From the IMG/VR virus record IMGVR_UViG_3300032253_000229, positions 1 to 37,417 of that record: 37,417 nt of DNA; one strand, 5' to 3'. Shown in pieces: positions 1-37,417 of this stretch. The notes below the pieces were generated by a model. The model was given only the letters and a program-made list of their open reading frames with translations, had not been told where the DNA came from and made no database searches. The position numbers were made by a program, and so were the translations under genes. Numbering within the stretch: the first letter of the stretch is position 1; each line of letters begins with the position of its first letter. Source of the stretch: a virus. Lineage: Duplodnaviria > Caudoviricetes.

Positions 1-303
1 ATGAGAGTAATTAAACGTAAATCTTTTTTGGATTATTGGAAAAGACACCCAGAAACCGAACAGCCATTAGAGTCATTATATAGTTCTTTGAGAAAGGCAA
101 AATGGCACCAATCTCAGGATATTTCAAACGCTTTGAGTGCTGCAACGGTCTTAAATTCCAGACGGGTCAAATTTGATATTTGTGGTGGAAATTATCATGT
201 GATTATTGAGTTTCAATATGTGCATCAAATAGCTTGGATCAAGTTTATAGGAACTCATAAAGAGTATGATGCAATAAACGCTAAAACTATTGATATACGA
301 TAA
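1..303 (+). CDS. higB: HigB-family (RelE-fold) toxin of a type II TA system
   Basis: 100 aa with HigB-like pattern (MRVI..., FDICGGNYHVI, KFIGTHKEYDAI); lies upstream of an HTH antitoxin (toxin-first order). Confidence 0.9.
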   Translation: MRVIKRKSFLDYWKRHPETEQPLESLYSSLRKAKWHQSQDISNALSAATVLNSRRVKFDICGGNYHVIIEFQYVHQIAWIKFIGTHKEYDAINAKTIDIR

Positions 304-341
304 TTTTTATTTTTACTTACTTATTAGCGGGAGTATTCGCT

Positions 342-719
342 ATGCCTACGACTACACATTTAAAAGTGATTGATAATGAAGCCGAATATGAAACGGCTAT
401 GGCGCGGTTTGACGAAATTTGGGAAGCCGAAGAAGGAACCCCTGAATTTGATGAATTAGGCGTTCTAGGGTTGCTGATCTCAAACTATGAGGACCAACAT
501 TTTCCCGTTGAAAAACCTGACCCAATCGAAGCAATTAAGTTTTATATGGAACCGAACGGGATAGATAAATCTAAACTTGGCAAGTTGGTAAAAATCCGCT
601 CAAGAGCTTCAGAGTTTTTTAACCGGAAGCGTGATTTATCACTGCCACAAATCAGGGTGATTTCAAAAACCTGGAATATTTCGGCCGATATTTTGAACCA
701 GTCCGTTCATGTAAGATAA
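342..719 (+). CDS. higA: HigA-family HTH antitoxin
   Basis: INEAEYE-like N-terminus, PDPIEAIKFYME, C-terminal HTH (SRASEFFNRKRDLSLPQIR); GGGAG RBS upstream; adjacent to higB. Confidence 0.9.
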   Translation: MPTTTHLKVIDNEAEYETAMARFDEIWEAEEGTPEFDELGVLGLLISNYEDQHFPVEKPDPIEAIKFYMEPNGIDKSKLGKLVKIRSRASEFFNRKRDLSLPQIRVISKTWNISADILNQSVHVR

Positions 720-1133
720 AGCATTCTATATGTTTTTATCGAGAGAACTGGATGCGGCCAAAGTAAAAACACAATCAGAAAATGTTAAAAACTTGACCTC
801 CTGACTATGTCTCAAAAGGTCAGAAGATCGATTAAAAATCCAAACCGGTGCTTACTGTGTCGATTTTCCATTTTGAGATGCCCTTACAAGTTTTCCTTGT
901 CGGGAACGGTGACCCTGCAAGGGGTCAACCCCGCTTACACCGTCCCGCCTTTCATCCAAAAAGAAACATGCTTGAACGCAGGTCACAAATGACAGCTTAG
1001 GCGTCAATTAAGAGAAATGGATATACACAACACCGGAAAATATTGATTGGAAGGTATGGAAGGAAAATGGTGGGCTGTAGCTGAGAAACCTCGAACACTC
1101 ACGATAAGCTCCGAAAACGTCATCTTCGCCCAG

Positions 1134-1871
1134 TCAAAATTTCTGAAATACGTTTAAAAGTAATACTTCAAGATGGTGGGCTACGGTATTTTGTCCGATT
1201 CTTAGCGAGTTGGGGTGACCGCATCCGTTCCTGCGATCAAGACAATCCTTCAGTTCTTTTTTTACGTTCTTTCCTATAATTGATAACGCAACAATCCGAT
1301 CTAAAAAATCAGACTCATTCATCGTTCCAAGGTCATCAGTCGATTTTGCGTCTTTCCATTTGCTATATACCCGTTTTGCCTCCGTATTGAATGATGAAAG
1401 GCAATTTTTGTACACATAATCGTGGAGTACATCGACAGCAGCCAGCCAAGACATTACAACAGCGGAACGGTACAATTTTAATTCGTAGCACTTTATTGCT
1501 TCTTCCATAAAGTTACGGGTATTGCCACTCGCAATTGAGGACAGTAAAGAGCGCAAATCGGTAGCAACCTGCACGGCAGCAGAACTGATTGAAGAAATTC
1601 CCAGCTCTTGTAAATGCTGACGCCCTGTATCAGCCAACTCCCAACCGTCATGAGTTCTGATTGCAAGACCTCCTGATCGTTCAAGAATAGATGATACATT
1701 CCAGCCTTTAGGTATGCGAAAACCAGCTGAGCCAGCTTGATTGCCAATGTCTTTGATTTGGCACGGCTGCTCAAAGGTTGATAATATCAACAGTAACTTG
1801 TCTAATCGTACAAGTGGTTTATGGAGCCATGTTTTTAGATCGGTTGTTGTTAGCAAATTGTATGTATCCAA
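1134..1871 (-). CDS. Putative wHTH + HEPN-domain protein (possible RNase effector)
   Basis: C-terminal half has the HEPN-like helix EEAIKCYELKLYRSAVVMSW and an RX4H motif (RNGCGH); N-terminal half looks like a winged helix ending GWELADTGRQHL. Start codon (TTG) uncertain. Confidence 0.65.
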   Translation of the reverse strand: MDTYNLLTTTDLKTWLHKPLVRLDKLLLILSTFEQPCQIKDIGNQAGSAGFRIPKGWNVSSILERSGGLAIRTHDGWELADTGRQHLQELGISSISSAAVQVATDLRSLLSSIASGNTRNFMEEAIKCYELKLYRSAVVMSWLAAVDVLHDYVYKNCLSSFNTEAKRVYSKWKDAKSTDDLGTMNESDFLDRIVALSIIGKNVKKELKDCLDRRNGCGHPNSLRIGQNTVAHHLEVLLLNVFQKF

Positions 1872-1881
1872 TTCTTAGTTT

Positions 1882-2592
1882 TCATTTTTTTGTTTTGTAC
1901 ACCCATAGCAATTTTCCATTCACTGTTTCTTTTGATCGCACCAGCTTGGCATTACGAACGCCGCCTAATAAATAACTCGGCATACTGGTTTTGGATACTA
2001 TTATCGCTTCATCGTGGAATCTCTTTTGAACATCTGCGAGAACTTTGCCGTCATCAAAAAACCCCTCCTCGACCCATTGCTCAAATCGCTCTTTGACACC
2101 AGTATTTCCTTTTCCAGTCGTGCGTTTTTGGGAAGAATTATTCTCCTGAACTTCCTTTGTTTTAGTTTTTGTTCGTTTCTTATTTGGTTTTTTAGTAGAA
2201 TTTGTTTTGCTTCCATCTGGAGACTGCATTTCCTCCTTGATTGAAGCTAAACTCGACGCACGAACGTGATAATGCCCCGACTTAACATTCAACAAGTGCC
2301 TGTCTTTCAAGTCTTTCAGTAGGGGGCGTAGCGAACCACCTGGAATTCCCAATTCGTTCTCCAGATCGGCTGGTTTTGTGCTGGTTGCAATTTGACCATC
2401 AACCACGAATTCCCATCCCTGCTGAGCTACAAGATAGACTAGTACCTTCGCCTTGTTAGACAGCGAGGCAAAAGACGGCAGGAATGCAATTTCTTGTTCA
2501 TCAATATCATAGCGTATGTAATCGGAAACAATTGTTTCAATCGCTTCCTCAGTCAAAGCTGATTTCTGAGCCACTAGGTCTTTTAAAGCCAT
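1882..2592 (-). CDS. Hypothetical protein with winged-helix-like domains and Lys-rich linker
   Basis: Start reassigned to ATG at 2592 (MALKDLV, GGAG RBS upstream) rather than 2961; KPADLENELGIPGGSLRPLLKDLKDRHLL resembles a wHTH; ends 10 nt before the HEPN gene. Confidence 0.6.
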   Translation of the reverse strand: MALKDLVAQKSALTEEAIETIVSDYIRYDIDEQEIAFLPSFASLSNKAKVLVYLVAQQGWEFVVDGQIATSTKPADLENELGIPGGSLRPLLKDLKDRHLLNVKSGHYHVRASSLASIKEEMQSPDGSKTNSTKKPNKKRTKTKTKEVQENNSSQKRTTGKGNTGVKERFEQWVEEGFFDDGKVLADVQKRFHDEAIIVSKTSMPSYLLGGVRNAKLVRSKETVNGKLLWVYKTKK

Positions 2593-2620
2593 CCTCAATC
2601 TCCATGATTCGTTTAACTGT

Positions 2621-2644
2621 ATATACACATATACACATATACAC
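2621..2644. repeat. Tandem repeat (ATATACAC)x3, possible operator
   Basis: Three exact 8-bp copies about 30-50 bp upstream of the 2592 start. Confidence 0.75.
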
Positions 2645-3046
2645 GAATTTTCAAGGACAATTATCCCATCCACCAGATTTAGGTTCACGGAAGGGTTGAA
2701 ACATATCAGGTTAACAGAAGTCTGGAGCAATAGTTTTATAAATGCTGCCAGAGGGATGCAACGGGAGAGCGTAGCGTCTCCCTTGCCAAGATCGGTGTTG
2801 TAATACAACACACATCTTGCGGAACGCGATAACTGGTGAATTTCCCGTCCATTGTCTGACTCGGTGATCTCGATGAACCACAAGCAAATCAATTGACAGT
2901 CATTTTGTGTCAGGGGCTGAGTAGCCATCCTTTCGGAACCGCTGTCGCTCGCCTTGCCCACAACTGGGTGAGCGGCTGGGGTGGAGGAAGGATGGCGGGC
3001 TTTCCTTTTGGTGGGCTTGAGCCGTTAAATCGGGCAATTCAAGATG

Positions 3047-3125
3047 TGTAGCGCGACAAATGGTTTTACAGGTAACGACACATGATTTTACTAATTTGAG
3101 TGCTAAATTATAGCGTCATTACCTG
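3047..3125. repeat. Prophage right end (attR) with transposase-binding sites R1, R2 (direct) and R3 (inverted)
   Basis: TG terminus at 3047 (alternatively 3045); CGACAAATGGTTTTAC (3054-3069) and CGACACATGATTTTAC (3076-3091) at 22-bp period; CAGGTAACGAC (3069-3079) recurs inverted as GTCATTACCTG (3115-3125). Same layout as Mu attR, right after the mom-position gene. Confidence 0.75.
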
Positions 3126-3148
3126 CTTTTTAATGGGGCATTAAACGG

Positions 3149-3943
3149 TCAGTTAGAGATAATAATCTCACCAACGGATTTACCGGTTTCTTTGCCAATT
3201 GAATAGTTCGTTTTAACGGCCTCGATATCGAACGCATCAAATATATCGCGGACCTCTGGCCGATCATTCAGAGACAGAATAAATCGCCCTTTAATATTCC
3301 CAAGAATGTCCGCCAGAAGATCAAAGTCAGATCGATCGAAGCAGTCCTTACCATAGTCATTCTCGTTACCATAATACGGTGGGTCCAGATAGAACAGGGT
3401 CTCCGGTTTATCATATCGCGGGATGAACTTTTCAAAGGACAGGCACTCGATCACCACACCAGATAACCGACTATGCACATCATCCAACAATGGCCCCAGC
3501 TTGTTGATATCAAACCGGGCGGGACGATCTGCAGACACACCGAAATTCTTTCCTGATACCTTCCCGCCAAACGCTGTGCGCTGTAGATAAAGGAATCTCG
3601 CAGCCCTTTCCAGGTCGGTCAGAGTGTCAGGATTCGTATCAACCAAACGCTCAAACTCTTTTCTGGAGGTTAATTGGTGCTTCATCATGGTCATGAAGAA
3701 AGAATAATGACGTTGTAAAATGCGAAATAATCCGGCGACATCATTGCTGTAATCGTTAATGATCTCGGCCTTCGGAATTCTGTTTCTCCGTAGGAAAACC
3801 CCGCCCATACCTACAAACGGCTCGGCATATATGCTATGTGGCACGTCATTGATGCGCGAGATAATGATCTTTGCCAAGTTCTTTTTACCGCCGATATAGG
3901 GCGCAACAGGGCGGGTTGGATTAATTAATATTGTAGACTCCAC
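3149..3943 (-). CDS. DNA adenine methyltransferase (D12/Dam class), mom-equivalent position
   Basis: PYIGGK, YAEPFVGMGGVF (SAM binding), INDY, FYLDPPYY (catalytic), FILSLND. Start probably GTG at 3943; open frame extends to 4033 through a hairpin-rich region. Confidence 0.9.
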   Translation of the reverse strand: MESTILINPTRPVAPYIGGKKNLAKIIISRINDVPHSIYAEPFVGMGGVFLRRNRIPKAEIINDYSNDVAGLFRILQRHYSFFMTMMKHQLTSRKEFERLVDTNPDTLTDLERAARFLYLQRTAFGGKVSGKNFGVSADRPARFDINKLGPLLDDVHSRLSGVVIECLSFEKFIPRYDKPETLFYLDPPYYGNENDYGKDCFDRSDFDLLADILGNIKGRFILSLNDRPEVRDIFDAFDIEAVKTNYSIGKETGKSVGEIIISN

Positions 3944-3965
3944 TTGAACTCTCTTTTTATATTGA

Positions 3966-4066
3966 CCCCGCTGTGTACATGGCTGCGGGGCGGCTTCTGT
4001 CGTGGGTTGTTTGTGCAACCCGGTTTCGGTCATTGCTGTGACCGAACCCCCGCATAAAACGGCGGG
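3966..4066 (-). promoter_or_regulatory. Structured leader (four adjacent hairpins) upstream of the methylase
   Basis: Stems CCCCGC/GCGGGG (3966-3990), GGGTTG/CAACCC (4004-4021), TTCGGTCA/TGACCGAA (4025-4046), CCCGC/GCGGG (about 4049-4066). Confidence 0.5.
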
Positions 4067-4072
4067 TATTAT

Positions 4073-4498
4073 CTACTGCGCAGGCCAGCCAGTATCAATA
4101 TCAATGGCATCAAGTGCCGCTTGATCGACGGCGGCCACCACAGCAACTTTCAAGTCATGGGTATGATTGCGTAACTTCTGTGCATATCGCCCGGCCCCTT
4201 TAAAAAACGCGGCAAGCTCGGCATCCGTCATTGGCACATCGTTATTGTCAACATCCCACCATTTGCCGCCGCTGGGATTAACCTCCCCGGCTTGAAGCCC
4301 GATCATCATTCGGGCAAATGTGTCAAGAGATCGGTCATCAATCTGGAAGACGTGCCCCATATAAGAAAACCCGGCATCAACAGCTTTTTCTCGGGCCTTC
4401 AATATCCGTTTTTTTGCCCAGTTTTTTTCTTCACTAAACGTTGCAGTTTCGGTTTTCACTTCACCAAAAATCGTCATAACTTTAATCCTCAATTCCAC
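4073..4498 (-). CDS. Tail-fibre-associated protein (DUF4376-like)
   Basis: GHVFQID, WWDVDNNDVPMT and C-terminal LDAIDIDTGWP are typical of this family; follows and overlaps the tail fibre gene. Confidence 0.7.
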   Translation of the reverse strand: MELRIKVMTIFGEVKTETATFSEEKNWAKKRILKAREKAVDAGFSYMGHVFQIDDRSLDTFARMMIGLQAGEVNPSGGKWWDVDNNDVPMTDAELAAFFKGAGRYAQKLRNHTHDLKVAVVAAVDQAALDAIDIDTGWPAQ

Positions 4499-5964
4499 AT
4501 AATGCCAATGTCATGAAGTTCGATATCGACATTGTTAAGTGTTACTGTTTTTGCTTTGATCTGTGTGCCAGCATTCCCGCTCAAATCAACACTGGCCCGC
4601 CAAAGAGCCAATCCACCGATATCATCAAGCTTCACAAGGTTGGTGCCTGACGTATAAGAAACGCCGTTATCTGTAGAGAGTTTTAGCTGGATATCAGCCG
4701 AACTACCCCGATCAAAAAGTGCATAAATATCTGCTGAAGTCGGTGCTGATAGCGCTGTATGTAATGAGCTTTCAGCATCCAGATTACCAAGAACCGCATT
4801 GGCCCCAATCAGTTCCATTTCGAGCAGTGAAACGCGGGTCGCGCCTTCCGTTGCCGTCACGTACATCCGATAATATTGGTAGCTCTCTTTTATCAGATAT
4901 TCATACCATGTGGCCGCAGCCCAGCCTGCGGCAGTGACAGTTACAATATCGGACCAGGAGGCGTTATCATTTGACCCTTGTAATTTAAAGTTTGTGGGAT
5001 TGTAGGTCGTGGTCGAGTAGCTTTTGATCCGCCATTTATAAACCGCTGTGACCGCCCCAAAATCAACAGAGACCCATTGGGGCAGGCTATTATCGCCAGA
5101 CGATATCCATGTCCCGCCTGTATCATTAAACAGCGACCAAGCTGGATATGAAGCACTATAAACTGAGCTTTCAGCAACCGTAACCGCTCCATTTGTCGCC
5201 GCCGCCATCGTCGGCACAGCATCAACCGCCGTCGACGTGTAATATTTACTTTGAACCGTTCCTGTGCTCGCCGAAAAATTACCAGCTGCCAAGGTCAGAT
5301 TTACCGCTTTTTCAATAAAGCCATTTACCAGATTTGTATCATTTGCCGAGGTAGAAAAAACATCCTGCATGATCAAGTTCATGATGTTTGCCCGGGCCAG
5401 CGGATCGGTCGCATTACTAAGATCGGGAAGAGGGGCATGGGTATTGATTGCGTTTTTCAAGGTCACAGAGTCGATCGATCTTGGCAGGGTTGAGACGGCC
5501 GCCGTCGCCTCGGTATTATCCATGGATTTAAGAGCCGTTAAAGGCCCTCTTAAATCATCAATATCCTGATTGGAAATCGCAGCTTGCGCAACCGACAAAC
5601 GAAGGCGCGCCAAAGCAATGTTTTCTGCTGGAACAGCCGGGTCTTGCGGCGTTGCGTTTTCGGCTCCAGCCGTAACCGTCAGAGCGCCGTCCACTGTTGA
5701 AATCGAGATAATATCAAATCTGGGATTGGCCACCGGTGCGCTAACGGTGGCAGATACTTGAGCGCCAACGGCGATTGGGACGCTTCCCCGTGCGGGCAGA
5801 AAGCCACTCGCCACACTTACGGTCATATCCGCCGGGCTGTTTTCTGTAACAGCAAAACGGGCGGCAACGGCACCCGTTACCGCAATCGAATTATCAATAT
5901 TGGTTTTATAACTGGTCGCATCTTGCGCCGTAAAATCGGGTTGGATAAAAGTGCCGACTGCCAT
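4489..5964 (-). CDS. Tail fibre / receptor-binding protein with discoidin (F5/8 type C)-like domain
   Basis: Follows gpJ; central segment YPAWSLFND...WIS...PQWVSVDFG...PTNFKLQGSNDNASW...YQYYRMYVT is a discoidin/CBM32 signature. Confidence 0.75.
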   Translation of the reverse strand: MAVGTFIQPDFTAQDATSYKTNIDNSIAVTGAVAARFAVTENSPADMTVSVASGFLPARGSVPIAVGAQVSATVSAPVANPRFDIISISTVDGALTVTAGAENATPQDPAVPAENIALARLRLSVAQAAISNQDIDDLRGPLTALKSMDNTEATAAVSTLPRSIDSVTLKNAINTHAPLPDLSNATDPLARANIMNLIMQDVFSTSANDTNLVNGFIEKAVNLTLAAGNFSASTGTVQSKYYTSTAVDAVPTMAAATNGAVTVAESSVYSASYPAWSLFNDTGGTWISSGDNSLPQWVSVDFGAVTAVYKWRIKSYSTTTYNPTNFKLQGSNDNASWSDIVTVTAAGWAAATWYEYLIKESYQYYRMYVTATEGATRVSLLEMELIGANAVLGNLDAESSLHTALSAPTSADIYALFDRGSSADIQLKLSTDNGVSYTSGTNLVKLDDIGGLALWRASVDLSGNAGTQIKAKTVTLNNVDIELHDIGIMWN

Positions 5965-5966
5965 AA

Positions 5967-8900
5967 TTATACTCCTGTTGCCCGGTAATTGAGAGTGCCG
6001 CCAACGCTGTTCCCGGCGGCATCATATATGTTGGCTGTAAAGCCTGTTTTGGTAATATTTTCCCATGTCGCGATGCGCACGGCCCCTGCAACCGATGCGG
6101 CGGAGACTTCGATAAAAGGCACGTTGTGAAAGGCGGTATCAAACAAGACGGCCGTGCCACCTGCCGCGATGGTCACCGTGGCTGATTTTGATCGCTCAAG
6201 CATATCAACAATGGACGTAAAAGCTGTCAGGCAAGCGCTGCCGCCCGTATTGTCCTGTTGGTGCATGATCTTGAAATACCGCCCTTTAACTTCACGAACG
6301 GTCCAGTCTTCAAAGCCGTCATAAGCGTCAGCTACCCGGCGGTAATCAACTTGCAGGCTGTTTGAAAGAACGCCTGTTTCAGAAACACCGAGTTGATTGC
6401 TAACGGTTCCCCAAACGCGCACGTTATCGTCAAATTCAATATCGATCTCGTTCTCTTGATAAGTGGAAAGCGCCACCGGAGAGGGGACATAACTTGCGAA
6501 TGGATCAACGGTATTGGCAATCGCAGTGGAGGCCGGATTCAAAACGCCTGTCAGCGGGTTACGAATAAAACCGCCGCTGGCCGGATTGGCAAGCCCCGGC
6601 CAGACAGGCCCGCCAGAGACTTCAACAATCATGTCAAACTCACTGATTACATTCAAGCGGGCGACCGTGGCCGTAGCCGAGATATTGCCGGTGCTATCAA
6701 CCGCCCTGATGAAAAAATCCCAGTTACCCGGCAAAACCGTCGCTGTCGTGATAACGGTGCCGACGCTGGCCGTGGTCAGGCTGGTTGCATCCGCCACCAC
6801 TGACCCTACAGGGCCATAAGCCAGAATATGCTGGTCGACATCGCGCTCTGGATGCAGAGGCCAGCGCAAGGTCACGTTGGGGCCATTCTGTTGCACCGTC
6901 AGCCATGCCACGTCGGCAGGCGGCGCTTCTTTGCCGAGCACCGTATGCAACACGACCGCAGACCAGCCCATGACTTGTGCGTTGTCCAGAATGTAGCGGC
7001 TTTTGATCTCATAGATTTTGCCACTTTCAACGCCAGAAATGGCGATCTCCAGTTGCGTTGCGGGAACCGCAGGCAGAATCTCCCAGCTGTCATCACCGCC
7101 GCCTTGTTGCCTGTAAGCCATCTGAAGGCTTGCCACATCATCACGGGCACGACCCGGCTCCTGAAATGCCACCACCATACGGTTGATCCAGCCACCACCA
7201 ACAGCCTCAATCAGGACCGATCCATCTGAACGGATCGACTGGATGGCAGGGGCTGCAAGGCCGGCTGGAAGGGAGATATTGCTGGTAAAGGCAGGGATGG
7301 GTCCTTGATCTGCCTGATAGACCGCCGGGGCCGCTGGAATAACGGTCAGTTTTGCGGTCAGGTCTTGACCGGGCTCGATCTTGTGAACCAGCACGTCCAT
7401 GCTCTCGGCACCCTTCTCGCCGAAGCCATAAATGTCATCAACCGCAATCCCGATCGTATCGGCCACCGGTGTCTTCAATGACAGGGTTGTCTGATCGCCC
7501 GCATTAGTAATAACCTCATAAATCTGGGTACCCGCCAGCACCGTTCTGATGGCCAGTGCGTAGACCTTTCCGATCTCCATCGTTGCCTCATCGTCCAGCT
7601 CCAGATCGGTAATATTATTGCTTACATCCTTGATGATCGAGCGAATACGGCCAGACCCTAATCCTGCAAATATGACATCGTGGTTGAGGCCTATCAAATC
7701 ACCGCGCGTACAGACAATATTTTCAATATCCGCATAGAAAGTGAAGGTTTCAGGGCGCAGCTGGGCGGTGGCATAATGATAGCGCCCGAATTTCCAGATC
7801 AGATCGGGATGGGTAATTCCGGGCAGCTCCAAAGTCTCGAAATTACTGGCATTGGCCGATGAATAGCCATCGGCATAAACGATCATTTCGTCCTGGGCAT
7901 AGCCTTGCAATTCATTAACAAACCGAATGCGCCAGCCGTGGGGGAAATCCAGAAAGGTGCGCTCCCCTGAAAACCCCCAAGAATTCCTTGGTGTGAAATG
8001 CTGGATAGGCACGGTTTGAGGCTGATCGATGACCACTGAAAATTGACCGGCCTCCATGGTTTTGGAGGCGCGACCCGTTGATGCAATCTGATCGAGCGTT
8101 TGACCAACGGTACTGCTAAAATCAACAACACCATTGAACGCATATCCGTTCGCATCACAAAATTCGTGCCACGCCTCAATTTTTGACAAGGCAATCCGGT
8201 TGGTTCCAACCGCCCGTTTATTCGCAGAGCCTGTCATGACCGCTCGAAAGAGGCTGGCTGGGTTGCCGGTAGCACGGGTGATCCATGTTGAGGTGGCCGC
8301 ATCCCAGTCGGGCAGGATCGACGTGCAAACAGCATTTAACTGGCTGACAACACCATTGAGCTGATCTGTCGCTCGAATAACAAGGGCGGTTTTAGCCACA
8401 CCCGGTAGATTGAACGGGTCCTGATACGTGATCGAGCGCAGGGCGCTCCAGGTGCAGCGATCAAAGATACGGGTGCTTTGTGTATTATCTGGCGTTGCCC
8501 GCCGCCCGCGCACTTCATATTGGCCGTTTGCCACGACCCACCGGAAATCACGACGCACTTGCGATGTTGTGTTTTCTGTGAAGGTCTTGGTAATCGAATT
8601 TGTCCAGGGGATGGTGCCGACCGCTCTGATTTCAAAAGTGATATCAACAGAGGTATCGACCTTGGCATTCGTGCTGGTAAATTGAACCAGCCCGGACAGG
8701 AATGCCACATCAATTGTAATCTCGTCCGTGTTGATCTGTGTGGTTCGAACCTGCCAGCCATCCACCTCGTTGAGTAAAATCGATAACCCTTCTTCATTGA
8801 CATCATTACTATATAAAGTCAGCGGGGTATCAGTGTCGTATCCATAGCGATGTTCAACTTCCACTTCGGCGAAATTGGCAAGCGGGGTCTCTCCGATTTT

Positions 8901-9587
8901 AAGGTCAGAGATCGCCAGAGGTCCATATCCCCAGACCACCATCATTCGTAAATACTGCTCATCTCCTCGAATTTCACTATAGCTTTTAGCCCCCAGCGGC
9001 GGTGTCTGCCGGTGGGTGCCTAAAACACGGGGGATCGGGCTGTAAAGCCGGGCATTATTAGCGGAACCAGTGAGGCTGTATGTCGGGCTGTCAGCTGGCT
9101 GGTCTGGCCGTTTTAGCTGCGACGGTGGCGGCGGTGCCAATGCCGCTTGTACCAATGTGCCCACCAGTGAAATTGCAGCCCCTAGCAGCTGCCCTGCTGT
9201 GATCCCTCCAAAAACAGCGGTATTTGCCGCCGCTCCTAAAATCAGGCCGGGGCCAAAAAATGAGGCAGCGGCAAAGCCAAGCATCAGTACCATTTGGAGC
9301 GGGTTTTTCTTACCCCCACCACCGCCGCCCATGGGAACCACCGCCACGGTAATCTGTGCGCCAGCTTTTGGACGAACACTCTCCCACATATCTTTCGGGA
9401 TTTTCACATCACCGACGAAAACATGTGCATGACGCAGCAAAATCGGGTCAGGACAGGCGATCCACAATGCTTGCAGAATGTTCAAGCCTTCGGGCAAAAC
9501 CTGATCGACACGCTCGTTATGCAACGGGTGCATCAGGCCGGTAAACCGAAAACCGTCTCCCGAATTTTCAAGTAATTTATTACTCAT
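5967..9587 (-). CDS. Tail tip / host-specificity protein J with N-terminal gpI-like region
   Basis: 1206 aa; GGGGGGKKNP plus hydrophobic stretch (gpI-like), SPIPRVLGTHR, WGYGPL, NPA motifs, FN3-like repeats. Confidence 0.85.
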   Translation of the reverse strand: MSNKLLENSGDGFRFTGLMHPLHNERVDQVLPEGLNILQALWIACPDPILLRHAHVFVGDVKIPKDMWESVRPKAGAQITVAVVPMGGGGGGKKNPLQMVLMLGFAAASFFGPGLILGAAANTAVFGGITAGQLLGAAISLVGTLVQAALAPPPPSQLKRPDQPADSPTYSLTGSANNARLYSPIPRVLGTHRQTPPLGAKSYSEIRGDEQYLRMMVVWGYGPLAISDLKIGETPLANFAEVEVEHRYGYDTDTPLTLYSNDVNEEGLSILLNEVDGWQVRTTQINTDEITIDVAFLSGLVQFTSTNAKVDTSVDITFEIRAVGTIPWTNSITKTFTENTTSQVRRDFRWVVANGQYEVRGRRATPDNTQSTRIFDRCTWSALRSITYQDPFNLPGVAKTALVIRATDQLNGVVSQLNAVCTSILPDWDAATSTWITRATGNPASLFRAVMTGSANKRAVGTNRIALSKIEAWHEFCDANGYAFNGVVDFSSTVGQTLDQIASTGRASKTMEAGQFSVVIDQPQTVPIQHFTPRNSWGFSGERTFLDFPHGWRIRFVNELQGYAQDEMIVYADGYSSANASNFETLELPGITHPDLIWKFGRYHYATAQLRPETFTFYADIENIVCTRGDLIGLNHDVIFAGLGSGRIRSIIKDVSNNITDLELDDEATMEIGKVYALAIRTVLAGTQIYEVITNAGDQTTLSLKTPVADTIGIAVDDIYGFGEKGAESMDVLVHKIEPGQDLTAKLTVIPAAPAVYQADQGPIPAFTSNISLPAGLAAPAIQSIRSDGSVLIEAVGGGWINRMVVAFQEPGRARDDVASLQMAYRQQGGGDDSWEILPAVPATQLEIAISGVESGKIYEIKSRYILDNAQVMGWSAVVLHTVLGKEAPPADVAWLTVQQNGPNVTLRWPLHPERDVDQHILAYGPVGSVVADATSLTTASVGTVITTATVLPGNWDFFIRAVDSTGNISATATVARLNVISEFDMIVEVSGGPVWPGLANPASGGFIRNPLTGVLNPASTAIANTVDPFASYVPSPVALSTYQENEIDIEFDDNVRVWGTVSNQLGVSETGVLSNSLQVDYRRVADAYDGFEDWTVREVKGRYFKIMHQQDNTGGSACLTAFTSIVDMLERSKSATVTIAAGGTAVLFDTAFHNVPFIEVSAASVAGAVRIATWENITKTGFTANIYDAAGNSVGGTLNYRATGV

Positions 9588-10014
9588 CGATGGCCGGTCC
9601 TGCTTTGTAAAACCTCATTGAAGAATGCCTGAAAAACCCGATGATCCGTTTTTCAAATTTGAAGTTGTGATACTGCTCAAGCGCAACCCCAACGCCTTCC
9701 TGTGCATGGATAAGAAGCCCCGGCTTGACCACAAATCCAATATGAATGGGCCGTGACCTCATCCGCACCAGGACCGCGTCAAATTCCTGCTCACTGCCTG
9801 CCTCAACCTCAAACCAGTCGGCCCGATTATCTTCGATGAGCGTTGCCAGCCTTGGACCATTGCGGGTCGTGTCGTAGCAGGTGGCATATGACGGCAAATT
9901 CTCAAGGAGCTGCTCCCTGTAAATCAGGCGGCCCAAGCCCCAGCAATCTACCCCTTCATGATTTCGACCATGCTCTTGAAACGGGATTTTTATATAATCT
10001 GCAACCCACTCCAT
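9580..10014 (-). CDS. NlpC/P60 tail assembly protein (gpK-like)
   Basis: GVDCWGL catalytic Cys, HIG and LIHA His residues; located before gpJ. Confidence 0.85.
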   Translation of the reverse strand: MEWVADYIKIPFQEHGRNHEGVDCWGLGRLIYREQLLENLPSYATCYDTTRNGPRLATLIEDNRADWFEVEAGSEQEFDAVLVRMRSRPIHIGFVVKPGLLIHAQEGVGVALEQYHNFKFEKRIIGFFRHSSMRFYKAGPAIDE

Positions 10015-10487
10015 CAGAACAGCCCCGGCGCAAGGCCCGGCGTAAAACTGTCGCCGGGATAAGGCTCATCCAGAAAATTTTCAAGGCTCAAATCGCCCGT
10101 CACTTTCAGCACGTCATAACCCACATGGATCATCTGGTAATCGGGGAGATGCAGCTCGATCACTTCAGGGCTGGAAGCCATCACAATTTTGATATCAAAA
10201 CTGGCCGCTGACGAAATTGAGCGGACCGTTTTAACGATCTCACGATCTACATTGTCAATGGCAATTTTTGCATTAATGAATGTAGCGCCGCTACTTTCCG
10301 GCAAGGTGATTTCAAAGGGATAAGCCACATAAAGATCACCTGCATGGGTCAAATCTTCACGATCTGAACAAACCCGGATCGGTGCGGAAAGGTCCACATG
10401 ATCGATAGTAATGAGGATGATAAAAACCTCATCGGTTTCCGGGGCATAAATTGCGGCCTTGGCGGCATCAGAAATGGGCACACTCAT
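10014..10487 (-). CDS. Tail tip protein (DUF1833 / gpL-like)
   Basis: LITIDHVDLSAPIRVC, YVAYPFEITLP, IDNVDREI, FTPGLAPGLF; lies between gpM-like and NlpC genes. Confidence 0.75.
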   Translation of the reverse strand: MSVPISDAAKAAIYAPETDEVFIILITIDHVDLSAPIRVCSDREDLTHAGDLYVAYPFEITLPESSGATFINAKIAIDNVDREIVKTVRSISSAASFDIKIVMASSPEVIELHLPDYQMIHVGYDVLKVTGDLSLENFLDEPYPGDSFTPGLAPGLF

Positions 10488-10843
10488 GGTTGCAGCTCCA
10501 AGGATAGAGAGACCCTGTAATAAGCCCCGCCGCCACGCGGGGAGCCGTAGTCAGGTTCTTTGGCAAATTTGAAGGTTGCAGGCAGCTGGGTGCGCGGATG
10601 AACCCACGTAAAACTCAAAATACCCGACCTTAAAGTCGTGTTGAAAAACTGGTCAAGGGTCTCCACTTGCGCGGCAGTACAGTCAATTTGCCCGCTGATG
10701 GGACGAATGGCAGTGGTCGAGCGACGGCGGCGTTTATCGGGCCCCGTGGCCATCGGCGTTTTCAGCATGTTGGAAGGCGCGCTTTCACGGTAACCGGCGG
10801 CTTCAAAAAATTGCGGTAAAGTTGCGGGCCAGATATCGGTCAT
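10484..10843 (-). CDS. Distal tail / minor tail protein (gpM-like)
   Basis: WPATLP, TPMATGPDKRRRRST, FTWVHP; directly after the tape measure gene. Confidence 0.7.
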   Translation of the reverse strand: MTDIWPATLPQFFEAAGYRESAPSNMLKTPMATGPDKRRRRSTTAIRPISGQIDCTAAQVETLDQFFNTTLRSGILSFTWVHPRTQLPATFKFAKEPDYGSPRGGGAYYRVSLSLELQP

Positions 10844-13800
10844 CTTCCTGCTCCTTGACGGCGGACGCCATAGGCCTGTTGCATCGGCGCATCGAGCGCG
10901 CCAGACGCGATCCCGTCAGCCACTTTAGACAGGATAATACGGGTAATAGCCTGCCCGTCAGCGCCTTGTTGCTGGGAGACAGCTGGAGCCGCCGCATCAC
11001 CAGATCGCTGGTCAATAATTTGAACCACGGTGCCGCCACCAGCCCCTCGAAGGTCCACCGGGATGCGGCGACCGTCCGGCAGGGGCACATTGGCTTCGTT
11101 CATATCGCCTTCGGCCCAAATCGAGACTTGCGGACTGTTGGCAACGCCGCCCTTGCGGTAGGTACGGACAGGCAACTCACCTTGCGGGGTCATGATGCCG
11201 CCTTTTTCAAACCAGCTGAACAGACCCGCACCGGGGCGTACCGGATTGGCCCCGCCATAGCCGGGGGTGCCGGTAGGTCCAGAATTTCCGCCGCCGAATA
11301 ACCCTCCGAAACTATCAAAGATACCGCCTAAAAAGCTATTGAGCGGTTTGGCAATCGTCTGCTGATAAACCATCCGCAGCATGTCATCGATAATCATATC
11401 GACCATGTTGCTGAAAGCATCAGAGACTGTTTCAGTGCCCTTAATCATATTGACAAAACTGTCTTCAGCACCACGAGACGCTTTTTTAAGGGCATTTTCG
11501 GCGTTGGTCGCATGATCCGAATAGTCGTCATTAAGATCACTTAACGCCCGTTTAACGCCATCTGACCAGTCCTTGCTATCGCGCAATTGCTGATCCTGGG
11601 CATCTTTGATCTGGCGGCGGAAAATCTCGTCAATTTCGGCAGCAAATTGTTTATATCCGGCCTTCACCGGATCAAGACCTTTCAGGGCTTCATCGCGCCA
11701 TTTTTTGGCCTTGGCAATGGCCTGATCATAGGCAGGCAAACTGGCAAGCTGCGCCTCTTTTATCTGGTTGATCGTCTCAACATGCTTTTTCTCGATCTCG
11801 CTGGTGCGCGCAATGTTGGATTTGTAGCCCTCAATTGACAACATCGTTTTTTTCAAGGCTGCCCGCTCGGCGTCCGTCAGAACAATCCCTTTTTTCTTGG
11901 AGGCATTGGCAATCTCGCGCACTTTGTTTTCAGCATTGATGCTTTGTTTGGTGATATCATAGAGGTCTTTTGAAATCGCCCGCGCGCGATACAATTTATA
12001 AAGCTGTGCCTCCTCGCGCTTCAACGCATCCAGCCGGTCCGTGTAGATATTATCGGTGGCTGTCGCGCCCGCTTTGGACTTTTTGGGCTGAATATCGATC
12101 TCAATGGGTTTGCCAAGTTTCTGGATATTATCCAAAAGGCTTTGCAGCTGACGGTCAATTTTAGCGATTTCATCACGGGTCGCATCGGCCTGCCCCCCAC
12201 GCCGTTTAGTCAGCTTGTCAATGCCATACCGTTTGGCCAGTTTTGGATCAAGGGTGCCAAGCTCCGCCTCTTCTTTTCGCTGTTCAGCCAATCTGGTGGC
12301 CAGACGCGCGCGGGCGTATTGCAGCTCCACAACCGAAGCCTTGTTGGTTGCAATAGCTTCTTCCCTTCGCGCCGCCGCCATGGCTTTTGCATTTTCAATA
12401 CCGGTTTTCAAAACGCCATTGGCCTGATCCATGGCCGTTCGATAACGATCCGTTGCTGTGGTTGCATCCTCGGAACGCGAGGCAAACTGGTAAATGGCCT
12501 CTCCAGCTAAAACAATCAGGCCAATCGGTCCGCCCAGTAAAGTCAACGCCCGCCGTAAAACGGTCGCTCCGGCGGCGGCGATGCGCGATGCCGCGCCCAT
12601 GGCGATCATGCCAACAGCCGCCGTTTTGGACATCGTTGCCATCATTCGAAGCCCCACGATGGCCCCGGCCGATCCAAGCGTGCTACTGCTAAAAAGCCGG
12701 GTTGCCACGCGGGCCGCTGTGATCCCGACAACCAGCCGGGACATAGCGCCGATATTTTCGGCAGCAAATCCAGTAACTGCCCCGATATTTTTGCCAAGGG
12801 CGGCAATTCCCTCTTTGATTTCGGGGTCGCGCAAGGTAACGGTCAAGGCCTTGAATCCGGATGTTACGCCTGACAGAAAACCGCTTGCTGAAAACTCCAC
12901 CTGCAGGTCGAACATGGCATTTTTGAACCGGTTGGTCTCAGCGGTGGCCGACCTAACAGCGGCAGGCAAACCGTCCTTGAATGTTTTCCGCAACTCGGCG
13001 GCAAATTTGGGCAGGAAGTCGTCGGACATCACCTGTCCAAGTTCCAACATTTTGGAAAGTTCCGCCGTGTTTTTCCCCATCGCCCGCGCGGCAATCTGGA
13101 AGGCACCGGGCAACCGCTCTCCTAGCTGACCTCTAAGCTCCTCTGCCTGCACTTTCCCTTTTGAGGCAATTTGATTCAGGGCCCGAAGGGCACCGGACGT
13201 ATCATCGGCAGAAAGCCGCATGACCGTTGATGCTTCGGCCACGCCCAGGAATATGTTGCGCGTTGCCTCTCCTTCCAAAGCAGTGCCTTTGGTGGCCGCA
13301 GCCAGCTTGGTGTAATCGCCAACGGTTGATTGAAACTCCAGACCGAGCCGTTCGGCTTGATCCCGGACAAACCCGATTTCTTTGGCGCCGGTTGCCATCC
13401 CGCCAGTGGCCGCTGACATGGCATTTTCGATGCCTTCCATCTGGGCACCGGTATTGAATAGTTTGCGTGCCAGCAAGCCAAGGCCGAGGGCGGCAATGGC
13501 TCCGCGCATCCGGCCATATCCGCTAATCAGTTTCTCATTGTCATTCGCCAGTTTGCGGGATTGATTGCCTGCCTGTTTGGCCTTCATACGATATCGATCA
13601 ACCGCATTACTTGCCGATTTGGCAGTGCGGGTAATCTGCCCGTTCTTGCGGGCAAACGCCGCCGCATGACGGGCTGCGACACTGCTGGCTTTACCCGCTT
13701 CGGCGATTTTACGGCTCTGAAAACTGACCGCCGTTTTGACTATTTTCGCAGATTGACCCATGCGCATATTTGCCGAGACAAGCCTCAACGATGCTGTCGA

Positions 13801-13977
13801 TGTTCGGGAAATCTGTTGCCCGGCTTGCGCGATCTGCTGGCCTTGCCCGCTAACGGCGGTGCCGGTCTGTTTGGCGGTGCGGGCAAATTCTTTCTGGGCT
13901 TTACTCCCTTTGTCAAAGGCCACGACAAGGCCCTTGCTATCGCCTTTAACTACCAGTTTGACAATCATATCGCCCAT
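10840..13977 (-). CDS. Tail tape measure protein
   Basis: 1045 aa, Ala-rich helical; tape-measure motif ALNQIASKGKVQAEELRGQLGERLPGA; C-terminal FEKGG...AEGDMNEANVPLPDGRRIPV. Confidence 0.95.
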   Translation of the reverse strand: MGDMIVKLVVKGDSKGLVVAFDKGSKAQKEFARTAKQTGTAVSGQGQQIAQAGQQISRTSTASLRLVSANMRMGQSAKIVKTAVSFQSRKIAEAGKASSVAARHAAAFARKNGQITRTAKSASNAVDRYRMKAKQAGNQSRKLANDNEKLISGYGRMRGAIAALGLGLLARKLFNTGAQMEGIENAMSAATGGMATGAKEIGFVRDQAERLGLEFQSTVGDYTKLAAATKGTALEGEATRNIFLGVAEASTVMRLSADDTSGALRALNQIASKGKVQAEELRGQLGERLPGAFQIAARAMGKNTAELSKMLELGQVMSDDFLPKFAAELRKTFKDGLPAAVRSATAETNRFKNAMFDLQVEFSASGFLSGVTSGFKALTVTLRDPEIKEGIAALGKNIGAVTGFAAENIGAMSRLVVGITAARVATRLFSSSTLGSAGAIVGLRMMATMSKTAAVGMIAMGAASRIAAAGATVLRRALTLLGGPIGLIVLAGEAIYQFASRSEDATTATDRYRTAMDQANGVLKTGIENAKAMAAARREEAIATNKASVVELQYARARLATRLAEQRKEEAELGTLDPKLAKRYGIDKLTKRRGGQADATRDEIAKIDRQLQSLLDNIQKLGKPIEIDIQPKKSKAGATATDNIYTDRLDALKREEAQLYKLYRARAISKDLYDITKQSINAENKVREIANASKKKGIVLTDAERAALKKTMLSIEGYKSNIARTSEIEKKHVETINQIKEAQLASLPAYDQAIAKAKKWRDEALKGLDPVKAGYKQFAAEIDEIFRRQIKDAQDQQLRDSKDWSDGVKRALSDLNDDYSDHATNAENALKKASRGAEDSFVNMIKGTETVSDAFSNMVDMIIDDMLRMVYQQTIAKPLNSFLGGIFDSFGGLFGGGNSGPTGTPGYGGANPVRPGAGLFSWFEKGGIMTPQGELPVRTYRKGGVANSPQVSIWAEGDMNEANVPLPDGRRIPVDLRGAGGGTVVQIIDQRSGDAAAPAVSQQQGADGQAITRIILSKVADGIASGALDAPMQQAYGVRRQGAGR

Positions 13978-13980
13978 TGA

Positions 13981-14355
13981 TCAAGCCCTCACTGCGCGTT
14001 CCTGAAGAACGGTTAAAACTTCATTTTCCATGATCTGGATTTTCTCAAAAACGGATCGTTTATCTATAATTTCCAGCAACTCCATAAGTGCCGATACAGA
14101 CGCATAAATCAAACCGGTCCGCAGGCCATCCATGCCCGCACAATGCCACTGGGTGTCCAGCTGAAAAAACAGCCGGGCAGCGTCATGGTTTTGCGGATAA
14201 ACATCAACGGCCATCAGCTTTGAGGGTGGTCGCGATTTTATCCAGTTGGAAATTTCAACCTCATCTGTTCCACATTCCCTGAGCAAACTGGCAATGTCAT
14301 CATCCTCGATTTTTGGAGCGTCGCCGCCCGCGAAATGACGGGCGACGTCTCTTAG
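13981..14355 (-). CDS. Tail assembly chaperone gpT part (DUF1799-like), expressed by -1 frameshift
   Basis: Frame open from the slippery site through 13981; VYPQNHDAARLFFQLDTQW...GLIY...IQIMENEVL; no good independent ATG. Confidence 0.75.
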   Translation of the reverse strand, partial: LRDVARHFAGGDAPKIEDDDIASLLRECGTDEVEISNWIKSRPPSKLMAVDVYPQNHDAARLFFQLDTQWHCAGMDGLRTGLIYASVSALMELLEIIDKRSVFEKIQIMENEVLTVLQERAVRA

Positions 14356-14699
14356 TTTTTTACCAGAAAGTTATCCCCGTACATGGCCGTCAGATAGGCC
14401 CGAACGATAGCGGTTCGGATGTAAGGCACATCGAGAAAAGCGGCCACGTTGGCCTTGTTGAAGCCGAGCTTTTTACCATCAGGACCGGTCACATCTTCCC
14501 AGCCGATAAGCGCTTTTTCCATCATTTCAAAATCAGAGTTCCGGACCACATCATCGGTCGAGAGCTTGGCAACCTCGCTGTCAGAGAGAACCTTGAAACG
14601 CGCCCGAAATTCGGCACGGTCATGAGTGCCGTCATCGGTTGGCACCTCAATGATGACCGGCCAGTTGAATTCGTGTTTTTTGGAAAAGACAAAAGACAT
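14352..14699 (-). CDS. Tail assembly chaperone gpG-like
   Basis: Between tail tube and tape measure; WPVIIEVP, F-x-A-x-F and LIGWEDV motifs; ends at a slippery heptamer. Confidence 0.8.
   Translation of the reverse strand: MSFVFSKKHEFNWPVIIEVPTDDGTHDRAEFRARFKVLSDSEVAKLSTDDVVRNSDFEMMEKALIGWEDVTGPDGKKLGFNKANVAAFLDVPYIRTAIVRAYLTAMYGDNFLVKN
14355..14361 (-). other. Programmed -1 ribosomal frameshift site A AAA AAC
   Basis: Minus strand reads GTA AAA AAC TAA; -1 frame continues LRDVARHFAGGDAPKIEDDDIASLLRECG into the downstream ORF. Confidence 0.8.
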
Positions 14700-14708
14700 G
14701 TTTAAACC

Positions 14709-15638
14709 CTATTTAACTGTAATTGAAAGTTCGTCATCGCCGGTCGATGGTGTCGGAATGAGGTCCATATTCAACATGACAGTTCCGTTATCATCGCCGT
14801 AGCTGGGCGCTTTGATCTGGATTTTAGGGGCATCAATCTGGACGATGTTACCCGCCGCCGTTCCATGCACCAGCTGCAACGGTGCAAGCGCCGCTGAATT
14901 CGCCAGTGTGAAGAAATCCTTGGTGGTGACGGCCGGGGCCTCGATCGAGACACTTCCAGAGCCTTGACGGTCTGAAATTGTCACCTCTTCGGCCCCAACC
15001 AGGTTACGATAATTAACCTGATTGCCAATATCGAAATTAAGCGATTTCATGATGGCGGCATAGCCGTGCAGAGTGAAGGTCGGGCTGTTGCTGTTGGAGC
15101 CTTCGATGGGGGCTGTAAAGCCGCTCAATGTCGGCACCGGCATCGCGACTTCGGAAGGGTCGACATACAGTCCTGTAAAGTCGAATTTGAAATACGGAAT
15201 TTCGCCTGCGCCAAACTCGATTGATACATTGCCCCGCGCACCAGATAGCACATGCCGGGTGCCATCTTTAAAGAAATAAAGCGTGGCCGATCCGTAACTG
15301 CCCGAGACCGGATCATATTTGACATCAACGGCCGCCTGAATGGTTTCGGCAAAACCGCAAGCCAGTAACGCCGGGCCATAAGCCGGAGCTGTTCCTGCGG
15401 CCCCGGCACCGGCCATTTCAACCTTGAAAGAGCATTTGACATGTTTGCCAGCTAAAATTTCAGGCTTGGCTCCTAAAAAGCCGTCCAGCAGATTACGCGC
15501 CTTGTACTCGCCTTCGAGCGGACTGACATCGGCATCCGTCACCAGCAGGGCATTGGCGGCCCCTGTTGGCGTGGCATCGGTGCCATAAGTGACTTCGGAT
15601 TTAAGCAGAATGATGGATTGATTGGTCTGTTTTGACAT
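14709..15638 (-). CDS. Major tail tube protein
   Basis: 309 aa; KSEVTYGTD N-terminus, PAYGPALLACGF, beta-rich; upstream of the tail chaperones. Confidence 0.8.
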   Translation of the reverse strand: MSKQTNQSIILLKSEVTYGTDATPTGAANALLVTDADVSPLEGEYKARNLLDGFLGAKPEILAGKHVKCSFKVEMAGAGAAGTAPAYGPALLACGFAETIQAAVDVKYDPVSGSYGSATLYFFKDGTRHVLSGARGNVSIEFGAGEIPYFKFDFTGLYVDPSEVAMPVPTLSGFTAPIEGSNSNSPTFTLHGYAAIMKSLNFDIGNQVNYRNLVGAEEVTISDRQGSGSVSIEAPAVTTKDFFTLANSAALAPLQLVHGTAAGNIVQIDAPKIQIKAPSYGDDNGTVMLNMDLIPTPSTGDDELSITVK

Positions 15639-15658
15639 GGTCGATTTCCTCTATGCCT

Positions 15659-15910
15659 TTATATTTCGCGGGGCCGGGGTGATTTTTTTACTGGGGATGG
15701 CGAGGCCGTTGGATAGAAAACGCGACCACTCCCAACACTGCTTTTAGCGGGCGCTTTGACAGGACCGCCTGTTGCAAAAATTGGCCGGTCGAGCCGCGTA
15801 CCATCCGGGGTCCGCGCTGTATTGCCTTCGGGATGATCACGGGTGGCAGGTGTCACTTCAATACACTTGCCTTTCTTATCAATTTTATAGGTACCGCCAT
15901 TGCGTCTCAT
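15659..15910 (-). CDS. Small hypothetical virion-region protein
   Basis: ATG with AGGAGA RBS; fills the gap between terminator and tube genes. Confidence 0.5.
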   Translation of the reverse strand: MRRNGGTYKIDKKGKCIEVTPATRDHPEGNTARTPDGTRLDRPIFATGGPVKAPAKSSVGSGRVFYPTASPSPVKKSPRPREI

Positions 15911-15919
15911 GTCTTTCTC

Positions 15920-16336
15920 CTACGCCCGGTATTGAGCAGGAATGGTGAATTCGTCCTGCCAAAGAACAATTTGATTGGTAAAGGCCGCCAGCCGGCCGCC
16001 CTGAAAATAGGTGCCATTAATGGCTTCTGAGTGCCGCCAGCCATTAAGGATGACCTTTAGTTTGGCGCGTAAAATCATGATTTCCTCAAGCGCGCCGCCC
16101 CCTTGGCCATCGGCCACATTCTTGGTTTTCAACAAAACTGCAAAAGTGAATTTTTCGTCCTGGATAAAAGCCCCGGCCATCGCCTTGTTGGCATTGGCCG
16201 TCTCCGAGACCGGCAGTATGAAAGCGGCGGGCGTTATCCGCAGGCCATCAATATCGCCCGGGCGCGTGGCAATCTCGACCCGCTTCAATTCGGGAATGGA
16301 TGCGTCAATATAATCGCGAATTTCAACCAGCTTCAC
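15920..16336 (-). CDS. Tail terminator protein (Mu gp37-like)
   Basis: Likely GTG start at 16336 (VKLVEIRDY); TPAAFILP, LNGW, VLWQDEF; position after virion morphogenesis gene. Confidence 0.7.
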   Translation of the reverse strand: MKLVEIRDYIDASIPELKRVEIATRPGDIDGLRITPAAFILPVSETANANKAMAGAFIQDEKFTFAVLLKTKNVADGQGGGALEEIMILRAKLKVILNGWRHSEAINGTYFQGGRLAAFTNQIVLWQDEFTIPAQYRA

Positions 16337-16823
16337 GACTGATCTCCTTGAAATAATTGACCGTAATATTCTTGATGCGATCCGCATCATCGGGACCGAT
16401 GCCCACATGAGGGCGGGCAGGCAGAGTTACCGATTTGATAGTGATGAATTTACCGCCAATTTTGAAGCGCAGCGCCTTGCCATTTTTAGGGCGGATGGTG
16501 CCGCCGAATTGCTGGATGGCGGCATAAATTACATTGCTGCCAACCTCGGCATAATCCTTGCCAGACTGACCGATATAGGAATCCGCAAGGCGTCCGCTAT
16601 CGAGCAAGGTTTCGCCGCCCTCCATCTGGGCGCGCCTTGATGGCTTCCAAGGCTGACCATCTGGGCTTTCCTGATTTTGGAAATTGTCCTTAACATCCGA
16701 TTCCAGGCTTTTGCTAATAACTTTCATCAAAGGGGTCATATTGCGCGCGCCATCCAGTAACCGGTTGATGGTGCGCTCGGCGCTCATGTCATCAAGGGTT
16801 ATTTCCATGGAAAAACCACTCAT
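16323..16823 (-). CDS. Phage virion morphogenesis protein (Mu gpG-like)
   Basis: SPDGQPWKPS, LLDSGRLADS, VGSNVIYAAIQQFGG, LPARPHVGI. Confidence 0.9.
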   Translation of the reverse strand: MSGFSMEITLDDMSAERTINRLLDGARNMTPLMKVISKSLESDVKDNFQNQESPDGQPWKPSRRAQMEGGETLLDSGRLADSYIGQSGKDYAEVGSNVIYAAIQQFGGTIRPKNGKALRFKIGGKFITIKSVTLPARPHVGIGPDDADRIKNITVNYFKEISREAG

Positions 16824-16824
16824 A

Positions 16825-17244
16825 TCAGTAGCCTTTCAATTGGGTGCGCGAGAATATCCGCTCTTCGGCATCCACGGTCGGCGCGGCCGTCTGTAAAATT
16901 TCTGTATTGCTGTTCGTAAGCCCCAGCTGAATAATCCCGCGCGACACATCTGACAGATACTTGATGGCATCTTTATAATCTTGCTCAACCGCGTCCGGAC
17001 GGTCATCGCGATAGAGAAAATATCGGGTCAGGGCGCAGGCAATGCGGACAATATTCTGGGGGGTATCCAAGATCGGCAAATCATATTTACCCTGTAAATA
17101 GCCATCAATCAGGGCATCGGCATCGGCAAATTTAGCGTTGAGGACCGTGACATCGATGACGGTCACATTGACCCGGTCCGTCAGCTGGATCAGCTCGCTT
17201 TCGTCATACCGGTCTTTCATGTCCTGCAACGTCGCATATGCCAT
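16825..17244 (-). CDS. Head-tail adaptor (Mu gp36 / DUF1320)
   Basis: MAYATLQDM, DADALIDGYL...Y.LP, ACALTRYFLY, YKDAIKYL. Confidence 0.9.
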   Translation of the reverse strand: MAYATLQDMKDRYDESELIQLTDRVNVTVIDVTVLNAKFADADALIDGYLQGKYDLPILDTPQNIVRIACALTRYFLYRDDRPDAVEQDYKDAIKYLSDVSRGIIQLGLTNSNTEILQTAAPTVDAEERIFSRTQLKGY

Positions 17245-17262
17245 TTTGGGTCCTTGAAAAAT

Positions 17263-17291
17263 GTCTGACCGGGGAGACGGCCCCGTCAGAC
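17263..17291 (-). terminator. Putative intrinsic terminator/attenuator after head genes
   Basis: GTCTGACGGGG...CCCCGGTCAGAC stem followed by ATTTTT on the minus strand. Confidence 0.45.
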
Positions 17292-17360
17292 TTTCTCTGA
17301 CCTCCCCCGAAATTCCCCGTCTGAAATTTCGAGATCATCGGTCTTCGGGTATGATCGGTG

Positions 17361-17579
17361 TCAGTCGCTCAAGCGAACCGACAAATTAGGGTCAGAACAG
17401 AGGATTTCGAGTTCCTCCTCGGTAAATTTCGAGAGCGGATGAACCACCACCGCCGCCGGATGCGCGATACCGCACCGGCGATATCCGTCTTTGAAGGACC
17501 GGATACCGATTTTCTGGCCTTCTTCTTCGGCCTCCTGATTTTCAGGGGCAGTGTTTTTGGGTTTGCTGTTCTTAGTCAT
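17361..17579 (-). CDS. Mu gp35 / HI1506-like small protein
   Basis: GYRRCGIAH and L.SDPNLSV motifs; directly after the major capsid gene. Confidence 0.75.
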   Translation of the reverse strand: MTKNSKPKNTAPENQEAEEEGQKIGIRSFKDGYRRCGIAHPAAVVVHPLSKFTEEELEILCSDPNLSVRLSD

Positions 17580-17593
17580 GTTTTAAAAATCCT

Positions 17594-18484
17594 TTATGGG
17601 AGCCAAGGGACTTGAACAATTTCGACCATGTTGCGGTCGGTGTTCGTCTCGCCGTTCGCGTTGTTTTCCTTCAAGAGAACATCGCGCGCAGCAAACAGGT
17701 TGGACGCCCCGACCACCAGAATGTTCGGTGCGATGCCAAGCGGACGGCCCTCGTCATTATTGAGGGCAACCATGGCGTTGTAAGCGGCCCTGAAACCAGC
17801 CTGATCAAGGGTGGCTTTCGAGCCATGTGCCATTTGCCAGAAGCCGAAACCAGCATTGCCGCGACCATCGACACCGTGCAGGATTTCTTTTTTAATGAAC
17901 ACCCGCTCGTCATCCGGTTTGTCGATAGAATTGAATTCATATGACTTGCGGTTTTGATAGATAAGCGGTTTCAGCGCCCGCGAGCTGTCCATCAGGAACC
18001 ATGGGTTGCTGGCCCCGGCGGTCATATTACTGACACTGATCTCAGCGCCATTCACGATAACCGGATGATCGGTATCAAAATAAAACTGGCCGTCAAAACA
18101 GGTTTCTGTAAACCCGGCCTTCAACAGATCAAACACCATCTGGTCCGGATGAACAGCGGCAGAGCGGCCCATTTCCGTAAACATGGGGGTATAAATGCCC
18201 ACATTATCATCTGAAATATCATCGGTTTTAACCCCGACGGTCACCTCAAAAGACTTGTTTTTGATGGTGTAGCGGTGGGCTGCCAATTGTTTGATTACCC
18301 GGTCGCCGATCCATTCGCGCATGGCCGGAAAATCGCCGAGCCAGCCATATTCATTGGCAGCCGTCGTGCTGATGATCTCGGTGGCAATTTGCGGCCAGTG
18401 AATTTTGGGTGCGTCAAACCCGTTTTGAAAAGCGGCATTGAAGGAGACACCTAAAGCCGTTAGATTTTCTGAATTTACAAGCAT
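17594..18484 (-). CDS. Major capsid protein (Mu gpT family)
   Basis: YGWLGDFPAMREWIGDR, CFDGQFYFDTDHPV, GFGFWQMA. Confidence 0.95.
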   Translation of the reverse strand: MLVNSENLTALGVSFNAAFQNGFDAPKIHWPQIATEIISTTAANEYGWLGDFPAMREWIGDRVIKQLAAHRYTIKNKSFEVTVGVKTDDISDDNVGIYTPMFTEMGRSAAVHPDQMVFDLLKAGFTETCFDGQFYFDTDHPVIVNGAEISVSNMTAGASNPWFLMDSSRALKPLIYQNRKSYEFNSIDKPDDERVFIKKEILHGVDGRGNAGFGFWQMAHGSKATLDQAGFRAAYNAMVALNNDEGRPLGIAPNILVVGASNLFAARDVLLKENNANGETNTDRNMVEIVQVPWLP

Positions 18485-18496
18485 GGATTTTTTTCC

Positions 18497-18907
18497 TTAA
18501 TCGAATTTGATCCAGACGCCTTCGGCATCAACGTCCATAATTTTACCCGCCGCCGATCGGGTGCCGGTGGCATCTGTTTTGGCAACCGTCTGGTCATCAA
18601 CCAGATAAGCTGTATCGCCAATTTCAGCACGGGTAATCAGGTCGCCAGCCGCAGAATTGGCATAGGCAAACACCCCTTTTTCAATGACTACAGTCATATC
18701 GCCAGCCGCGCCGGCACTGTTATCGACGGTTGCTTGCGCACCGCCTGCAGCCACAAGGCCGGTTGCCATTGTTGCCGGAGCGGCGTTACCGCTGGCATCC
18801 AGAACGACAATCGCTCCTTGCCAGATTTTTGTCGCGGCAGCGACCGGGGCCATATATTCAAGCCCCATTCGCGCGGACGTCTTGCGCCCTTTTGAAAGTG
18901 CGGTCAT
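18497..18907 (-). CDS. Capsid cement/decoration-like protein
   Basis: Ala/Gly-rich beta protein between protease/scaffold and capsid; YLVDDQTV, AGKIMDVDAEGVWI. Confidence 0.65.
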   Translation of the reverse strand: MTALSKGRKTSARMGLEYMAPVAAATKIWQGAIVVLDASGNAAPATMATGLVAAGGAQATVDNSAGAAGDMTVVIEKGVFAYANSAAGDLITRAEIGDTAYLVDDQTVAKTDATGTRSAAGKIMDVDAEGVWIKFD

Positions 18908-19467
18908 TTGGCGTCAGCCTCCTTCTGCTTTTTGAAGTTTTCTTCGGATACGCCGGTTGCCCGGCAAATGGCGATTTCTGCCTCGCTAAGGGCAGCACCA
19001 CCTTCGGCTTTACCGCCCATGTCGGCTGCTCCGGCCAGAACCGGGGCATTTTTGAGGAAGTCGTTAAAACTCCCCATGTCCGATTTGGCCAGAGTGAGCG
19101 CCCAGGAGCGATTGGCCGGAGTGATTTTGCCTGCCTCAACCGCCGCATCAACCGCCGCCGTAGCCGATCCTTCTGCCAGCTTGCTCTGCAAACTGGCAAG
19201 GGCGGTATTGACCTCCTGAAACTGGGCCACCGTCACAAATTTGGTCGGGTCAGGCTCACTGGACGATTTGACCGACGCCACCGCTGTTGCAATCTCGGTT
19301 GCATCAGCGGCCTCGGTCAGGCCGACCGTATCGGCAATGGCGGCAAGGGCCGTGTTCGTTGAGGCGGCATTTGCCACCATTTCGGTCAGAAGCGTACAAA
19401 GTGCCTCTTCCGTCATCTCGCCTGTCTGGCCGAGAATAGCCATCAGACGCTTTATCAGCTCGTTCAT
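18904..19467 (-). CDS. Scaffold protein (Mu gpZ-like) from an internal in-frame start
   Basis: In-frame ATG at 19467 (MNELIKRL) with GGAGA RBS, after a Pro/Asn linker; helical, VEAGKITPA motif. Confidence 0.7.
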   Translation of the reverse strand: MNELIKRLMAILGQTGEMTEEALCTLLTEMVANAASTNTALAAIADTVGLTEAADATEIATAVASVKSSSEPDPTKFVTVAQFQEVNTALASLQSKLAEGSATAAVDAAVEAGKITPANRSWALTLAKSDMGSFNDFLKNAPVLAGAADMGGKAEGGAALSEAEIAICRATGVSEENFKKQKEADAK

Positions 19468-19956
19468 GTGATCTCCATTTGGGTTTGAGGGGTTTGCTGA
19501 ATGTTGGACTGCGGCCAAGGCCGTCAGGTTCAAGGCAGGATCATTGGTCAGTGCCACCCGTAAAATCCGGGTAACGACACGGCCTGATTTTGTGTAAGTA
19601 AAAGTTGGGGACAGATAGCGGTATTCACGGTCCGCAAGCATCTCCTTGGCGCGCGGTGTCCATTCCACTCGTGCCCAGATGCCGTCGGTGCGGGCTTCAA
19701 GCTCTTTGATCCAACCGGCAGCAGGAGCAGGCTGGCCATTATCAACCGCGTGGTCCGTTTGATGCTCATAGTCAAATACGAGATCACGGCCCCGGGACAA
19801 TGATTGACTGATAACCGCCGTGGCATCTTTCAATATCCATGGATCACGCCCATCAACAGAATTGAATTTTCCAAGGGGCATAATATGGACCCATTCCGGA
19901 ACACCGTCCGGCAAGTCAAATCCGCATATGGCTAATTCAAAGTCCAATTTACTCAC
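18904..19956 (-). CDS. Prohead protease (Mu gpI) with C-terminal scaffold region
   Basis: DYEHQT, APAAGWI, VEWT, EYRYLSPTF, ALTNDPAL. Start probably GTG at 19956 (ORF extends to 20082 across the promoter). Confidence 0.9.
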   Translation of the reverse strand: MSKLDFELAICGFDLPDGVPEWVHIMPLGKFNSVDGRDPWILKDATAVISQSLSRGRDLVFDYEHQTDHAVDNGQPAPAAGWIKELEARTDGIWARVEWTPRAKEMLADREYRYLSPTFTYTKSGRVVTRILRVALTNDPALNLTALAAVQHSANPSNPNGDHMNELIKRLMAILGQTGEMTEEALCTLLTEMVANAASTNTALAAIADTVGLTEAADATEIATAVASVKSSSEPDPTKFVTVAQFQEVNTALASLQSKLAEGSATAAVDAAVEAGKITPANRSWALTLAKSDMGSFNDFLKNAPVLAGAADMGGKAEGGAALSEAEIAICRATGVSEENFKKQKEADAK

Positions 19957-19995
19957 CTGTTCAAAATTCGGTTGCCGTTTTTTTGATCTTGAGTG

Positions 19996-20042
19996 AGTAT
20001 GGTCAGAACGCCCCGTGCAAAATGCCCGGAAGTGGTTCCGGT
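19996..20042 (-). promoter_or_regulatory. Activator-dependent late promoter (P_I-like) with CCGGAA-N4-TTCCGG box
   Basis: AATGCCCGGAAGTGGTTCCGGT (20021-20042) nearly identical to 27922-27943; candidate -10 CATACT 19 nt downstream on the minus strand. Confidence 0.65.
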
Positions 20043-20203
20043 CAAGCGATATTCGCAGCCATCTGGAAAACGCCCCTGACACCTCCCGATAACATCGCCG
20101 TTAAACACCTATTAAACGGGCTATTTTCGCCTGTAGGCGTTTTCAGGGATGATGGTTGCCAAATTCGCTTTAAAACGGTTCTGGGGCGTTTTGCGGGGTT
20201 GGG

Positions 20204-20231
20204 TTGATATTCTATCAGATGTGCTTATATT
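20204..20231 (+). promoter_or_regulatory. Putative sigma70 promoter firing against the prophage late operon
   Basis: TTGATA (20204-20209), 16-bp spacer, TATATT (20226-20231); predicted start about 20237, at the 5' arm of the structured RNA. Confidence 0.5.
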
Positions 20232-20234
20232 AAC

Positions 20235-20349
20235 GGGACAGGTGATGTGGAGACGACGGTAAAAATTCAGCCGGCCGCAGCACGGAAGTTTAAGTACTGA
20301 CGGAGCGTTCGGGGTTTACGGGCTGGCCCTGCACACATCACCTGTTTTT
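20235..20349 (+). ncRNA. Putative structured ncRNA convergent with the MuF-nuclease gene
   Basis: Perfect 12-bp closing stem ACAGGTGATGTG (20238-20249) / CACATCACCTGT (20334-20345), extended by G-U pairs only on the plus strand, then a T run; upstream promoter; no ORF listed in this interval. Confidence 0.55.
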
Positions 20350-21516
20350 CCGATATATTTCCTGATGCTTGGCCATATACTTTTCGGTGGTTTTTTTATT
20401 TGTTCTAATCAGGGTCAGCGCAAAAAGAGCTTGGCCATCTGCCGTTATCTTGACACCCGCCCGGTAATAATCGTAAGAGCTGGCTGGCCAGACAAAGGCA
20501 ATACGATTTTTTGTATGACGAAACACACGGCCCTTTTCAATGATCTCTGGGAGCTTTTTATAATCCTTAAATTTGACGTCACGATGCTTGTCAATATGTG
20601 TGGCCAGCGTCTCCGTCGAGATATCTATCCGCGCCACGCGCCCGGTAAATCCAAAATCAATTCTGCTGTCAAGCCGCCCAACCGGGGCGGTCCCTTCGAT
20701 CACGCCATCAAATAAATCTTTGAAATGTGGGCTCTGAACAGCCAGCTTTGCAGCCTCATGGCCCAGATCATCGCCTGTATATTTGGCAGGGTCCGGAAAA
20801 CGCCCCGTTGCCACCTTGCCAACATTGCCCTGCCAGCCCGGATCAACACCGGTTGGGATTTGATGAACCTCCCCCGTTCGCTGGTTTGTCCAGCTCCGCC
20901 AGTTTGGATCAACAGGCTTCGAGATTTTCTCTTTTCGCCGTTTTAAATCATCGCCAGAGAGTTGCTGAACCGTGCATCGGCACCGCCAGCCGTTGGGAGG
21001 ATACAGCCAGTCCCATGTGGGATCATCGACGGGCAGGATCGTTCCGTGCCAGCTTTTATGCAGGGGCCGGGTGCGGCTGTCCCGGATAACCACATAGCGC
21101 AGATATGGCATGAATCTTTTTACCCGCTGAATTCGCATCCAGTGCCCCGCCGCATAAGATGACCGCATATTGGCATCAAAAATAATCCGCAAGCGACGCT
21201 CACTGCCCAGCTGCACAATGTCGGTTTTGCCTGTTAGCGGATCATAAAGAGGCTTCTTCCCCCACCAGCCTTTAGCCTTTAATTTGGGAGCCAGCTCCTT
21301 TTGAAACGTCTCGAACGTGGTACCATCAGCGATGGCTGTGCTCATCGCAGCTCGAATATCTTCAAGGATATCAAGCCGCATGACCTTAGCGACGGTAAAG
21401 GACTGCGCGTGTTCTGCAACAGCGACATCCTGCCAGCCAAAGCTGATCCGGTACCCCTTAGATTGAAAATAGCTGACAACCTCTGTGGGCTGCAGAGATT
21501 TGAATTTAACGCTCAT
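20338..21516 (-). CDS. MuF (gpF) minor head protein with C-terminal PBECR-like putative nuclease domain
   Basis: MuF core FTVAKV, GWWG, RTRPLH..WHG, PPNGWRCRC, GVDPGW; about 130-aa extension with HIDKHRDV, DYKKLPEIIEKG, AGVKITADGQALFALTL. Confidence 0.85.
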   Translation of the reverse strand: MSVKFKSLQPTEVVSYFQSKGYRISFGWQDVAVAEHAQSFTVAKVMRLDILEDIRAAMSTAIADGTTFETFQKELAPKLKAKGWWGKKPLYDPLTGKTDIVQLGSERRLRIIFDANMRSSYAAGHWMRIQRVKRFMPYLRYVVIRDSRTRPLHKSWHGTILPVDDPTWDWLYPPNGWRCRCTVQQLSGDDLKRRKEKISKPVDPNWRSWTNQRTGEVHQIPTGVDPGWQGNVGKVATGRFPDPAKYTGDDLGHEAAKLAVQSPHFKDLFDGVIEGTAPVGRLDSRIDFGFTGRVARIDISTETLATHIDKHRDVKFKDYKKLPEIIEKGRVFRHTKNRIAFVWPASSYDYYRAGVKITADGQALFALTLIRTNKKTTEKYMAKHQEIYRKNR

Positions 21517-23072
21517 TCATCCCCCAGCGGAATACCCAGCTGCCCGGCGATTTGTGCGCTGAACAAACTATTGCCCATCAGCTTAGCCAGATCATTAATA
21601 TCCATTTTTTCAAGCAAATCCGGTAGGAGTGCTTCAAATTCCGCATAACTGGCTGCCCCTTTCAGGGCTTCCAAAATCGGTGCCAGGATCGGCTCCATCG
21701 GATCGAAGCCCTCCTGCGCCAGAATGTCGTCAATGGACTCGTCGATCACATCACGATTGAGCTGGGTAGCGGCCAGAGCCGTTGCCTGTGCCGCCGGTGC
21801 TGGTGCCGGTGATGCGGCGGCAACTTCCAGAAGCTCGTCTCCGTCTTCGGGATCAGGAACCCCCATTTTATCGCGGGCCCATTTGGCAGGCACCCGACCG
21901 CCCGTCTCGACAAAGGTTTTTATGGAGGTAGAAAATTTCTCAAGATCAATACTCTCCGGAATAAGGAGCTTTATCTTGGGATAACGGTCCTGCGCGCCAA
22001 AGTTCAAGTCAATGGCCGCGCGGACAACTTGCAGGTTCAAGGTCGCAGCCAGCTGCCGGGTATCGGCCTTTAAAATGTCTTTACGGACCTCGTTATGCTC
22101 TTTTGAAACCGCATGTCCGCCCGACACCGCGTCTGTGGTGGTGGTTTGACCCAGAACCGCTTTGGAGACCTGATAGTCCATCCAGTTCGCCAGCCGTTCA
22201 TATAGATCGACGGAGGAGGAGGTTCCGCTGCTATTGAGAAATTCAATCAACATACTGTCTGGGATAATCGCCCCTGCATCTGTGCCGATCATGGCAACAG
22301 CGCGCCGCAAAACAGCCCGTTCCTCTTCGGTCGCAGAGGCATGATATTTACCAACCCGGATTGGTTGGCCATAGACTTCTGCAAAGACGATCCAGTCCTT
22401 GACCGTGTAATTTTTGAACATATAACCCCATGCAGCCGCCCGCGCGATGCCACCGCGAATGGGCAGACCCGATTTGGCTTTAACCTCATGGGTTATAAAT
22501 TTGTATTGTGGCAGATGGGTGCCGAGACTGCCATCTCGAATAAGCGGTGTCCGGCCATCATGGCGGTCAAAGGTAAACCAACGCGGGTCGCGCCACTCAA
22601 AACGGGCGGGTCGCCATTCGCGCGCATCGCGCTCCCAGATGATTTCAGTAAGGGAGATGCCTTTACCGACCGCATCCATAACGTCAAAAAGTTCGTCTTG
22701 CAGGGTTTCGCGGTTCAAAATATCACGGATAAAATCGGCCTGTTTTTGCGCGGCCGCGCTCTCATCTGCCGCTTCAATCTCAATTTCAAGACCGGTCACC
22801 GCCCGCTTGCGGGTGCCAAGAACACCCAGATAATGCAGGTCCTTTTCTTCCATCTCCTCGGCCAGCTCGAAATAGGCCATGGTCTCGCCTGTCTCGGCGG
22901 AAAGCAACACTCTGGCCAGCTTGCCGGGTGTGAGCCCTTGCGCCGGGTGCCCGGATATGACCGACCGAACGCCCGTGAGGCTGGGCCCGGCAATCTTTTC
23001 AGTGAGGGTTTCGGTCGTGACTGGCGATCCGTCAGGATTAATGATGCCTTTCAATTTGCTTATCAGACCCAT
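21513..23072 (-). CDS. Portal protein (Mu gp29 / DUF935)
   Basis: EEMEEKDLH, DAVGKG, FAEVYGQPIRVGKY, SKAVLGQTTTT, HNEVRKD. Confidence 0.95.
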   Translation of the reverse strand: MGLISKLKGIINPDGSPVTTETLTEKIAGPSLTGVRSVISGHPAQGLTPGKLARVLLSAETGETMAYFELAEEMEEKDLHYLGVLGTRKRAVTGLEIEIEAADESAAAQKQADFIRDILNRETLQDELFDVMDAVGKGISLTEIIWERDAREWRPARFEWRDPRWFTFDRHDGRTPLIRDGSLGTHLPQYKFITHEVKAKSGLPIRGGIARAAAWGYMFKNYTVKDWIVFAEVYGQPIRVGKYHASATEEERAVLRRAVAMIGTDAGAIIPDSMLIEFLNSSGTSSSVDLYERLANWMDYQVSKAVLGQTTTTDAVSGGHAVSKEHNEVRKDILKADTRQLAATLNLQVVRAAIDLNFGAQDRYPKIKLLIPESIDLEKFSTSIKTFVETGGRVPAKWARDKMGVPDPEDGDELLEVAAASPAPAPAAQATALAATQLNRDVIDESIDDILAQEGFDPMEPILAPILEALKGAASYAEFEALLPDLLEKMDINDLAKLMGNSLFSAQIAGQLGIPLGDE

Positions 23073-23073
23073 T

Positions 23074-24717
23074 TTAGAAGGCTCCTCTGCTCATTTTAAA
23101 ACTCTGGCCAAGCCCGGACTGTGAATTATCATCACTCGAATCCGGTGTGTCAACCGAGGGGCGATAGCCTCGGCCCACGCCTTCAACGGCATATTGTCTG
23201 ATTTCCGAGCGGGTCGCGGCATAGGCCAGCAAGGCGGCAACGCCGCTGTCACCATGTCGCTCAAGGCCGTCTGTGCCTTTTTGTCGGTAATTCTTGGGCA
23301 TTCTGGGAACACCATCGATGCGGCGAAACCCGCGCAAATCTGTCTGAATGTCATCATTGGCCGGGATTTGGATAGTCTGGTCTTCAAACGCATTTTTGAA
23401 CGGAGCAGTGTTTTCCTCATACCATTTGACCGACAAGCTGACCTCGTCGATGAGGCTGGCACCATATTCCTGACGCGCTTTTTCTGCCAAAAACGCACCA
23501 TTGCCCGTGGCATCCAGTTTGCCACCGCCAAAGCGGGGCAGGCGATCAACGATATATTTGAGGATCTGCCATTGCTGATCGAACGGCACGTTGGAAAGTT
23601 CCACCACAAACGGCGTCTGGCGCACCAGCCCCGCCGTGATCTGCATGGCCCAGATGATGGTTTTGTCTGTTTTGCGGGCGAAATCCTCGCCAAAGAAACT
23701 TTGTAAATTCGGATCAAGCTTGTCCAGAAGCGGCTTTAAAACCTGTTCGCACCAGTCCGCCACCTCGGCTTGACGGATATCTTTGGGTAAATCGACAAAG
23801 CCGTCCCGGCAGGCAAAGCGAACGACAGCGGGCTCCTTTGAAGCACAATTTTCAAGCAAGGCCCGCGATAGCCACACACCGCCTGATTTTGTCGGGATGC
23901 AATCCAGTTCTTCATTACCGGCCTCGCCATAAAAGGCCCGGATTTCATCGCGCCACTGGGCCTCTCCTTCAGGTGACCACTCCTTGCCCGTCACCATACA
24001 AATACGCGCGTATAAACCGTCCTTTAAAGCATCATCAAAGGTTATTTTAAGATGGGCATATGGCTTCTTGCCCGCCTTCACTTCTTCCACCAGCTGGTTA
24101 AACGGGTTTTCGACACCATCATGGGTGCTGATAATCATCACCCTCCCGCCCCACATGAGCAGGGCAAGGGCAGCTTTTAAAAGCTCTTCCAGCTCGTCAT
24201 GGAAAGCCGCTTCATCAATGATTACCCAGCCCTGACGGCCCCGCAAGGATCGTGGGCGGCTGGTCAGAGCAACGATTTCAAAGCCAGAGGCAAACTTGAT
24301 CCGGAAGGCCAGAATGTCTTTGCTGTCGTCTTCATTCTCGGCCTGATCTTTAAACAGAAATTCTTCCACCTCGATGGCGGCGGGCAGGAAGTTGCGGGAC
24401 CACATGGCGCAAGTATCAATGAATTCCCGCGTCATCTCCATATTATAGCCAAGATAAAAAACATCCATGCCACCATCATTTTTGGTGGTGGAGGCGGTCA
24501 ATACAGCTTCTGCACCGATCCCCCAGGTCGCGCCGATCCGCCGTGACTTTTCGACAATAACCACTTGATGAACAGCCGTGCTTGCCAGCAATCTTTTCTG
24601 ATACCCCAATAGCACGTCTTTAAGGGGTTTGCCCTTCAGCTGGTCCGGCAGGCTATGGGTGCTTTGCCTGCGCAGCTCGGCCCATTCCTCTGAAGTGATC
24701 GGTTGTCTGGGCATCAA
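23074..24717 (-). CDS. Terminase large subunit (Mu gp28-like)
   Basis: EKSRRIGAT (Walker A-like), VIIDEAAFH (Walker B), ISTHDG, GEDFAR, DATGNG, HGDSGVA nuclease motifs. Confidence 0.95.
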   Translation of the reverse strand: MMPRQPITSEEWAELRRQSTHSLPDQLKGKPLKDVLLGYQKRLLASTAVHQVVIVEKSRRIGATWGIGAEAVLTASTTKNDGGMDVFYLGYNMEMTREFIDTCAMWSRNFLPAAIEVEEFLFKDQAENEDDSKDILAFRIKFASGFEIVALTSRPRSLRGRQGWVIIDEAAFHDELEELLKAALALLMWGGRVMIISTHDGVENPFNQLVEEVKAGKKPYAHLKITFDDALKDGLYARICMVTGKEWSPEGEAQWRDEIRAFYGEAGNEELDCIPTKSGGVWLSRALLENCASKEPAVVRFACRDGFVDLPKDIRQAEVADWCEQVLKPLLDKLDPNLQSFFGEDFARKTDKTIIWAMQITAGLVRQTPFVVELSNVPFDQQWQILKYIVDRLPRFGGGKLDATGNGAFLAEKARQEYGASLIDEVSLSVKWYEENTAPFKNAFEDQTIQIPANDDIQTDLRGFRRIDGVPRMPKNYRQKGTDGLERHGDSGVAALLAYAATRSEIRQYAVEGVGRGYRPSVDTPDSSDDNSQSGLGQSFKMSRGAF

Positions 24718-25259
24718 TCGAGTCCCAAAATCTGTTTACGAATACTGTCCGCCGTATCCTTGGTCAGGCCCGCCTGCTTGACAGCCTTGTTCACGGTTGC
24801 GGTCGTCTCGCGCTTGATGCGCGCAGAGACCTCCTCGCGGATTTTCTGTTCACGTTCAATGGACAGTTTGTTTGCGCTTTCCAACGCCTTGATTGAATTG
24901 GCGAGGAATAAAATATCTTTGGGGGCAGCTCCCTTGTCATCATCGCCCATGTTAGCGAGGGTCTGAAAAGCCACGGTTTTCAGCATCTCCGCAATCAGTT
25001 TTCCGACATCGCCATTGGGATTTTCGCCCAGCTTATCGACCCAGACACCGGCCACCTCCTGCGCCTCTTTGTAGCGTTTGAGATTGTCAGCAAACTTCTG
25101 CACATGCCGCCCAACGGCAGATCGGCTCACATCCTGATCAAGACCGTGCAAATGCTCGGTGATCTCGTCAATGGTGCGTCCGCCATTAATCAGGGCATGA
25201 ACCTGTTCAAGAATTTCAGGCGGTAATTGTGAGATAGATGATTTGCGGGCCATCTTCAC
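24714..25259 (-). CDS. Terminase small subunit (Mu gp27 / DUF3486)
   Basis: RKSSISQLPPEI, VSRSAVGRH, C-terminal GLT..TA..IRKQILG. Confidence 0.85.
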   Translation of the reverse strand: MKMARKSSISQLPPEILEQVHALINGGRTIDEITEHLHGLDQDVSRSAVGRHVQKFADNLKRYKEAQEVAGVWVDKLGENPNGDVGKLIAEMLKTVAFQTLANMGDDDKGAAPKDILFLANSIKALESANKLSIEREQKIREEVSARIKRETTATVNKAVKQAGLTKDTADSIRKQILGLD

Positions 25260-25552
25260 GCCTCCGGAGACGGTTTGCGAACGCCCGGAACTTCGGAAAG
25301 CCCGCTTGCCACCTCTTGGCCATGCCGCTTGATTTCAGCAACATACAGGCCGCCCATATCAGAGTTTTTAATCAAATCCTGATCCGCCAGCCACGCCATT
25401 TCGGTGCGCACCTGGTCGCGGCTGCAACGGTTGCCCCAGCTGACCACCATGTCATGTAAAATGCTTTCATTGGCAGTGTATCCGGGCATTTCAGAAAGAA
25501 CGCGCAAGATGACCAGACGGCGATCCTCGCGCAAATGGGCTGTATAGGTCAT
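25256..25552 (-). CDS. Mu gp26-like winged-helix protein
   Basis: EDRRLVILRVL, SRDQVRTEMAWLADQDLI, PGVRKPSP. Confidence 0.8.
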   Translation of the reverse strand: MTYTAHLREDRRLVILRVLSEMPGYTANESILHDMVVSWGNRCSRDQVRTEMAWLADQDLIKNSDMGGLYVAEIKRHGQEVASGLSEVPGVRKPSPEA

Positions 25553-25896
25553 TTGGTGGCCTTCCTTAAATAGTCGTCCATGATACCGACTTGCCGGTGC
25601 AGCATTTTCGAAATATCCCGCATCCCGTTCATTTCGGCGGTTACCGCTTTCAACGATCCTTCGAGCGATTGAATGTCATGCTTTAAATCTGCCACCACCG
25701 CCGCTGTGGGCAATCCGCCTTGAATAGCTTCCACATGGGTCAACCGGCTGGAATGATCATCCAGACGATCATCAAGCTTGTCGATCTGCTCACGGCTGGC
25801 CCGGTTGCGGGTGGCAACCCATGCGTAAACAGTTGTGACACAAAACATGATCAGCTGAACAATACCGATCCACTCCATCATACTGATATCTTTCAC
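25549..25896 (-). CDS. Membrane-anchored coiled-coil protein (Mu gp25 / DUF2730-like)
   Basis: N-terminal TM segment, RLTHVE...LPT coiled coil; typical position. Confidence 0.7.
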   Translation of the reverse strand: MKDISMMEWIGIVQLIMFCVTTVYAWVATRNRASREQIDKLDDRLDDHSSRLTHVEAIQGGLPTAAVVADLKHDIQSLEGSLKAVTAEMNGMRDISKMLHRQVGIMDDYLRKATK

Positions 25897-26108
25897 TTCT
25901 GACCCCTGTTTGACTGACGTTCAATTTGTTCCTGGCAGATGACACAGGTCTGGACACCGGGCAGGGTTTCCTGCCTGATTTGCGGAATTTTACGACCGCA
26001 ATAACAGACATCCGCACTGGATTGAGACTGTTTCCAAGTGGCTCGTTTTACGGACATCGCCCGTTCAAATTCTTCCACATTTTGCGCTCTATCAGCTATA
26101 TCAACCAA
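25893..26108 (-). CDS. TraR/DksA C4 zinc-finger protein
   Basis: DIADRAQ N-terminal motif; CYCG..IP..R...LPGVQTCVICQ. Confidence 0.85.
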   Translation of the reverse strand: MVDIADRAQNVEEFERAMSVKRATWKQSQSSADVCYCGRKIPQIRQETLPGVQTCVICQEQIERQSNRGQK

Positions 26109-26904
26109 GCGAACCTCCCAGAGTGTCGCGTTGCGCTTTCGTCAGCACCAGAATGTAGGCGGTGATGCGGTGACGTTTGAACGGCTGGACCGGCACATAA
26201 AATTTAAATCCTTGGGCAAGGCCCGCTGCAAAATCTGCCACCATATCCAATATCTGGGCGATCACAGGCGGGCTTTGCTGTACCTCACCAGATCGGCTGA
26301 TATAAATTAACTGGCCAGTATGGCGATAGCTCATCACCAGCATTGGTAAGTTGGGGACGATATCGCAGGCATTGACAACGCGGTAATGGGTTAAAACCGC
26401 CGCGCTATATTCAGAAAATTCGGCATCCCCTGGACGCGCGCATCCAAACGTATAAATGACAGGAACGACGGACTGGTCAGCCACAAATCTCGGTGCAAGA
26501 AATACCGCCAGATCACCGCCCAGACTATGGCCTGTGTAGAAGATTTTTGACTTGCCTTTCAAGACTGCTTTCACTTCATTGTGAAGCTGGTTTGCGCCGG
26601 CATAAAATCCCCGGTGGCACCGGCCATATTTGGTTTTGATCAATCTGAATTTAAGATCGGTCAGAATGTCTCTGTAATTTTTCTGGGTGCCACGGACGAC
26701 AACAACGGTGCCTTCATCAAAATCGACAACAAAGGCTTGTTGATTTTCGACCGAAATATACTGCACAGAAACAGCCCCGAGTTTTTCAAACTCGCTGGTA
26801 CCGGAGCGTTCAGAAAAATAGGCAATTTCAGAACACTCGGCCAGAAACCTCGCGGTGTCTGGCCGGTACGCTGTGTGACTACCTTTAAGGGCTTTTGATG
26901 GCAT
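26101..26904 (-). CDS. Lipase class 3 (alpha/beta hydrolase)
   Basis: VVVRGT, HRGF, TGHSLGG nucleophile elbow, YTFGCARPGD, RVVNACDIVP (Asp), C-terminal H...AY; AGGAGG RBS before ATG 26904. Confidence 0.9.
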   Translation of the reverse strand: MPSKALKGSHTAYRPDTARFLAECSEIAYFSERSGTSEFEKLGAVSVQYISVENQQAFVVDFDEGTVVVVRGTQKNYRDILTDLKFRLIKTKYGRCHRGFYAGANQLHNEVKAVLKGKSKIFYTGHSLGGDLAVFLAPRFVADQSVVPVIYTFGCARPGDAEFSEYSAAVLTHYRVVNACDIVPNLPMLVMSYRHTGQLIYISRSGEVQQSPPVIAQILDMVADFAAGLAQGFKFYVPVQPFKRHRITAYILVLTKAQRDTLGGSLG

Positions 26905-26915
26905 CAAGGCCCCTC

Positions 26916-27305
26916 CTATTGCGCCGGAATTACGGACAGAGGTTTGTTGACGATATCAAGAACGCCCTTGGTTATCGTATCAATGACAGCAGGGGCGATC
27001 TTGGTGGAATCATTAGAGACAGCCTGCTCCACCGCGCCCCGTATCTCCTGACCGGTAAACGCCTTCACGCCGCTGGCAGAATAGCTGACTTTTAATCCGT
27101 CCGGCGTTTCGACATTCAGGTTTACTGTTTCCTGCTCTTTACCCCCGATAATCAGGGCAGAGGTGGGTTTGCCATTCTTGTCGAATTCGATTTCGGCTTT
27201 GTTGATGCCGGAATAGCCTTGCGGATTCCAAGGCACCGCACCGGCGCAAGCCGTCACAAAACTCAACAGTAAAAACAGCACACCAATTTTAACAAACTTA
27301 ATCAT
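26916..27305 (-). CDS. Predicted lipoprotein in the lysis module (possible spanin-like)
   Basis: ATG at 27305 with GGAG RBS; signal peptide MIKFVKIGVLFLLLSF plus lipobox VTAC. Confidence 0.7.
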   Translation of the reverse strand: MIKFVKIGVLFLLLSFVTACAGAVPWNPQGYSGINKAEIEFDKNGKPTSALIIGGKEQETVNLNVETPDGLKVSYSASGVKAFTGQEIRGAVEQAVSNDSTKIAPAVIDTITKGVLDIVNKPLSVIPAQ

Positions 27306-27858
27306 TTGGTAGCTCCATAAGAGGAAGTTGATAGGCGCGGTTAAGCCAACCGGCCTCGAATGATCTGGATTTAAGGGCCCGGAAATATCCGGCTCCTTCA
27401 CACATCAAAGCGATCATCAGATATGCGGGCTTGGTGGAATTGACAGCAGCAATGGTTTTTGATCCCATAACGCCATCTTCTTTCAAGGATAGACCGCAGG
27501 CGCGCAGTGCACGTTGCACAATGCGGCCCGCACCGGAAGGTCCGACCGGAAAGTGGTAGTCATAAATTTTGATAGCAATGGCAGGCTCGGCGATCTCGTC
27601 AATGCGCCATTTGAAGTACAATCGCTCGTAATGCCTGTCCGCCTGATCTGGCGTCATCTGGCGGATGTCAGTTGCGGTTACAGCCCCATCGAGATTGAAA
27701 TCAAACTCGTCATAACCGTCCCCGTCGATATCGCCCACGGAAGCGGCATAGCGTAGCGAGATACCAAAGTTGGTGACGCCCCCCGGATCATCCGGATGGT
27801 CAACAAGGCCCCCTTCGGTGCTGCGGACATATGAAATTGCCCGTGCCATTTTACTCAT
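27298..27858 (-). CDS. Endolysin, glycoside hydrolase family 108 with C-terminal PG-binding region
   Basis: EGGLVDHPDDPGGVTNFGIS; QRAL...DGVMGSKT; FEAGWLNRA. Confidence 0.9.
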   Translation of the reverse strand: MSKMARAISYVRSTEGGLVDHPDDPGGVTNFGISLRYAASVGDIDGDGYDEFDFNLDGAVTATDIRQMTPDQADRHYERLYFKWRIDEIAEPAIAIKIYDYHFPVGPSGAGRIVQRALRACGLSLKEDGVMGSKTIAAVNSTKPAYLMIALMCEGAGYFRALKSRSFEAGWLNRAYQLPLMELPND

Positions 27859-27896
27859 GAAAAAAGCCCCTTTTACAGGCCGTTAAATAGGCCTAT

Positions 27897-27943
27897 AAGG
27901 TAGGGGCTTCTGCTATGGGTTAATGCCCGGAACTACTTCCGGT
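27897..27943 (-). promoter_or_regulatory. Activator-dependent late promoter (P_lys-like) with CCGGAA-N4-TTCCGG box
   Basis: AATGCCCGGAACTACTTCCGGT (27922-27943); candidate -10 TACCTT at the same 19-nt spacing as at 20021. Confidence 0.65.
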
Positions 27944-28158
27944 TACTGCGATAAACGCTTTATTAATTCGGGCCAGACCTGTTGTCTTTCCTCACATATT
28001 TCCAGAAGTTCCTTTTGAACGCTATCTGGAACGGCGTTATCTCCAGACACCCATCGGCGGATGGTCCGGCTGTTCACTCCGAGCTCCTCCGCCATCGCGG
28101 TCTGCCAGCGATCCCCAAAAAGACTTTCGCCGACCAGACAAAAAAGATCCGGATCCAT
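27943..28158 (-). CDS. Small HTH transcriptional regulator (moron)
   Basis: LFGDRWQTAMAEELGVNSRTIRRWVSG; ATG 28158 with GAGGAG RBS. Confidence 0.8.
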   Translation of the reverse strand: MDPDLFCLVGESLFGDRWQTAMAEELGVNSRTIRRWVSGDNAVPDSVQKELLEICEERQQVWPELIKRLSQ

Positions 28159-28162
28159 GCCT

Positions 28163-28489
28163 CTACTCCTCACTTAAAATATCAGAAACAATGTCGTCGG
28201 CTTGTGTCGCGATATTGACAAGATAGGTGTCAATGGCATCAAGTCCGGTTGTACAAACCTTCCTGATTGTCTCGGTAGAAGGTTCATCGCCTTCAAAAAC
28301 AAATTCCCAAAAACACATATTTTCTTCAGGATCAGGCTGGATATCTGAAAAAACAAAACCGCCAGCCCCACCTGTCTCACGTCCCCATTTGGCCCGAAAA
28401 ACGGGCACCTGCATGTGGAAAATGTAACCTTGAGCGGTATACGGGTCTTCCCCAACTATCCAGCGGCAGGGCGGGGTGATTTCTGACAT
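28163..28489 (-). CDS. Hypothetical protein (moron)
   Basis: 108 aa ORF with AAGGA RBS, tightly coupled to the HTH gene. Confidence 0.6.
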   Translation of the reverse strand: MSEITPPCRWIVGEDPYTAQGYIFHMQVPVFRAKWGRETGGAGGFVFSDIQPDPEENMCFWEFVFEGDEPSTETIRKVCTTGLDAIDTYLVNIATQADDIVSDILSEE

Positions 28490-28509
28490 CGGCTTTCCTT
28501 AGAATAAAA

Positions 28510-28527
28510 GGCGGGGTTGCCCCCGCC
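28510..28527 (-). terminator. GC hairpin / possible terminator within the moron
   Basis: GGCGGGG-GCAA-CCCCGCC followed by TTTT on the minus strand. Confidence 0.5.
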
Positions 28528-28534
28528 AGTTTCG

Positions 28535-28897
28535 TTAAATTGAAATTTCTTCGGCTTGTTCTGGATAATATAAGTCTTCAACATCTCCAACAAAAATCCC
28601 ATAAACAACTTCGGTTGGGGAGACCCAGTAAGTCTCTACACCGGGGTGAGTGTGAGCCACATAGACTTGATCCATGTTGAAAGGCAAAATCATTTCAGGG
28701 GTTGGTTCATCATTTGTTTTGATCCAGCAATCGCTTGTCCGCAGTTTGATCAAATATACCTTTTCGCCCTCTTCCAGATCATAGGTTGGCAATAAAGCTG
28801 CAATCATATCTTCTTTTGAGGTAGCCGCCTCAATTACCGCATCTTCTTCAATGTGGTCATAATCTACAACGTCATGTGTAAAGTAAAAATTTGTCAT
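28535..28897 (-). CDS. Acidic hypothetical protein (moron)
   Basis: 120 aa, Asp/Glu-rich, AGGAGG RBS, first gene after its own promoter. Confidence 0.65.
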   Translation of the reverse strand: MTNFYFTHDVVDYDHIEEDAVIEAATSKEDMIAALLPTYDLEEGEKVYLIKLRTSDCWIKTNDEPTPEMILPFNMDQVYVAHTHPGVETYWVSPTEVVYGIFVGDVEDLYYPEQAEEISI

Positions 28898-28953
28898 TTT
28901 AATCGGGCCTCCTTGCCCTGTATGCTGGGGCTTATCCCCTTGCCTATGCCCTA

Positions 28954-28982
28954 AATTTAGGACATTGCGCCTATATTGTCAA
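28954..28982 (-). promoter_or_regulatory. Sigma70 promoter of the moron with palindromic operator
   Basis: TTGACA-17 bp-TAAATT; imperfect palindrome TAGGCGCAATGTCCTA across the spacer and perfect CCTAAATTTAGG over the -10. Confidence 0.75.
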
Positions 28983-29000
28983 CAGCTTTTTTTATAAATC

Positions 29001-29366
29001 TTAAAATAATTTTTTTTGATCCGGATCATCCTCCGATCCGTTCACAAGATAGCGTATCCATCGTGTCGTCAGCTGGAACTTGCGGGCGGCTTTCTTTTTG
29101 GACAGACCTTGCTCCACGGCTTCCCGAATTTCGGCATTGCGCTTTCCGAGATGAACGCCCACGGCTCGTGGGATTTCGATGCGGTCCCCGATGGCCCACT
29201 CCGCCAGCTTGGTTGCTGCCTCCAAACCGATACAGACGGCAATAGGATGATCCGCCGTCATGTTTTTCGGAATGTAGATTTCGGTGCCGCCAAAGTCCCT
29301 TGCCAGCTGGATAGCTGGAACGACACCAATAATTTCCGCAATTTCTTTCAAACTTTCAGGTAGCAT
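29001..29366 (-). CDS. Mor/C-family late transcription activator
   Basis: LPESL.EIAEIIG, FGGTEIYIP, RNAEI, C-terminal HTH (AARKFQLTTRWIRYL). Confidence 0.85.
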   Translation of the reverse strand: MLPESLKEIAEIIGVVPAIQLARDFGGTEIYIPKNMTADHPIAVCIGLEAATKLAEWAIGDRIEIPRAVGVHLGKRNAEIREAVEQGLSKKKAARKFQLTTRWIRYLVNGSEDDPDQKKLF

Positions 29367-29376
29367 GGTGACCTCT

Positions 29377-29622
29377 TCAAATTTTAAATCGGAAAACCCG
29401 GTGCATACAGGCGGTTAATCCGGCTTCGCGCCTACGCCATATAAATTTTAAAGTGACCGATCCTTTTTTGGTTCGGTATCCGCGCGCACTTTTATTGAGC
29501 TTGAAGCCGCTAACAGTCAGCGAGTTGTGAAACGATAACAGCTCCTCATCTGCTTCGATCAACGGCAGGGCCGGAATGGGCTTGAAGTGATGGCCGGGTT
29601 TGACAAGTGCAATTTCAAGCAT
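29377..29622 (-). CDS. Hypothetical protein
   Basis: 81 aa ORF translationally coupled to the GemA-like gene. Confidence 0.5.
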   Translation of the reverse strand: MLEIALVKPGHHFKPIPALPLIEADEELLSFHNSLTVSGFKLNKSARGYRTKKGSVTLKFIWRRREAGLTACMHRVFRFKI

Positions 29623-30071
29623 CAGCGCACCTTAATTCCGTGCCGGGAGCACATGGATTTAAGAGCCTCAATTATCGGACTGGCATCAGATGGCGTTAGC
29701 CATTCGATCTGTTTTAAACTATCCAATTTCCGATCATTGGAAATCATATTGTTGATAAAAACCAGCAGAGCTGCTTTGTCGTTTTTTGCTTCGATATACC
29801 CGCCCTTTTTCAATAGACCCCATAACTTCCAAATCTTGCGGACATGAGCATGGGCTGATGGCTTAAAGCTGGATTTCTGCATTGCTGGCAACTTTTCCTG
29901 TAGTGCATCTGCAACCAGCTCCATTTCCGCATCACAGCAATTTCCAAGACTGGATTTTCCTGTTAGCTGATATATGACAGCTTCATGATCTTCTCGCTCC
30001 ATCTTCAACGTTTTTTCCATTTTTCGGATACGTTTGTTGAGCCCTATCCAGACGGCAGAACGTTTGCTCAT
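29622..30071 (-). CDS. gemA: GemA / Mu gp16 family protein (DUF1018)
   Basis: TGKSS, RKIWKLWGLL, WLT...AS.IIEALKSM. Confidence 0.8.
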   Translation of the reverse strand: MSKRSAVWIGLNKRIRKMEKTLKMEREDHEAVIYQLTGKSSLGNCCDAEMELVADALQEKLPAMQKSSFKPSAHAHVRKIWKLWGLLKKGGYIEAKNDKAALLVFINNMISNDRKLDSLKQIEWLTPSDASPIIEALKSMCSRHGIKVR

Positions 30072-30403
30072 TGCAGCCGCTCCCCATTGACCGTTTTTTG
30101 AAGCTGTTTCATGGCGTCGGGCAGAGCCGGAGCTACATGCTCGTTCACATCATTAAAGATGGCGGCCATGTCATGCCACGACAGACCAGCAGAGCGACCA
30201 CAAGTAAGGGCAGAACGGACCAGATGTTCAGCATCCTCTTTCGATGGTAGGGCAGCGGCGCTATGGGGTAGCAAAGGCAGAACCGTATGGATTGTGCTTG
30301 ATAGCCGTAACTGGACCGCACGGCCCCGGTGTTTGCCATATGCGGTGGCCGCCATAGCCAGCTCCAGACATAGTCTTGATGTGTGATCACAATGGGCCAT
30401 CAT
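30068..30403 (-). CDS. Hypothetical protein
   Basis: ORF with overlapping start/stop junctions in the early-middle operon. Confidence 0.5.
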   Translation of the reverse strand: MMAHCDHTSRLCLELAMAATAYGKHRGRAVQLRLSSTIHTVLPLLPHSAAALPSKEDAEHLVRSALTCGRSAGLSWHDMAAIFNDVNEHVAPALPDAMKQLQKTVNGERLQ

Positions 30404-30597
30404 GCTGCCCTCACTGAGTTGTAGACCTGCTTTGTGGTCTTGATAACTTCGGCTCCGTATTTGGCGACAAGGGCCTCGTCTTGACCATCAGAAATCAGGT
30501 CTGCCAGTGTGCATTCCCCGGATGTTTTCCAGAGAACACGCATGGCAGATTCAGACAGGTCGTGGCGAATTTCAGATGATGATAGAATTGCGGTCAT
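30400..30597 (-). CDS. Hypothetical protein
   Basis: 65 aa, GGAGGG RBS. Confidence 0.55.
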   Translation of the reverse strand: MTAILSSSEIRHDLSESAMRVLWKTSGECTLADLISDGQDEALVAKYGAEVIKTTKQVYNSVRAA

Positions 30598-30606
30598 AAT
30601 ACCCTC

Positions 30607-31224
30607 CTAGGCAGCGGCTAAATCAATGGTGATGTTCTCCCACTTGGCCTCCACATTGGCCCGCCGGTAGATGCGCACATAGGATTTGGAGCCGGTGATG
30701 CGGATGCTGTCGTTAATGGCCTGAACGGCCTGTTTCCATCTCTCGTCATCGATGTCGATGCGCCGCAATGAAAACAGGGCTTCACGGTTGACCTGACCGG
30801 GCTTGTCCACGTTAAAAGCATGATTAACGAGGGCTTGAATTTCGGCTTTGCTGCCGGTGGCCCAGTCAGTGATACATTCGTCAATCAGGTCCTTGGCAAT
30901 CTTGAGCTCGGGGCCAAACTCCATATGATCCTGTATCTGGATTTTGACACGCAACAAACCGTCAAATGACGTGAAGGTCATGTTGCCTTTGTTGCCTCCC
31001 TTCTTGACGCTATATTGCTCGCGCAGCAGATCAACCAGAGCGCCCACATCATCGAATGTGTGGACCTTGAAGCGGGTGATTTGATCGGATAAGTCTTCTG
31101 CAAAGTCACAAATTTTATTGACCATCTGATGCTCGAGTTTGTCTTGCGGGCGGATCGTATCAATCGGGCAGAACCGGCCTTTAGCGTCAACGAGGCAGTT
31201 TTCTGGAACATTGTTTTCAGTCAT
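30607..31224 (-). CDS. DUF3164 family protein of Mu-like phages
   Basis: DAKGR..P, GGNKGNMTFTSFDG, FGPELKIAKDLIDEC, W..A..AI.DS, SKSYVRIY. Confidence 0.85.
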   Translation of the reverse strand: MTENNVPENCLVDAKGRFCPIDTIRPQDKLEHQMVNKICDFAEDLSDQITRFKVHTFDDVGALVDLLREQYSVKKGGNKGNMTFTSFDGLLRVKIQIQDHMEFGPELKIAKDLIDECITDWATGSKAEIQALVNHAFNVDKPGQVNREALFSLRRIDIDDERWKQAVQAINDSIRITGSKSYVRIYRRANVEAKWENITIDLAAA

Positions 31225-31559
31225 ATGGCTATCTTTCGTGTTTGAGTGAGATGCTGGAAGCGGGACAGGGTCTGGCCGTATCGCGCGAAGGTCCGCGCGT
31301 CCTTATGGCAATAATCCTCGACCTTCTGAATGGCGTGGCGAACGGTGGAATGATCCCGACCACCGAACAGTTTGCCGATTTGCTCCAGAGACATGTTGGT
31401 CTCGTCATACAAGACCTTCATGGCCACGGCTCTGGGGTAGACAATTTCAAGGCGGCGGTCAGGGGAGTCGATTAGATTGACCGGAATATTGAACGCCTTG
31501 GCAGCAATCATTTTCACCACCTGGGATTTTGCCGCTTTATTGATAATAAGTTCAGGCAT
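31221..31559 (-). CDS. Stand-alone DnaA C-terminal (domain IV)-like DNA-binding protein
   Basis: IVYPRAVAM...SLEQIGKLFGGRDHSTVRHAIQKV matches the DnaA domain IV signature. Confidence 0.85.
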   Translation of the reverse strand: MPELIINKAAKSQVVKMIAAKAFNIPVNLIDSPDRRLEIVYPRAVAMKVLYDETNMSLEQIGKLFGGRDHSTVRHAIQKVEDYCHKDARTFARYGQTLSRFQHLTQTRKIAI

Positions 31560-31711
31560 CAGAACCCCCTCAAAAGTTCGCTGTAGACAGCGAGTGAGAA
31601 AAACAGGCCCTGCAATCCGATAAAAAAGAAAGCGAGGATTTCACGGCCTAATGTGCCAACACACAAGGCCAGAAAAGCAAAGATAAACGGGCGATCAGCT
31701 AACCAGATCAT
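31559..31711 (-). CDS. Small membrane protein
   Basis: ATG 31711 with GGAGGTG RBS; two hydrophobic segments in 50 aa. Confidence 0.55.
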   Translation of the reverse strand: MIWLADRPFIFAFLALCVGTLGREILAFFFIGLQGLFFSLAVYSELLRGF

Positions 31712-31955
31712 AGTCACCTCCATTGGTGGATTTGCGGGGGAAATGGACAATATTGCCGTTGCCGGTATCGAGCACTTGCCGCGACAGCGGCACCGCCCGG
31801 CCTTCAAGGGCAGTGGCATCTTTTGAGGCTTGATCGAAGATCGTGATAATCTGGTTGACTGCAGATGCTGACAGCATCACCTGTTCGCCGTCTTTCAAAC
31901 CCATCTTGAGGGTCTCGAAATACATGGCACAATTTTTCATATTTTGTGAAAGCAT
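31695..31955 (-). CDS. Hypothetical protein
   Basis: ATG 31955 with AGGAG RBS; ends with phage-typical NIVHFP motif. Confidence 0.55.
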   Translation of the reverse strand: MLSQNMKNCAMYFETLKMGLKDGEQVMLSASAVNQIITIFDQASKDATALEGRAVPLSRQVLDTGNGNIVHFPRKSTNGGDYDLVS

Positions 31956-31965
31956 GACTATTCTC

Positions 31966-32331
31966 CTAGCTGATCTGGCTGTGGGGGCAGGTGTTGTGAC
32001 AGGCTTTAAACACGGAAATCCGCATACTATTGGCTGTCGAAAATGGCTTCTTCTGATTGGCGAGACATTCATGTTTTGCCAACTCTCCAAGGACCGGGCA
32101 GAGAACCGTTTCTTTCATAAATGCGCCTCTCACAGCCTGTTCAATGGTCTTTAAATCCCCCTTATATGTTCGGCTCAAAACAAGGCTGACAGTAGCGCCG
32201 GAATATCCGATCAATTTACTGACCTTGTTCTGGCTGGCATGGTCACAGGCTTTGGCAAGCTCGATGATCCATTTCGGTGCATCATCCCCCCAGACTTGCT
32301 GGGCTTTTGTGAGTGAAGGAACCGTGTTCAT
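31966..32331 (-). CDS. HTH regulator with C-terminal Cys cluster (Mu-like early gene)
   Basis: SQNKVSKLIGYSGATVSLVL HTH; CPVLGE..C, C..CPH. Confidence 0.7.
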   Translation of the reverse strand: MNTVPSLTKAQQVWGDDAPKWIIELAKACDHASQNKVSKLIGYSGATVSLVLSRTYKGDLKTIEQAVRGAFMKETVLCPVLGELAKHECLANQKKPFSTANSMRISVFKACHNTCPHSQIS

Positions 32332-32930
32332 TTTGCACCGCCTTTCACTGGAAGGGGCCAGACAACCTTACCGATGTTCGGGTCATAGACCTGTTTTACC
32401 CGCTGTATTTGCAGCGGCTTGGCCCCATATTTTGAACGATCAGCAACCTTTGAATAAACGGCCTGTTTGCCCGGCTTTGACGTTTTGACAAGGCGCAAGT
32501 AACCGGCTTTATGAAGGTGCTTGATATAGTCTTTAGCCGCATTAACATGAACCTCGACCGCTGTTGTGCTGGCATGGACGGACAAGTCTAACGGCGTAAA
32601 ACTGGCCATCATTTTGATGCTCCGCCACATCTGCGCGGTGCCGGTACCTTGAGTGACCTCGGTGCCGTCTTTGCGAAGACGCGGTGTATCCAGATTTTTT
32701 CTGATAACCGTATAGGTATTGATGACAGCGACGCCTCGACCCAATTCACGTTTGACGCTGACATATCCGGCTTTTTCAAGGCCCAACAGATAGCTTGAAA
32801 TTGTGCTTCGTTCGAATGACGTCGCCCCGGAAATTTCCTTGATAGAAAAGGTGCCAAGCTTCATCATCATTTGCCACATGCCATCGCGGCTGTGACGCGG
32901 TCCACGTTTGTCGATTGGTTGAATTGGCAT
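32328..32930 (-). CDS. Tandem winged-helix DNA-binding protein (Mu-like early gene)
   Basis: Two repeats of MW..M....F.../Y...L.KAGY; VYDPN C-terminus; follows MuB. Confidence 0.7.
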   Translation of the reverse strand: MPIQPIDKRGPRHSRDGMWQMMMKLGTFSIKEISGATSFERSTISSYLLGLEKAGYVSVKRELGRGVAVINTYTVIRKNLDTPRLRKDGTEVTQGTGTAQMWRSIKMMASFTPLDLSVHASTTAVEVHVNAAKDYIKHLHKAGYLRLVKTSKPGKQAVYSKVADRSKYGAKPLQIQRVKQVYDPNIGKVVWPLPVKGGAK

Positions 32931-33658
32931 TAGAAGCGCCTCCCGGCAGGGGATGCCCCAGTGAACCAGCTAAAATCGATGTCAGACATGCCAAATTCGG
33001 TAAGGCCAAGACGCTTTGCGGCCTCTCGCACCTGCTCGAGGTTCGTGCAGATCCGGCGCGCCCGATGTCCGGACGCTTCGGTCAAGACCTTCAAGACATC
33101 TTCTGAAATTGAAAGTTCTGGACAATATTTTCCCGCAAGCAATCGGGTGTCATTGATAGACGCTGGCTGCGCGCCCACCCATTGACTGATCCGGTTATGA
33201 AATCGCTCCCATCGCTTCAATTTGTTGGGTAGAAGTTCCTCGCCAATCAGAATAATGGCCGCGCCGGTCTGGTCATGTAGATAGCGGACAAGTTCAATTT
33301 TCTTGTCAGTATCCATATGGTCAAATTCATCGATTATCAGAGGCCGATTGGTCATCGCCAAACGCTCGACGATGGCATCAATTTTGTCTGGAATAGCCCC
33401 CCGGATCATTGGACCTGTCTCCTGAAGCAAGGCATCGCAGAACCGTTTAACGGTCCAAAAAGCCCCTACTTCAAGATAAAATGCCTTATACTGATTGGCT
33501 GCAAACTGCGCCGAAAATGTCTTTCCGAAGCCGGACGGCCCATATAAAACCGCCATTCCGGGAAGGTGCGCCGGTCGGTTCACCACCTTGTCCACCATCT
33601 CGGTTATCAGCATCACGTTATTCAGTGGTGCAATTTTTGTTAAATCTGTCATACTCAA
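32930..33658 (-). CDS. MuB-like transposition AAA+ ATPase
   Basis: Walker A GPSGFGKT, Walker B LIIDEFD, LIGEE, RFHNRI; follows the transposase. ATG at 33652 is an alternative start. Confidence 0.9.
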   Translation of the reverse strand: MSMTDLTKIAPLNNVMLITEMVDKVVNRPAHLPGMAVLYGPSGFGKTFSAQFAANQYKAFYLEVGAFWTVKRFCDALLQETGPMIRGAIPDKIDAIVERLAMTNRPLIIDEFDHMDTDKKIELVRYLHDQTGAAIILIGEELLPNKLKRWERFHNRISQWVGAQPASINDTRLLAGKYCPELSISEDVLKVLTEASGHRARRICTNLEQVREAAKRLGLTEFGMSDIDFSWFTGASPAGRRF

Positions 33659-33721
33659 GACGCCTTTTTCTGCTTGTTAAAGGTAACTACAAACTGGACG
33701 GTGCGGCTGCTACCGCGCCGT

Positions 33722-35914
33722 CTACTTTTGAAAGAAGTTCTCTCCGAAACTTTCTTCCATCTTTGACCGGGTTCTAAACTCGGCACTGTCCAAATATCCG
33801 TTCAGCCATTTGCGATCTGCATCTTCAAGCTCAAACCCGCTTTCTGTTTGGGCCATCAGTGTCTTCGCTCGCATGTATCTCTCGTTTGCCGCGTCAACAG
33901 GGCTAATCATCGCCCGCCGTGCCGCAACTTTCTCCTGATCAATCAGAGCTTGCTCGTAATGCTCGGCGGCATTGGCGGGGCCTGTTGGCAGATCAAGTGT
34001 TTTTGCCACAAGTGCCTCTGTCGCCGCATCAATGGCGGGCGTACTGTAATTTTCATCCCTGTTCGGAAAAGCCACCACTGTAGATTTACGAGCATCTTCA
34101 CCCGCTTGACGGAGAAGCGCATCTGCTGCATGACGATCTTTATATTTGCGGGTCTCTCTGGTGATTTCAGCTGTTTCTTCTTTGAGGCGCTCTCGCTGGT
34201 GCGCCTTGGCAGCTTCTGCGATGGCGCGCCGGTCAATACCTAGATAATCGGTATTAATGGCCTCGAAAACAAATGCGTCGCCATCTTCATTAAAGCAATA
34301 TAACCGCCCTAAATCGGCTGGATCGTGGCGTATATGAAGGCGCTGACCGACCATCATCAGGTCGTTCCAGTAGGTAATTCCATCAACAGATATACCTTTC
34401 TTGGTAACTGTCCGGTGGCCTGATTTGCCCGGCACTTCTGCCAGCATGATATGAAGGGCCTGTTCGTTCTCGATCCGCCGGACATGACCTGTCCATGTCG
34501 CCGCCATTTCATGCGGTGTCGCGCCGTTAATTCCTTGATGCCCCCGATGATGGTATTTGTTCTCAACCCACTGGTTAGCCATGTCCTGAAGCTCTACCGC
34601 CGTCAGATCAACTTCAAACAATCTCTTGTCTTTGGTTCCAAGGCGCTGCGCGAAGGATTTACGTCCTTCGATCTTCTTGCGGTCCATAACATTGTGGCCC
34701 ACAAAGCTGCCAAGCGGTGCCATAAAGCTCCGCTGGAACGTACCAATGGCCCGTTCAACCGTGCCTTTGTGTTCTGGTGTAAACGGCGCGGCAACATCGC
34801 GTTTTATTTGCAAATTTGTCAGGGCGCGCACAAAGGCTTGAGAGACGAAATCGGACCCGTTATCCGTCTTGATGATTTCAGGAACGCCCCAGTCCATAAT
34901 CGCCTGCCGGATCAACAAAAGAGATGCTTGTGTTGTCGGTGTCCGGCTGACCAGTATCTTCATGCGGCGGGTATAAATATCAATGACACAATAGATATTG
35001 TAACGGCCATCAGAGCACATGGCATCGGCGGGAGAGGCATCAATTTCCCAAATTTGATTGGGAGCTGTGACCCACGCATTGGCTTTGCCAGGAGCGATCA
35101 TATATTTGTTTTTCCAGCCGTCCGGATTGGTGATTTTCATCAGGGTTTCGGCGTTTTCCTGCTTCCAGCTTTTAACCCATCTTTGAATTGTGCGGATGGT
35201 CGGAACAGGCTTATCAATCGTTTGACCTTTTACTTCTATAGGCCATGGATCGCCAAATTTTTCGCGAACAAGATCATGAATGTGATCGCCGTTCAGGTGC
35301 GGGTGATTGATAATCATTGCCACAATGTATTTGGCGACTTCACCATCAAAAGCGGTATCCAGAAGACCCGTTCCTTTGCGGTTTCCATATTGCCCCGCAA
35401 GGCGGTTTTCTTCGCCATTGTCACGGGCCTTGATCCAGTTTCGAAGACTGGACACCGAAAATGATTTAACCTCTGCATACACCCACTCTGGCATGGCCGG
35501 TATTTTCCGGGATTTATAAAGCTGGGTGAAGGCGTACTGGCTGACCTCAACAGACTCCATACTGTCCTTCAGAAACGAGTTCCAGATCATTAACACGGTC
35601 ATCTTGGCATCGCGGCGGAGGCCTGATTTACCTGCAGGCGTTTCAAGCGGATCAACGACCATCTCTGGCGGTTCTTCAAGGATTGAACTATCTTTTTTCA
35701 AAGACCGCAGAGCGAGGATGTTCTGGGCTTCTCTGGGAAGCAGAGACACATGGTATTCGCGACCGCCACCACTATTAGCGCGGCGTCTGGATTTGGTCGG
35801 GTGCTCTAGAATACCTTCCTTATTTAATTTCTGATATACACCGCGCTGTGTTGCAGGAAGTCCAGGAATTCTTAGTTTTGCAATTTCAGATGTCGTGTAC
35901 CAAAGCTTCTTCAT
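33722..35914 (-). CDS. MuA-like DDE transposase
   Basis: N-terminal Mu HTH (GGGREYHVSLLP), DDE residues in WEIDASP, KTDNGSDF, KGTVERAI; C-terminal RTVTKKGI...HDPADLG. Confidence 0.95.
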   Translation of the reverse strand: MKKLWYTTSEIAKLRIPGLPATQRGVYQKLNKEGILEHPTKSRRRANSGGGREYHVSLLPREAQNILALRSLKKDSSILEEPPEMVVDPLETPAGKSGLRRDAKMTVLMIWNSFLKDSMESVEVSQYAFTQLYKSRKIPAMPEWVYAEVKSFSVSSLRNWIKARDNGEENRLAGQYGNRKGTGLLDTAFDGEVAKYIVAMIINHPHLNGDHIHDLVREKFGDPWPIEVKGQTIDKPVPTIRTIQRWVKSWKQENAETLMKITNPDGWKNKYMIAPGKANAWVTAPNQIWEIDASPADAMCSDGRYNIYCVIDIYTRRMKILVSRTPTTQASLLLIRQAIMDWGVPEIIKTDNGSDFVSQAFVRALTNLQIKRDVAAPFTPEHKGTVERAIGTFQRSFMAPLGSFVGHNVMDRKKIEGRKSFAQRLGTKDKRLFEVDLTAVELQDMANQWVENKYHHRGHQGINGATPHEMAATWTGHVRRIENEQALHIMLAEVPGKSGHRTVTKKGISVDGITYWNDLMMVGQRLHIRHDPADLGRLYCFNEDGDAFVFEAINTDYLGIDRRAIAEAAKAHQRERLKEETAEITRETRKYKDRHAADALLRQAGEDARKSTVVAFPNRDENYSTPAIDAATEALVAKTLDLPTGPANAAEHYEQALIDQEKVAARRAMISPVDAANERYMRAKTLMAQTESGFELEDADRKWLNGYLDSAEFRTRSKMEESFGENFFQK

Positions 35915-36375
35915 ATCAGGCCCTCTGATTTTGCTTTTTGTTTGAGGGCTTTTTCTTCACGTTCCATCTGTTCGCGCTTCTCGCGAATCTGGGCCATGCG
36001 GATCACGTCCACATAGCGGTTATCGACAACTGAAACGGGGAATGGGTCAGATAAAACTTGCAGCAAACGCCAGTCCTGTGTGGCATAGACAAGGGCCATA
36101 AATCGAAGGGCAGATATATTGTGATCTTCACGGGCTTGGCTGGCATAGGCGTTGAGAACATTGACACTGATATCACTACCTAAATAGTGTCCCATACGAT
36201 CTGCGATTTCAGGGCGATCCATGGGACTATCGTTCAATGCTGCACTTATCGCTCGCGCTATTTTAGCGGCCATTGAATGGGCTTTAATTGCATCTTCATC
36301 AAACCGTTTTTCGGGCTCTTTTGGTGTCCATGCCAAAAGGTCCGCTGTTTGATGATCCCCCCGTGTTTTAACCAT
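35911..36375 (-). CDS. Conserved Mu-like early protein (HTH-like)
   Basis: ATG 36375 overlaps the ParB stop (TAATG); R.EIA.RM..YLG..IS...LNAYAS.ARE.HNIS. Confidence 0.7.
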   Translation of the reverse strand: MVKTRGDHQTADLLAWTPKEPEKRFDEDAIKAHSMAAKIARAISAALNDSPMDRPEIADRMGHYLGSDISVNVLNAYASQAREDHNISALRFMALVYATQDWRLLQVLSDPFPVSVVDNRYVDVIRMAQIREKREQMEREEKALKQKAKSEGLI

Positions 36376-37175
36376 TACTCTACTCCTAACTCGTCCAGCC
36401 ACACGTGAAATTGCCGTTGGGTTTCTTCACTCGCGCGCACATATCTACGCTTGAGTGCGTCCAGCTCTTTTTCCTGGACAGAAAACTCAACTTCGTCATC
36501 CGAACCATGAAGCTCCAGAAGTGCCGCTTTGACATTTTTGACCGGGTCTTTTTCGCGCAATATCGCGGCGGCACATTTGAGTTGGTCGGTTGGTGCGAGC
36601 TTTAAAAGGGCGTCCAGTTCCGCACCGCTATCGGCAAGGGCAGTGGTGCCAATCATTTCGCGAACTTTGGGATCAATTTTGTTGGCTCGTTGCAGACTTC
36701 TTCTAATCGATCGTGGTGTTAGCCCCATTTTCTCGGATACAGTTTCAGCGAAGGACAAGCTTGTCCGTTGCAGCCCGTGGCGGGCAAGTCCACCCGCAAT
36801 ACCGGCCTTGCTGTCCGGGTACATGACCTCGTGAATTTCTTGCCGCTGTGACAAGAACACCGCCCGATCAAGAGCAGATAACTCGCGCCGGAACAGGTTC
36901 TCGTCAATCTCGAGTAACCGTTGCTTCAACTCGTCATTTTCGGGAACAATCAAAGCATCTATTTCAGGCCATTCAAGGAGTTTTGCAGCTTCAAGCCTGT
37001 GACTACCGATCAGCAATTTATATGAACCATCGGACCGCTTCGCACTAACCATAATTGGCTGTGAAAGCCCTTGTTCACACATAGAATCAGCCAGAAGGAC
37101 TACCCAGTTCTGGTCTACTGGGCGCAGCCGATCAGACGTATCAATATTTTCAATGGAGATAGAGGCAATACTCAT
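36375..37175 (-). CDS. ParB/Spo0J-like N-terminal domain protein
   Basis: RLRPV, GLSQPIMV, LLIGSHRLEA, EIDENLFRRELS, followed by an HTH. Confidence 0.85.
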   Translation of the reverse strand: MSIASISIENIDTSDRLRPVDQNWVVLLADSMCEQGLSQPIMVSAKRSDGSYKLLIGSHRLEAAKLLEWPEIDALIVPENDELKQRLLEIDENLFRRELSALDRAVFLSQRQEIHEVMYPDSKAGIAGGLARHGLQRTSLSFAETVSEKMGLTPRSIRRSLQRANKIDPKVREMIGTTALADSGAELDALLKLAPTDQLKCAAAILREKDPVKNVKAALLELHGSDDEVEFSVQEKELDALKRRYVRASEETQRQFHVWLDELGVE

Positions 37176-37417
37176 AACGCCACCTCACTGGTAACAGGAA
37201 TGGAAAAAAGACGGCGGATCGCAAGGGGATGGGGGGATGCGATCCGCCGTACAGTCTCTGTCCGGTCGGACACTTCGAAAAGTCGGACAGAGGCGGGGGT
37301 TGGGACGGCAGGCTGACAGGGAGGGAGAACAGCCTGCCGTTTATCCTCAAGCTTGGGCGCTAGAACAACCAAGCGAGGAAAAACTGGAGAAATAGCAGTT
37401 GAGTTATCACCGTTCAT
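37172..37417 (-). CDS. Hypothetical protein
   Basis: 81 aa ORF overlapping the ParB start (ATGA); no motif recognised; upstream context outside the window. Confidence 0.35.
   Translation of the reverse strand: MNGDNSTAISPVFPRLVVLAPKLEDKRQAVLPPCQPAVPTPASVRLFEVSDRTETVRRIASPHPLAIRRLFSIPVTSEVAL

Follow-up and report, generated by a model that had tools for sequence, protein, structure and literature searches.

The window, meaning the whole stretch of DNA analysed here, is a 37.4-kb Mu-like prophage record whose genes are read on the minus strand. By Pfam, the gene order is transposase, terminase, Mu portal, MuF, protease I and major head protein T. A Phage_Mu_F protein with a C-terminal extension, the Mu portal, the protease and the transposase all lie within it, which is the arrangement of an extended MuF in a temperate phage. 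The tail module (5967-15638) is lambda-like and stands alongside the Mu-like head and transposase, a G-like gene (16323-16823) is placed after gp36 rather than after F, and a class 3 lipase gene (26101-26907) adjoins the endolysin in the lysis region. MuF and the RNA element convergent with it have the following features.

20338-21516, minus strand: gene for the MuF minor head protein, 392 aa, with a Phage_Mu_F domain at residues 53-183
20341-20754, minus strand: PBECR-type (BECR-fold) domain, a predicted RNase, MuF residues 255-392
20584-20586, minus strand: His311, predicted catalytic, in the N-terminal helix (PBECR configuration)
20413-20415, minus strand: Thr368, predicted active-site Ser/Thr, in the last strand (PBECR configuration)
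20204-20231, plus strand: sigma70-type promoter of the RNA (-35 at 20204-20209, -10 at 20226-20231, predicted +1 at 20237-20238)
20235-20349, plus strand: predicted small RNA, a four-way junction of tRNA topology, convergent with MuF
20238-20249 with 20334-20345, plus strand: closing stem P1, in acceptor-stem position, a perfect 12-bp inverted repeat
20257-20277, plus strand: hairpin P2, in D-arm position, its loop containing the 5' kiss strand (20268-20272)
20280-20306, plus strand: arm P3, in anticodon-arm position, a conserved internal loop followed by a hairpin that varies in length and sequence, irregular in the window copy
20310-20331, plus strand: hairpin P4, in T-arm position and stacked on P1, its loop containing the 3' kiss strand (20321-20325)

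An initial annotation of this DNA had credited MuF with an extra C-terminal domain of about 130 aa and with no protein immunity gene behind it, and both statements hold. The extra domain measures about 138 aa (residues 255-392), and no same-strand ORF of at least 30 aa intervenes before the reading frame of the protease, counting from the stop codon of MuF. The small immunity ORF expected directly downstream in MuF polymorphic toxins is absent behind the window's MuF. The protease gene probably starts near 19947-19956 and not at 20082, since its Pfam match begins at residue 65. The gap before that gene (19950-20200) contains inverted repeats, which we take to resemble the Mu late promoter region.

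Residues 255-392 match zero Pfam families above cut-off; with PBECR1-5 and MuF_C, the best score is 16 bits, for PBECR1, against a cut-off of 27.6. An exhaustive protein search returned 74 relatives at E<=0.001, and an AlphaFold model of the domain built from 36 of these sequences has a pLDDT of 93. The top seven VIA structure matches to this model are all BECR-fold toxins (BrnT leads with Z 6.5, followed by a Salmonella toxin with 6.2; colicin D scores 5.5 and 5.0, and three CdiA domains score 5.0-5.5), with Z values of 5.0-6.5 that are middling and indicate fold, not function. Its structure neighbours in the Atlas are PBECR2/PBECR3 clusters, at TM 0.70-0.82. In the account of Iyer et al. 2017 (PMC5512222), the PBECR active site consists of a His within the N-terminal helix together with a C-terminal Ser/Thr. 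The fold named in the initial annotation is borne out: the domain has the helix and meander sheet of a BECR fold, with H311 and T368 as the catalytic pair. Among 90 distinct domains adjacent to the RNA, 82 extend over the catalytic His column and 76 of these have the His, while 88 of the 90 have the C-terminal Ser/Thr. The window domain belongs to a PBECR subfamily without a Pfam model, and it may be a colicin-D-like, tRNA-directed RNase. Other searches were negative: Foldseek with the domain model gave zero matches at E<=0.001, a sequence-profile search of solved structures none, PADLOC no match and PHROG none for the domain, a word-indexed protein search recovered the query alone, and a viral scan with the domain alone produced no confirmed relative.

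The RNA element was likewise described in the initial annotation, and every feature named there is present. The perfect 12-bp closing stem lies on the strand opposite to MuF and has its G-U extension specifically on the plus strand; the complementary segments CAGCC (20268-20272) and GGCTG (20321-20325) are both there, as is a terminal T run (20345-20349), and the MuF stop codon (20338-20340) falls inside the 3' arm. The proposed promoter, TTGATA-16-TATATT, is present with 10 of 12 matches, but taken alone it does not rise above chance (three sites found against 2.3 expected). Folding of the single sequence gives modest z-scores of -2.4 on the plus and -2.95 on the minus strand and leaves the strand unfixed.

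Comparative sequence analysis places the element in an RNA family. At MuF loci fetched by protein (78 plus a further 30), an antisense element often starts about 100 nt past the MuF stop, and a pattern of the shared core taken from these loci was then searched for in DNA by itself. Of the 120 viral-contig matches listed, 56 passed a stem filter. A scan of a species-level genome set with one strict pattern listed at least 120 matches out of an estimated 160 stretches, mostly in Proteobacteria by record titles. Cultured carriers of the RNA include Ochrobactrum phage POA1180 and, with an orphan copy, Leisingera aquaemixtae. A pattern scan of metagenomes gave 16 loci; three belong to the family, and among these is the source of the window itself. 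In sequencing runs, no carrier of the RNA was seen among the matches listed. In the 37 kb of the window, the element is the sole match of an RNA model built without the window (35.5 bits, E 1.6e-6); it is a divergent member of the family. The family is uncatalogued. Against Rfam, the window element reaches no family at gathering score, tRNA included, and in Rfam 15 none was reached by 20 loci or by a further 10. An exact 22-nt DNA pattern of the RNA had no match in viral sequences, and blastn of the RNA against cultured phages gave one chance match at first and none on repeat.

RNAalifold applied to 54 sequences gave a four-way junction unaided. The layout of the family consists of P1, a 4-nt linker, P2, one nucleotide, P3, about five nucleotides, and P4 running straight into P1, which is the topology of tRNA. 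Across 62 members, 96.4% of cells are paired and both partners vary in 27 of 37 pairs; for 100 members gathered without the window the figures are 97.1% and 30 of 37, the invariance of P2 and part of P3 being due in part to the search pattern, which fixed them, and the shuffle control ignoring kinship. All eight of the eight P1 pairs covary. The loops of P2 and P4 form a 5-bp kiss in the place of the D-loop/T-loop elbow of tRNA, a pairing fixed by neither the search pattern nor the model. In this kiss 307 of 308 cells pair and four of five pairs covary (five of five in the window-free set), with about 18 different 5' strands across the family. Sequence conservation is high in the junction core, where some nucleotides are invariant. 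This covarying junction at MuF-PBECR loci is the conserved structure beside homologues whose absence would, by the initial annotation, have refuted its reading. Immediately ahead of P1, a -10 box is present in 64 of the 86 copies linked to the nuclease and in 33 of 71 orphans, the copies with no detectable domain nearby, compared with 465 of 3620 random positions. ARAGORN calls no tRNA on family loci L001, L060 and L072. A CCA end was considered as a family trait and rejected, as it is not regular among members.

Read on the plus strand, the family has 176 G-U or U-G cells, compared with a total of 78 cells that are unpaired in any way (summed by hand), and because of this excess we assign the RNA to the strand antisense to MuF. 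The orientation raises the prospect of type I-like control in cis, in which the convergent RNA would pair with or terminate the late mRNA and so limit expression of MuF or of downstream genes. The RNA does overlap the stop, the last codons and the 3' region of MuF, and in many loci it fills the gap between F and G. However, pairing with its own opposite strand would require neither a conserved kiss nor a G-U bias nor tRNA loops, and the orphans and arrays described below have no target in cis. Antisense control is therefore an improbable account of the RNA.

Other clades of the nuclease carry other RNAs in the same slot downstream of the gene. Behind MuF_C-type genes that keep the His there are tRNA-derived RNAs (L358 1900-1986; L360 1358-1446; L028; L044; L077), which have D- and T-loop motifs and no anticodon loop. 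In Escherichia coli Sakai Sp18 the RNA lies at about 5058640-5058722 of NC_002695.2, on the minus strand, and carries no annotation there; with the tRNA model of Rfam, whose cut-off is 29, it reaches 31.4 bits, and its middle arm is not an anticodon arm. L077 is called tRNA-??? by ARAGORN, and L028 has a full T-arm. PBECR2-type genes have other kissing folds in the slot. Two-hairpin elements, read by eye, accompany PBECR2- or Arg-type domains (L042, L051, L052, L057, L061, L063, L064, L066 and L071; L005, L009, L016 and L033), and their loops are complementary and, again by eye, vary together. The RNA model of the window family detects neither the tRNA-derived nor the two-hairpin RNAs, and profile comparison of the window domain family with the MuF_C clade gives a weak match of 29%. 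Shared ancestry of these RNAs thus finds no support in either comparison. An element in phage SuMu (L352 2460-2560) carries a kiss strand inside a loop resembling a tRNA T-loop and may connect the two types of RNA. Curvibacter phage TJ1 (L363 1800-1920) has a differently folded element with a promoter and an intrinsic terminator, after a His-bearing MuF. Together the slot RNAs run from elbows derived from tRNA to elbows that are fully remodelled. The elbow common to them points to mimicry of tRNA, which is firm for some clades and, for the window family, inferred from topology.

The RNA and an intact domain mostly occur together and are lost together. Starting from the RNA, a convergent MuF/PBECR ORF is found beside 40 of the 56 structured viral matches and three of the 64 others, among the matches listed; those three are family members by the RNA model. 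Starting from the protein, 95 distinct MuF loci were classed by eye, after much of the DNA had already been viewed, as intact, degenerate, short or other, and a stem-plus-promoter detector was positive at 26 of the 49 intact loci but at none of the 19 degenerate, 24 short and 3 other ones. Presence of the closing stem by itself fails to separate the classes (40 of 49 intact and 19 of 19 degenerate loci), and folding z-scores of the downstream region are too noisy for classing loci. Among the 23 intact loci missed by the detector, five are members by the model, 17 have kissing folds by eye, and one (L002) has none. L002 (3803-4190) has the His and no clear RNA, and is followed by an acidic ORF of 100 aa that belongs to no known family and is possibly a protein immunity gene.

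The 19 degenerate loci represent about eight lineages, as judged from the alignment and not from a tree, phage Mu among them. Of the near-identical relatives L028 and L027, the former has the His and the RNA, and the latter has lost both the His and the gap, so that G abuts. In phage Mu, F is without the His and overlaps G, and Iyer et al. (PMC5512222), in their treatment of the domain, call the Mu copy inactive. The F gene of Mu looks like a disarmed relic from which both the RNA and the active nuclease have been lost. Six further named records, picked from match lists, fit this pattern. In Sakai Sp18, Pmp9 and TJ1 the His is accompanied by an element with a promoter. MuM16-1 and VW-6B are without the His, the tail of RS138 is non-homologous, and in all three the gene ends 9 nt or less before G. 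The L132 lineage, in which the RNA is kept beside a degenerate domain, counts against co-loss. Joint presence and loss would also be seen with a domain that binds or matures the RNA.

These distributions bear on two further explanations. The packaging RNA of phage phi29 (pRNA) works through loops that kiss between molecules around the portal, and the RNA described here could be a packaging or head-assembly RNA of that kind: its loops are complementary, and MuF is portal-associated according to the Discussion of PMC5576092. However, the RNA is absent at the 24 short-MuF loci and in phage Mu, and it is present in chromosomal cassettes that have no MuF, so that we give this role the slightest chance of all those considered. 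Hardly more probable is a small self-cleaving or ligand-binding RNA that merely hitch-hikes with the cassette. Invariant junction nucleotides and a pseudoknot-like contact would suit such an RNA, but it matches no ribozyme or riboswitch in Rfam and gave no sign of self-cleavage in this analysis; moreover, tRNA-derived RNAs replace the family in sister clades, and the RNA tracks the active site of the protein.

The same RNA is also found with the domain outside MuF. Stand-alone PBECR genes of 114-141 aa, chromosomal and with no MuF, are convergent with it at three loci (L264 1684-2211; L230 1247-1774; L260 1684-2126), and since MuF-free genes pair with the RNA, its partner is the domain. Cassettes L264 and L260 adjoin what we take to be housekeeping genes. 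A looser case of a MuF-free PBECR gene with the RNA occurs at L376 (1285-2019).

Many copies have no nuclease beside them. At 66 of the 120 listed genome-scan loci with room for it there is no detectable domain, and orphans are about as common as linked copies. They are intact, with a 5/5 kiss in 67 of 71. Searched with one profile, 47 of 49 orphan-bearing genomes or records, many of them incomplete, have no domain anywhere; the other two have the domain elsewhere, each with its own RNA. In Pfam, the neighbours of 48 genome and five viral orphans include Mu late/Mor genes, repressors, integrases and housekeeping genes, as well as SIR2, MmeI and Cas-associated genes. The orphans at L136 and L153 lie among small phage genes on the coding strand. 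In a Novosphingobium assembly (L261 1158-1788), five diverged tandem copies stand directly downstream of a repressor-like gene and have four different kiss sequences, two of the five copies being read by eye or weakly scored; by one profile, this genome has no domain of the window family. Two tandem copies, each with a -10-like box, are present at L239 (1655-1965), and two copies on opposite strands at L287 (1684-2146). Individual variants were seen as well: L258 has lost its last loop, L318 follows a T-loop-like hairpin, and L315 is cut after the first strand of the fourth arm by an ORF that is presumably HicB-like.

The orphan pattern fits stored immunity, and it fits equally an RNA whose function needs no nuclease. 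The effector might be the RNA itself, carried or matured by the domain, with a ribonucleoprotein delivered from the head and the RNA serving as a tRNA decoy against host defences that cut tRNA or against a tRNA-binding factor. Several observations speak for this reading: orphans are numerous and intact in genomes with no resident domain, some, at L136 and L153, lie among small phage genes, the junction core is highly conserved, and PBECR domains may spare host tRNA, as argued in PMC5512222. However, co-loss fits an effector less well than an immunity RNA. The RNA has outlived a decayed domain in one lineage and at 0 of the 19 degenerate loci picked by protein. In addition, different RNA folds go with different domain clades, which suggests matched pairs and argues against an effector. 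We regard the effector reading as unlikely, although it is the main rival to an immunity RNA.

The RNA is probably a tRNA-mimic immunity factor for the virion-borne predicted RNase domain of MuF, as judged from sequence comparison. Because RNA and domain are mostly kept or lost together across many phages, the RNA is likely the antidote of the nuclease, and an immunity RNA is the simplest account of the joint loss, the MuF-free pairs, the matched RNA types and the stockpiled orphans. Among the roles offered by the initial annotation, antitoxin or decoy is the best supported; that annotation did not extend to the likeness of the four-way junction to tRNA, the loss of the RNA along with the active site, the cassettes free of MuF or the orphan arrays.

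MuF toxins have been proposed to be loaded into the head, injected and in need of immunity (Jamet et al. 2017, PMC5576092, Discussion). Along these lines, a tRNA-directed RNase domain would travel inside the head and enter the cell together with the injected DNA, and the host sigma70 polymerase would transcribe the RNA both in the lysogen and shortly after the DNA has entered. The RNA would occupy the substrate site of the RNase, either as a poorly cleaved mimic or as a sacrificial decoy, and so protect the producing cell and lysogens, and orphan copies would protect against nucleases delivered by other phages. An antidote of RNA needs no translation, which would suit a toxin that stops translation. 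A broader picture is possible, if doubtful: widespread RNA immunity for virion-delivered polymorphic RNases, in which the toxin is injected with the DNA and cancelled within minutes by a translation-free, tRNA-shaped RNA, a host that destroys the DNA is poisoned, antidotes are born from tRNA and diversify with the toxins, and prophages and bacteria stockpile foreign variants as orphans and arrays.

To our knowledge, polymorphic toxins have immunity factors made of protein. If real, a tRNA-shaped RNA acting in their place would be a new way of disarming a nuclease and would explain the many extended MuF genes that have no immunity ORF. PBECR domains, so far predicted only, would gain a partner and a direct assay.

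Several known systems resemble the one described here. MuF polymorphic toxins (PMC5576092) have the same MuF N-terminal domain and C-terminal predicted nuclease in a temperate phage. An RNA partner is not mentioned in the parts of that article on these toxins, whereas the window locus has one, and if the immunity reading holds the RNA replaces the immunity protein. Neither do the sections on PBECR and MuF-C domains in PMC5512222 and bioRxiv 10.64898/2026.08.28.747851 describe an adjacent RNA, and the window domain scores below every Pfam PBECR cut-off. In open-access main texts, searched with queries one of which used an imprecise domain name, no RNA partner for MuF or PBECR is described. AcrIIIA1 (PMC11662646) was compared and is unrelated.

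The likeness to tRNA (RF00005) extends to the four-way junction, the 1-nt and 5-nt linkers, a last arm continuous with the closing stem and a loop-loop elbow. RNAs of sister clades keep the true D- and T-loop motifs of tRNA. In the window family, by contrast, a Watson-Crick kiss replaces these motifs, an anticodon loop is missing and a CCA end is not a regular feature.

In type III toxin-antitoxin systems (ToxIN, AbiQ, AbiF), a protein RNase is kept inactive by a structured RNA that binds it. Their antitoxins are co-transcribed with the toxin and are mostly tandem pseudoknot repeats that the toxin cuts. The proposed silencing of a predicted RNase by an RNA would work alike, and there are MuF-free two-part cassettes here too. 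However, the RNA here is single, convergent, self-promoted and tRNA-shaped, and the putative toxin has a BECR fold and usually sits on a virion protein. By this analogy, if the immunity reading holds, the system would work like a type III pair while departing from the type III layout.
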